Positions 1 to 36,534 of a DNA stretch of 36,534 nucleotides are shown here, piece by piece. The notes under the pieces are model-generated. The model did not search any database and had not been told where the DNA came from. It saw only the letters and a program-made list of their open reading frames with translations. The stretch is from an uncultured virus (IMG/VR IMGVR_UViG_3300044646_001664) (Duplodnaviria; Heunggongvirae; Uroviricota; Caudoviricetes). Location of the stretch: the IMG/VR virus record IMGVR_UViG_3300044646_001664, one strand, 5' to 3'. Every line of letters starts with the position of its first letter. Positions within the stretch are counted from its first letter, which is position 1. A program made the position numbers and the translations under genes.

Positions 1-1
1 A

Positions 2-142
2 GATAAATTTGCAAATATAGTTGATGGATATATTAAGAATAATAATAAAAAAGAATTTAAAGAAAAAGCATTATCGATTGGTTTAGAAAACTTTTCTATA
101 GATAAATTAAAACAAAAATACTTAGAAATTATAAACAAATAA
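2..142 (+). CDS. 3' end of a truncated gene, probably a GT-B/GT4 glycosyltransferase
   Basis: Open frame DKFANIVDGYIKNNNKKEFKEKALSIGLENFSIDKLKQKYLEIINK-TAA resembles the C-terminal helix of GT4 enzymes (..NFS.D.L...Y.E.I). Only 46 aa are visible. Confidence 0.45.
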   Translation, partial: DKFANIVDGYIKNNNKKEFKEKALSIGLENFSIDKLKQKYLEIINK

Positions 143-169
143 AAAAGCCAGCCTATCTCTAGACTGGCT
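140..169 (-). terminator. Intrinsic terminator between convergent genes
   Basis: Minus strand reads AGCCAGTCTA-GAGA-TAGGCTGGCT followed by a T-tract (10-bp stem with one G-U pair, GNRA loop). Confidence 0.8.
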
Positions 170-186
170 ATCTTATAGAAGATTAT

Positions 187-453
187 TTACTTCTTTTTAG
201 CAGCCTTTTTTGCTGGTGCTTTTGCAGCCTTTAAAGCCTTTGCAACCTCAGCAGCATCAGGCAAAATACCAAATGCCTTATCTGCAGGATTGAGCGCTCT
301 CAATGCAACGGGCGCTATAGCAGCAACAAGTGCAGCCCATAGATCCTTTGGATCTGTTACGCCTGCCATGTATAGTGCAAGACCTGATGCAAGAACTGAG
401 CGACCATATGACGCTAGCATTGCCTTTGTCTTATCATTAATTAAGTTATTCAT
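187..453 (-). CDS. Holin-like small membrane protein (88 aa)
   Basis: AGGAGG SD precedes the ATG at 453. Two hydrophobic segments (SYGRSVLASGLALYMAG; LWAALVAAIAPVALRALNP) and a Lys/Ala-rich tail, typical of actinophage holin-like proteins. Confidence 0.55.
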   Translation of the reverse strand: MNNLINDKTKAMLASYGRSVLASGLALYMAGVTDPKDLWAALVAAIAPVALRALNPADKAFGILPDAAEVAKALKAAKAPAKKAAKKK

Positions 454-461
454 TATTCCTC

Positions 462-620
462 CTAGGATATAATTTGTGTCATTGTTGTAAAGCCAATCCA
501 AATCCCAATAATTCCTGCGACTCCCGCAAAAACTGGTGGTGCTGGTACTGGCAATTTGAATGCAGCAAACACGAGACCGCACCCAAAACCTGTTAATACT
601 GAAAGTAATATATCTCTCAT
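462..620 (-). CDS. XapX/DUF1427-like small membrane protein (52 aa, absent from the ORF track)
   Basis: MRDILLSVLTGFGCGLVFAAFKLPVPAPPVFAGVAGIIGIWIGFTTMTQIIS has the LPxPAPP motif between two TM helices. ATGA overlap with the upstream gene. Confidence 0.75.
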   Translation of the reverse strand: MRDILLSVLTGFGCGLVFAAFKLPVPAPPVFAGVAGIIGIWIGFTTMTQIIS

Positions 621-1048
621 GTATTTTTTATTTCTGATTCACTTGGCAAAAACTTTTTTAAATCTTTATATGCAGAAGATATTTTTTTCATACCCACGTT
701 TAAAGGATTGCCTTCTTGTATAGAACTAAAATCATCAAAATAACTAATAGTTGGATCAACCTCTTCAACAAATTTGGTCAAACCTTTTTGAACATCCTCA
801 ATGTATGTAAAAGCCCAGTCACGAGAGTCTGATAGAAATTTAATAAAGTTTTCTCTGTGTATGTCATTATCAGTTAACTCTTGATTTGCTTTAATAGATT
901 CAGCATCTTGATTAAGTTTAAAGTTTTCTAAAAATAATTGAGCGGAAGTTAGACTAAGTTTTTTTAATTTATGCAATATCGCTAAATACGATATAGCAAA
1001 AGAAACAGACAACACTATAAAAAATATCAACAAACCATTTTGCATCAT
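617..1048 (-). CDS. Hypothetical protein with N-terminal TM helix
   Basis: 143-aa ORF with a hydrophobic N-terminus, translationally coupled on both sides. Confidence 0.7.
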   Translation of the reverse strand: MMQNGLLIFFIVLSVSFAISYLAILHKLKKLSLTSAQLFLENFKLNQDAESIKANQELTDNDIHRENFIKFLSDSRDWAFTYIEDVQKGLTKFVEEVDPTISYFDDFSSIQEGNPLNVGMKKISSAYKDLKKFLPSESEIKNT

Positions 1049-1539
1049 ACTACCCCCAATAAACTCTTCTCAATATGCGTTGCCCAATAGTATAAACATT
1101 TATCACAACAAGGTCTATTATACTCGTTCTTAGTGTCCATGTAAAACTCAGCATAGTAGATAGGGTCCTTACGATATAAGTTAGCCCTGTGAGTGATATT
1201 TACACGGTTTATGTGAGAAGGCTTGTTCCAGACTGGCTTACCAGTACCCCAAATCTGCCCACAAACAGCCTCTAGAGCCTCTATATTGGCTTCGTTCTTA
1301 TCTGTCCTTATACCCCTTGCCTTGGCCTCTTTAATCATGACCTTAGCATAGTTACGTAATGACCATTCAGCATTTTTCCACATCAATACCGCTGGATGAT
1401 TGCGCCATGCCCCTGATGGGGACTTTCCAGACAAAACCTTAAGTATCTGATAGGCTTCTAATATCTGTTTATTTAATCTTTTATTGTCTAATATTTCTGC
1501 ACACTGATCATAATCTTTATAAGGTAGGAAGGTTTGCAT
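1045..1539 (-). CDS. Pyrimidine-dimer DNA glycosylase/endonuclease V-like protein (MSMEG_6728-like)
   Basis: MQTFLPY...LDNKRLNKQILEAYQIL...WRNHPAVLMW and HRANLYRKDP motifs. Confidence 0.8.
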   Translation of the reverse strand: MQTFLPYKDYDQCAEILDNKRLNKQILEAYQILKVLSGKSPSGAWRNHPAVLMWKNAEWSLRNYAKVMIKEAKARGIRTDKNEANIEALEAVCGQIWGTGKPVWNKPSHINRVNITHRANLYRKDPIYYAEFYMDTKNEYNRPCCDKCLYYWATHIEKSLLGVV

Positions 1540-1769
1540 TACCTAATAGCCTCCCTAGTAATCATTACGATTGCCCCATTATCCTCTAAAGCCTTTTTTA
1601 CTCTTACCATATATTCTACAGCATGTCGCTTCTCTGTGTCAAATAGACGCATAAACATATCCTCATTAGCCTTAATGGTTATAAAATGTTCGTTATCAAT
1701 AATTTCTACCTTGAAATTTTTAGGGGCTGGAATAGAATGAAATGCCATTTTCATTTTATCTGTATACAT
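1539..1769 (-). CDS. Hypothetical protein
   Basis: Likely start MYTDKMK at 1769 (TAATG coupling). Stop overlaps the next start. Confidence 0.65.
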   Translation of the reverse strand: MYTDKMKMAFHSIPAPKNFKVEIIDNEHFITIKANEDMFMRLFDTEKRHAVEYMVRVKKALEDNGAIVMITREAIR

Positions 1770-1972
1770 TATTTTCTTCCCCATTGGATATAGTTCCAAC
1801 CACGCTCATGTGCGTAGTATATAAATATTTTAACAACCGTTTCCCAAAACGCAATTGTTACAGAAAGAGCAGCGTTTTTTGTTATAACATAGGCAACAAC
1901 AACAGATGAAAGAGTTCCCCATATGCGATAACTTACTGCTTTCGCAAATGATCTTGCTCTAGTTACTTTCAT
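1769..1972 (-). CDS. DUF2061 family membrane protein
   Basis: RSFAKAVSYRIWGT ... KIFIYYAHERGW ... WGR signature. Confidence 0.8.
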   Translation of the reverse strand: MKVTRARSFAKAVSYRIWGTLSSVVVAYVITKNAALSVTIAFWETVVKIFIYYAHERGWNYIQWGRK

Positions 1973-2040
1973 TATCTATATCTTCCTTAAACATACTTTT
2001 AACAAATCTATCTTCTGCATCTGCAATACCTTGGCCAAAA

Positions 2041-2799
2041 TTAAATACCCAATTCTTTACGCTTTTCAGTAGCCGAAATAGCATGAATCTTTGCCCCCAA
2101 ATCTACTTGTTCAATCTTGTATCCAACATCACGACCATAAACAATGTTTGTAATGTTAGGTAGTCTTAGTACTAATGCACCATCCATAAATTTATCCTTG
2201 GCAATATATTCTTTTACCTGATCAAATTTTAGTGGATCTTTCTCACTTGTGTTGTATGTATTTCGGACTCCAAGTAATACTTGATCAGTTCGTTTACCCG
2301 CTTCTTTGTATAAAGCATGATGACCTTCATGCCATGGCTGATATCGACCAAGCATTAACGTTGTTGGTGCAGACCAATCATGTAAATTAAACTTTTTAAT
2401 CAGGTAGTCTACCTCTTGTTCAACTGTGTAGTCTGCTGGAATCCTTGCATCAAAATCTGTTGGGTCTTCCCACATCTTGTTGGTATCTTCAAATTTACCC
2501 TGTTTAATTCGGTCTACCCAAACCAAAACGTCTGGCTTACCAAATGCTGCACGAGTAAGATTAGTTGGACAAATAAAGTCTACAATGACTGGAGCAACGT
2601 CTTGTTTAGAAATAACTCTAGCAATTTCTCCTAGCCTGCGTGCATGTTCAATTCTATTTTCTATGGAAAATCCAAGGTCAGAGTTAATAGTTGCTCTAAC
2701 TTCATCAGCATTAAGATGAATAGCATTAATGCGCTCTTTAAGTGTTTTTGCTAGTTCTGTCTTGCCAGAGCCAGGTAAACCAATAATTTGTATGATCAT
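2041..2799 (-). CDS. cysC: Adenylylsulfate-kinase-like domain fused to an HxGH nucleotidyltransferase domain
   Basis: N-terminal GLPGSGKT P-loop, NADEVR and DLGFSIENRIEHARR (CysC-like). C-terminal LGRYQPWHEGH and ISATEKR (cytidyltransferase-like). Confidence 0.75.
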   Translation of the reverse strand: MIIQIIGLPGSGKTELAKTLKERINAIHLNADEVRATINSDLGFSIENRIEHARRLGEIARVISKQDVAPVIVDFICPTNLTRAAFGKPDVLVWVDRIKQGKFEDTNKMWEDPTDFDARIPADYTVEQEVDYLIKKFNLHDWSAPTTLMLGRYQPWHEGHHALYKEAGKRTDQVLLGVRNTYNTSEKDPLKFDQVKEYIAKDKFMDGALVLRLPNITNIVYGRDVGYKIEQVDLGAKIHAISATEKRKELGI

Positions 2800-2800
2800 T

Positions 2801-3085
2801 TTATTTTTCCATTGTTAAAGATTGCCAAGTGATTGACCAGTCTTGTTTGGTTTTATGTTTGTTAAACTCTCTGGACACTTCTCCACCCTCTAAGTATACC
2901 CCACCCCAAACACCCCACTCTTTACCAGAAATTCCTACCGCAAAACATGTTTTTGCTACTGGACATTGCTGACACATTGAATCAACAATTGCCCTACCAG
3001 ATTCGTTGTCTTCATATTTATCAAAATAAATATTTGTATCAAGACCTAAACAAATTGCGTCATCTTTCCATAAATGCTGTTTCAT
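2801..3085 (-). CDS. whiB: WhiB family Fe-S transcriptional regulator
   Basis: W..DAIC...C..CPV...C four-Cys pattern and GVWGG motif. Probable start MKQHLW at 3085. Confidence 0.9.
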   Translation of the reverse strand: MKQHLWKDDAICLGLDTNIYFDKYEDNESGRAIVDSMCQQCPVAKTCFAVGISGKEWGVWGGVYLEGGEVSREFNKHKTKQDWSITWQSLTMEK

Positions 3086-3087
3086 AA

Positions 3088-3297
3088 TTACTCTCGATAC
3101 TTGTTTGGTATATCCCACCCATTACGACCAGGAGAATAAACTTTGTGGATGTACCACTTATCTTTAACTCTAATACCCATTGGAGATGTTTTTGCAATGT
3201 CAGATTCTTTTAAATCAATAACATCCCAACCATTCCAAAGTAAATTACTATTTTTGGAAATAATTTTTTCCATAGTATTCAAACTTCTAATAAACAT
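3088..3297 (-). CDS. Hypothetical protein
   Basis: 69-aa ORF with a G-rich SD-like tract upstream. Trp-rich (WNGWDV, NGWDIP). Confidence 0.65.
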   Translation of the reverse strand: MFIRSLNTMEKIISKNSNLLWNGWDVIDLKESDIAKTSPMGIRVKDKWYIHKVYSPGRNGWDIPNKYRE

Positions 3298-3306
3298 AAA
3301 TACCCC

Positions 3307-3657
3307 CTAGTATTTAAATATACCAACTTCTACATTTTTTAACTGTGCCTCTGAAACTAATTTTGAAGTTTTTTCATTAGGCTTACTTAAGAAAGCAAAG
3401 TAGTTAATTTGATCTAAATTTTCTTGCATCCAAACTGGAGCAACTTTATAAAATTTAATCTTTTTTCCTCTTGCTTTCATTCCTCTTTCAGATAAATTAG
3501 AAAACTCAGAAACAAAAGAATTTATTTTAGCAGGACCAGCAGAGTAAATTACAAACTCTGTATCGTCTTTATGCATGTTTGACATGGCAACACCCATAGA
3601 GCGAATGAATACGTTGTAATCATTAAACTCACTTGTGCCCTGAACTGCCACGATCAT
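3307..3657 (-). CDS. Hypothetical protein, possibly SLOG/DUF2493-like
   Basis: MIVAVQGTSEFNDY resembles the (V/I)AGSRxFxDY start of YspA/DUF2493 SLOG proteins. The family call is tentative. Confidence 0.45.
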   Translation of the reverse strand: MIVAVQGTSEFNDYNVFIRSMGVAMSNMHKDDTEFVIYSAGPAKINSFVSEFSNLSERGMKARGKKIKFYKVAPVWMQENLDQINYFAFLSKPNEKTSKLVSEAQLKNVEVGIFKY

Positions 3658-4048
3658 CTCTTTTTCCATCTCTTAAACTATCTAATATAAAAAGCATTTT
3701 ATCTAAGTCACCTTTTGATAAAGTACTAGTATCTATTGGTTTAGCGGTGTGGCGTTGTACCTCACCGTCTACAGCCTCTGCAACATAAAAAATATGATTA
3801 GATATCCAATATGCTTCGTTGCCTAAAACAATAACCTTAATCATACCCTTTTCTTTATGTTTTGTCAATTGAGAAAGGTTTTCTTGGTTATTGGATAAAT
3901 TCATAGAAAAAAATGATTTCAATAACCTATGCGTATCACTTTGTTTATGCAAGGTTCTTGAATAAGGTTTTTTCTTATTACTTTTACCTACTTTAAGTAT
4001 AAACCAAGCAAGAGCCAATGTCAAGCCTAAGACTATTAACTCTTGCAT
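3629..4048 (-). CDS. Hypothetical protein with N-terminal TM helix
   Basis: 139-aa ORF with hydrophobic residues 4-19. Confidence 0.65.
   Translation of the reverse strand: MQELIVLGLTLALAWFILKVGKSNKKKPYSRTLHKQSDTHRLLKSFFSMNLSNNQENLSQLTKHKEKGMIKVIVLGNEAYWISNHIFYVAEAVDGEVQRHTAKPIDTSTLSKGDLDKMLFILDSLRDGKRDDRGSSGHK
3996..4024 (-). promoter_or_regulatory. Sigma70/SigA-type promoter inside a CDS
   Basis: TTGACA-N17-TATACT on the minus strand. Confidence 0.6.
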
Positions 4049-4061
4049 TATTTAGACCCAT

Positions 4062-4220
4062 CTACTTTTTAATTGCTGGCTTTGCTTCTACTGAATCTTC
4101 AACAGACATAGTCCTATTTAACTTTATTTGCATTTGCAATAAATTAAACTCAAGATCTGAAGATTTTTGTCTATAAAATAAAACTAATTGATTTAATTCT
4201 TCAATATTTAAGTCCTCCAC
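4062..4220 (-). CDS. Small coiled-coil hypothetical protein (52 aa, absent from the ORF track)
   Basis: GTG start after AAGGGG. MEDLNIEELNQLVLFYRQKSSDLEFNLLQMQIKLNR... fills the gap between neighbours. Confidence 0.6.
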   Translation of the reverse strand: MEDLNIEELNQLVLFYRQKSSDLEFNLLQMQIKLNRTMSVEDSVEAKPAIKK

Positions 4221-4224
4221 TTTT

Positions 4225-4596
4225 TTACCCCTTTCTTAAATTAAATGGGCTATCTGCCCAAACCTTTTCTACTTGCTTTTTTTCTCTTTCCACAATTGCA
4301 CGGCTCCAAGAAAATCCTGCATCTCCACCCCAAGCATCCCACATAATTCTGCCATTAGAGGGAAATTCTGGACCATCATAAAAACCTTTGCCTTTTTTAT
4401 CTACTTCGTGACGGGAAAAGAAAGAAAACATTCTTTTAACAGTACTAAGAGACATTGCTGATCCATTTACAATATCAGTTGCACGACCCCAGCCTACTGG
4501 AGTTCCTGCGCTAGTTGCCTTACCATCTTCTTTCCACTTCAATGCACGACGAGCAGCAGCCTTCATACCAGAAGTAGGAGTGTATGTATCAGCCAT
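4225..4596 (-). CDS. Conserved phage protein (often found near head genes)
   Basis: GTPVGWGRA..I, SLSTVKRMFSFFSRHE and GRIMWDAWGGDAGFSW motifs. Start MADTYTP. Confidence 0.7.
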   Translation of the reverse strand: MADTYTPTSGMKAAARRALKWKEDGKATSAGTPVGWGRATDIVNGSAMSLSTVKRMFSFFSRHEVDKKGKGFYDGPEFPSNGRIMWDAWGGDAGFSWSRAIVEREKKQVEKVWADSPFNLRKG

Positions 4597-4699
4597 TTTT
4601 CTTATCCCGTTTTTGTTGTTTAGCAACACGTTTTTCTTTAAGAGTCATTTTAGGCTCTTTTTTTGTATTAGCATTACCCTTTTGTTCTTTATTTGCCAT
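4589..4699 (-). CDS. Very basic 36-aa peptide
   Basis: MANKEQKGNANTKKEPKMTLKEKRVAKQQKRDKKNG. AGGGG SD upstream; overlaps both neighbours. Confidence 0.5.
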   Translation of the reverse strand: MANKEQKGNANTKKEPKMTLKEKRVAKQQKRDKKNG

Positions 4700-4829
4700 T
4701 AGTTACCCCTGCCTTTGTTTTTGGATACGGACCAAGATCTGTTTTTATGGTGCCGTCTTTTCTTAAACGAACAATCCTACCATTTTTTATTTGAGTAGGA
4801 TTGAATGCTGTTGTTTTTTTCTTTGTCAT
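4689..4829 (-). CDS. Basic 46-aa hypothetical protein
   Basis: MTKKKTTAFNPTQIKNGRIVRLRKDGTIKTDLGPYPKTKAGVTNGK. TAATG coupling to the upstream gene. Confidence 0.55.
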   Translation of the reverse strand: MTKKKTTAFNPTQIKNGRIVRLRKDGTIKTDLGPYPKTKAGVTNGK

Positions 4830-5626
4830 TATTTCTCAAACCTTAAAGGATTAAAAGATCCATCCCAAATACTTTTTGTTGTAGATTGTGATTCTGACTT
4901 GTATGTACCGCCACGACGCTTATATTCTTGTACTACCCAAGAATTTGCTACTGCAGATGGATAAACGTCAAATTTATCTTTTGCTGCTTGCACAACTCTT
5001 GCATATAGTTTAGGATCTGATGGTGTTGATCCACCCCTACGTGGTTTAATAAAATCTCCATAGTTAGGTTTTGCTTTTGCCATTTCATTTTCCATTTCTT
5101 TTAGTTTGTTAACTGGAACGCAATTAGGAACCATGCGTCCACCTTTTTCTTTCATGCCACGTTGTTCATATCCAACCCAACATGCTTTTGTCATGTTATC
5201 CCACTTGTCTTCATCTTCATTATCTGAGTTGTAGGATTTACTTACCTGAACAGCATACATATTTTCCATATCAGATTGCGATGGCATTGTTGGAATACCA
5301 GTTCTATTTGATCCCATTTCTACAACCATGTCAACTGAAACAGATAGTGATTCAATTTTTATAACTTCTGACATGCGATGATAAAAAACATATGCCTGTT
5401 CTTCCCATGCGCCATCTTCTTCTTTATAAGCACGAACAATAACTGGTTTGTCATCTTCAGCATATTCCATTGAGTATTCAGAACCAGGAAGACCAAGTAA
5501 ACCAGGATTAGTCATAACATATTCAATACGACCAGCCATGATGCCATCATCCTCATGAACAAACATAACAAAGTCACCCTCTGCTACCATTGATTTTGAA
5601 ATTGGCACATTTTCATTTACTGACAT
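4829..5626 (-). CDS. Modular phage protein (SH3-like N-domain, CWxGY..VPNCVP motif, DUF5872-like C-domain)
   Basis: AGGAGG SD. Contains ACWVGYEQRGMKEKGGRMVPNCVP and DPKLYARV...YPSAVANSWVVQEYKRRGGTY. Confidence 0.65.
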   Translation of the reverse strand: MSVNENVPISKSMVAEGDFVMFVHEDDGIMAGRIEYVMTNPGLLGLPGSEYSMEYAEDDKPVIVRAYKEEDGAWEEQAYVFYHRMSEVIKIESLSVSVDMVVEMGSNRTGIPTMPSQSDMENMYAVQVSKSYNSDNEDEDKWDNMTKACWVGYEQRGMKEKGGRMVPNCVPVNKLKEMENEMAKAKPNYGDFIKPRRGGSTPSDPKLYARVVQAAKDKFDVYPSAVANSWVVQEYKRRGGTYKSESQSTTKSIWDGSFNPLRFEK

Positions 5627-5655
5627 AAAACCTCCTAGGCTATATATAGATTATA

Positions 5656-5991
5656 TCAGGCTTTAGGATTCAAAAGCCGTATGATTTCAAAAAGATTCCA
5701 CCTGTCTTTTTTAGATAAACCCTCTACTGCATCACGATCAAAAGCCTTTTTAGATAGGGTAATAATGGGTTCTGAAGCAAAAAAGTCTATCTCTAAAAAC
5801 CCTTTTTCCCATAATTTCATAACACAAGAGTTAACGTCTGTTATATGTTCATTGTATAGATCTGGCATAAGATTTTTAATCTTAGGAGTAAAAGAATATA
5901 AAAGTTCTCCAGTTTCTTGGTCAACCCCTACAGTTTCTAATCCACCATCAAGAATAAGTTTTTCAATCATTTTTTCTTCTTCGTTATTCAT
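5656..5991 (-). CDS. Hypothetical protein
   Basis: Probable start MNNEEE at 5991, overlapping the thioredoxin stop. Confidence 0.65.
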   Translation of the reverse strand: MNNEEEKMIEKLILDGGLETVGVDQETGELLYSFTPKIKNLMPDLYNEHITDVNSCVMKLWEKGFLEIDFFASEPIITLSKKAFDRDAVEGLSKKDRWNLFEIIRLLNPKA

Positions 5992-6241
5992 TTCCAATAA
6001 ACTCCAATAATGATTGTTTGGTCTGTGATCCAATTATTTTATTAATCTCTTTACCGTCTTCAAATAAAATAAATGTTGGCACAGAACGAATTTCAAAAGT
6101 TTTAGCCATTTCATTTTCTATATCTACATCAACTATTTGAAAAATACCAGGAAAGTATTCCCTATTTAATTCTTCAACAATTGGCTTTACTTTTTTACAA
6201 GGCTGACACCAGTCTGCCGTAAAGTAAAGTATTGATTTCAT
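5984..6241 (-). CDS. trxA: Thioredoxin
   Basis: FTADWCQPCK active site and the IRSVPTF cis-Pro motif. Confidence 0.9.
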   Translation of the reverse strand: MKSILYFTADWCQPCKKVKPIVEELNREYFPGIFQIVDVDIENEMAKTFEIRSVPTFILFEDGKEINKIIGSQTKQSLLEFIGNE

Positions 6242-6648
6242 TTGCCAGACTTTACTCTAGCCTTTTTTAATACTTCAAAATCTTTAATCTTGGTTTCGCC
6301 AAGGTATCCCCAAGCATATCCATCATTAATCATTTTATTATTAATAGACTCTGATTCTCCATTAATGTATAGCCAGCCAAGAATACGACCATACTTTTCA
6401 GATGAATTCATCTTTTCTGTACGAATAACTACAGACTTTGCATCCTTAAGTTGTTTCTTTAAATATTCTTTAGATTCAACACCAAGTACCTTTTCAACCT
6501 TATCTGTTGTACGTGATTCTGGAGTATCAATACCAGCCAAACGAACACGGGATGAGAATAGAATATCAAACCCTAAATCAATAATTACGTCAATAGTATC
6601 TCCATCAACAACGTTTTTTACTTCTTTAACAAAATACTCATACATCAC
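6238..6648 (-). CDS. Thermonuclease (SNase-like) protein
   Basis: VVDGDTID, RVRLAGIDTPE, KYGRILG and GYAWGY motifs. Confidence 0.9.
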   Translation of the reverse strand: MMYEYFVKEVKNVVDGDTIDVIIDLGFDILFSSRVRLAGIDTPESRTTDKVEKVLGVESKEYLKKQLKDAKSVVIRTEKMNSSEKYGRILGWLYINGESESINNKMINDGYAWGYLGETKIKDFEVLKKARVKSGK

Positions 6649-6902
6649 ACTGCCCCAATCGCTCTATTTTCAACTAACTTTTCACGCTCATCAAGAACCT
6701 CTAACATAAAAGACATCATCTTTGCATATGACTCAGGATTATTCATTATCTTATCGTAGTGATGACTACAAAACATTAGTTCTCCAGAAGCCCCTTTGAC
6801 TTTGACTAATGCTTGTGCTTGGCATGTATCACAACGATCTTTTGCATCTAAAACCCATTGCTTTGGCTTTACGCTTGGATGATCTTTTAATATGTTTGTC
6901 AT
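6645..6902 (-). CDS. Small Zn-binding hypothetical protein of actinobacterial type
   Basis: DRCDTCQAQA...LMFCSHH (C2-C-H pattern). Confidence 0.65.
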   Translation of the reverse strand: MTNILKDHPSVKPKQWVLDAKDRCDTCQAQALVKVKGASGELMFCSHHYDKIMNNPESYAKMMSFMLEVLDEREKLVENRAIGAV

Positions 6903-6917
6903 AGTACTATTATATCG

Positions 6918-7091
6918 CTACTTTCTGTTGTCTGTTGAATAAAATCCACTACCGTTGAAAATTGCAGTAGGAGCACTCCAAAGTCTTTGCATAGATTGAT
7001 TACAGCATACTGGATATTTTTCTTCATCAAATTTTTTTTCAAACTCAATTTGTGAAGAACAAACAGAGCATTTGTAATCATATCTTGGCAT
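6918..7091 (-). CDS. FmdB-like zinc-ribbon protein
   Basis: MPRYDYKCSVC...PVCC..M.R..S...FNGSGFYSTD. AGGAG SD precedes the ATG at 7091. Confidence 0.85.
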   Translation of the reverse strand: MPRYDYKCSVCSSQIEFEKKFDEEKYPVCCNQSMQRLWSAPTAIFNGSGFYSTDNRK

Positions 7092-7114
7092 TAATTCTCC
7101 TATAGTTATATCTA

Positions 7115-7143
7115 AGTATATCAAATAATAGGCAGTTTTACAA
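7115..7143 (-). promoter_or_regulatory. Candidate promoter for the FmdB-like gene
   Basis: TTGTAA-N17-TATACT with an extended -10 TG. Confidence 0.55.
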
Positions 7144-7157
7144 CATGCCTAGGTTGT
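7129..7157 (-). ncRNA. Candidate H-type pseudoknot (or terminator hairpin) 3' of hsp20
   Basis: ACAAC-C-TAGGCA-T-GTTGT-AAAAC-TGCCTA gives stem 1 ACAAC/GTTGT and stem 2 TAGGCA/TGCCTA. Confidence 0.5.
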
Positions 7158-7161
7158 TTAT

Positions 7162-7581
7162 TTATTTTATTTTAATTACTTTAGGTTTCTTGTCTTCAGG
7201 AACAATACGAACAATATTAACTGTAAGCATGCCATCCTTAAGTTCAGCACTAGATACTTCCATGTATTCACCAAGAGCAAATGTGCGAGTAAATTTACGA
7301 GCAGCAATTCCCTTATGAACAACTTCAGCATCTGTTACTTCTACTATTTCACCTTTAATTATTAATGTTCCATTATCTACTGAAACATTAATATCTGTTT
7401 TTGAAAATCCAGCAACAGCCAAAGATAATCTGTATGTATCTTCGTCTAATTTTAAGATATCGTATGGCGGATATGCCTGACGAGTTGCTAGATTGTGTAC
7501 TGTACTTAAACGGTCCAATTCACGATTGAAACCAATAAAAAATGGATCCTTAAAAAGATCCAATGCAAACGAACTTACCAT
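7162..7581 (-). CDS. Small heat-shock protein (Hsp20/IbpA-like)
   Basis: YPPYDI, LAVAGF, HKGIAARKFTRTF and AELKDGML motifs. Confidence 0.95.
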   Translation of the reverse strand: MVSSFALDLFKDPFFIGFNRELDRLSTVHNLATRQAYPPYDILKLDEDTYRLSLAVAGFSKTDINVSVDNGTLIIKGEIVEVTDAEVVHKGIAARKFTRTFALGEYMEVSSAELKDGMLTVNIVRIVPEDKKPKVIKIK

Positions 7582-7632
7582 TTTTTCTCCTTTTCAGCGA
7601 GTTAGTTTATGTATCCCCTGTAGGCAGATACA
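7582..7632 (-). promoter_or_regulatory. ROSE-like RNA thermometer candidate in the hsp20 5'UTR
   Basis: CTCGCT-GAAA-AGGAG hairpin sequesters the SD and has a bulged G. It is preceded by hairpin TGTATCT-G-CC-TACA-GG-GGATACA. Confidence 0.6.
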
Positions 7633-7637
7633 ATCTT

Positions 7638-7646
7638 ATTATACCA
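7638..7646 (-). promoter_or_regulatory. Extended -10 promoter of hsp20
   Basis: TGGTATAAT. The predicted TSS near 7631-7632 coincides with the first leader hairpin. Confidence 0.65.
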
Positions 7647-7654
7647 AATTTTAG

Positions 7655-7726
7655 TACCCCCAAGGGGAATTGAACCCCTGTTACCACCGTGAAAGGGTGG
7701 TGTCATAACCACTAGACCATGAGGGC
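7655..7726 (-). tRNA. tRNA-Glu(UUC)
   Basis: GCCCTCA...CCACC-CT-TTC-AC-GGTGG...GGTTCAATTCC...TGGGGGT-A cloverleaf. CCA not encoded. Confidence 0.92.
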
Positions 7727-7730
7727 ATAG

Positions 7731-7801
7731 AGCGGATAGCGGGAATCGGACCCGCACATTAACCTTGGCAAGGTTACGCACTACCACTATGCAATATCCG
7801 C
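7731..7801 (-). tRNA. tRNA-Gly(GCC)
   Basis: GCGGATA...TAACC-TT-GCC-AA-GGTTA...GCGGG-TCCGATT-CCCGC-TATCCGC-T. CCA not encoded. Confidence 0.9.
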
Positions 7802-7802
7802 T

Positions 7803-7878
7803 TGGCTGGGCTGGAAGGATTCGAACCTACGACATATGGATTAACAGTCCACCGTTCTGCCAACTGAACTACAGCCCA
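7803..7878 (-). tRNA. tRNA-Asn(GUU)
   Basis: TGGGCTG...GTGGA-CT-GTT-AA-TCCAT...GGTTCGAATCC...CAGCCCA-G-CCA. Confidence 0.92.
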
Positions 7879-7909
7879 AACCTTTACAACAACTAATTAT
7901 TTGTTTTTA

Positions 7910-8128
7910 TTAATTATTTTTTATTTTAATTACTACTTGGCAAGGGTCTCCACCATCTTCCCATTCTTGGGCTTCTTCATCACTCATATAAGGATCTCCT
8001 TCATGAGTGTTGCAGAATGGTTCTGTTACCCATCCCCGTTCAATTCCATTAGTTAACCAAATCTCAAACTCATCAAGACTTGATGACTCATTTTGTAAAT
8101 CTTTTAATATATCGTCAAAGTTTGCCAT
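7910..8128 (-). CDS. Acidic hypothetical protein
   Basis: 72 aa with FCNTHEG and GGDPC motifs. TATAAT lies 6 nt before the ATG. Confidence 0.7.
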   Translation of the reverse strand: MANFDDILKDLQNESSSLDEFEIWLTNGIERGWVTEPFCNTHEGDPYMSDEEAQEWEDGGDPCQVVIKIKNN

Positions 8129-8143
8129 ATATAAATTATACCC

Positions 8144-8668
8144 TTAAATGTTTACCACGTCAACTGGACCCATGCAAGATGGACTAAATTTTATTGCTGC
8201 ATTTACCGCTCCAACAACTCTTTTGCGAGGATCCTTAGATTTTTCTGTAGCATTTAAATATCCGTAAGCGTATTCTGCACCTGAACCCATTGCTAAATAA
8301 TCTAAATTATATTTAGATAAAGACATATCAATAGCATTGTGTTCATATATTTGACCTTTAACACAAATAATAAGACCTAAATCACCTTCTTTAGTAGTAT
8401 CTACCCACCAGTTATTATAAAAATCTCTAAGTTGTTTAATAAACTTAGTTTGCATAAACTTATCTAAATCTTTTATATCTGGAACATATGGATTAAAATT
8501 ATAACGAATACGTTCACCATCTAGCGCTCCAGCATATCCAATTAAATATGGACCAAGTTTCCAAACTTTTGGAGAGGTTAATGAAAGGATGGTGTTATCG
8601 TCTGAGGCACCACGATCACCAGCCATGTAGATTTTATTTTCATGACGAACTACAGCCAAGACTGTCAT
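8144..8668 (-). CDS. Proteasome-beta/HslV-like Ntn hydrolase
   Basis: After Met removal: Thr1, Asp17 (AGDR), Lys33 (SPKV), plus GYAG and AMGSG motifs. Confidence 0.8.
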   Translation of the reverse strand: MTVLAVVRHENKIYMAGDRGASDDNTILSLTSPKVWKLGPYLIGYAGALDGERIRYNFNPYVPDIKDLDKFMQTKFIKQLRDFYNNWWVDTTKEGDLGLIICVKGQIYEHNAIDMSLSKYNLDYLAMGSGAEYAYGYLNATEKSKDPRKRVVGAVNAAIKFSPSCMGPVDVVNI

Positions 8669-8698
8669 ATAGAAAATCCCCTCAGAGTATACCCTTTA

Positions 8699-8727
8699 AG
8701 TATAGCAAATGATTATTGCTTAGTCAA
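8699..8727 (-). promoter_or_regulatory. Sigma70/SigA-type promoter for the protease gene
   Basis: Intergenic TTGACT-N17-TATACT with an extended TG. Confidence 0.75.
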
Positions 8728-8733
8728 ACACCC

Positions 8734-9309
8734 TTATTTAATGGTTTGACCACATGCTGAGCATGTTTTTGGTTTAGCAGCACCTTTTTTAGCAGTACCC
8801 GCAGGGGCAGAGCCAAACTTAGGTCTACCAAACCCTACAATAGAAACCATAATTCCTTTTTTATTTTTCTTAAAGGCACGAAGTTTTTTACAAACCTCTC
8901 CACCATTGCGTTGGCTACCTTTAGGATCTCCAGAAGTGTTACCTTCAACACACCAGACTGTTCCATCCCCATTGTCTGCTACTACTATTGCTACGTGGCT
9001 AATTCTGTCTACCCCGTCAGATGGAAAATCAAAGTATGCAATGTCTCCTGGTTCTGGATCTGCTAAATCTCCGTCAATCCAAGATCCTGCTTTTTTAAAT
9101 GCTTGTGCTCCACCTGGAGTATAAACAGTATTTGGAATTTTTACTCCTGCTTCATTAGCACACCAGTTTACAAACGAACCACACCATGGCTGAAAGTCTG
9201 CTTTAGTAAATTTACCATACTTGGTTTCGTTATCTTTAGGACCTTCAACAGTTCCTACTTCTGCAGTAGCAACTTCAATAAGACGGGCTGCTGTACCTTG
9301 TTCCGCCAT
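8734..9309 (-). CDS. CHAP-domain endolysin/amidase
   Basis: NETKYG, PWCGSFVNWC (catalytic Cys), SHVAIV (His), EGNTS and IVGFGRP. Confidence 0.85.
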   Translation of the reverse strand: MAEQGTAARLIEVATAEVGTVEGPKDNETKYGKFTKADFQPWCGSFVNWCANEAGVKIPNTVYTPGGAQAFKKAGSWIDGDLADPEPGDIAYFDFPSDGVDRISHVAIVVADNGDGTVWCVEGNTSGDPKGSQRNGGEVCKKLRAFKKNKKGIMVSIVGFGRPKFGSAPAGTAKKGAAKPKTCSACGQTIK

Positions 9310-9311
9310 TA

Positions 9312-9719
9312 TTATTTATCCCAATTTGCATCAACAGGTTGTTCTTCTGGCATTGCTCCGTCAGGCTTGTTTAATCTACGTGCTCTAGCATCATCAATTT
9401 CTGATTCAAGTTTTTTATCTGCCATTGTATTTTTGGCATCAACCTCTTTGTTTGCAATCTGTGCTGCCATAACATCTTTAGCGCCAGATGATCCTATAAG
9501 AAGACCAGCAAGTGTTCCTGTAATAAATGTTGCTACGCTACCAAGAACATTAAAAAACATTTTATCGTTTTCTGATTGTCCTGTAATTGGCTGGGTAACA
9601 AATATTAATGCATATAAAATTCCTAATGATGTACACAATAAAATTGTTCCAAGTGTGATTCCTAATATAAACTTTAATCTTGCATCTAAATCTTGAGGCG
9701 ATAATCTTTCTTTAGCCAT
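9312..9719 (-). CDS. Two-TM membrane protein, holin candidate
   Basis: Two hydrophobic helices and a charged C-terminus. Immediately upstream of the endolysin. Confidence 0.6.
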   Translation of the reverse strand: MAKERLSPQDLDARLKFILGITLGTILLCTSLGILYALIFVTQPITGQSENDKMFFNVLGSVATFITGTLAGLLIGSSGAKDVMAAQIANKEVDAKNTMADKKLESEIDDARARRLNKPDGAMPEEQPVDANWDK

Positions 9720-9918
9720 TTACTGTTTCCTCCACTTTTAGTTGTTCTACTAAGTCTTCTGGACATGCTCCATCAGCCGTACAAATTGGTGGTTTGCATT
9801 CTGCTGATTCCCAGTTTACTGGGTTTTGGCATGGATATCTATAGTGACCATCATATCCACAACCAGACAATCCTAGTGTTAGGATGCTTGATAGTAGGAG
9901 TATGCTTAGTTTTGACAT
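9712..9918 (-). CDS. Small Cys-rich lipoprotein
   Basis: Signal peptide with an LSGC lipobox. Four further Cys (RYPCQ..ECKPPIC...ACP). Confidence 0.75.
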   Translation of the reverse strand: MSKLSILLLSSILTLGLSGCGYDGHYRYPCQNPVNWESAECKPPICTADGACPEDLVEQLKVEETVNG

Positions 9919-9936
9919 ACTCCCATTATACCAAAC

Positions 9937-10113
9937 TTATTCGTCTTCTTTACGGATTCCTATGGTTGCAAACCATATGGCTACCGATGCTAGGGTTACA
10001 TACCCTACTACCGTCTTTGCGCTGCCCTCTAAAACCACCCATGCTACAAAGAAGCCCAGGAATGTAAAGTTTTCATTTAGGGCTGCCATACCCCATTGTT
10101 TTAACTTTTTCAT
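9937..10113 (-). CDS. Small two-TM membrane protein
   Basis: MKKLKQWG..NFTFLGFFVAWVVLEGSAK..VAIWFATIGIRK. AAGGAG SD lies inside the 3' end of the upstream gene. Confidence 0.7.
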   Translation of the reverse strand: MKKLKQWGMAALNENFTFLGFFVAWVVLEGSAKTVVGYVTLASVAIWFATIGIRKEDE

Positions 10114-10114
10114 T

Positions 10115-12721
10115 TTATCTCCTTCTTCTAGGTGCAGTAGCAACAATTAATTGACCAGCAATAATTGTTACAACTACAATATCTTCTGCTTTTTCACGTT
10201 CTGGTATAGACATGTCAGCACCCATGCTGAGTAAGGCTTTACCCAACTCACATTTTTGCTCTTCTGTCAAACCTTCAATTGCTTCATCTGGATTAAAACA
10301 AGTAGCAACCGCATCTAATAATGCTGCTGGACTTTCTAATACAAGCAATGCTGAAGCCACCTCTGCAGTAATAACCACAGGGTTACCGCTAGCATCTTCT
10401 CTTACTTCTACTGGAATTAATGGTGGAAGGTCACGATATTCAAGTCCCGCCGATTCTATGTTTGCAGCAGTTACGGGTGTTCCTTCTGCTGATGTTACCA
10501 ATACATCTGCAACTAGATCCTTTTCTGCTAAAGTAAATTTACCGTCTTCAGATAAGGCTTCAGATAAATTAACAACTTCTGCAGTTGTTATTTCTCCATC
10601 TGCAGATAACATTTCTGTAATAAAATCTGCTTCTGATTCTGTTAGTCCGCCTTCTGATAATACAGATGAAACTTCTGCAGCAATTTCTTCAGATACCTCT
10701 CCGCCCTGAGCAATTGCTTCCAATACTTCTGAAACTTCAGATGCATCTAAACCACTATCTGCAACTAAATCACTAACTATGTCTTGTATTTGTTCTACAG
10801 ATAAGGTATCATTATCTTGTGCTATTTCTTCAAAAGAATCCTGATTTTCTTCAAGAATACTTTCTAGTTCATCGTTGGATGAAGATTCATCAGATTCAGG
10901 TGTATCCGTTTCGGGAAATTCAGTTTCTTCAGAAGGCACTTCTTCAACAGGGACTTCTTCCACAGGAGTTTCCTCTACAAGAGTCTCTTCTGTTTCTGTA
11001 CTCTCCTCTTCAGTTAGAGTGGTCTCGTCTGGTAAAGTTTGTTCAGGCGCATAAATAAAAGATGGTTGTGAGGGAGCCTCAATAATTTCTTCTTCTGGTG
11101 CGGGTATAGAAATAACAACTTCTGTATATTCACTTACAGGTCCAGACCAGTTAGCAATTCTAACAGTATAGGTAGAGCCTTCTGTCAAACCAGTTAGTTC
11201 TATAGATTCTGGAGCGCCGTCTGTATTATAAGTGCCACCCTCATATGGATTTTCTGCATCTGGATCATTCGTTATTACTTGATAAAACCAAGTATTGGCT
11301 GTGTATCCTTCTGGCAATTCAGGCGTAATAACAACTGTCGTTCCTTCAATTACTGGTTCTGATAACACTGGGGCTGGAGTAGGAATATGACTATTAATTG
11401 CTGTAATTAACTCTTGAGCATTTGTATTTAATTGTGTTTGTAAGTTTGTCTTACTAGATACCGCTGAGTTTACGACATTAGTTAAAGATGTTGTATTAAT
11501 AGCATTTATTGCTGATGTGTTTGTAGTATTTTGAGCAACTACTGGAGTAAGGCTTGAGTTTAACTGTGCAATAGTTGCATTTGCTGCATCAACTGCTGCT
11601 TGAACTGTTTCTGTGTTTGGATCTACATACGGAGTAAATGCTGCACCTTGACTTATTTGTCCAGCAAAACCTGTTCCAACATTAGTATCTGTAATTGGAA
11701 TAAGTGCGCCATTGGCTGTTTCTCTAACATTAAATCTTGCTTGATCTGGTATTGGTCCTGTTGCAGTAACATCTGCTATCCATGCACCATCGTTTGGATT
11801 TACATCAGCATTAAATCTTATTTGAACCATCTGTGTAGAAGCGTCTTGTTGTGGAAATGGGCGAAGGTCCCAAGCAATATCTAAACTTGTTCCAGTAGTT
11901 GCATATGTAATTCCTGTTCCTGTACTCCAAGTTGTCCAGTCCCATCCTGCTATAGATACTGATGGTGCGTCTGGAGTTTGATAATAAACCCATCCTTCAT
12001 TTACGCCAAATGTAATTGTTGCATTTGATCCTACATAAACATTGTTATAGAGAGTCCCACCCATTAATAAATTAAACGGTAGATTCATAAGAACACCAGC
12101 ATCATCTACTCCAGCCAAAACATTTGTGCTAGTTCCAATCGTGGCTTGCAAATCATTTACTGCTGTCTGAGCATTATCAATTGCAATGTTGGCTTGAGTT
12201 AACTCGGTTTGTGCTGTGGCCTGTGCGGTTGTTGCTGTTGTTTTTGCTTCAACTGCTTCAGATATTTGTACTTGTGCAGTTGATGTGTCAATATTATTTA
12301 TAGAGGTTTGTGCTGTTGTAATTGTATTTTTTGCATCTATAACTATTTGAGAACTTTGATCTATTGGTGTAACAGATAAATCTACAGAACTAATTGTGGC
12401 TGTTGCTGTGTCTACTAAGGCTACGTCTAATTGTGCTACTGCTACTGTGGCTGTCACTGTATCTACCGCTGCCTGAGCCTCTACCCTTTCAGCAACTGCT
12501 ACTGTTATGGTGGCGGTGGCAGTGTCCGTGGCTGTAATAGCCTGTTGAACCTCTGTAGTGGCTGTTGCAAGGGCTGTATTAACTGCTTGTTGAGCAGGGC
12601 TTACAACAACTTGTTCTTGATTTTCTGTAGCATGAGCACGATCAGGAGCCATTATCCCAAAAATTGTTAAACACAACCCTACCCCAAAGGCTAATACTAG
12701 TCTTCGTTTAAGGTTAGTCAA
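10115..12721 (-). CDS. Large secreted acidic surface protein (868 aa)
   Basis: Signal peptide ending AHA; Ala/Thr/Gln coiled coils; beta-rich domain (LPFNLLMGGTLYNNVYVGSNATITFG); FN3-like LTGLTEGSTYTVRI; Glu/Pro linker; hydrophobic C-terminus plus RRRR. Confidence 0.75.
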   Translation of the reverse strand: MTNLKRRLVLAFGVGLCLTIFGIMAPDRAHATENQEQVVVSPAQQAVNTALATATTEVQQAITATDTATATITVAVAERVEAQAAVDTVTATVAVAQLDVALVDTATATISSVDLSVTPIDQSSQIVIDAKNTITTAQTSINNIDTSTAQVQISEAVEAKTTATTAQATAQTELTQANIAIDNAQTAVNDLQATIGTSTNVLAGVDDAGVLMNLPFNLLMGGTLYNNVYVGSNATITFGVNEGWVYYQTPDAPSVSIAGWDWTTWSTGTGITYATTGTSLDIAWDLRPFPQQDASTQMVQIRFNADVNPNDGAWIADVTATGPIPDQARFNVRETANGALIPITDTNVGTGFAGQISQGAAFTPYVDPNTETVQAAVDAANATIAQLNSSLTPVVAQNTTNTSAINAINTTSLTNVVNSAVSSKTNLQTQLNTNAQELITAINSHIPTPAPVLSEPVIEGTTVVITPELPEGYTANTWFYQVITNDPDAENPYEGGTYNTDGAPESIELTGLTEGSTYTVRIANWSGPVSEYTEVVISIPAPEEEIIEAPSQPSFIYAPEQTLPDETTLTEEESTETEETLVEETPVEEVPVEEVPSEETEFPETDTPESDESSSNDELESILEENQDSFEEIAQDNDTLSVEQIQDIVSDLVADSGLDASEVSEVLEAIAQGGEVSEEIAAEVSSVLSEGGLTESEADFITEMLSADGEITTAEVVNLSEALSEDGKFTLAEKDLVADVLVTSAEGTPVTAANIESAGLEYRDLPPLIPVEVREDASGNPVVITAEVASALLVLESPAALLDAVATCFNPDEAIEGLTEEQKCELGKALLSMGADMSIPEREKAEDIVVVTIIAGQLIVATAPRRRR

Positions 12722-12755
12722 TTATAAGGCTCTCCAATGTGTAATTATATTAGTA

Positions 12756-12764
12756 ATTATACCA
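12756..12764 (-). promoter_or_regulatory. Extended -10 promoter for the 868-aa gene
   Basis: TGGTATAAT directly after the terminator and about 35 nt before the TTG start. Confidence 0.6.
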
Positions 12765-12776
12765 TTTTTATGCAAT

Positions 12777-12813
12777 AAAAAAGAGGGTAGAAATTAATCT
12801 ACCCTCAATTTTT
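12777..12813. terminator. Intrinsic terminator, probably bidirectional
   Basis: Perfect 9-bp stem GAGGGTAGA/TCTACCCTC flanked by A- and T-tracts. Confidence 0.85.
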
Positions 12814-12824
12814 ATAAGGAGTTG

Positions 12825-14423
12825 TTAAGCCTTAACCTTTTTCTGAATCTTTAATACAAGATTAGTCAAGGTTGTGATTAATGTCTTAAGTTGTGCAACG
12901 GTTACAGTTAATGCAGCCACAGCAGCAAGTGCTTGTGATGCTGAATCAGTTACTGTTGCAGATGCTGACACCTTTACTTGACCTGCTGTTGGTAAATCAG
13001 TTCCACCAGTTGCGCTTATAGTAACTGCTCCTGCAGATAATGGCATATAAACTTTGTAAGTTTTTACACCATTTGCGTCAGTTGTAATAGATGTTGCAGT
13101 AATGGTATCGCTTGATCCACCAAAGGAATAACTTGTAGTAATTCCTGTAGAAGCAAGTAGGCTAGCATATGTCTTTCCAGACAATACTGCACCTGTTGCA
13201 TCAACTGGTGAAAGAGTAATTGTGGCTTGCTCTCCTGCTACATAGTTTGCTTTATCAAAAGCCAACTTAATAGAAGCAACGGCAGCCTCTACACGCACAG
13301 TAACTGTGTCTGCAGAAATTGTTCCACTCTTTACTACTAAACCTACTGAACCAGTCTTAACACCAGCCAAAGAGAACAACGCTTCACCATTAGAAATGGA
13401 AGCAGTTGTTGCTGAGTTGCTGATTACTGTAAGATCATTTGAAGTAACTGTTAGTGTTCCTGCTCCTACAACTACGCCAGCAGCATCATATGCTACGGCA
13501 GAAATTGCGTCTGCGTTAGAACCTACAGCAATTGCTGGCTTCTTTACAGTTGTAACAACTTTGGCAATGTCACCATAAAATGTTACTTTCTCTGTTGCTA
13601 ACAATGCTCCAGATTGTGAAGTAAGAGTAATTGTTCCTACGCCAGATGTTCCATCAGAGAATACTCCAATGTAGTTTCCTGCAGGTACAACTAATGATCT
13701 ACCAAGACCGTTAATTGTTGTATGGTTTGTACCATACCCCAACATACCCGCTCCTGAAATTGTTGCTGTAACAGATTCTGAAGCAGAAGCATTAACAGCA
13801 TTCTTTTGAGTTAAAACAATAACTGCTGCTGCATCAGATGAGACTGTCTTTGAAGCATATACAGTAGCATCTGTTGTTGCTGAAATTGTTTCTCCAGTAT
13901 TAATAAAAGATGTTGTATAAGCAGTTGATGCCTTAAGGTCTGGAGCGGTAACAGTAACTGTCCATGTAATGGCAGCAGATGTAACTGAACCAGATGCGCT
14001 AGTCAATGTAGGAATAAATCTAACTACATATGATCCAGCGACGGTAGGCACATAAAATGATGATGTCAACTTTGCAGTAACATAACCAGAAGTATTAGTT
14101 GCTGGAGATACTGCTGCTGTTTTTGTGTCTGCTGATAGTGCCACTGTTGCGCTAGATGTTTCTGTAACGGCAAACTGTGGAACGCTAGCAGTAGATGGGG
14201 CAGATAGTACTGCAGATATTACCGAAACGGTATCTCCAATACTTGTTCCCAAAAATGATACTGATACTACTGCTGTTGCAGTCTCACCAGGATTAATTGT
14301 ATCTGCTACGGCATCAATGGTGACGACGTCAGCATATACTGTAGCCTGTGTCGGAAGTGCCGACATCACGCCAAGTGTCAAGGCTGCAGCCAAGACTGTG
14401 GCAAGTTTTTTAAATGAATTCAT
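12825..14423 (-). CDS. Secreted Ala/Thr/Ser/Val-rich Ig-like surface (S-layer-like) protein (532 aa)
   Basis: MNSFKKLATVLAAALTLG signal peptide; beta-strand-rich Ig-like repeats (FDKANYVAGEQATITL); C-terminal coiled coil LKTLITTLTNLVLKIQKKVKA; AAGGAG SD. Confidence 0.75.
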   Translation of the reverse strand: MNSFKKLATVLAAALTLGVMSALPTQATVYADVVTIDAVADTINPGETATAVVSVSFLGTSIGDTVSVISAVLSAPSTASVPQFAVTETSSATVALSADTKTAAVSPATNTSGYVTAKLTSSFYVPTVAGSYVVRFIPTLTSASGSVTSAAITWTVTVTAPDLKASTAYTTSFINTGETISATTDATVYASKTVSSDAAAVIVLTQKNAVNASASESVTATISGAGMLGYGTNHTTINGLGRSLVVPAGNYIGVFSDGTSGVGTITLTSQSGALLATEKVTFYGDIAKVVTTVKKPAIAVGSNADAISAVAYDAAGVVVGAGTLTVTSNDLTVISNSATTASISNGEALFSLAGVKTGSVGLVVKSGTISADTVTVRVEAAVASIKLAFDKANYVAGEQATITLSPVDATGAVLSGKTYASLLASTGITTSYSFGGSSDTITATSITTDANGVKTYKVYMPLSAGAVTISATGGTDLPTAGQVKVSASATVTDSASQALAAVAALTVTVAQLKTLITTLTNLVLKIQKKVKA

Positions 14424-14439
14424 TATTCTCCTTGTTAGT

Positions 14440-16224
14440 TTATATTAAGTTTAAGTTATCTAGAAAATCCTTAACATCGTTAGGCATTTCCCGATTATCT
14501 AATTCTACCATACGTTGCTGTTTTTCTGCAAGTCGAGTTGCAGAACTCCAGGTATGGACCTCAATTTCTGTATTATTATTCTTTGGGGTATGAGATATTG
14601 CCCCAAATACCGCTCCACAGACAGCATCCGCTAAGTCTTTGGATTTTTTACGAGGGTGATCTACTCTGTTTCCCTTCATAATTTTTAGTTCTGACATTTC
14701 TTCCAACAATAATGGAATCATAGGAATTGCTACTCGCTCTTCATAAACCATCATTGCTAAATCTTCGTAATGTTTTTTGGCAACTGAAACAGTTTCTGTT
14801 CTAATACCAACAGCCTGTAGTTCATTTTGAATATCAAATGATTGCCAGCGGTCAAAAGAAACCATGCCAATATTAAATCCTTCCCTACGTAAATTAATTA
14901 TCCATTGTTTTACTTCAGATAAGTTAACTGGACCTTCTGATCTTGGTTCCCACCACACAACAGCATCAACAACAACTATAGGGGCTACCTGCTCATAATC
15001 TTTAATAACTTGAATGTTAACCCATTTGTCAACATGTGCAATAGCAACAGCACATTTGTCATGTTTTTGTGCAAGGTCAGCATGAATATAGTATGTTTTT
15101 TCTGGATCTGGTTTAAATGTCTCTTCAAACCTTTTAAACAAATCTATTGGATTTCTTGTATTCATACATTTTTCTAACTTTTCTTTTTGTTTAAAGAAGG
15201 CATCTGAGGCATACGTTGGGACACATGCAAAACGCATCATAGCATCACCAAGGTCTGTATAAAATGCTAGTTTAAAATCATCTATCTTTCTTGTTGGATT
15301 TACTTCCCATGTAGGTCTTTTAAATGCTAATACCCTTGGAACTTTGTAGGAAATAATTTGATCTTCTTCCCATGTAATTTCAAATTGATTGTTTGGGTCA
15401 TTATGTGGTAAGTCTTCATTCATAATAAAAGTATGTTTCTTTTCTATTGATTCTTTTTCCATAATTACATCTTCATACCGTTTTGAAATAAAGTCACCTT
15501 GATAACGAGGGAATGAAAGAAGAACAACCTTACCAAGATCTGGAAAACGAGAGTCTACCGATCCACGAAATGCTTTATAAATATTTTCTGCAGTCTTACC
15601 TTGTTCATTACCAGTTCCAACCTCAGAAGCAAATCCAGAAATTTCATCAAGTACTGCAAGCAACAAGTTTAAACCTTCATGAGATTCTCTTTCTGAGTGC
15701 CCAGAGTAGACAGTGATTGATTTATCAAACTCAACACTATCAGCCTTAGCATTATACTTACCTGCAAACCAAGGAGATTTTTCAATCTTTGTTTTAAAAC
15801 CTTTAAAGAAAACGTTCTTAGCCTGTTGTGCGTTAATGGCAACGTTAATTAAATCTATCGCATCCCCGCTTGGTTTTCCGAAGTATCTTGCGGGGTCTTT
15901 AAGACAAAGTAACTTATAAACAATGTAAGCACAAGCAACAGTGGAAGTAAAATCTTTACCGCTACCCTTCCCCAATTGTAATATGATTTCGTTTTTTGTA
16001 TATTTGTCATAGTATCTAGCCCCTTCTACAGATCCATAAAGTTCTTGTAAATCTTCTTTTTTGTATATCTGACTCATTGCTTCAACTATGTCATACTGGA
16101 TTGCTGACAAGGTTGGTTGACCAAGATAATCAGATGACTCAACAAATGTTTTAACATCTACTGGTTTTTCATCAAATTGATTCTCTTTTAGTACATCTAA
16201 AAAATCATTAAACATCTTGGACAA
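14440..16224 (-). CDS. terL: Terminase large subunit
   Basis: LGKGSGKD Walker A, AVLDEISGF Walker B, LLSFPR motif III, nuclease IHADLA, FDRWQS and KDLADAV. Start is TTG 16224 or ATG 16215. Confidence 0.88.
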   Translation of the reverse strand: MSKMFNDFLDVLKENQFDEKPVDVKTFVESSDYLGQPTLSAIQYDIVEAMSQIYKKEDLQELYGSVEGARYYDKYTKNEIILQLGKGSGKDFTSTVACAYIVYKLLCLKDPARYFGKPSGDAIDLINVAINAQQAKNVFFKGFKTKIEKSPWFAGKYNAKADSVEFDKSITVYSGHSERESHEGLNLLLAVLDEISGFASEVGTGNEQGKTAENIYKAFRGSVDSRFPDLGKVVLLSFPRYQGDFISKRYEDVIMEKESIEKKHTFIMNEDLPHNDPNNQFEITWEEDQIISYKVPRVLAFKRPTWEVNPTRKIDDFKLAFYTDLGDAMMRFACVPTYASDAFFKQKEKLEKCMNTRNPIDLFKRFEETFKPDPEKTYYIHADLAQKHDKCAVAIAHVDKWVNIQVIKDYEQVAPIVVVDAVVWWEPRSEGPVNLSEVKQWIINLRREGFNIGMVSFDRWQSFDIQNELQAVGIRTETVSVAKKHYEDLAMMVYEERVAIPMIPLLLEEMSELKIMKGNRVDHPRKKSKDLADAVCGAVFGAISHTPKNNNTEIEVHTWSSATRLAEKQQRMVELDNREMPNDVKDFLDNLNLI

Positions 16225-16741
16225 TCGTAATGACTTCGCCTTCTTTTGCAATTTGTGAAAGTCTGTGCATAATTAAATCACGAACTTCTGGATGCGTAGA
16301 AGCAATTTCTCTAAGTATTTCAACAAGGACTTCTTGTCGTCTTTCAATTTGAACCATCTCTTCGGCAAGTTCTTTATTTTCTAACAAACCAGCCTTTTGA
16401 AGCATTTCAATTCTAGATTTTTCAATATCCATAACAAGTTTAATAGCCTGAGTCTTTGCACTAAGGTTATTTGTCATACTTGATTCATCAATAACCTCAT
16501 AAGCCTTTGTAATAAGTTTGCTATAGTGTGTGTCTGCTCCAGCAAGGGCTTCTTTAGCCCGTGCACGAATTGCATCATTAGCAGATGCCATAACTTTCCA
16601 CTCATTAATTAATGCAACAACACGAGTTCTAGGCATGTCTAGTTCTTTAGATATTTTTGTTGGGTCTTGACCCTTTAAATATTCTGTAACTACTTTGTTT
16701 ACTTCATCTAAATGTTGAACCAATTCTATTTCAGTTGACAT
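16208..16741 (-). CDS. HTH plus helical protein, terminase small subunit candidate
   Basis: N-terminal HTH (PTKISKELDMPRTRVVALI) and a coiled-coil body. Overlaps the terL start. Confidence 0.55.
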   Translation of the reverse strand: MSTEIELVQHLDEVNKVVTEYLKGQDPTKISKELDMPRTRVVALINEWKVMASANDAIRARAKEALAGADTHYSKLITKAYEVIDESSMTNNLSAKTQAIKLVMDIEKSRIEMLQKAGLLENKELAEEMVQIERRQEVLVEILREIASTHPEVRDLIMHRLSQIAKEGEVITIVQDV

Positions 16742-16976
16742 GATATTTTCCTTCTAAACGATTAATCTCATCTTTAATATAAAAAATTGCTTTTTCTAAA
16801 TCTTGGATTGTTTTTTGTTCATCTTTAAGTCCTGCTCTCCACAAATACTTAAAGGCATTTCCAATATTAAAATTGCGGTGACGTGTAATTTGTATACACT
16901 CAACCCCACTAGGATCAGTCGTGTAGTGTAAAGGATGGTTGACTTGATCAACCGTAATGTTTAAATTATTACTCAT
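16731..16976 (-). CDS. DUF3310 family protein
   Basis: DQVNHPLHY, ECI, GNAFKYLWRAGLK and DLEKAIFYI signature. Confidence 0.85.
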   Translation of the reverse strand: MSNNLNITVDQVNHPLHYTTDPSGVECIQITRHRNFNIGNAFKYLWRAGLKDEQKTIQDLEKAIFYIKDEINRLEGKYHVN

Positions 16977-17128
16977 CGCTTTGATTTCCTTAATCCAAAT
17001 TTTGCAAGGTATACATAGATTGTTTCTATGCTTGCCCCGCACTCCTTGGCAATATCTTGTGGAGATTTTTTATCTATAAGATATCTCTTACGAAGCCAAA
17101 CCTCACTTGTATACAGTTTACCAGTCAT
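16973..17128 (-). CDS. Small HTH DNA-binding protein
   Basis: WLRKRY...SPQDIAKECGASIETIYVYLAKFGL. Confidence 0.75.
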   Translation of the reverse strand: MTGKLYTSEVWLRKRYLIDKKSPQDIAKECGASIETIYVYLAKFGLRKSKR

Positions 17129-17143
17129 AAGATTATTTGTCAA
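17115..17143 (-). promoter_or_regulatory. Sigma70-type promoter overlapping the HTH gene start
   Basis: TTGACA-N17-TAAACT with TGG before the -10. Confidence 0.5.
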
Positions 17144-17777
17144 CCCCAGTTTCATTAATATCATAGTTAAACCTATTACTGTCTTCTAAATTCCATTTAT
17201 CTTGATTCTCTACGTCCCACTTATACTCATTGATTACTCTATCTATGACATAGTCCTTTTTTAAAGTAAATGAAGGTTCGTATATGCGAACCCTATTGTT
17301 AGGTTGAATAGCAAAGTTGCCATCATCTCTTTGTATGACATGTCCACACTTGTGTTCAGAAGGACTTTCAGAGTATCCATCATCTATTACGTTAGTATCT
17401 GGGTTATGCCAATCAAGAGTAAATAGGTAAGTACCTTTGTGCATTGTTTTTGTTCTATCAATATATGACATTCTAAGGTTTGTGAGGTTTTCAAATTTAG
17501 TCACAGATATGTGATGGCTAAAGGCATTCCATAAAACTAAATTATGTAAGTCTACTTCAGGAACTCCAGGTTTTGTACAAAATGCACTAATTGGCAGTCT
17601 CCACCATAGCCCACCATCTTCCATCATTATGTGAAATAAAGGACTTCTGCTTTTTATACTAGCAACACCAAATATAACACATGGAAAGTACTTGTCATGA
17701 CTATCTAATTGATTCCTTAAATAGTTTCCACGCACGTAACACTCTATGGGTGGTATGTTTGCATTTAACTCTGGCAT
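17133..17777 (-). CDS. Conserved phage hypothetical protein
   Basis: 214 aa with LNANIPP, YLFTLDW, EHKCGH and GNFAIQPNNR motifs. Function unknown. Confidence 0.7.
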   Translation of the reverse strand: MPELNANIPPIECYVRGNYLRNQLDSHDKYFPCVIFGVASIKSRSPLFHIMMEDGGLWWRLPISAFCTKPGVPEVDLHNLVLWNAFSHHISVTKFENLTNLRMSYIDRTKTMHKGTYLFTLDWHNPDTNVIDDGYSESPSEHKCGHVIQRDDGNFAIQPNNRVRIYEPSFTLKKDYVIDRVINEYKWDVENQDKWNLEDSNRFNYDINETGVDK

Positions 17778-17950
17778 TATTTGTTATCCCTTTTTATAGT
17801 AGTAAGTTTATCCCAATACCCACCAGGATTTCCTTGATAAATTTGTCCAGTTTCACGATCTACTAACAGCCATTTTTCTGGACACAATGTTTTTACAATT
17901 AAAGAAATTTCATTTTCTTCTTCTTTAAAAATAAAACTATCTCTATTCAT
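17777..17950 (-). CDS. 57-aa hypothetical protein (absent from the ORF track)
   Basis: MNRDSFIFKEEENEISLIVKTLCPEKWLLVDRETGQIYQGNPGGYWDK.... AGGA SD; coupled to both neighbours. Confidence 0.65.
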   Translation of the reverse strand: MNRDSFIFKEEENEISLIVKTLCPEKWLLVDRETGQIYQGNPGGYWDKLTTIKRDNK

Positions 17951-18533
17951 TATATCCTATTGCTTTATTCCAATTATTAATAGCCCAGTGACCAATACCA
18001 CAAGCGTCAGCAACGTCATTATCGTTAATACTTTTATCATAGTTGATTTCAATTAACTTCATTGTTCTTTCTTTTCTTATCTGCCGTTCAAATGTTTTAT
18101 ACCAAGAGATTGATTTTCCAGGATTTTTTAATCTAATCTCTAGTTGTTCTTCTTTACTTAATTTTTTATTTCCTAAATAGTTTTGCCAGGTAATTGGGGC
18201 TACGGTTCCTATTTGTTTTGTTCCAGTTAGCCCTGCTGCACCAAGCAATGCACCCTGAACCAATGCAAGATCTGCAGCAGTCTTAGGACTATTCATAAAG
18301 ACTGTGTGTTCAATTACTATTGCTTCAAATCCACCAGAGTATTCAAAAAATGCTTTTGTTTTAGCACAAGCGTCCATTACTTTTTCATAATTATTATTAC
18401 CTTCAAATTTTATTTTTCCAATAGTCTCAAGTTTTTTATTTTCAAATAACGCAAAAGCAAGGCTGTTAGTACTAGCATCAATGGCACATATTTTATTTGG
18501 TTCCACTACTGCACCCCACTTAGTCTTGTTCAT
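17943..18533 (-). CDS. ruvC: RuvC-like Holliday junction resolvase
   Basis: CAIDAST (Asp), IVIEH (Glu) and NDVADACGI (DxxD), RNase H fold. Confidence 0.8.
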   Translation of the reverse strand: MNKTKWGAVVEPNKICAIDASTNSLAFALFENKKLETIGKIKFEGNNNYEKVMDACAKTKAFFEYSGGFEAIVIEHTVFMNSPKTAADLALVQGALLGAAGLTGTKQIGTVAPITWQNYLGNKKLSKEEQLEIRLKNPGKSISWYKTFERQIRKERTMKLIEINYDKSINDNDVADACGIGHWAINNWNKAIGYNE

Positions 18534-18810
18534 AATCAAAAAATCCTTTTATTTGTTTTAACATTTTATCAACATTTTTTTTACTTACATTACAATTTGA
18601 ACAAAATCCAGAGTCGTTATAAATTGATAGGTCTACGCCACAACCACCAAGGCATTTTCTTACCTTGCCAATTCTTTTTTTTCTACGAGTTATGTGGTAG
18701 CGTTGCACAATTTTATCTTTTGTTGCAATGTCTCTACACTCAATCCCGCAGTAAATTTGATAACTTACTTTGGGATTAAATGCCTTATCACATTGATCAC
18801 ATAGTTTCAC
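18520..18810 (-). CDS. Cys-rich Zn-finger hypothetical protein
   Basis: CDQC...YCGIEC and CLGGC...FCSNC. Confidence 0.7.
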   Translation of the reverse strand: MKLCDQCDKAFNPKVSYQIYCGIECRDIATKDKIVQRYHITRRKKRIGKVRKCLGGCGVDLSIYNDSGFCSNCNVSKKNVDKMLKQIKGFFDYEQD

Positions 18811-19642
18811 TTAATTCCTCAAGAGGTTTAATTTTTAAAACCCCTACTTCTGCCTCTGCACAGGCTTTTTGGATAGGACAAACTTTACAGATTTTTGAGT
18901 TTGCTCTATATGTTTTTACTGGAATATCTCTATCTGTCCAAGCCTTGCGAACTTGTTTCATCCAGTCAAAAGCGTAATTAACCCAGTTACGATATTCATC
19001 ATTTACTAATACTGGCAAAGTTAATAATTCATGATTATTTTTATTTTCATAAATTAAAACACCTTTATCTTTTTTTAATATCTTCATATACATTAGTAAT
19101 TGCATAAGGTGTTTGCCTTTTGCTTTTCTATTTGCTTTTTTATATTCAAATCCATCGTTTGGCATTGTCTTAATTTCACCAAGAATTGATTCACCTTTAT
19201 AGTCAAGCATTACATCCCCATAGCCAAAGATAGGAGGATCATCTACCTTAACTGTAAACTCTAATGCTGGATGTTTTTGTTTGCCATACTTACGCTCTGT
19301 TTCAAACTCCATATCTTTATCTAAGATATCTGCTTTAATCATTGCATCTTGAATTCGATCATGGCTTAAAGAACCACTTGTCCTATTTGCTACACCATAT
19401 GGGTCAGCATTATCATAAAACACTGCGCCATCAAAAGCAAGATACCAAAACCTTGCACATTCTCCAGCACCATAAGTAAGTGTTGATGGAGAAAAAGAAT
19501 ATTTCTTAGTAAACTTTGGTTTAATATCTGCTACATATCCTTGTTGAATAGCGTCTACTAATCCTTCTGTATACCCAATATCTTCGTTATGTTTTGGTTC
19601 ATCTGTTCTAATCATAATTTGTTTTAGTAAGTTTTTACTCAT
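18797..19642 (-). CDS. Cas4-like PD-(D/E)xK exonuclease
   Basis: ECAR, G..D...GEIKT, HLMQLLMYM and CKVCPIQKAC (four-Cys Fe-S pattern). Confidence 0.8.
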   Translation of the reverse strand: MSKNLLKQIMIRTDEPKHNEDIGYTEGLVDAIQQGYVADIKPKFTKKYSFSPSTLTYGAGECARFWYLAFDGAVFYDNADPYGVANRTSGSLSHDRIQDAMIKADILDKDMEFETERKYGKQKHPALEFTVKVDDPPIFGYGDVMLDYKGESILGEIKTMPNDGFEYKKANRKAKGKHLMQLLMYMKILKKDKGVLIYENKNNHELLTLPVLVNDEYRNWVNYAFDWMKQVRKAWTDRDIPVKTYRANSKICKVCPIQKACAEAEVGVLKIKPLEELSETM

Positions 19643-19663
19643 GTTTTATCCTTTGTTTATATA

Positions 19664-19672
19664 AGTATACCA
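19664..19672 (-). promoter_or_regulatory. Extended -10 promoter upstream of the Cas4-like gene
   Basis: Intergenic TGGTATACT followed by an AAGGA SD. Confidence 0.55.
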
Positions 19673-19674
19673 GG

Positions 19675-19992
19675 TTAGCGTATTATGTATTTAAGTGCTG
19701 ACACTAAGTTGTTAATTGATTCTGCTGCCGTGAAATATATGTTTTTCTTTGCCCTATCGCCTTTATCTACATTAGCCATCCAGGTTGCTTTGAATGACAT
19801 TTTTGCTGCAATTGCCTGAAGTCTTACAATTTCAACAGTAGCAACATTAAACGGAACATCTGGTTTAATGATTAATTTAGCAATCATTGTTAAGGCGGTT
19901 GTTAACTCTTCGTCATTCATATAGTCAGCAATCTCAGTCAAACCATTGACCATATCTATAGTTGTTCCTGTTTGTTTAACTTGCTCTATCAT
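19675..19992 (-). CDS. Conserved helical hypothetical protein
   Basis: 105-aa ORF within the recombination operon. Confidence 0.7.
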   Translation of the reverse strand: MIEQVKQTGTTIDMVNGLTEIADYMNDEELTTALTMIAKLIIKPDVPFNVATVEIVRLQAIAAKMSFKATWMANVDKGDRAKKNIYFTAAESINNLVSALKYIIR

Positions 19993-19993
19993 T

Positions 19994-20284
19994 TTACTTA
20001 CCCTCCGTTAGTTGTTCTAAAAGATCCATTTCAATTATAGCAAGCCTTACCTTTGTATTACCTTCTCCAAGTATTACAACAATTGCTGGAGACTTATCAA
20101 TCCCCGACTTTATTGAATCAGTAACAGCCTTAGCCCATACATCTTTATTTAATGTAAAAGATTTTCCAACTTCTTTAAAATCAACTATAAAGTTTCTCCA
20201 AGTTGCATCGCCTTTTTTATTATTGCGACCAGAGTTTTTATGTTGTTTAGCCCCAATTCTTTTAGATTCGCTTCTTTCACTCAT
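19994..20284 (-). CDS. Hjc-like PD-(D/E)xK endonuclease/resolvase
   Basis: SGR...KGDA...IVDFKE pattern. Confidence 0.55.
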   Translation of the reverse strand: MSERSESKRIGAKQHKNSGRNNKKGDATWRNFIVDFKEVGKSFTLNKDVWAKAVTDSIKSGIDKSPAIVVILGEGNTKVRLAIIEMDLLEQLTEGK

Positions 20285-20459
20285 TAACAAAATCCTTCTT
20301 TTTTCTTTTTGGTGGAATTAACCCAACTTTAGATATATGTTTTTTAGAACACATCCAGGTTGCATCACCAGTTTCTCTCCAATACCTTAAAGAACTAACT
20401 TCTTCTTGACAAGTTTTGCATGGAAACTTGCCTGGATATATTGTAAAATTGTTAGACAT
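20277..20459 (-). CDS. Small Zn-ribbon hypothetical protein
   Basis: CKTC...WMCSKKH; overlaps both neighbours. Confidence 0.65.
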   Translation of the reverse strand: MSNNFTIYPGKFPCKTCQEEVSSLRYWRETGDATWMCSKKHISKVGLIPPKRKKKDFVNE

Positions 20460-21465
20460 TACTTAGTTTAGTCCTTAACTGTTGTTGTAAGTCTAAATCT
20501 TCTTTTATTCTATTAATAATTCCTTCTCTTCCTTGTACCTTTGTACCGTCATCTAATTGATACCAGGCTCCAGTTCTATTTAATAGACCAACTGACTCAG
20601 CCGTATCAACAAGATCACCAATAGCGTCAATGCCAATATTATCTCCACGGAAATAGAAATCGTATTCCCCAGATTGGAATCCAGGAGACGTTTTAGAAAA
20701 TTGTAACTCCCAACGAATCTTTCTACCAATCTTTTCTTCAATGAGTTTATCGCCAACCTTAATCTTACCTTTGATAGCCTGATTGTCGGACTCAGAGGAA
20801 AATAACTTGATAACACAAGATGAATAGAATTTAGTAGCCTGCCCACCAGAAGGCTGCTGGCTAGTATACATAGCACTAATATTGTTACGGCTCTGACTAA
20901 TAAGAACCAAAAGAGTTGGCTTAATTTTATTATTTGCATAATTAAGCATTTTCCAAGCGTTACTAAAATCACGAGACTCCGCTCCAATCTGTTTTGTATT
21001 TTCTAAAGCCTTCATTTCATCTGTATCTTTTTCAAAATATATGGCAGGAAGCATAGAAGTTATAGAGTCGATGACAATTAAATCAACTCCAGCATTTATA
21101 AGTCCAACACCAACATCTACCATATCGCTAATAGTTCTTGCTTGAGAGTAAATTAATTTTGTTGGATCAACCCCTAATTTCTTTGCCCAATCTTCAGAGT
21201 ATGACATTTCAGAATCAATCCATGCACAGACCTTGCCTTCTGCTTGCGCCAAAGCAATCATCTGTAAACACATAGATGACTTAGCCGATGACTTACTTCC
21301 CCATACCAGGACTTGTCTACCGTATGGTAGTCCACCGCCTAGGGCACGGTTTAATCCAAAACTTGGTGTTGGTTGATAATCAAAACTAATACCTTCGCCA
21401 GTTCCAAGTCGTTTTCTAAGTCTTGGATCTAATTGAGATAATACATCTTCTACACTAACTGACAT
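20452..21465 (-). CDS. recA: RecA-like recombinase
   Basis: LGGGLPYGR, GSKSSAKS, WIDSE, LIVIDS, SGGQATKFYSS and GAWY. Confidence 0.92.
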   Translation of the reverse strand: MSVSVEDVLSQLDPRLRKRLGTGEGISFDYQPTPSFGLNRALGGGLPYGRQVLVWGSKSSAKSSMCLQMIALAQAEGKVCAWIDSEMSYSEDWAKKLGVDPTKLIYSQARTISDMVDVGVGLINAGVDLIVIDSITSMLPAIYFEKDTDEMKALENTKQIGAESRDFSNAWKMLNYANNKIKPTLLVLISQSRNNISAMYTSQQPSGGQATKFYSSCVIKLFSSESDNQAIKGKIKVGDKLIEEKIGRKIRWELQFSKTSPGFQSGEYDFYFRGDNIGIDAIGDLVDTAESVGLLNRTGAWYQLDDGTKVQGREGIINRIKEDLDLQQQLRTKLSNV

Positions 21466-24400
21466 TTACATCCTCCATTATAACGGTTCCATCTTTGGTT
21501 TTACCAAAACTAAATTTATACGATTTACCTTCTTCAATATGCATATATGCTTTAGGAAATGCAGTAGGAAATACTGTAACAGAGTGTAAGTCTCTAGCCG
21601 TATCTGCTAAAGTTAAAGAAGCCATTTTCTTTCCAGCCTTTGTAATTCTTGGTTTAAAAGAAACTACAAACATTTCTTCCTCACTATATGGTAATTGTTT
21701 GTAACCTAAAAACTTAACAAGTGCATTTGAAGATTCTTTTATTTCATCAACAGGAATTGCAGAGACAATCCTATTGTCATTAGCAAGAACCAAATAAGTA
21801 CGACCCGTCTCAATAGTCGTTCCTTCTTCATCAAATATACCAACACTCCCAGTTTTGTCAAGAATTTCAACTCGTGACCATCCCTTTCCTCGTTTAATTG
21901 CTTTAACCATACCCATTAAAATGTATGATCCCTTTTCTTCAAATGAATCAACGTCTTGAATAAATGCATAATAGTGTGAGGGAATTGTTATGTTAAACTC
22001 TGGTAGATTTAAGTATTCATAAATATTTTCTTTAATCTCACTATCGTTTCTTTCATTATCGGCAAAGGTTGCTGCACCAATAAGTCTAAGAGCGTTAAGC
22101 GCTCTACTGTTTACGCCATTACCTTTTGTAAAGGTAAATTCTTCAAGTTCTTTGTATGTTTTAAATGGACGAGCAGCAATATATTTTTCAGCAATGTTAT
22201 TAGAAATAAACTTAATTCCTGTTAGCCCAAACCTTATGCCTTTACCTTCAATTTTAAAATCAAGATCTGAATCATTTATATGAGGTAGTTTAACTGATAT
22301 GCCCATACGTTTTGCTTCAATTAGATATTCTGTTCTACCGTCTTTATCCTTTTCATTTTTAAGAAGGGCAAACATAAACTCAAGTGGATAGTAGTATTTT
22401 AACCACGCCGTCCAATACGAGAGCGTAGAGTAAGCAACCGCATGAGACTTGTTGAACGAGTATCCCGCATGCGCCTCAAAGTCATGCCATAGATCACGAG
22501 CCTGATTGGGAGCAATATAGGCAGAAGCACCAGTAATAAAACGTTCTTTATAAATATCGAACTCTTTTGCATCTTTCTTCTTTCCAATAATTTTACGTAC
22601 CTTGTCAGCATCAGACATTGACATTCCACCTAGGTGAACACAAGCCTGCATAACTTGCTCTTGATACAGGATACACCCATATGTATCATCTGTGAACTCT
22701 TTCATAATTTGGTGGGTATAGGAAACATTCTGCTTACCATGCTTACGAGCAATATAGTCTTTACCAATAGTATTCATAGCACCTGGACGAACTAAAGCAT
22801 TTGATGCTGCTAACTCATTAAAGTTCTTTACTCCCATTTTTACTAGGAGGTTTGTATATGGTGTTGCTTCACACTGGAATACACCTTTTGTATACCCGTC
22901 TGAAAGCATCTCATATACTTTGGGATCTGCCATATCAATTGATAAAAGATCGATGTCTTTGTAGTGATTTTGTTTAATCATATCAATAGCATCTTTTACT
23001 ACGCTTAAAGTTTTAAGACCTAATGCGTCAATTTTAATAAGACCAATCTTTTCAGCCTCTTCCATATCAACACCAACCACAGGAATGCGATCATCGGATC
23101 CAGGAGAAGAGCGAGTTTCCAATGGCGCATACCTAAATATTGGATCCTTACTAGTAACCACACCAGCAGCATGAATGCCAGTACCTCTAATACGACCACG
23201 TAATTGTTCTCCATAAATCTCCACCTCTGGATATTTTTCTCTAAACCACAGTGTAGTTTTAGAGGTACAATATTCATCCCAAGTATCGACTAACTTTAAT
23301 ACTTTGTTAACATCTGTTAATGGTATATCTAAAACTCGTGCAACATCTCTTACAACACCTTTATCTTTAAACTCAAGGAATGTAGCAATAGATGCTACGT
23401 GTCTATACTGTCTAACTAAATAATCTTTTACTTCATCACGACGAGTATCTTGAATGTCCGTATCAATATCAGGAAAGTCGTTACGTTCTGGATTAATAAA
23501 ACGGAAAAACAAAAGACCATGTTCTATTGGATCAATTGTTGTAATACCAAGTAAATAACAAACTAAAGAACCAGCAGATGATCCACGACCTGGACCAACT
23601 AAAACACCTTCTTTTTTAGCCCAATTAATCATATTGCTTACTACAAGAAAATATGGTGCAAATTTTTTATTACGAATAATTTCTAACTCTTCGTCAAGTC
23701 TTTGTTCATAAATATCATTTCCAAGCCAGTTGTCGGTAAGCCGATATTTTTCAAGTCCTGCAAACGCTAAGTTTGCTAACTCTTGATCTGGGTTTTTATA
23801 TTGAACTGGTAAAAGATTTAGCCCATCTTTAATGTCATAGTCTTCTACTGTATCTGCTAAAAGTGTTGTGTTTGAGTATATGTCTGGTCGATCAATACCC
23901 TGCAGTTCCATTGCTGCCTTAATTTCTTCATAAGATAATAGATGGATATCAAATTTATTAAATGTTATTTGGCGGTCTTCTCCGTATAAATAGTCAAGTC
24001 TTTCCATCATATCTGTTTTCTTTTTAGACTTTTCGTATGTTGCTTCTTTGTTTATTTTTTCATGTGTATTTAAAATTAACTTAAATTCTTGTATTTCTTT
24101 TTGCAATGTATCTGAATGATGACAGTCTGGTGTAACAACAACCTTTATATCAAACTCATCAGCAAGTTCAATAAGATATTTATTTATTTCTGGTGTGTTG
24201 TGTGGCATAACCTCAATATAGTAATCGCTACCAAAGTTATCTTTAAACCAGTTAATGTTCTTTTTAGCAATTGCAAACTCTTGCTCTTCTAGTGCTTTAA
24301 CAATAACGCTACTAGGACAAGCAGAGGTTACAATAATTCCTTCTTTATACTTTTTAAGAATCTCAAAGTCAAACCTTGGTTTCTTAAAAAACCCATCTGT

Positions 24401-24742
24401 CCATGCAATTTCACTAATCTTGTTAAGGTTTTCCAAACCTTTTTGGTTCTTGGCTAGAAGGACAATGTGGTTATAGACAAGATCTTGTTGACCTTCTCTT
24501 TCAGACTTATCTCTTTTATCAGATATATCTGCACACATGTATCCTTCTAAACCAAGGATTGGCTTAATACCCTTTTCTTTTGCAGCACGATACAACTCTC
24601 TGTGACCAGAAAGTGTACCGTGATCTGTAATTGCAAGAGCGTTCATACCCAACTTGCTAGCACGGTCTACATACTCTTGTGGAGTTGCTATGCCGTCAAA
24701 TAGGGAGTAGTGAGTATGAACATGTAAGCCTACATAGTTCAT
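21455..24742 (-). CDS. dnaE: DNA polymerase III alpha subunit (family C)
   Basis: PHP domain LHVHTHYS and ITDHG; GPGRGSSAGS; PDIDTD; GIHAAG; KIDALGL; YSFNKSH. No intein. Confidence 0.96.
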   Translation of the reverse strand: MNYVGLHVHTHYSLFDGIATPQEYVDRASKLGMNALAITDHGTLSGHRELYRAAKEKGIKPILGLEGYMCADISDKRDKSEREGQQDLVYNHIVLLAKNQKGLENLNKISEIAWTDGFFKKPRFDFEILKKYKEGIIVTSACPSSVIVKALEEQEFAIAKKNINWFKDNFGSDYYIEVMPHNTPEINKYLIELADEFDIKVVVTPDCHHSDTLQKEIQEFKLILNTHEKINKEATYEKSKKKTDMMERLDYLYGEDRQITFNKFDIHLLSYEEIKAAMELQGIDRPDIYSNTTLLADTVEDYDIKDGLNLLPVQYKNPDQELANLAFAGLEKYRLTDNWLGNDIYEQRLDEELEIIRNKKFAPYFLVVSNMINWAKKEGVLVGPGRGSSAGSLVCYLLGITTIDPIEHGLLFFRFINPERNDFPDIDTDIQDTRRDEVKDYLVRQYRHVASIATFLEFKDKGVVRDVARVLDIPLTDVNKVLKLVDTWDEYCTSKTTLWFREKYPEVEIYGEQLRGRIRGTGIHAAGVVTSKDPIFRYAPLETRSSPGSDDRIPVVGVDMEEAEKIGLIKIDALGLKTLSVVKDAIDMIKQNHYKDIDLLSIDMADPKVYEMLSDGYTKGVFQCEATPYTNLLVKMGVKNFNELAASNALVRPGAMNTIGKDYIARKHGKQNVSYTHQIMKEFTDDTYGCILYQEQVMQACVHLGGMSMSDADKVRKIIGKKKDAKEFDIYKERFITGASAYIAPNQARDLWHDFEAHAGYSFNKSHAVAYSTLSYWTAWLKYYYPLEFMFALLKNEKDKDGRTEYLIEAKRMGISVKLPHINDSDLDFKIEGKGIRFGLTGIKFISNNIAEKYIAARPFKTYKELEEFTFTKGNGVNSRALNALRLIGAATFADNERNDSEIKENIYEYLNLPEFNITIPSHYYAFIQDVDSFEEKGSYILMGMVKAIKRGKGWSRVEILDKTGSVGIFDEEGTTIETGRTYLVLANDNRIVSAIPVDEIKESSNALVKFLGYKQLPYSEEEMFVVSFKPRITKAGKKMASLTLADTARDLHSVTVFPTAFPKAYMHIEEGKSYKFSFGKTKDGTVIMEDVNVS

Positions 24743-24745
24743 CTA

Positions 24746-25402
24746 TTACCAGTCTACGTTGGTAGCAGATGAAGTTGTTGGACCGTCAAAGCCTAAGTAG
24801 AATGCTTCTTGTTCAGCATAAGGAATTTTCTTTAATGCTAACTCAAGAGGATAAGGCTTAAATGCTGACCAGTCAAATGGCTCTGTATCTGGTGCACCTG
24901 GAATGGTTGTGTAACTTGTTTCAGTACCCTGACCATTTCGCTTTACTTTCCAGACTACGTTTGAGATGCTACCTGTTTCAAGTGCATACTCACGAATTGT
25001 ATTAAATGCTGATTGCTTGCTAACACCCATTGACCAAATAGCCACATACGGTGCTTCAATGCCATCGTCGACTAAAACATTGCAATAGAAACGAAGACGT
25101 GCTCTCCAGCCAGCCTTTACATCTTTACGATGCATTTCTTCTGCCCAGTCACGACCTTCTGATTCCATTGTGTCTACAGCCTTGCGCTTGTAGTCTTTTG
25201 GATTTGTATGTTCCTTAACGACTAGAGCAAGACCACGGTCTGCATTATAATTTGCAGAGTCTTCATCTAATTCTTCAATGAAACGGATTTTTACTGCTTG
25301 TCCATCGGCAATTTTTAACCATCTTACCTTTGGAGAGTTTTCATCATATTTTGGTTTTTCGAGCAGGGCATTTATATTTTTTAGTCCCTTTACTACGCTC
25401 AT
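24746..25402 (-). CDS. Single-stranded DNA-binding protein (gp32-like)
   Basis: Lies between primase and polymerase; KVKRNGQGTETSY motif; acidic/aromatic C-terminal tip; AAGGAG SD. Confidence 0.7.
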   Translation of the reverse strand: MSVVKGLKNINALLEKPKYDENSPKVRWLKIADGQAVKIRFIEELDEDSANYNADRGLALVVKEHTNPKDYKRKAVDTMESEGRDWAEEMHRKDVKAGWRARLRFYCNVLVDDGIEAPYVAIWSMGVSKQSAFNTIREYALETGSISNVVWKVKRNGQGTETSYTTIPGAPDTEPFDWSAFKPYPLELALKKIPYAEQEAFYLGFDGPTTSSATNVDW

Positions 25403-25424
25403 ATATTCTCCTTCGTTTGTTATA

Positions 25425-26348
25425 TTAGTTTAACATAGTTGATATAGATTTGTCAAATTGAAACTCTATGCTTCGAATTGCCTCATCATCCATATCGCCT
25501 ATATCTTTATATTTTTTATCTATGTTTATTACGGTCACTAATGAGCCAAGTTTTTCAATTAACTTATCTCTCATTATTGAACCAGCCTCGTCATTGTCTG
25601 CAACAAGAACAACATTGTTGAAGTATTTTGCTAACAGTTTGATCTGTGATGCAGATACGTTAGCCCCCAGAGTTGCCACTGCTGGGAATCCTACTTGGTC
25701 TAGCCTTATAGCATCAAAAGATGATTCAACTACATACACAATACTAGATGCTTTAATTCTGTGTAAGTTAAACAATATTTTACCTTTTGGAAGTCCTGGA
25801 GTATTTTTAAACTCTTTACCTTCTACAGATCGACCAACAAAGCCAAGTGTTAATCCATCTGGAGAGTGAACTGGTATAGTCAACATATCTTGTTTTTCTG
25901 AATAACCAAGTCCAAACTTTTTAACTGAATCTTCTGTTATGTATCTTCCAGCATAATATCTCATTGCTCTTGGAGACTCTAGAGCCTGATTATTTAATCT
26001 TTTAATTAACACCTCGTCATACTGAACAAAATCTGGTGGAGCATACATTGCTTTATTAATTACACTCTCAATATTAGTTTCTGTTTGTTTGCTTTTTATA
26101 TATCTTGCCGCTTCAAAATAAGTTCTACCAGTTACAAACATTACAAACTCTTCAAGATTTTTAGTTGTTTGACATCCAAAACAAAAGAATAGTCCACTAT
26201 CTTTTGCAATTTCAGCAGCAGGAGTTCTAGTGTTATTATGATATGGACAATAGATTATGTAATCATTGCCAAACTCTGCTTCGACATCAATACCTGCACC
26301 ACTAAGCACTCTTTGTATTTGTTCTTTACTATAAATGTTATTTACCAT
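25425..26348 (-). CDS. dnaG: DNA primase (Zn finger plus TOPRIM)
   Basis: CPYH...CFGC; VVESSFDA; ATLGA; ADNDEAG; KDIGD. Probable start at 26348. Confidence 0.9.
   Translation of the reverse strand: MVNNIYSKEQIQRVLSGAGIDVEAEFGNDYIIYCPYHNNTRTPAAEIAKDSGLFFCFGCQTTKNLEEFVMFVTGRTYFEAARYIKSKQTETNIESVINKAMYAPPDFVQYDEVLIKRLNNQALESPRAMRYYAGRYITEDSVKKFGLGYSEKQDMLTIPVHSPDGLTLGFVGRSVEGKEFKNTPGLPKGKILFNLHRIKASSIVYVVESSFDAIRLDQVGFPAVATLGANVSASQIKLLAKYFNNVVLVADNDEAGSIMRDKLIEKLGSLVTVINIDKKYKDIGDMDDEAIRSIEFQFDKSISTMLN
25427..25456 (-). promoter_or_regulatory. Candidate promoter for SSB within the primase 3' end
   Basis: TTGACA-N18-TAAACT with an extended TG. Confidence 0.5.
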
Positions 26349-27561
26349 CTTCGTAATCCTTATATCTGTAATAACCTTTGTCAAAATCTACTTGTACTAA
26401 AAAGTCTCCCATAAAACCGTTACGATTTTTTCTAAATACACATTCAATAATATCACTATTTGTAGCACGACCTAATGCCATAACCCAGTCAGCATCGTAA
26501 GCAATTTGTCTAGACCATGCAGTCTGACCAAGTGTTGGTGCGCTGCTTAAATCTTTTACATCGTCAGGAGTAGCAGAAGAAATAGCAATAATTGGAACCT
26601 CTTCTGATATAGCCATTAACTTTAATTCACGAGAAAGGTTTTTCATTCTAACTGTTTCATTCTCAGATTTTTGATTTGGAGACATAAGTTGTAAATAGTC
26701 TACAATTATAAAGTCTGGTTTATACTGATCAATTTTTCCACGAATAACAGATGGGTTTACTTCTCCACCACTATCATTAGAGATAATATGAAACTCTGGT
26801 TTGCCTTCTATTTTATTTTTATGCCAATTCTTTAACATATCAATTTCAACTTCACCATTGCTAAGTTTGCGATGAGACCAAAGACCTTCACCCATAATAG
26901 CAAACACACGATTACGAACTTCTGTCTCAGACATTTCTAAAGAAATAACTAATGGAGACTTACCTTGTTTCCATGCCTGAACTGCAAAGTAAAGTGCTAG
27001 CCATGATTTACCAATTCCAGGATAAGCCAAAAAGACACCTAGTTGTCCTGGCATAATTCCAGAAGGTAGGTAGTTATCAAATCCTGGTAAACCTGTTTTA
27101 ATTCCAATTTGACCAGTCTCTTTTTGTTCTTTAATCTTTTCAAAATATGCAACGGCAGACTCTAGGTCTGTTGCATCAATATCACGTATGGCAGATGTAT
27201 TCTTTTTTAGTTCAGATGTTTTTGTAATAAGACCATTAAGGGCTTCTGTGCCATTACCAGTTTGAACTTCTCCTGCTGCAGATCTTAAAATATCTTTTAG
27301 GCTATCGTTTAAGTATTCAGTCTGTAACTCTTCAAGATGGTGTTTAGTTGCACCAACATTCTCTACTGGCTGGAAGTCTCTAAACTTTTCTACAACCAAA
27401 GAGGTTGGAGGAACTACACTATTATTTTCAAAATACAACCTTATAAAATTCCAAACATCATTATGAGTCCTAAGAAGGTTTTCAACATTAGCCTGTAGAA
27501 GTACGTGCATTTGTTTGTCTTGTAATAATGCTGAGATAACTCTTGCTTCTGTATTATTCAC
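26338..27561 (-). CDS. dnaB: DnaB-like replicative helicase
   Basis: AYPGIGKS, SLEMS, IVDYLQL, QIAYDAD and KNRNG. Confidence 0.92.
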   Translation of the reverse strand: MNNTEARVISALLQDKQMHVLLQANVENLLRTHNDVWNFIRLYFENNSVVPPTSLVVEKFRDFQPVENVGATKHHLEELQTEYLNDSLKDILRSAAGEVQTGNGTEALNGLITKTSELKKNTSAIRDIDATDLESAVAYFEKIKEQKETGQIGIKTGLPGFDNYLPSGIMPGQLGVFLAYPGIGKSWLALYFAVQAWKQGKSPLVISLEMSETEVRNRVFAIMGEGLWSHRKLSNGEVEIDMLKNWHKNKIEGKPEFHIISNDSGGEVNPSVIRGKIDQYKPDFIIVDYLQLMSPNQKSENETVRMKNLSRELKLMAISEEVPIIAISSATPDDVKDLSSAPTLGQTAWSRQIAYDADWVMALGRATNSDIIECVFRKNRNGFMGDFLVQVDFDKGYYRYKDYEDGK

Positions 27562-27862
27562 TGAGCCACCTCCTTGCTAATTTTCTTCGCTCTATTCGTT
27601 CTAATGTATCTTTTTCAAAATCTAGTTTACCGTTAATAATCTTTTCTGCATTATATGCAAAATAGTTCCAATTTGGTTCTTGTGCAATACTAAAATAATA
27701 TTCTAGCAAATCATAACAAGCAGAAATACCATAGGACTCTACTAAGGCATCAGCAGACCATTGCTCTACATTTAAATTTAAAGATGGCTTTTGCTCATAC
27801 TTTGCTGTATGTAACTTACTGTACCTACTAAGCAAAGCCATGCGGTCTTTGCGTTCAGCCAT
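27554..27862 (-). CDS. Hypothetical protein upstream of the helicase
   Basis: 102-aa helical ORF coupled to dnaB. Confidence 0.7.
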   Translation of the reverse strand: MAERKDRMALLSRYSKLHTAKYEQKPSLNLNVEQWSADALVESYGISACYDLLEYYFSIAQEPNWNYFAYNAEKIINGKLDFEKDTLERIERRKLARRWLSE

Positions 27863-28074
27863 TAGTCTTTGCTATCAGCCTCTAATTGTGCTTCTTGAAT
27901 TTTTTCAGTTAGTTTGTCTTCAACAAACTTATAGACTCTATCAAAAGCCTGATCTGAGTTTTCACCATCACGCTTAGAATCAACAACCCCTAGATCAATT
28001 CTTAAAGACTGAAAATTGCCCAGATTAAGTGTATATCCTAGAGTTACTGATACTTTTGTATTATTGTTTTCCAT
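27862..28074 (-). CDS. Hypothetical protein
   Basis: Start MENNN after GGTGGGG; KVSVTLGYTLNLGNFQSLRIDLG. Confidence 0.7.
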   Translation of the reverse strand: MENNNTKVSVTLGYTLNLGNFQSLRIDLGVVDSKRDGENSDQAFDRVYKFVEDKLTEKIQEAQLEADSKD

Positions 28075-28093
28075 ACCCCACCTTTTCTCTATT

Positions 28094-28636
28094 TTAAATG
28101 TTTTCAGACCAGATTGGAATATACCTTCCGTCATCTGTCTTTGTATATGTAAGTATACCTTTTCCCATTCGTCGTGTCAACTCTTGGTTCGTAGGCGTCA
28201 TATTATTTGTTATTAGTCCATCTTTTCTTGGTTGCCCCATATGTATAGATGCCAGTATATCACGAATCACCTTCACTGCGCTTTCTGAATAGTATGATCT
28301 TATTTGCCATCCAGTTCTTCCATTAATGGTAGATCCTACTGGTGGCGGAATAACTCCTTTTTTAATTAATGTTGGCATATATTTTCTATGACGATTAATT
28401 AATCTAGCAGTCTCAGCAACCGTATACGCTTTTTCTCTATTTTTTCTAAAATCAGTTCTTAAGCAAGTCTCAACCCTATCTTTATTAATGTTATATACAG
28501 ACACTAAACCAGTAGATCTTGAACTATGGTAAAGCCTTACAAGGTCTCCATTAAGAAACCAAATTTTTTTACTTCCTTTTACTATAGACTCGTTATTGTA
28601 AGTTTGGCTCTCGATAATTCCTTTGCCAGTAACCAT
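28094..28636 (-). CDS. MerR-like HTH DNA-binding protein
   Basis: YTVAETARLINRHRKYM...GVIPPP...RSYYSE. Confidence 0.7.
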   Translation of the reverse strand: MVTGKGIIESQTYNNESIVKGSKKIWFLNGDLVRLYHSSRSTGLVSVYNINKDRVETCLRTDFRKNREKAYTVAETARLINRHRKYMPTLIKKGVIPPPVGSTINGRTGWQIRSYYSESAVKVIRDILASIHMGQPRKDGLITNNMTPTNQELTRRMGKGILTYTKTDDGRYIPIWSENI

Positions 28637-28773
28637 CTGCCCTCTCCGCTTTCAGTTGGTGGATGATAAAACCTTCTTGATCCACACCGAATACAATACG
28701 TTTCCATATGCTGTACGCTTGTATATTGTCTGTCAATAAACAAACGACCAGAACACTTACTACAAAAAATCAT
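28582..28773 (-). CDS. Small Zn-ribbon protein
   Basis: CSKCSGRLFIDR...YCIRCG. Confidence 0.65.
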   Translation of the reverse strand: MIFCSKCSGRLFIDRQYTSVQHMETYCIRCGSRRFYHPPTESGEGRWLLAKELSRAKLTITSL

Positions 28774-28786
28774 ACAAAAGTTACTT

Positions 28787-29230
28787 TTAGTTTGGAAGTC
28801 CGACAGCAATTAAGTTTACAGCCAAAGACAAGTTGCCAGAAGCATTAAACCTAACAAAGCCATCAACCTTAGAGGTTGTTATGTCTCGTAAAACAACTGT
28901 AACGTTTTGTCCTGCTGCTTCGCCAGTAATATTTTTTGCTGTTGCCGTAACTATTGGAGGAAATTTAAATTCACTTTGAAACGAATAAGTAAAAGCCTTT
29001 TCATTGCCTGCGCTAACTGTGCTATTTGAAAAAATTGGAATATAGGCTCCTATTATTTTTGCATTTGATGTTTTTATTGTTTCTTTACTTGACGATCCGT
29101 TATCAATAGTTGTAAAGTTATAAGTTGCAGAAGAGACCTGTGTAGACAAATCGTTTACTGCTTTTGCTAACTCATAGATATAAGTAACATCTAGTGGTTG
29201 CCCACGCTCTGGTAATGGTATTTTTGACAT
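28787..29230 (-). CDS. Virion/tail-associated protein (tail-tip beta-sandwich-like)
   Basis: AGGAGG SD; FKFPPIVTATA...VNLIAVG pattern; last gene of the tail block. Confidence 0.55.
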   Translation of the reverse strand: MSKIPLPERGQPLDVTYIYELAKAVNDLSTQVSSATYNFTTIDNGSSSKETIKTSNAKIIGAYIPIFSNSTVSAGNEKAFTYSFQSEFKFPPIVTATAKNITGEAAGQNVTVVLRDITTSKVDGFVRFNASGNLSLAVNLIAVGLPN

Positions 29231-29245
29231 TTATCCTCCTGTTTA

Positions 29246-29254
29246 ATTATACCA
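29246..29254 (-). promoter_or_regulatory. Extended -10 promoter overlapping a stop codon
   Basis: TGGTATAAT followed by AGGAGG and ATG. Confidence 0.55.
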
Positions 29255-29675
29255 AAGAAACTATACTTGATTCAAATATAGTTAATTCAGCATTTCTTGT
29301 CTTGTTAATTCCTTCAACCTGGACTGCAACCCTAACATTTATTGTAGCAGAATCTTTTTTAACAAATCCATATGTGTGTATTGGCGATGTTCCGTGATAC
29401 TCATAGGTTCCGTTGTCAAATTTTACAAAAATATCATATTTGGGTCTAGTATTCTCATCACCCCAGACTGCAATTAAACTATTTCCGTTTCTCGAAAGAT
29501 TTCCGCTTACAGGCTCAATGGTATTTGCAACTGCTGTAAATATTGAAGAATAATGAGAAGTTCTGTTTTTATCATCAGACACAATCCTGTATCTTAAAAC
29601 ATACTCATTGTCGTCATTTACTGGTGGCAATTGACTCCTTGGAATAACTAATTTTTTAATCCCTGCATCAGCCAT
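29247..29675 (-). CDS. Minor tail protein (beta-rich)
   Basis: YVLRYRIVSDDKNRTSHYS; tail-block position. Confidence 0.6.
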   Translation of the reverse strand: MADAGIKKLVIPRSQLPPVNDDNEYVLRYRIVSDDKNRTSHYSSIFTAVANTIEPVSGNLSRNGNSLIAVWGDENTRPKYDIFVKFDNGTYEYHGTSPIHTYGFVKKDSATINVRVAVQVEGINKTRNAELTIFESSIVSLV

Positions 29676-30859
29676 TACGACACACCAACAGAAAATCTAA
29701 ATTCAACATAGTTGCTAGTATTGGGAGACTTTATAACGGTTTCTTGATTTTCATTTTTTACAATAGAATACCCCGTTAGTCCATAAAGTGGATTAACTGT
29801 TTGAGTATTTTCTAATCTTAAAGCATCTAATGCAATATAATAGTTATTAGAAGGAACATTAAACTCTCCACTTTCATCTGTAATAACACAAGCATAAATT
29901 TTTATTACAGTTGCTATTTCCCAACTAAAATTTTCTGTTTTGTATAAATCTTGTAATTTTTTTGATATTACAAAATATCTATTTTCTTCAAAGTCTGCAA
30001 GTGTATTGTACTCTCCTTCTGAATCTGCCAAATTTCCAGAACTTCCCTGGTTTAGTTCTGCTTCAAACCTTGCATACTGTGCTCCGTCAGGAGAAGAAAA
30101 CTCAACAAGAATTCTAACTGTTTCAGGTATTGAGGCTGAATTTCCATCTCTGTTTACTAAAGAAAACGCTAATTTTAATTCATCGTTTGGAGAGTTTCTT
30201 GATAGATCAATGTTGGCTCCTGTTAATCTTATATGATTTGATTCTGATTCAATTACAAAGTGATCAAGGGTTTCATCGCTTTCAGAACTAAGAGTTAAGT
30301 TTGCTTGATCGCCCCTAATTAAAATTACGTTATTTAAAAACCTACACCTTTCATACCTATTTGCACGAGATGGATTAAAGAAAATAGTGTTATCGGCATT
30401 TGTTTTAAATACTACACCGTTATTATCAAGAATTATATTGCCAGCGCCACCATCAAGCGCTTCAGGCTTTGATAGAATTTCTGTCGTTGCAGCGCTAGTA
30501 GCATACTGCCAACCTTCTGTTGTTGTAAATGCAAAAATTGTTTTACTATCGTAAACTCCAGCAGAAGGATTTGATCCAGCAGAGTATAAACCTATTTCTG
30601 ATATTTCATATCTTTCTTCTGTTGGTAATTCTGCAGTAAATACAATTTTGTCAACACCGTTTTCGTTTACAAATCCTCTAGAAGAGATTGGCACTCTAAA
30701 CATTTCAAATTCTAAATTCTTTTTTAAAGAAAAATCTGCAGAAGTATCGTTAGTATCTAGTGGTGTTGGTCCACATCCAATTGCAATATATGACGCATAT
30801 GCTGGAGCCTGGCCAAGCAAATATTTGCCAATAATATTTTTCCCAATACTGGTTATCAT
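29675..30859 (-). CDS. Minor tail/baseplate-like protein
   Basis: MITSIGKNII...YIAIGCG...FTAELP...ISEIGLY resembles tail-collar/baseplate N-termini. Confidence 0.65.
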   Translation of the reverse strand: MITSIGKNIIGKYLLGQAPAYASYIAIGCGPTPLDTNDTSADFSLKKNLEFEMFRVPISSRGFVNENGVDKIVFTAELPTEERYEISEIGLYSAGSNPSAGVYDSKTIFAFTTTEGWQYATSAATTEILSKPEALDGGAGNIILDNNGVVFKTNADNTIFFNPSRANRYERCRFLNNVILIRGDQANLTLSSESDETLDHFVIESESNHIRLTGANIDLSRNSPNDELKLAFSLVNRDGNSASIPETVRILVEFSSPDGAQYARFEAELNQGSSGNLADSEGEYNTLADFEENRYFVISKKLQDLYKTENFSWEIATVIKIYACVITDESGEFNVPSNNYYIALDALRLENTQTVNPLYGLTGYSIVKNENQETVIKSPNTSNYVEFRFSVGVS

Positions 30860-31365
30860 GATTCATTCCCATCAAATTGCACAATATATATTGTACCACT
30901 TGTGCTTAGTTCAACCTCAATTTGCTCATCATTGTTTAAACCTATTGCCTCTATAATTAGATCGCCTTGCCCATCAACGTAAACATTTGCATCATTTAAT
31001 CCATTGCCCTTATTTGGAGTTTTTTCATTAAAATTAATAGAAAATCCAGAAAAGTATTGATCTGATGTTTTTTGTAAACCAAGAATGTTATTAGGATTGT
31101 ACTGTTGCTGTAAGGACTTGATGTTTTTTATTGGTTCATAAGATATGTCTTGTCCATTAATTGTGTCATTTCTTGATATGCTTACTAATTCTTGAGCAGA
31201 AAGGTCTTCAAAATATAACGTCGCCATTTCGTTTATTAATTGATCATTATCTTCAAACAATATAATATCTGGTGTTGCTGCTTTTATATGATTAACATTT
31301 GATGTTGACAGTATTTGATTTAAGGTTGCGGGAGTTTGTGGTGTTGCAGATAAACTAATTGACAT
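30856..31365 (-). CDS. Minor tail protein
   Basis: 169-aa ORF coupled within the tail operon. Confidence 0.6.
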   Translation of the reverse strand: MSISLSATPQTPATLNQILSTSNVNHIKAATPDIILFEDNDQLINEMATLYFEDLSAQELVSISRNDTINGQDISYEPIKNIKSLQQQYNPNNILGLQKTSDQYFSGFSINFNEKTPNKGNGLNDANVYVDGQGDLIIEAIGLNNDEQIEVELSTSGTIYIVQFDGNES

Positions 31366-31367
31366 TT

Positions 31368-34300
31368 TTATACCTCACTTAAATAAATAGTCATATCTGG
31401 ACCATCTATATTTCTTGAATACTCTATATTATATACTACAAACCTATCATTTTCTGTAGCAACTAAATCTAAATCATTAGAATCTTTATAATTAATTGTT
31501 ACAATATCTCCTAGTTGTATTGTTGGTGTAGCAAATATTTTTACACCTATTGATTTTTTAGGAGTCATAATTTTATTAATAATCCATCCCATTAGGGCTT
31601 CTGCATCATCTTCTGTTTGAATATAGTCAGTGCTTATAGAAAATTCATTTTTGCCATAAATCAACCTACTTAATTTAATTTCATCATATTTGTTTTTTTG
31701 AACTAATGGAGAATAAGTTAAGGTATTTCCTTTAAATGGTGGGTCTGAAAGATTTCCTTTTTTCTTAAAATATTCATCTACTGTTAGTTCGTGAGTTGTG
31801 TTTTGTGTAAAAGCAATACCCTGAATTCTTAACCAATTTCCCGCTGTTTCATCTAACACTAAAAAATTATCTGTTGAATTAAATATTAAAAATTCAGCAC
31901 CATACGAGTCTGAGTAAAAACCAGAAACTGTGTATGCAAGGTTTTTATTGATTGGTGGAGCCAACTTAGAGTATAGGGCTGGATATGCTTTATCATACCT
32001 AATATTAAAATAGGCGCACTCACGCATTATAGATCCAAACTCTTCAAAATATATGTTATATTTGGGTGGCTGTTGTGCACTTATTCCAGAGAGGTGAGTT
32101 GATTGAACAACTCCACTCATTGCATACTTTCTAAATGATTCATTAGTGCCAACCTCTTTATTTTTAAATGCAGAGGATAATGTTTCTGTTACGGAAGAGT
32201 CAAAACCTTCAGCATAGTTTCCAGATAAAGCATAAACATGTTCAAACATGCATCTTGAAGATCCACGAGAAAATAATGCCATATTATTGTATATTGGAAG
32301 TGGGTCGGTATCGTCAACAACTTGAATTAACTGATTATTAATATATAGAAAAAACCTTCTTGTATTACCAATATCTTGATATTCTACCGTTAGATCATAT
32401 ACCGTTGTGTCTTCTTCTGCTGATACTCTTTGATACCCTGCAAAAGTTCCACTGTCAACATTTATTTGAGTAAGTCCGCCATACAACTTAATTGGAATTG
32501 CCTTGTCTGATGCGGTTTCTTTTTTAATTTTATAGAATACAACATTGTTAATAGAGATGTTTGACTGACCGCTTTGATTTAAATTTAAATACGATTCAAC
32601 ATTATTTGCTGTTAATGCAATAATTTCAAAATAATAGCCATTGTTTGTTTCGGGATTAACCAAAATACCAATGCCTCCAGACCCTCCACCAATGTTTGGA
32701 TCTTGAGTTGGCACTGTGCTGCCAGTCTGATAGTATGTCATAGTGCCAAATGGCGTTTGACCCCTTATCTCATTATTTTCTATTTTTCCAACAACTCTAA
32801 TCCTAGTTCCAAATGTTTTAAAGGCACTGTCTAATTTTTTATAAACATAAGAAACAAAATTAATAGGGTTTTCTGTGGGTTTAAATGATGGTCCATTAAT
32901 AATTAAAGCAGAAGCCTGAACAACTCCAGCCCGAGTTGATGATAATTGGTTTACTTCTGTTTCTGTTAAAAAATTTGTAACATTTGAATTTTTAATAATT
33001 CCATTTCTAGATGCTTGTTTTGCTAAGTCATTACTAATTCCTGCAGCACCTATAGATGTTGCGGGTATTGTAGGATTAATTTCTGTTGTAAATAAATATT
33101 GAGATTGCATTTCTATTCCACGAACATTGTTTTTATCAGACCAATAGGGATTTATTCCTGCAAAATGAGAAGTTACTTGAGTTCCAAACTGACCACGACC
33201 GTGTTCATAAACTTCTCCTGCCTGCAACCTTGTTATAGAACCAATTGACTCGTAATATGGTGTTGAAAAAATACGAATAAGACCAGTTCGATATATTTTT
33301 CCGTTAAAAGGAAGGGCTGCAAAATATTTTTGATACTCTTGGTTATTAGAAATGTATACGTTTCCAACTCCAGTAATACTGTATTGTACGGCATCATACC
33401 TTATAATTTCTCCGTTTGAATAAAAATATCCCTGATTTCTTGACAAATAATATACGTTTTCTCCAATGTCAATTGTATTATTAATAATTGAATTACCAAA
33501 AACAGTTGGTAATTCGTTAGATAAATCTGAGTTTAATGGCATTGCTGCTAAAATATAGTTTCCATTTTCACTTATTTTTTCATTTATTGTTTTTAACGGC
33601 TCGACGTTAGCAACTTCCCAAAGCAAGGTTGGTTTATAAATCCAAGTTTTTTCTTCTTCAAGAACGTTTGCTTGGTTAACAGATCCATAAGATCTTTGAA
33701 TATACCTTGTTGTATAATTTATTTTGCCATCATTAAATATTGTTTTATCTTCAGCAGTTATTGCAATAATGTTTGGGATATTTGATGTTGTTTGATTTTC
33801 AATAATGCCAGAAACTGACTGATTATTGTTTCCAAGCAACTGGATATCTGCACTTCTTTGAAGTTCTGTTGGCATTAAGTAGTCTTTGCTCATTACAATA
33901 AAATTGTTATATTCATCAAAAAACATTGATGTTTGTGTTGCTACTGCAAGTTGATTTAAAACTTCAGCAACATTCTGATCTGGTGCTATAAATAAATAAG
34001 GAATTATGGGGTCTTGCTCGTTGTCAACTCTTTTAAAAGAATAATTAGCAAATCCAATATAATCTAGCAATAAACAAATAGCATAACTAAGTGATACATT
34101 TGTAACAAGCATTCTTGGTGCTGGCATAGACTCTAAAAAGAAATAAAAATCTCTTAACTCTAAAGATAAAATACCTCCAGTTACATCAGACTGGGGCATG
34201 CCCTCTGAGTACAAGGTTTTTATAGGTACGCAATAGTCATAGTTTTCTACATTAAGAATTTTTTCATAAAAAGTAAACTTAATATTTTTTCTTAAATAGT

Positions 34301-35684
34301 TGCTAATAATACTATTTGTGTTAATTGGATTAAACGCTTGCTCTGCATCAAAAATAGAAATAGATCCAGTAGATGCTAAAAGTTGTCCAACTGGCAAAGC
34401 GGTGTTTCCAAGATCTGAAAGAGATTTTTTTATGTTGTAACTTATAACTTCATCAGAAATATCAACAACTAGTCTTGGAGACATTTCAATTAAATCAAAG
34501 GTTGAATCTTTTTTATTCATTATTTCTGCAACAATTCTAATACCACGAATGTATGCAAACTCCCTGTATCTAGACTCTCCACTTGTTGGATCTACAAAAA
34601 ATCCTGGCGATACAAGATCTTTTACAAAATTAGTTTTTGGATTTATGGACTCAGATCCAATTGTCCATCCGTAGGTAGGAGTAAATGTTTCATAGGCCTG
34701 ACTTGTACTATTCCAGACATGATATGTTCCTATACTGTTGCTTGTTTCTAAAACAAGATAAGCGTAGCCGTTTATTGAAGATTCAGGAAGCAAGGTAGTT
34801 GAAGAATACGTCTCTGCAAAAACAAAAGTATCGGCATACTCACTTGGAATTATTAACCCATACTCTAGTTCTACATATCCGTCTGATCCAATTATAGGGC
34901 TACCGTCTGACCTTGTAGAGTTTTCATTAAATGAATATGCATCTACCCAATTATTATTTTTTAAATATTGAACTTTCCATCTTTTAGGAGTAGTCTTGTT
35001 TAATTCTCCAAAAAAAGGATCTGCATTTACTGAAGAAAAATTAATAAAATCTTGTAAGTCTACATTGCCAATGTTTGTTTGCATTTTAATTACAATTCTA
35101 TTTGTTGGTACTTGCTCTTTATAGACCACAAACGGCACAGCATCATCAATGTAATAAGAACCATTTAAAATATTTTTTGCAATACCACGTTCTACATTGT
35201 TTTCTTTTCTGTAAGAGTTCCAATATTTAAATTCATCATACCTAGAGGACATGTAGTATCTGGGTCTTTGTGCCATAAACACTCCAGAGTTTGAAAGATA
35301 TTGATTGCTTCTATCAAAAAACAAAGGCTTGTTAATTCCAGACCTTGGTCTAAATGGTTTTAAACAATCTTCTAATGAGTACAATAGTTTTCTTTTTTGC
35401 TCTATTGATGTAAATAGTTGTGGAAGGTTTTGATCATCTACCCCACCATTTATAGATATTTCAGAATCTGTAGCATCTGTGTAGTAATCTCCAGCATCTA
35501 GTGAGTCAAAAGATGACGGTAGTGTTTGAAATTTAATCTCATCCCCAGTAGGTCTATATCTATAGTTTCCAACATGAAAAATATTATCTGGCATGTTCAT
35601 GTTCCATTCAGCAAGAACTAAAGATCTTGTTTGAATTGTTGGAGATGTTTCAAAATGAGTTTTTAATTCTTGACTTACAAACAA
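31368..35684 (-). CDS. Large minor tail (hub/host-specificity-like) protein, about 1438 aa
   Basis: Second gene after the tape measure. LamG-like segment near the C-terminus and IQLGDIVTINY OB-like end. Likely TTG start at 35684 after GAGG. Confidence 0.75.
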   Translation of the reverse strand: MFVSQELKTHFETSPTIQTRSLVLAEWNMNMPDNIFHVGNYRYRPTGDEIKFQTLPSSFDSLDAGDYYTDATDSEISINGGVDDQNLPQLFTSIEQKRKLLYSLEDCLKPFRPRSGINKPLFFDRSNQYLSNSGVFMAQRPRYYMSSRYDEFKYWNSYRKENNVERGIAKNILNGSYYIDDAVPFVVYKEQVPTNRIVIKMQTNIGNVDLQDFINFSSVNADPFFGELNKTTPKRWKVQYLKNNNWVDAYSFNENSTRSDGSPIIGSDGYVELEYGLIIPSEYADTFVFAETYSSTTLLPESSINGYAYLVLETSNSIGTYHVWNSTSQAYETFTPTYGWTIGSESINPKTNFVKDLVSPGFFVDPTSGESRYREFAYIRGIRIVAEIMNKKDSTFDLIEMSPRLVVDISDEVISYNIKKSLSDLGNTALPVGQLLASTGSISIFDAEQAFNPINTNSIISNYLRKNIKFTFYEKILNVENYDYCVPIKTLYSEGMPQSDVTGGILSLELRDFYFFLESMPAPRMLVTNVSLSYAICLLLDYIGFANYSFKRVDNEQDPIIPYLFIAPDQNVAEVLNQLAVATQTSMFFDEYNNFIVMSKDYLMPTELQRSADIQLLGNNNQSVSGIIENQTTSNIPNIIAITAEDKTIFNDGKINYTTRYIQRSYGSVNQANVLEEEKTWIYKPTLLWEVANVEPLKTINEKISENGNYILAAMPLNSDLSNELPTVFGNSIINNTIDIGENVYYLSRNQGYFYSNGEIIRYDAVQYSITGVGNVYISNNQEYQKYFAALPFNGKIYRTGLIRIFSTPYYESIGSITRLQAGEVYEHGRGQFGTQVTSHFAGINPYWSDKNNVRGIEMQSQYLFTTEINPTIPATSIGAAGISNDLAKQASRNGIIKNSNVTNFLTETEVNQLSSTRAGVVQASALIINGPSFKPTENPINFVSYVYKKLDSAFKTFGTRIRVVGKIENNEIRGQTPFGTMTYYQTGSTVPTQDPNIGGGSGGIGILVNPETNNGYYFEIIALTANNVESYLNLNQSGQSNISINNVVFYKIKKETASDKAIPIKLYGGLTQINVDSGTFAGYQRVSAEEDTTVYDLTVEYQDIGNTRRFFLYINNQLIQVVDDTDPLPIYNNMALFSRGSSRCMFEHVYALSGNYAEGFDSSVTETLSSAFKNKEVGTNESFRKYAMSGVVQSTHLSGISAQQPPKYNIYFEEFGSIMRECAYFNIRYDKAYPALYSKLAPPINKNLAYTVSGFYSDSYGAEFLIFNSTDNFLVLDETAGNWLRIQGIAFTQNTTHELTVDEYFKKKGNLSDPPFKGNTLTYSPLVQKNKYDEIKLSRLIYGKNEFSISTDYIQTEDDAEALMGWIINKIMTPKKSIGVKIFATPTIQLGDIVTINYKDSNDLDLVATENDRFVVYNIEYSRNIDGPDMTIYLSEV

Positions 35685-35685
35685 T

Positions 35686-36327
35686 TTAAACCTCTTCCAG
35701 AGATACCGAAATATTCCAAAGGTCGTGATTTGTTCCGCCACGTTTGACAACGCTGTAGTTAAAATCAGAAAAATAAACTTCTACAATTTGATTGTATTTA
35801 CCTAGGTGTCCAAAAGATGCATCTGTGGTTTCTCCATCAACTGGAAAATTAGTATATTTATCATATGCTAAATACATCCAAAAAGGACCTTGATGATTTT
35901 CATACCAATCTAAAACCTCAACCCCTCCTGCACCACCATCTGCAGTAAACTCTGAACTTGTTCCTTTATTAGGAGATAGTCCAGTTGAAGCAAAATCTGC
36001 TTTGTCAGAATATGCACGGGATGGCAAATTATTCCAAGATACACTCATAGTAAGTTTATCTGCAATATGATAAGACCTCATCCTACCATTGATAGTTCTT
36101 TCTCGTTTTTCAATTCTTTCTGAGTTAAAGGACATGTCTTCTCTGTTGTGATCTGATAATATTAAAAATTGATTAATACCGCCTGTGGTAAGGCTTGAAT
36201 TAGCCCCTATTTCTTGTCCAGTTGGCACGTAAAGGCCATTACTCAGGGTTCCCGCATTCTCTGACCATAGAATTGATTGTGGTCTTTGATACCTCTTTCT
36301 ACCCGAAATATACGCTGAGGTTGCCAT
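35686..36327 (-). CDS. Distal-tail-like protein
   Basis: Directly after the tape measure; RTINGRMRSYHIADK and WNISVSLEEV. Confidence 0.65.
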   Translation of the reverse strand: MATSAYISGRKRYQRPQSILWSENAGTLSNGLYVPTGQEIGANSSLTTGGINQFLILSDHNREDMSFNSERIEKRERTINGRMRSYHIADKLTMSVSWNNLPSRAYSDKADFASTGLSPNKGTSSEFTADGGAGGVEVLDWYENHQGPFWMYLAYDKYTNFPVDGETTDASFGHLGKYNQIVEVYFSDFNYSVVKRGGTNHDLWNISVSLEEV

Positions 36328-36533
36328 TATTTTTGCCCCTTAATTCTTTGATTGTCTATTCGTCTAATTTGTGTCATAACGGTCTTTGCAATATCGTCGG
36401 GACTTGAATCAGATTTAACATTAACATTTAGACTATAATTATACACTGAAGACCCTCCGTATGAGCCATCATTTATTTTATTAAGATTATTTACTCCAAA
36501 TGAATCAACGGCATTTCTACGAACAACAAACTC
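36327..36533 (-). CDS. C-terminus of the tape measure protein (partial)
   Basis: EFVVRRNAVDSFGVNNLNKIN...VYNYSLNVNV...DDIAKTVMTQI is a typical TMP tail; TAATG coupling. Confidence 0.75.
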   Translation of the reverse strand, partial: EFVVRRNAVDSFGVNNLNKINDGSYGGSSVYNYSLNVNVKSDSSPDDIAKTVMTQIRRIDNQRIKGQK

Positions 36534-36534
36534 T

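Follow-up and report, generated by a model that had tools for sequence, protein, structure and literature searches.

A two-gene cassette in a lake phage probably encodes a minimal PAPS synthase

The lake phage described here carries a two-gene accessory unit on the minus strand, a fusion gene and a DUF2061 gene, which probably constitutes a minimal, membrane-associated PAPS synthase that feeds sulfotransferases. We refer to the whole 36,534-nucleotide stretch of DNA that was analysed as the window. The fusion protein joins a kinase of CysC type to a very small HxGH nucleotidyltransferase domain, and its genomic context in relatives points to PAPS, through a fusion of the small domain to canonical CysC in a family in which Sat was not found, sulfotransferase genes in the flanks of viral loci, and links of DUF2061 to CysC and CysQ.

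The fusion gene and the DUF2061 gene form one mobile cassette

The fusion gene (2041..2799 including the stop codon, minus strand) has an ATG start and encodes a two-domain protein of 252 residues, kinase then nucleotidyltransferase, and the DUF2061 gene (1769..1972, minus strand) encodes a two-helix membrane protein of 67 residues. Both ORFs had been named in a preliminary description of this DNA, and Pfam and PHROG 10255 matches bear out that assignment. The 252-residue protein matches PHROG 10255 over its full length (E = 1.3e-58), has 5,932 relatives at E ≤ 1e-3 and gave an AlphaFold2 (AF2) model with a pLDDT of 95.9 and a pTM of 0.87; judged from these comparisons, the two-domain architecture is far beyond chance. 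The neighbouring genes encode WhiB (2801..3118), a Pyr_excise/MSMEG_6728-family protein homologous to DNA glycosylases (1045..1539) and an 86-residue ORF without assigned function. They do not include the adjacent glycosyltransferase-like gene of the preliminary description, the gene in question being the Pyr_excise homologue, and we found no support in the window for the proposed link to such a gene or to DNA modification.

In the closest complete phage, G001, the flanks are about 96% identical to those in the window and exactly positions 1776..2800 (minus strand) are missing as one block. Window positions 1544-1775 align with 58578-58347 of G001 and positions 2801-7646 with 58353-53503, so that the two flanks adjoin, with 7 nt of shared letters at the junction. 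Because the flanks abut in G001, the cassette is present or absent as a unit, and the fusion gene and the DUF2061 gene form one mobile cassette. Contigs from lake metagenomes contained a joint from 1768 to 2801 with a 23-nt anchor in two of the four runs examined. Other joints near position 1770 (1709 to 2807, 1772 to 3009 and 1773 to 3245) had short anchors and are left out of the argument.

The kinase half is of CysC type and has no lid

By homology and fold, the N-terminal domain (residues 1-139; 2383..2799, minus strand) is a CysC-type kinase. The Pfam APS_kinase profile is matched by residues 2-84 (E = 1.7e-13), though only over its positions 4-90 of 152, and alignment of this half with 16 canonical CysC ORFs by hhalign gave a probability of 99.8% (E = 1.7e-27, 135 columns). 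In VIA fold comparison it superposed on CysC of M. tuberculosis (4rfv_A) with a Z score of 18.3 and an rmsd of 1.6 Å over 127 residues, the next family being gluconate kinase (Z 15.4), and the Foldseek matches listed for it were all APS kinases or bifunctional enzymes in which PAPS synthase or ATP sulfurylase occurs with an APS kinase. The P-loop GLPGSGKT (residues 7-14; 2758..2781, minus strand) has the Walker A form GxxGxGK[ST]; among 50 relatives K13 is invariant and G7, L8, G12 and T14 are at least 90% conserved. Downstream of it, NADEVRATINSDLGFSIENR (residues 30-49; 2653..2712, minus strand) is the counterpart, in the hhalign columns, of the CysC acceptor-site stretch LDGDNxR...LGFS..DR. 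Here R35 is invariant and D32, F44 and R49 are at least 90% conserved in the same number of relatives; these are presumably the APS-binding positions of the acceptor site.

The kinase half departs from CysC in ways that bear on its activity. The CysC stretch E-RD-KGLYKKAR-G-IK falls in a single 18-residue gap at G101/K102 (2494..2499, minus strand), the sole long gap in the alignment, and because this gap coincides with the CysC lid we regard the lid (RDxKGLYKKAR) as missing, in agreement with the absence of RDPKGLY suspected earlier. The LDGD of CysC reads LNAD in the window (LNADEVR), with the first Asp lost and D32 and R35 kept. The score against the NCBIfam CysC model TIGR00455 is 52.7 bits, below its cut-off of 138.7. 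With lid and first LDGD Asp lost and a score far below the NCBIfam CysC cut-offs, the kinase is not certain to be active.

The small HxGH domain lies nearest to NMNATs

AF2, VIA and PDB profile matches delimit the remainder of the protein (residues 140-252, 113 residues; 2044..2382, minus strand) as a minimal HxGH nucleotidyltransferase domain, which modelled alone reached a pLDDT of 94.8. Pfam CTP_transf_like matches residues 149-187 just above its cut-off (E = 2e-4, 22.0 bits versus 21). In the motif GRYQPWHEGH (residues 151-160; 2320..2349, minus strand) the G, the Q and both H are invariant and R, P and the second G are at least 90% conserved across 57 sequences. A family signature, YGRDVGY (residues 221-227; 2119..2139, minus strand), has G222, R223 and G226 invariant and, used as a search pattern, retrieved 526 viral relatives. 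Near the C terminus, ISATEKR (residues 241-247; 2059..2079, minus strand), which we take to be a motif of the ISxTxxR type, has R247 invariant and I241 and S242 at least 90% conserved in 50 relatives. The HxGH motif, the C-terminal motif and fold matches at Z 8-9.3 place the domain in the HxGH superfamily (PF01467 clan).

Fold comparison by VIA matched the small domain to PPAT (4nah, Z 9.3), NadM (2qjt, Z 9.1), 1f9a (Z 8.9) and the ATP sulfurylase of Thermus (1v47_B, Z 8.0, rmsd 3.0, 109 of 113 residues aligned); with only about one Z unit separating PPAT, NMNAT and Sat, it assigns no substrate. The preliminary description had proposed structure prediction with Foldseek as a check, and this identified the kinase half as related to APS kinases but gave no match at E ≤ 1e-3 for the small domain alone. 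The PDB profile matches are NMNATs, with E values from 1.2e-11 (1f9a) through 1e-10 (2qjt) to 1e-7 over profile positions 141-219, which agrees with the earlier impression of an NMNAT-type motif. These alignments end at position 219, ahead of the invariant YGRDVGY, the domain falls about 60 residues short of the NMNAT chains (113 versus 164-181 residues), and its scores miss the curated NMNAT cut-offs (NF002243, 25.5 versus 127 bits; TIGR01527, 21 versus 181 bits).

Sequence similarity to classical ATP sulfurylase is confined to the surroundings of the HxGH motif. Pfam Sat (PF01747) has no match in the 252-residue protein, and hhalign of the small domain against 18 Sat ORFs gave a probability of 11.5% over 22 columns around HxGH only, where the Sat block QTRNPxHxxH is replaced by GRYQPWHEGH. 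By these sequence comparisons, the small domain is nearest to NadM and archaeal NMNAT and outside the classical Sat family. We also considered YGRDVGY as an equivalent of the GRDHAG loop of Sat, but hhalign to the 18 Sat ORFs did not align the two; as the alignment covered only those 22 columns, this idea was left out of the evidence.

The two domains travel together

To 80 further viral loci the same pairing applies in most cases: the domains were fused in 66, split but adjacent in 8 and represented by the transferase only in 5, with neither in 1. Two of the five transferase-only loci lie at contig ends and the other three have the transferase fused to DUF2061. One fusion (P0267) has the reversed domain order. 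Kinase halves also occur alone, in two Ralstonia phages (phiRSL1 and RsoM2USA) and in numerous metagenome proteins.

One protein (P0170) joins a mini-transferase, 49% identical to that of the window, to a canonical CysC that is complete and retains its lid (positions 2-151 of 152 in Pfam, E = 5.7e-63). Of 25 genomes from an OCS116-type family of marine bacteria, all of them incomplete, 4 had this architecture and none yielded Sat. Sulfotransfer_3 proteins occurred in 5 of the 25, and in two genomes (G002 and G034) their genes share a contig with the fusion, at a distance of 7-16 kb; these two are the entire overlap between the four genomes with the fusion and the five with a sulfotransferase. 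Weak partial matches to PAPS_reduct (19.5-30.5 bits, positions 1-94 of 175) were seen in 5 of the 25 genomes, in ORFs of 312-432 residues, and may represent other PP-loop ATPases.

Gene organization links DUF2061 to PAPS metabolism

The 67-residue partner matches DUF2061 (PF09834) over profile positions 2-52 of 52 (E = 9.5e-16, 58.4 bits versus a cut-off of 23.1), with R7, S8, K11, R16, Y52, H55, E56, R57, W59 and W64 invariant. Its gene comes next downstream, in the same orientation, at 75 of the 80 related viral loci. Fusion partners of DUF2061 are the mini-transferase (L111, L112 and L115), CysQ (P0345) and an APS-kinase-like domain that lies beside CysC, in the presence or absence of Sat (L171 and L228); at L200 DUF2061 lies between cysC and a CysQ-like gene recognised by eye only. 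Fusions of the kinase to the membrane domain DUF4118 provide a parallel. Because the DUF2061-kinase-like gene of L228 sits with classical Sat, DUF2061 does not depend on the mini-transferase. Its adjacency to and fusions with CysC-like, CysQ and mini-transferase genes tie DUF2061, at the level of gene organization, to PAPS metabolism, and the same pattern suggests that it may bind the fusion protein. Judged by title, none of the papers retrieved on DUF2061 dealt with its function.

Sulfotransferase genes accompany the cassette in many relatives

The preliminary description had suggested a search for sulfotransferases elsewhere in the genome. None was found across the 36.5 kb of the window, but 32 of 160 related viral loci had sulfotransferase genes in their flanks, among them 15 of the 80 loci from the lineage of the window, and a sulfotransferase cluster occupied position +1 in 10 loci; the flanks of the other 128 loci had none. 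We checked 17 candidates, of which 15 matched Pfam sulfotransferase families, 14 of them above cut-off, and both PAPS-binding motifs are conserved in the phage sulfotransferases. Using a profile built from the phage enzymes, we found a sulfotransferase in four of seven large cassette-bearing contigs picked irrespective of sulfotransferase content, none in the cassette-less G001 and none in G006, a cassette-bearing genome that is 90% complete. Phage DLP_6 carries both the fusion and an annotated sulfotransferase. Canonical Sat was found in none of the 160 viral loci, with 39 matches in bacterial loci as the control. In related genomes sulfotransferase genes adjoin fibre-like and 2OG-oxygenase genes, and the end use is therefore likely to be sulfation of the phage or the cell surface and not host cysteine synthesis.

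Gene product gp33 of phage Sano was also considered as a sulfotransferase. It has two weak matches to the same stretch, Sulfotransfer_4 (E = 4e-4, below cut-off) and TPST1 (E = 1.3), and was missed by the phage-sulfotransferase HMM, so that we treat it as a hint only.

Discussion

In the proposed scheme, the C-terminal 113-residue HxGH domain would convert ATP and sulfate to APS and PPi, and the lid-less N-terminal CysC-type domain would phosphorylate the 3'-OH of APS to give PAPS. With both activities on one polypeptide, the kinase step would drive the unfavourable adenylylation forward. The DUF2061 hairpin may serve as a membrane tether or as a partner of the enzyme, and PAPS would pass to sulfotransferases, which many relatives encode themselves and which the host may provide in the case of the phage of the window. 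We infer the sulfurylase activity of the mini-domain from genomic context; that the lid-less kinase is active, that DUF2061 acts at the membrane and that phage or cell-surface structures are sulfated are likewise proposals. The genomic context lends strong support to the tiny two-step PAPS enzyme envisaged in the preliminary description, although its small domain falls outside the Sat family in the alignment described above (probability 11.5%).

An unlikely alternative is that only the kinase half takes part in sulfate activation, converting host APS from CysDN or Sat to PAPS, and that the HxGH domain has an NMNAT-type or other adenylylation activity or a nucleotide-binding or regulatory role. 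The NMNATs among its best sequence matches (1f9a, E = 1.2e-11), the want of profile similarity to Sat and the stand-alone kinase halves of phiRSL1, RsoM2USA and many metagenome proteins would all fit. Such a division of labour sits less easily with invariant catalytic motifs in the small domain, with domains that stay together, fused or split but adjacent, in 74 of 80 diverse viral loci and even in reversed order, or with the fusion to canonical CysC in the OCS116-type family, whose 25 genomes yielded no Sat; nor was any NAD-salvage partner present among the 43 neighbour-cluster representatives scanned. NAD salvage by a reversed NadR-like enzyme appears improbable; nicotinamide riboside would here be phosphorylated by the P-loop domain and NAD+ formed by the HxGH domain, for instance against NAD-depleting defences. 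The GRxQPxHxGH motif, the profile matches to NadM, archaeal NMNAT and NadR and, in phage Sano, an NADAR-domain gene (E = 6.4e-26) that immediately precedes the fusion speak for it. Yet the kinase is specifically CysC-like (Z 18.3), APS kinases dominate the 50 VIA rows listed, which include no NadR ribosylnicotinamide kinase, NadR itself (6gye) covers the P-loop only (residues 3-30, E = 1.7e-4), the NMNAT alignments stop at 219 before YGRDVGY in a domain some 60 residues too short, and the links to sulfotransferase, CysC and CysQ would be left unexplained.

An adenosine 3'-OH is the site of phosphorylation for APS kinase and dephospho-CoA kinase alike. This shared chemistry, together with the first rank of PPAT among the structural matches of the small domain (4nah, Z 9.3), would suit another 3'-phospho-adenylylated cofactor, either a PAPS analogue or a CoA-like product of PPAT-type adenylylation and subsequent 3'-phosphorylation. 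We consider this very improbable: PPAT, NMNAT and Sat lie within about one Z unit, the canonical-CysC fusion and the sulfotransferase neighbours indicate sulfate, and no CoA-pathway genes were found among the neighbours scanned. Also very improbable is a loss of catalysis in one domain or both, which would leave a nucleotide-binding regulator or scaffold, like the APS-kinase-like domain of fungal ATP sulfurylase. The loss of the lid and of the first LDGD Asp is in keeping with this idea, as are the DUF2061-linked CysC paralogues of L171 and L228, which read LDSKEVR and IDSSYIR, lack the second LDGD Asp and lie beside canonical CysC. Against it, K13, D32, R35, R49, HxGH, R223 and R247 are invariant or at least 90% conserved in relatives down to 32% identity, and the phage module is unaccompanied by any other CysC or Sat.

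A broader form of the PAPS synthase reading, which we offer tentatively and rate just short of probable, is that this NMNAT-derived domain of 105-113 residues represents a third, hitherto unrecognised class of ATP sulfurylase beside Sat and CysDN, that DUF2061 is a dedicated membrane subunit of PAPS metabolism, and that the cassette is the smallest known self-contained PAPS synthase, mobile among phages of many hosts and used for sulfating phage fibres or surface structures. On the same reading the cassette would supply phage-directed sulfation, and the purpose of the widespread viral 'cysC' AMG would therefore be other than sulfur assimilation by the host. If the small domain does activate sulfate, it would be a new enzyme class for a textbook reaction, and a 252-residue PAPS synthase could be of use for in-situ PAPS regeneration. 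A common and highly transcribed viral 'cysC' AMG of freshwater and marine viromes would then reflect sulfation of the phage or cell surface and not help to the host in making cysteine, DUF2061 would gain its first functional context, and sulfotransferase use in streamlined marine bacteria without Sat and CysDN could be explained.

In the literature searched, the gene is known only as a viral 'cysC' AMG. Freshwater whiB-encoding phages carry cysC-annotated genes that are reported as highly transcribed in a lake, and the COBRA paper reporting them reads viral cysC genes as AMGs of assimilatory sulfate reduction (PMC10914622). From the passages concerned, these are very probably the same gene class as the fusion of the window; the word 'sulfotransferase' does not occur in the text searched, and the relevant passages mention neither the second domain nor DUF2061. 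Our searches returned nothing relevant on phage sulfotransferases with PAPS or APS kinase, on tail-fibre sulfation, on phage adenylylsulfate kinase with a nucleotidyltransferase, or on ATP sulfurylase with NMNAT in phage.

Among known enzymes, human PAPSS1/2 (1x6v) and the Sat-CysC fusions of Aquifex (2gks) and Thiobacillus (3cr8) likewise combine an APS kinase and an HxxH-type adenylyltransferase in one chain, and PAPSS shares with the window protein the kinase-then-transferase order and a homologous kinase half. These bifunctional PAPS synthases have about 550-630 residues, whereas the window protein has 252, with an NMNAT-like transferase of 113 residues, a lid-less kinase and a dedicated DUF2061 partner. 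CysC (PF01583, TIGR00455) resembles the kinase half in fold, P-loop and the acceptor stretch with D32, R35, F44 and R49, and differs from it by the 18-residue lid deletion, LNAD for LDGD and the sub-cut-off NCBIfam score. Archaeal and NadM-type NMNATs (1f9a, 1ej2, 2qjt and 2qjo) share GRxQPxHxGH, an ISxTxxR-type end and the first three strand-helix units with the small domain, which is about 60 residues shorter and carries the family-specific YGRDVGY beyond the alignments; their partners are Nudix or NR-kinase domains, in contrast to the APS-kinase-type partner found here. In bacteria, NodPQ/NodH and RaxPQ/RaxST couple a private PAPS source, made up of CysDN/CysC-type enzymes, to tailoring sulfotransferases. 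The phage cassette would follow the same supply logic, with the first step carried out by a new and much smaller domain.

The fusion gene and its relatives

The cassette consists of a 252-aa ORF encoding the kinase and transferase halves (2041..2799, minus strand) and a 67-aa DUF2061 ORF (1769..1972, minus strand; Pfam E = 9.5e-16). On the fusion protein, residues 2–84 match the first 90 of 152 positions of the APS_kinase profile (Pfam E = 1.7e-13), and residues 149–187 match CTP_transf_like barely above the cut-off (Pfam E = 2e-4). PHROG 10255, annotated 'kinase', matches the whole protein end to end (E = 1.3e-58). These ORFs, domains and family match bear out the fusion ORF and DUF2061 gene of the preliminary description.

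A large protein collection held 5,932 relatives at E ≤ 1e-3, and 3,015 cluster representatives were related to the fusion protein, 85 of them at E ≤ 1e-30. Full-length copies with 35–38% identity occur in 12 of 18 matching cultured-phage records; carriers include Xylella phages Sano, Salvo and Bacata, Stenotrophomonas phages DLP_6, Suzuki and Bhz60, Clavibacter phage 33, and Xanthomonas phages AhaSv and Seregon. Across 80 more-distant viral loci, the module was fused in 66, split but adjacent in 8, represented by the transferase only in 5 and absent from 1. The reversed domain order also exists (protein P0267), and many kinase halves are fused instead to the membrane domain DUF4118. At two loci from T4-like marine phages (L145 and L148, with clamp loader, RegA and family-B polymerase), the module consists of two overlapping genes, for the kinase (139 aa) and the mini-transferase (116 aa), right behind the polymerase, with an MT-A70 methyltransferase gene next. 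Six loci (L161:789-1184 and five more) carry an additional cytidylyltransferase-like gene that matches more strongly (132 aa, Pfam E = 1.4e-18); in five of them it sits at +1 of the module.

The kinase half

An AlphaFold model of the fusion protein, built from an alignment of 50 relatives, was confident (pLDDT 95.9, pTM 0.87). The Foldseek matches listed for it were all APS kinases or APS-kinase-containing bifunctional PAPS synthase/ATP sulfurylase entries. An exhaustive structural scan of the kinase half placed M. tuberculosis CysC at the top (Z 18.3, r.m.s.d. 1.6 Å over 127 residues, 29% identity), followed by gluconate kinase (Z 15.4) and shikimate kinases (Z about 13). In a profile–profile comparison with 16 canonical CysC ORFs from bacterial loci, the kinase half aligned over 135 columns (Prob 99.8%, E = 1.7e-27), and the single long gap, of 18 residues, fell exactly at the lid (E-RD-KGLYKKAR-G-IK), confirming that the lid is missing, as had been suspected. 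The CysC motif LDGD reads LNAD here. In relatives as distant as 32% identity, K13 and R35 never vary, and conservation is at least 90% at D32, F44, R49, P78, R83, D105 and T106. The curated CysC cut-off was missed (52.7 versus 138.7 bits). Judged by the alignment, the lid gap and the conserved residues, the kinase half is a genuine CysC homologue in shortened form.

The transferase half

In a model of its own (113 aa, pLDDT 94.8), the transferase half is an HxGH nucleotidyltransferase. Its structural matches were PPAT (Z 9.3), NadM (Z 9.1), archaeal NMNAT (Z 8.9), cytidylyltransferases (Z about 8.2) and Thermus ATP sulfurylase (Z 8.0, 109 of 113 residues aligned, 20% identity); fold comparison does not choose a subfamily. 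Foldseek with the same model returned nothing at E ≤ 1e-3. Structure prediction set against Sat, NMNAT and CysC, as first proposed, placed the kinase half with CysC but did not separate the subfamilies of the small domain.

Among solved structures, NMNATs come closest by sequence profile (1f9a, E = 1.2e-11; 2qjt, E = 1e-10; 1ej2, E = 2.9e-9), which upholds the NMNAT-like character ascribed to the HxGH motif; these alignments stop at profile position 219, short of the invariant YGRDVGY. When the half was compared by hhalign with 18 genuine Sat ORFs, one of them confirmed against the PDB (E = 1.5e-113), only 22 columns around HxGH aligned (Prob 11.5%), and it is therefore not a classical ATP sulfurylase. 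YGRDVGY could conceivably correspond to the Sat GRDHAG loop, but the Sat alignment, confined to the HxGH surroundings, did not pair the two. Invariant or nearly invariant positions are G151, R152, Q154, P155, H157, G159, H160, R179 and P214 and, in the C-terminal part, Y221, G222, R223, V225, G226, Y227, I241, S242 and R247, a set that places four conserved arginines around the active-site motifs.

DUF2061

Of 80 related viral loci, 75 have a DUF2061 ORF next after the fusion gene and in the same orientation; the distance is at most 108 nt in 64 of them, and 14 show a 4-nt overlap. Two of the other five loci end at a contig edge. No other neighbour held a fixed position in these 80 loci. DUF2061 is a hairpin of two helices whose charged ends are invariant (R7, S8, K11, R16 / Y52, H55, E56, R57, W59, W64). 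It is fused to the mini-transferase at L111, L112 and L115 (192 aa), and P0345 joins it to an Inositol_P domain annotated as CysQ. A fusion of DUF2061 with an APS-kinase-like domain lies directly upstream of canonical CysC in Caldisericaceae (L171) and Aquificota (L228), with Sat following in L228; in Ginsengibacter (L200), DUF2061 lies between a gene that is CysQ-like by eye and cysC. The simplest reading of these arrangements is that DUF2061 would tether sulfate-activation enzymes to the membrane or act as their partner there. The cellular DUF2061-linked kinase-like paralogues at L171:7749-8519 and L228:7788-8516 keep the lid and have LDSKEVR or IDSSYIR, without the second Asp of LDGD, and may be membrane-bound CysC paralogues that are non-catalytic or altered in specificity.

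The phage and mobility of the cassette

The window is a tailed-phage fragment that encodes a terminase, a DnaE-type polymerase, a primase, a helicase and tail proteins as well as three tRNAs and WhiB. No cultured phage is closely related to it by DNA sequence, and it was present in 20 lake-water DNA runs. Directly upstream of the cassette lies the WhiB-like transcription factor gene (2801-3118, minus strand; Pfam E = 3.8e-11), indicative of an actinobacterial host. The tRNA cluster (Glu-TTC, Gly-GCC, Asn-GTT; 7654-7878, minus strand) includes a tRNA-Asn 90–94% identical to those of Erwinia and Salmonella jumbo phages.

The nearest complete phage, G001, a 109,757-bp genome with terminal repeats, agrees with the window to 96–97% on both sides of the cassette and lacks 1776-2800, precisely the two genes, the flanks meeting with 7 shared bases. 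The cassette-less joint 1768->2801 and contigs identical to the cassette occurred together in two of four lake metagenome runs, modest support because the anchor is only 23 nt. Other joints in lake contigs start near 1770 (1709->2807, 1772->3009 and 1773->3245), with short anchors; these several joints suggest a hot spot, at about 1709-1775 and 2801-3245, where alternative small genes may be swapped. A Pyr_excise/MSMEG_6728-family (pyrimidine-dimer DNA glycosylase-like) gene (1045-1539, minus strand) is also an indel relative to G001, where 1045 and 1544 abut; phage DLP_6 also has a homologue close to its fusion gene. Next to the position of the window's tRNA cluster, G001 has about 1 kb of additional DNA. 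It also carries several fibre-like genes of the fn3 + Gly_rich_2 type, together with a set of glycan genes (epimerase/dehydratase, Glyco_trans_1_2, Stealth-like protein, GlcNAc transferase and methyltransferase).

Probable PAPS synthesis and its possible use

The preliminary description proposed a tiny PAPS-making enzyme. That proposal is supported in part: genomic context favours it, although the transferase half is not Sat by sequence. P0170 combines a mini-transferase 49% identical to ours with an entire canonical CysC, lid included (Pfam E = 5.7e-63, whole profile). An OCS116-type marine bacterium has this architecture on its chromosome, in cellular surroundings with genes for a POT transporter, a carboxyltransferase and an RTX protein. 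Among 25 incomplete genomes of that family, a CysC-like gene occurred in four, each time as the P0170-type fusion; Sat was found in none, PAPS_reduct gave weak partial matches only, and five encoded Sulfotransfer_3 proteins. Fusion and sulfotransferase coincide in only two of these incomplete genomes (G002 and G034), 7–16 kb apart on the same contig. No classical Sat was found in 160 viral loci, against 39 matches in the bacterial control loci.

Sulfotransferases also accompany the phage genes. A 195-aa neighbour cluster (Sulfotransfer_2, E = 6.3e-10) was present in 17 of 80 loci, at +1 in 10. Of 17 candidates, 15 fell into Pfam families of sulfotransferases, 14 of them scoring over the cut-off. 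Aligned with one another, the candidates retain HIPKTxGTSI and an invariant R-x-P-x-x-R-x-x-S, the two motifs that bind PAPS. The profile built from them matched the flanks of 32 of 160 viral loci, including 15 of 80 in the window's own lineage. The search for sulfotransferases elsewhere in the genome that was first proposed gave no match to the profile in the window itself, nor in the cassette-less G001. Of seven large cassette-bearing contigs chosen regardless of sulfotransferases, four have one, among them two of the three that are at least 90% complete; DLP_6 carries the fusion and an annotated sulfotransferase. On balance, the cassette is probably a minimal PAPS synthase, with sulfate adenylylation by the mini-transferase, the key inference, as a predicted step.

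There are further, tentative candidates. Upstream of the fusion in Sano (L001 4957-5996), gp33 is weakly sulfotransferase-like (Pfam Sulfotransfer_4 E = 4e-4; TPST1 E = 1.3) and gp34 contains a NADAR domain (E = 6.4e-26); of the 12 cultured-phage records with the full fusion, 11 have a gp33 homologue. Three genes past Sat in L228, a 292-aa ORF (L228:11777-12655) has sulfotransferase-like motifs by eye (FRSGTTYIW; IIRDPIEVYLS) and no match to the phage-sulfotransferase HMM.

PAPS could feed host cysteine synthesis or the tailoring of phage or surface structures. In related genomes, sulfotransferases distant from the cassette lie directly behind fibre-like (fn3/Gly-rich) genes, with 2OG-oxygenase homologues alongside; another lineage has an Asp/Asn beta-hydroxylase-like gene ahead of the module and a sulfotransferase behind it. 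Given these neighbours, tailoring would fit better than cysteine synthesis. A PAPS reductase was looked for in G001 and not found.

Comparison with known systems

Such genes have been interpreted as viral 'cysC' AMGs that serve assimilatory sulfate reduction and are highly transcribed in a lake (PMC10914622). In the main text of that paper 'sulfotransferase' does not occur, and passages there on the gene mention neither the second domain nor DUF2061. We found no description of the two-domain module elsewhere in the literature searched. The nearest systems by function are the PAPSS-type and Sat-CysC bifunctional enzymes; by descent the fusion joins a CysC to an NMNAT-like HxGH domain.

Follow-up and report, generated by a model that had tools for sequence, protein, structure and literature searches.

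A conserved two-hairpin leader of phage hsp20 genes as a probable ROSE-like translational control element

Background

ROSE-like RNA thermometers are well-established regulators of small heat-shock genes in proteobacteria. A short leader in the genome of an uncultured tailed phage (Caudoviricetes; IMG/VR IMGVR_UViG_3300044646_001664) raises the question of whether a virus might control a chaperone gene of its own in a comparable manner. The initial annotation of this DNA had proposed that the region ahead of the hsp20 gene is a ROSE-type thermometer, in which an anti-Shine-Dalgarno (anti-SD) strand covers the Shine-Dalgarno sequence (SD) around a bulged G, and that it belongs to a phage of a probable actinobacterial host, outside the lineages where such elements are established. 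Here we analyze this leader in the window, by which we mean the entire 36,534-nucleotide stretch of phage DNA, and in its relatives.

Results and Discussion

Anatomy of the leader and its gene

Every element that had been listed for this leader, namely the extended -10 box, the first hairpin, the A-rich linker, the CUC[G]CU/AGGAG hairpin, the AAAAA spacer and the ATG, was found in the place given for it (Table 1), and the minimum free energy (MFE) fold computed with ViennaRNA recovered both hairpins and left the AUG free. Hairpin 1 consists of 10 pairs (U7632-A7610 to C7623-G7618) closed by a loop at 7622-7619, with a single unpaired G (7625) on its 5' strand. In hairpin 2 the anti-SD at 7601-7596 faces the SD at 7591-7587 across a loop at 7595-7592; the pairs C7601-G7587, U7600-A7588, C7599-G7589, C7597-G7590 and U7596-A7591 leave G7598 unpaired, and the U(U/C)GCU motif is present in the form UCGCU at 7600-7596. 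The trio of tRNA genes (7654..7878) provides the context of the leader and lies outside it, with the end of the tRNA-Glu at 7654 being 7 nt upstream of the promoter box.

Table 1. Positions of the hsp20 leader elements and neighboring genes in the window
Feature	Position	Strand	Basis or remark
tRNA-Asn-GTT	7803-7878	minus	ARAGORN; Rfam tRNA, 65-70 bits (three tRNAs)
tRNA-Gly-GCC	7730-7801	minus	ARAGORN; Rfam tRNA
tRNA-Glu-TTC	7654-7726	minus	ARAGORN; Rfam tRNA
Extended -10 promoter box TGGTATAAT	7646-7638	minus	sequence; -35 match absent
Hairpin 1: UGUAUCU[G]CC, loop UACA, GGGGAUACA	7632-7610	minus	MFE fold
A-rich single-stranded linker UAAACUAA	7609-7602	minus	variable among relatives (alignment)
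Hairpin 2 (proposed sensor): CUC[G]CU, loop GAAA, AGGAG	7601-7587	minus	MFE fold
Spacer AAAAA	7586-7582	minus	predicted unpaired
Start codon AUG of hsp20	7581-7579	minus	predicted unpaired
hsp20, 139 aa, IbpA-like small heat-shock protein	7162-7581	minus	Pfam HSP20, 1.1e-17

Among NCBIfam models IbpA is the best match to the hsp20 product, with a score of 94.7 bits that lies under the 212-bit equivalog cut-off; the protein also matches PHROG 432 (3.2e-38) and shares 35% identity with E. coli IbpA in BLASTP (E 2e-30). The nearest true cellular homologues that we found, at 44% identity, come from two alpha-proteobacterial MAGs (L087 and L088). These MAGs show UUGCU or UCGCU before GGAGG, and the first of them scores 33.9 bits against ROSE. 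The window further encodes a WhiB protein and a DUF7455 protein, its best DnaB matches are in Streptomyces phages and its G+C content is 35%. These features make the earlier guess of an actinobacterial host reasonable, and the host of this lake-water phage is, judging from them, probably an actinobacterium.

The promoter box is conserved as TGnTATAAT in 76 of 78 relatives, the remaining two having TATAAT, and its position is fixed at 5-7 nt before hairpin 1 in close relatives. A two-hexamer sigma-70 promoter scan did not call the TGGTATAAT box, which has no -35 element. Transcripts usually start about 7 nt past the -10 box, and by this rule the start is predicted near G7631, so that hairpin 1 would form the 5' end of the mRNA. 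Given the conserved box 5-7 nt upstream of hairpin 1, the predicted start lies upstream of the anti-SD. Short contigs from four RNA-library runs lie over the hsp20 coding region (7190-7587); they carry neither strand nor start, and DNA carry-over is possible. Some of these contigs derive from relatives with other leader variants. No contig from the four runs fell on 7613-7639.

Conservation and covariation of the leader

Taken alone, the sequence of the window does not go beyond chance: the fold energy of the leader, -11.3 kcal/mol (z -0.93), is matched by 33 of 200 shuffles, and TCGCT-N3-8-AGGRG is seen once in the window where 0.16 would be expected, 15 of 100 shuffles containing it at least once. 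The case rests on conservation. Relatives are abundant, with about 590 or more per query in IMG/VR, and hsp20 is common among cultured cyanomyoviruses (511 phage records). We searched 235 phage hsp20 loci, comprising 78 window-like (set A), 78 P-SSM4-like (set B) and 79 HTVC115P-like loci (set C), for the pattern [CT]T[CT]GC[TG]-N3-12-[AG]GG[AG]G-N2-16-ATG. This anti-SD/SD motif was detected in 225 of the 235 loci, including all of set A, all of the P-SSM4-like cyanophage loci and 69 of set C, and in none of the 235 control searches of either the CDS region or the reverse complement. Eight of the 10 misses have a shortened ACGCU...GGAGG, and in the other two a full leader precedes a small ORF located upstream of hsp20. 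UCGCU or UUGCU is likewise present in 225/235 leaders, and close relatives have 59 distinct leaders, in all of which UCGCU with the unpaired G is invariant. The anti-SD UCGCU on which the initial annotation had built is thus conserved in homologous leaders, not only in all 78 close relatives but also on the hsp20 genes of cyanophages and pelagiphages.

Within hairpin 2, the anti-SD changes solely between C and U, at positions facing G, and the alternation of its pairs is limited to C-G/U-G or U-A/U-G. The loop spans 3-12 nt and is free in sequence. RNAalifold, like the MFE fold, predicts this hairpin, and between 98.5 and 99.2% of its cells are paired, versus 48-64% when the partners are slid. 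There is no real compensatory change in this hairpin: a double change at one pair was seen in 1 of 48 sequences, the changes being otherwise one-sided. Hairpin 1 covaries across the three phage groups, with 8 of 9 pairs undergoing double changes; the count of double-change cells is 109 against 26.5 in shuffles, with none of 500 shuffles reaching 109. RNAalifold reports 5 of its pairs with compensatory change, and an alignment made by MAFFT without regard to structure has 6 pairs with double changes. The covariation that had been called for as a check on the leader is accordingly seen in hairpin 1 and absent from the SD hairpin, whose one-sided changes are not compensatory. A second exact U(U/C)GCY motif, considered as a possible constituent of hairpin 1, is common in set B (60/78) but rare in set A (6/78) and set C (4/69), and the unpaired G alone is the feature of hairpin 1 general to all sets.

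On these sequence comparisons, the anti-SD/SD leader belongs to phage hsp20 genes in general. The supposition that the element is particular to an actinophage has to be given up, as the same leader is found on hsp20 of other phage groups: the unit of leader and hsp20 is also carried by T4-like cyanophages, pelagiphages and a Pseudomonas jumbo phage. The type of promoter differs by group, being an extended -10 in the window, a -35/-10 promoter in the pelagiphage and a T4-late-like TAAATA in cyanomyoviruses. The Hsp20 of Pseudomonas phage 30-2, used as a query, retrieved no relative among the viral contigs searched.

Model searches

A search of the 36.5-kb window with our model R1 gave one significant site, with a score of 72.6 bits, the next best having an E-value of 2.9. 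The pan-phage model R2 likewise gave one site in the nearest complete genome (G001, 109.8 kb). An apparent second leader copy in that genome (R1, 24.7 bits) was rejected, as it has a hairpin and an SD but no anti-SD and is not found by R2. The same genome has neither HSP70 nor Cpn10 genes and no match to RF00435. Every strong R2 match in MAG contigs is followed by hsp20. A weak R2 match in another genome (G133, 26.4 bits), having no SD and no hsp20 downstream, was discarded, and among 150 other sampled genomes of the phylum to which an Acidimicrobiaceae-labelled MAG belongs R2 detected no true copy. Against the E. coli leaders, R2 scores 18.4 bits (E 0.026) with ibpB and gives no match with ibpA.

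The Rfam models for ROSE (RF00435), ROSE_2 (RF01832) and ROSE_3 (RF02523), which had been suggested as a further check, did not match at E<=10 in the regions 7100-8000 and 7565-7650. For calibration, we noted that the E. coli ibpA element itself scores 100.4 bits against ROSE_2 and only 20.8 bits against ROSE_3, and that the leader of cyanophage Syn1 scores 21.6 bits against ROSE_3, below the threshold of 43 and near that value for E. coli ibpA. Weak Rfam matches to preQ1-II (19.7 bits), freshwater-2 (12.4 bits) and SAM_alpha (12.1 bits) cover the A-rich SD region only and were set aside. A fourU thermometer is ruled out, since the strand facing the SD is CUCGCU and not UUUU.

Comparison with known thermometers

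The phage leader shares with the classical alpha-proteobacterial ROSE element, as in Bradyrhizobium hspA (RF00435), a U(U/C)GCU anti-SD before an sHsp gene, but not the three to four hairpins and the GC-rich composition of the latter. The sensor of E. coli ibpA (ROSE_2, RF01832), which reads CUC[G]CUG-AUUU-CAGGAG, has CUCGCUGA and AGGAG in common with the phage, and the E. coli ibpB leader has a similar CUCGCU-N7-AGGAG, whereas the phage leader is shorter than that of E. coli ibpA and has fewer hairpins.

The closest parallel is offered by the Pseudomonas ibpA leaders (ROSE_3, RF02523). The study by Krajewski, Nagel and Narberhaus (2013; PMC3669281) describes that deletion of the G in the motif locks repression, that disruption of hairpin I derepresses, and that hairpin II alone suffices for temperature sensing. 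As depicted there, these leaders resemble that of the phage in having two hairpins in about 60 nt, an ibpA-type gene and an unpaired AUG, and in the U(U/C)GCU that pairs imperfectly with the SD around a G in the 3' hairpin. The phage leader differs in its hairpin 2 of 5 pairs, which lacks the flanking G-C clamps described in that text for Pseudomonas, in a hairpin 1 that is unrelated in sequence and has its own unpaired G, in a promoter of the extended -10 rather than the sigma-32 type, and in being carried by a virus.

As regards occurrence outside the established lineages, the claim stands insofar as a WhiB-bearing phage carries the element, but it is not without precedent, in that a ROSE-like sequence on an sHsp gene of Anabaena variabilis (Cimdins et al. 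2014, cited in PMC4166951) already extends beyond proteobacteria. That case has a ROSE-like anti-SD as in the phage but is cellular and, in the account given there, includes an extra extended hairpin. RNA thermometers of phages are themselves known, in lambda cIII (PMC4166951), which uses alternative structures, and in SPbeta blyA (PMC10586365), a fourU element with four U facing the SD; these phage mRNA thermometers are of other classes and on other genes. Our literature search found no description of a ROSE-like leader on phage hsp20.

A proposed mechanism and the stability of hairpin 2

Taking these lines together, we consider that the 5' leader of the hsp20 mRNA probably controls translation as a short ROSE-like element of two hairpins, with a design that on our best reading is nearest to the Pseudomonas ibpA leaders. 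The ROSE-type assignment made at the outset is upheld by the conserved anti-SD, the covarying hairpin 1 and the predicted SD hairpin with its bulged G, the Rfam models being the exception. By its position, the extended -10 promoter would start the transcript a few bases before hairpin 1, and this stable 5'-terminal hairpin would aid folding of the leader and probably protect the mRNA. In hairpin 2, the conserved predicted structure joins CUC[G]CU to AGGAG by five pairs only, broken by the unpaired G. By analogy with ibpA of Pseudomonas and E. coli, this weak hairpin would bar the 30S subunit from the SD at low temperature, and warming would melt it, as in ROSE-like ibpA thermometers, so that synthesis of Hsp20 would require no protein factor. 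The temperature response of the phage leader is thus one that we infer from these bacterial leaders.

The predicted dG37 of hairpin 2 is -3.1 kcal/mol in the window and -1.5 to -2.7 kcal/mol in variants, compared with -4.6 kcal/mol for the E. coli ibpA sensor, which contains an additional pair and exceeds the window hairpin in stability by 1.5 kcal/mol at 37 C. A hairpin 2 weaker than that of E. coli, as predicted, would suit cooler lake water. Classical heat shock is, on the other hand, rarely met by lake phages, which counts against a thermometer. A nearest-neighbour model keeps over 90% of the isolated hairpin 2 of the window folded at 50 C; it predicts the same of the validated E. coli hairpin, and absolute melting values therefore mean little. 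Folding of whole leaders at different temperatures gave an SD pairing that was near constant from 5 to 50 C and confounded by the choice of SD window, and hairpin energies were used in its place.

Alternative explanations

The leader might, though we think it unlikely, be mainly an operator of self-repression, with free Hsp20 binding its own 5' UTR and blocking translation; when Hsp20 is drawn to aggregating proteins translation would resume, with melting being secondary or absent, or else self-repression would act alongside a thermometer. There is a precedent for this in the IbpA proteins of E. coli, Cedecea and Vibrio, which repress their own translation via the ibpA 5' UTR according to PMC10474464, where Arg93 of the E. 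coli protein is irreplaceable and Y34, R97 and K98 contribute. The phage Hsp20 retains R opposite R93 and R97 and Y opposite Y34, but has T opposite K98. All 225 phage Hsp20s whose leader has the anti-SD/SD motif contain both sHsp motifs, G[IVL]x.R.F and [YF]PP[YFW]; however, conservation of the Arg and of YPPY is the rule in this group of sHsps and hence weak evidence for RNA binding. Likewise, the invariance of CUCGCU without compensatory change would suit a binding site, whereas a loop of variable length and free sequence is more in keeping with a hairpin than with a fixed site for a protein.

It is less probable still that the element is a constitutive level-setter, in which the 5' hairpin stabilizes the mRNA and the SD hairpin fixes translation at a low level, the whole being inherited with the ibpA-type gene and sensing nothing. 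The 5' end directly after the promoter is the classical position of an mRNA-stabilizing hairpin, and hairpin 1 directly follows the conserved promoter box in all phage groups. Hairpin 2 is short, and its predicted folded fraction is little altered between 5 and 42 C in the nearest-neighbour model; with its 5 pairs it may simply damp translation at all temperatures. Against this, an SD hairpin of such strength is inherently temperature-sensitive, and the destabilizing G is kept in 225/225 motif-bearing leaders (a count fixed by the definition of the pattern), with the stem never extended to a perfect helix. Retention of the unpaired G in a stem that is never perfected is a signature of selection for a labile hairpin. 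Further, removal of that G abolishes induction in Pseudomonas, as stated in PMC3669281.

A third proposal, that the conserved block is the target of some other trans-acting factor such as a RegA-like phage translational repressor or a small RNA, is suggested by the invariance of the block without compensatory changes and by the cyanophages S-CRM01 and S-CAM1, where regA immediately precedes hsp20, but appears highly improbable given that the same block occurs in very different phage types and hosts and also in the E. coli ibpA and ibpB leaders, for which a common factor is unlikely, and that a Pfam scan of 39 ORFs of the window matched no RegA-like family.

Conclusion

Beyond the ROSE-like control element that we favor, a wider scenario can be put forward tentatively, and we regard it as possible but doubtful as a whole. 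A stress-sensing cassette, made of the ROSE-like leader and an IbpA-type hsp20 that keeps the mRNA-binding Arg, would have spread among unrelated phages of at least three bacterial phyla; it would be driven by lineage-specific promoters, with control independent of the host sigma factor, and would combine a thermometer tuned to cool water with self-repression by an aggregation-sensing Hsp20, hairpin 1 being a duplicated functional part of the sensor.

If the ROSE-like reading is true, phages carry a protein-free temperature switch that would work in any host with a standard ribosome, and the window extends this element to a WhiB-bearing, probably actinobacterial, freshwater phage. The leaders would also provide a natural series of minimal sensor hairpins for the design of thermometers, with dG37 values of about -1.5 to -4.4 kcal/mol. 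The link that they would establish between water temperature and phage gene expression is testable in the cultured phages S-CRM01, P-SSM4, Syn1, S-RIM2 and HTVC115P.

Organization of the hsp20 leader and its surroundings

The initial annotation had described an extended -10 promoter, a first hairpin, a linker and a second hairpin ahead of the AUG of hsp20, and all of these elements were located on the minus strand as described. The predicted fold of the leader (ViennaRNA) consists of exactly the two hairpins and leaves the AUG unpaired. Judged by its sequence, the gene behind the leader is of the IbpA type: IbpA is the top NCBIfam model for its product (94.7 bits, under the equivalog cut-off of 212), which shares 35% identity with E. 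coli IbpA. Three tRNA genes stop just upstream of the promoter box.

Features of the hsp20 leader and adjoining segments of the window
Feature	Position	Strand	Basis or remark
Extended -10 promoter box TGGTATAAT	7646-7638	-	sequence
Hairpin 1: UGUAUCU[G]CC, loop UACA, GGGGAUACA	7632-7610	-	begins five bases after promoter box
A-rich linker	7609-7602	-	between hairpins
Hairpin 2: CUC[G]CU pairs with Shine-Dalgarno (SD) AGGAG, loop GAAA	7601-7587	-	sequence and fold
Spacer of five A's, then AUG	AUG 7581-7579	-	sequence
hsp20 ORF, 139 aa	7162-7581	-	Pfam HSP20 1.1e-17; PHROG 432
HslV-like peptidase ORF	8144-8668	-	two genes upstream of hsp20; PHROG 1040 1.4e-18; Pfam Proteasome 3.4e-4, below cut-off
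8-pair palindrome TGGATCTT-TTTA-AGGATCCA then TTTTTTATT	7533-7562	-	19 nt inside hsp20 coding region; called terminator-like by terminator scan
5-pair hairpin AGGCA...UGCCU, 11-nt loop, then AUUAUUU	7130-7150	-	just past hsp20 stop; not called by terminator scan

The HslV-like ORF gives the block of hsp20 a second gene for protein quality control. The GGATC/GATCC hairpin of the palindrome inside hsp20 is predicted in 41/41 distinct relatives, where constraint on RNA and on protein is inseparable because the peptide DLFKDPFFI is conserved too. Downstream of the hairpin past the stop codon, a TTGTAA-17-TATACT resembling a promoter could serve the gene that follows, and given this arrangement hsp20 may be its own transcription unit.

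Conservation and covariation of the two hairpins

Taken alone, the leader sequence of the window is not beyond chance, and its weight comes from comparison. Its fold energy has a z-score of -0.93, with 33 of 200 shuffles folding as well, and the pattern TCGCT-N3-8-AGGRG, with 0.16 copies expected per window, occurs at least once in 15 of 100 shuffles. An IMG/VR scan with the Hsp20 protein recovered 596 relatives, of which the best 80 (74-100% identity) were retained; the upstream region is present in 78 of these (loci L031 and L032 lack it), and all 78 display TGnTATAAT or TATAAT ahead of a hairpin, which a linker joins to the anti-SD/SD block. The anti-SD UCGCU, on whose conservation in homologous leaders the initial annotation had staked its reading, is invariant among the 59 distinct leaders of these relatives. 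Hairpin 2 occurs in two main forms, CUCGCU-GAAA-AGGAG and UUCGCU-UGAA-AGGGG, with UUCGCU..GGAGG and CUCGCU-UAACA-AGGAG being less common.

In an alignment of 55 leaders made with MAFFT using no structure information, 96.2% of cells pair, versus 54-64% with partners slid. Double changes were seen at six pairs, all within hairpin 1; hairpin 2 shows one-sided variation at three pairs (C-G/U-G, U-A/U-G), two pairs deviating solely via unpaired cells, and no double change among the 55 leaders. A covariance model built from this alignment (R1) was then used to align 47 leaders from the window-like, P-SSM4-like (cyanophage) and HTVC115P-like (pelagiphage) groups plus one false row, giving 94.7% paired cells versus 48-64% when slid, in an alignment that is fitted to the model and leans towards structure. 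Here hairpin 1 has double changes at 8 of its 9 pairs, and double-change cells number 109 versus 26.5 in shuffles, with 0/500 shuffles reaching the observed value. In hairpin 2, 99.2% of cells pair, and one sequence only has a double change. Thus, the covariation anticipated for related leaders was borne out for hairpin 1 and did not extend to hairpin 2, whose pairing has to be argued indirectly: anti-SD substitutions are C/U only, at positions facing G; the unpaired G is always retained and the stem never lengthened to a perfect helix; and the loop ranges from 3 to 12 nt with free sequence. Together, these comparisons show a 5' hairpin that is conserved and covarying, and a predicted SD-masking hairpin with an invariant unpaired G.

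We also noted that in each of the three phage groups the 5' strand of hairpin 1 retains a single unpaired G (G7625 in the window), situated 2-3 pairs below the loop, a layout like that of the SD hairpin with its bulged G. The CU-G-CC of this strand is complementary to GGAG as well.

Distribution among phages and MAG contigs

The leader is not confined to the window phage. It precedes hsp20 in the cultured Pelagibacter phage HTVC115P, the Synechococcus phages S-CRM01, S-RIM2 and S-CAM1 and the Prochlorococcus phages P-SSM4 and Syn1, and appears in a CUUGC form in Pseudomonas jumbo phage 30-2; looked for at the hsp20 of Wolbachia phage WOVitB, it was absent. A census with one fixed pattern over 235 hsp20 loci found it in 78/78 window-like loci, 78/78 P-SSM4-like loci (80 fetched; L123 and L167 excluded for having no upstream sequence) and 69/79 HTVC115P-like loci (80 fetched; L233 excluded), versus 0/235 in the coding region and 0/235 in the reverse complement as controls. 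Eight of the ten HTVC115P-like misses (L235, L239-L244 and L264) have a shortened ACGCU..GGAGG behind a bulged-G hairpin 1, which may be a weaker sensor variant; the two of them scored against a pan-phage covariance model (R2) gave 20.7 bits (L264) and 17.2 bits (L235). In the remaining two, from marine sources (L238:1-330 and L247:1-330), the full leader stands before a ~79-aa ORF without assigned function; hsp20 comes next, behind a plain SD of its own, which makes this a two-gene unit under one leader.

The promoter box differs by lineage, being TGnTATAAT in 76/78 window-like loci, TAAATA, presumably akin to the T4-type late promoter, in 77/78 cyanophage-like loci, and TTGACA-17-TGTATAAT in HTVC115P. 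In every group it terminates a few bases upstream of hairpin 1, which argues that the mRNA begins with hairpin 1 and that both hairpins, including the anti-SD, would be transcribed.

In the window, R1 yields a single significant site (72.6 bits, E 1.9e-13), the runner-up having E 2.9, and R2 yields one site in G001, the nearest complete genome (109,757 bp), from which genes for HSP70 and Cpn10 are absent. With R2, the leaders of all seven cultured phages are recovered, at 22-56 bits. When scoring was limited to the best candidates of each of 151 genomes, namely the Acidimicrobiaceae-labelled MAG G002 and 150 sampled from its phylum, R2 matched the two phage-like contigs of G002 itself, and the leader was found in none of the others; a single weak match (26.4 bits) with neither SD nor hsp20 was not counted. 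Leader and hsp20 occur together on MAG contigs (L082-L086; C69 and C80 of G002; C78, C79 and C123 of G004), two in one MAG and three in another. The MAGs are labelled Sediminibacterium, Methylococcus, Flavobacterium, Acidimicrobiaceae and Polynucleobacter, and the contigs have 32-40% G+C; the simplest explanation is that phage contigs were binned into bacterial MAGs. The window itself has 35.2% G+C and encodes WhiB (3.8e-11), a hallmark of actinobacteria and their phages, and DUF7455; its DnaB best matches Streptomyces phages (38% identity). From its gene content, the host is probably actinobacterial.

Relationship to known ROSE elements

According to PMC3669281 and PMC4166951, ROSE elements are defined by two to four hairpins ahead of an sHsp gene and by U(U/C)GCU in the 3' hairpin, imperfectly paired with the SD, the Pseudomonas ibpA leaders having two hairpins in 61-62 nt. 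In these accounts, deleting the motif G locks repression, disrupting hairpin I causes derepression, and hairpin II suffices alone for temperature sensing. The window leader possesses every sequence and architectural feature of this definition. The initial annotation had called it ROSE-type, yet at E<=10 it is matched by none of the Rfam models ROSE, ROSE_2 and ROSE_3, and no Rfam family covers the phage hsp20 leader. The E. coli K-12 ibpA leader, used as a control, scores 100.4 bits against ROSE_2 and only 20.8 against ROSE_3 (the Syn1 leader scores 21.6 against the latter), showing that these models barely detect each other's true members; the miss therefore weakens membership of an Rfam family more than ROSE-like function.

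The E. coli ibpA sensor hairpin, CUC[G]CUG-AUUU-CAGGAG, has CUCGCUGA and AGGAG in common with the phage form, and the ibpB leader in the ibpA-ibpB spacer (L081:2898-2955, minus strand) reads CUCGCU-N7-AGGAG behind a UUCG hairpin. R2 matches the ibpB leader (18.4 bits, E 0.026) and not that of ibpA. The closest true cellular homologues found, at 44% identity, are in alpha-proteobacterial MAGs (66% G+C) with classical UUGCU or UCGCU leaders, one of which scores 33.9 bits against Rfam ROSE.

Proposed temperature sensing and alternative modes of control

We favor, with some reserve, the interpretation that the leader is a ROSE-like RNA thermometer, in which warming would melt the SD hairpin and free the SD. 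For the window hairpin in isolation, the predicted free energy rises from -6.5 kcal/mol at 10 C through -5.2 at 20 C to -3.1 at 37 C, a temperature at which the ibpA hairpin of E. coli has -4.6 and phage variants have -1.5 to -2.7 kcal/mol. These values suggest that the phage sensors are weaker than the validated enterobacterial one, though absolute melting predictions are untrustworthy because in the model the hairpin of E. coli, too, is still folded at 50 C. Weaker sensors would fit a cooler working range.

In E. coli and further gamma-proteobacteria, IbpA is reported to bind its own 5' UTR and repress its translation, which requires R93 and Y34 (PMC10474464). The window Hsp20 carries R and Y, respectively, opposite these residues, as do 225/225 phage Hsp20s with the leader. 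Such self-repression is unlikely to be the main control of hsp20 translation; it is plausible as a second layer beside the thermometer. That the leader is constitutive appears less probable still, and that it is the target of another trans factor very improbable.

Our full-text literature search returned no description of a ROSE-like leader on phage hsp20, which is not proof of absence as most subscription journals lay outside its scope. New with the window are a WhiB-bearing freshwater lineage as a carrier of the leader, an extended -10 promoter that replaces the T4-late-like box, and the UUCGCU/AGGGG variant of hairpin 2.
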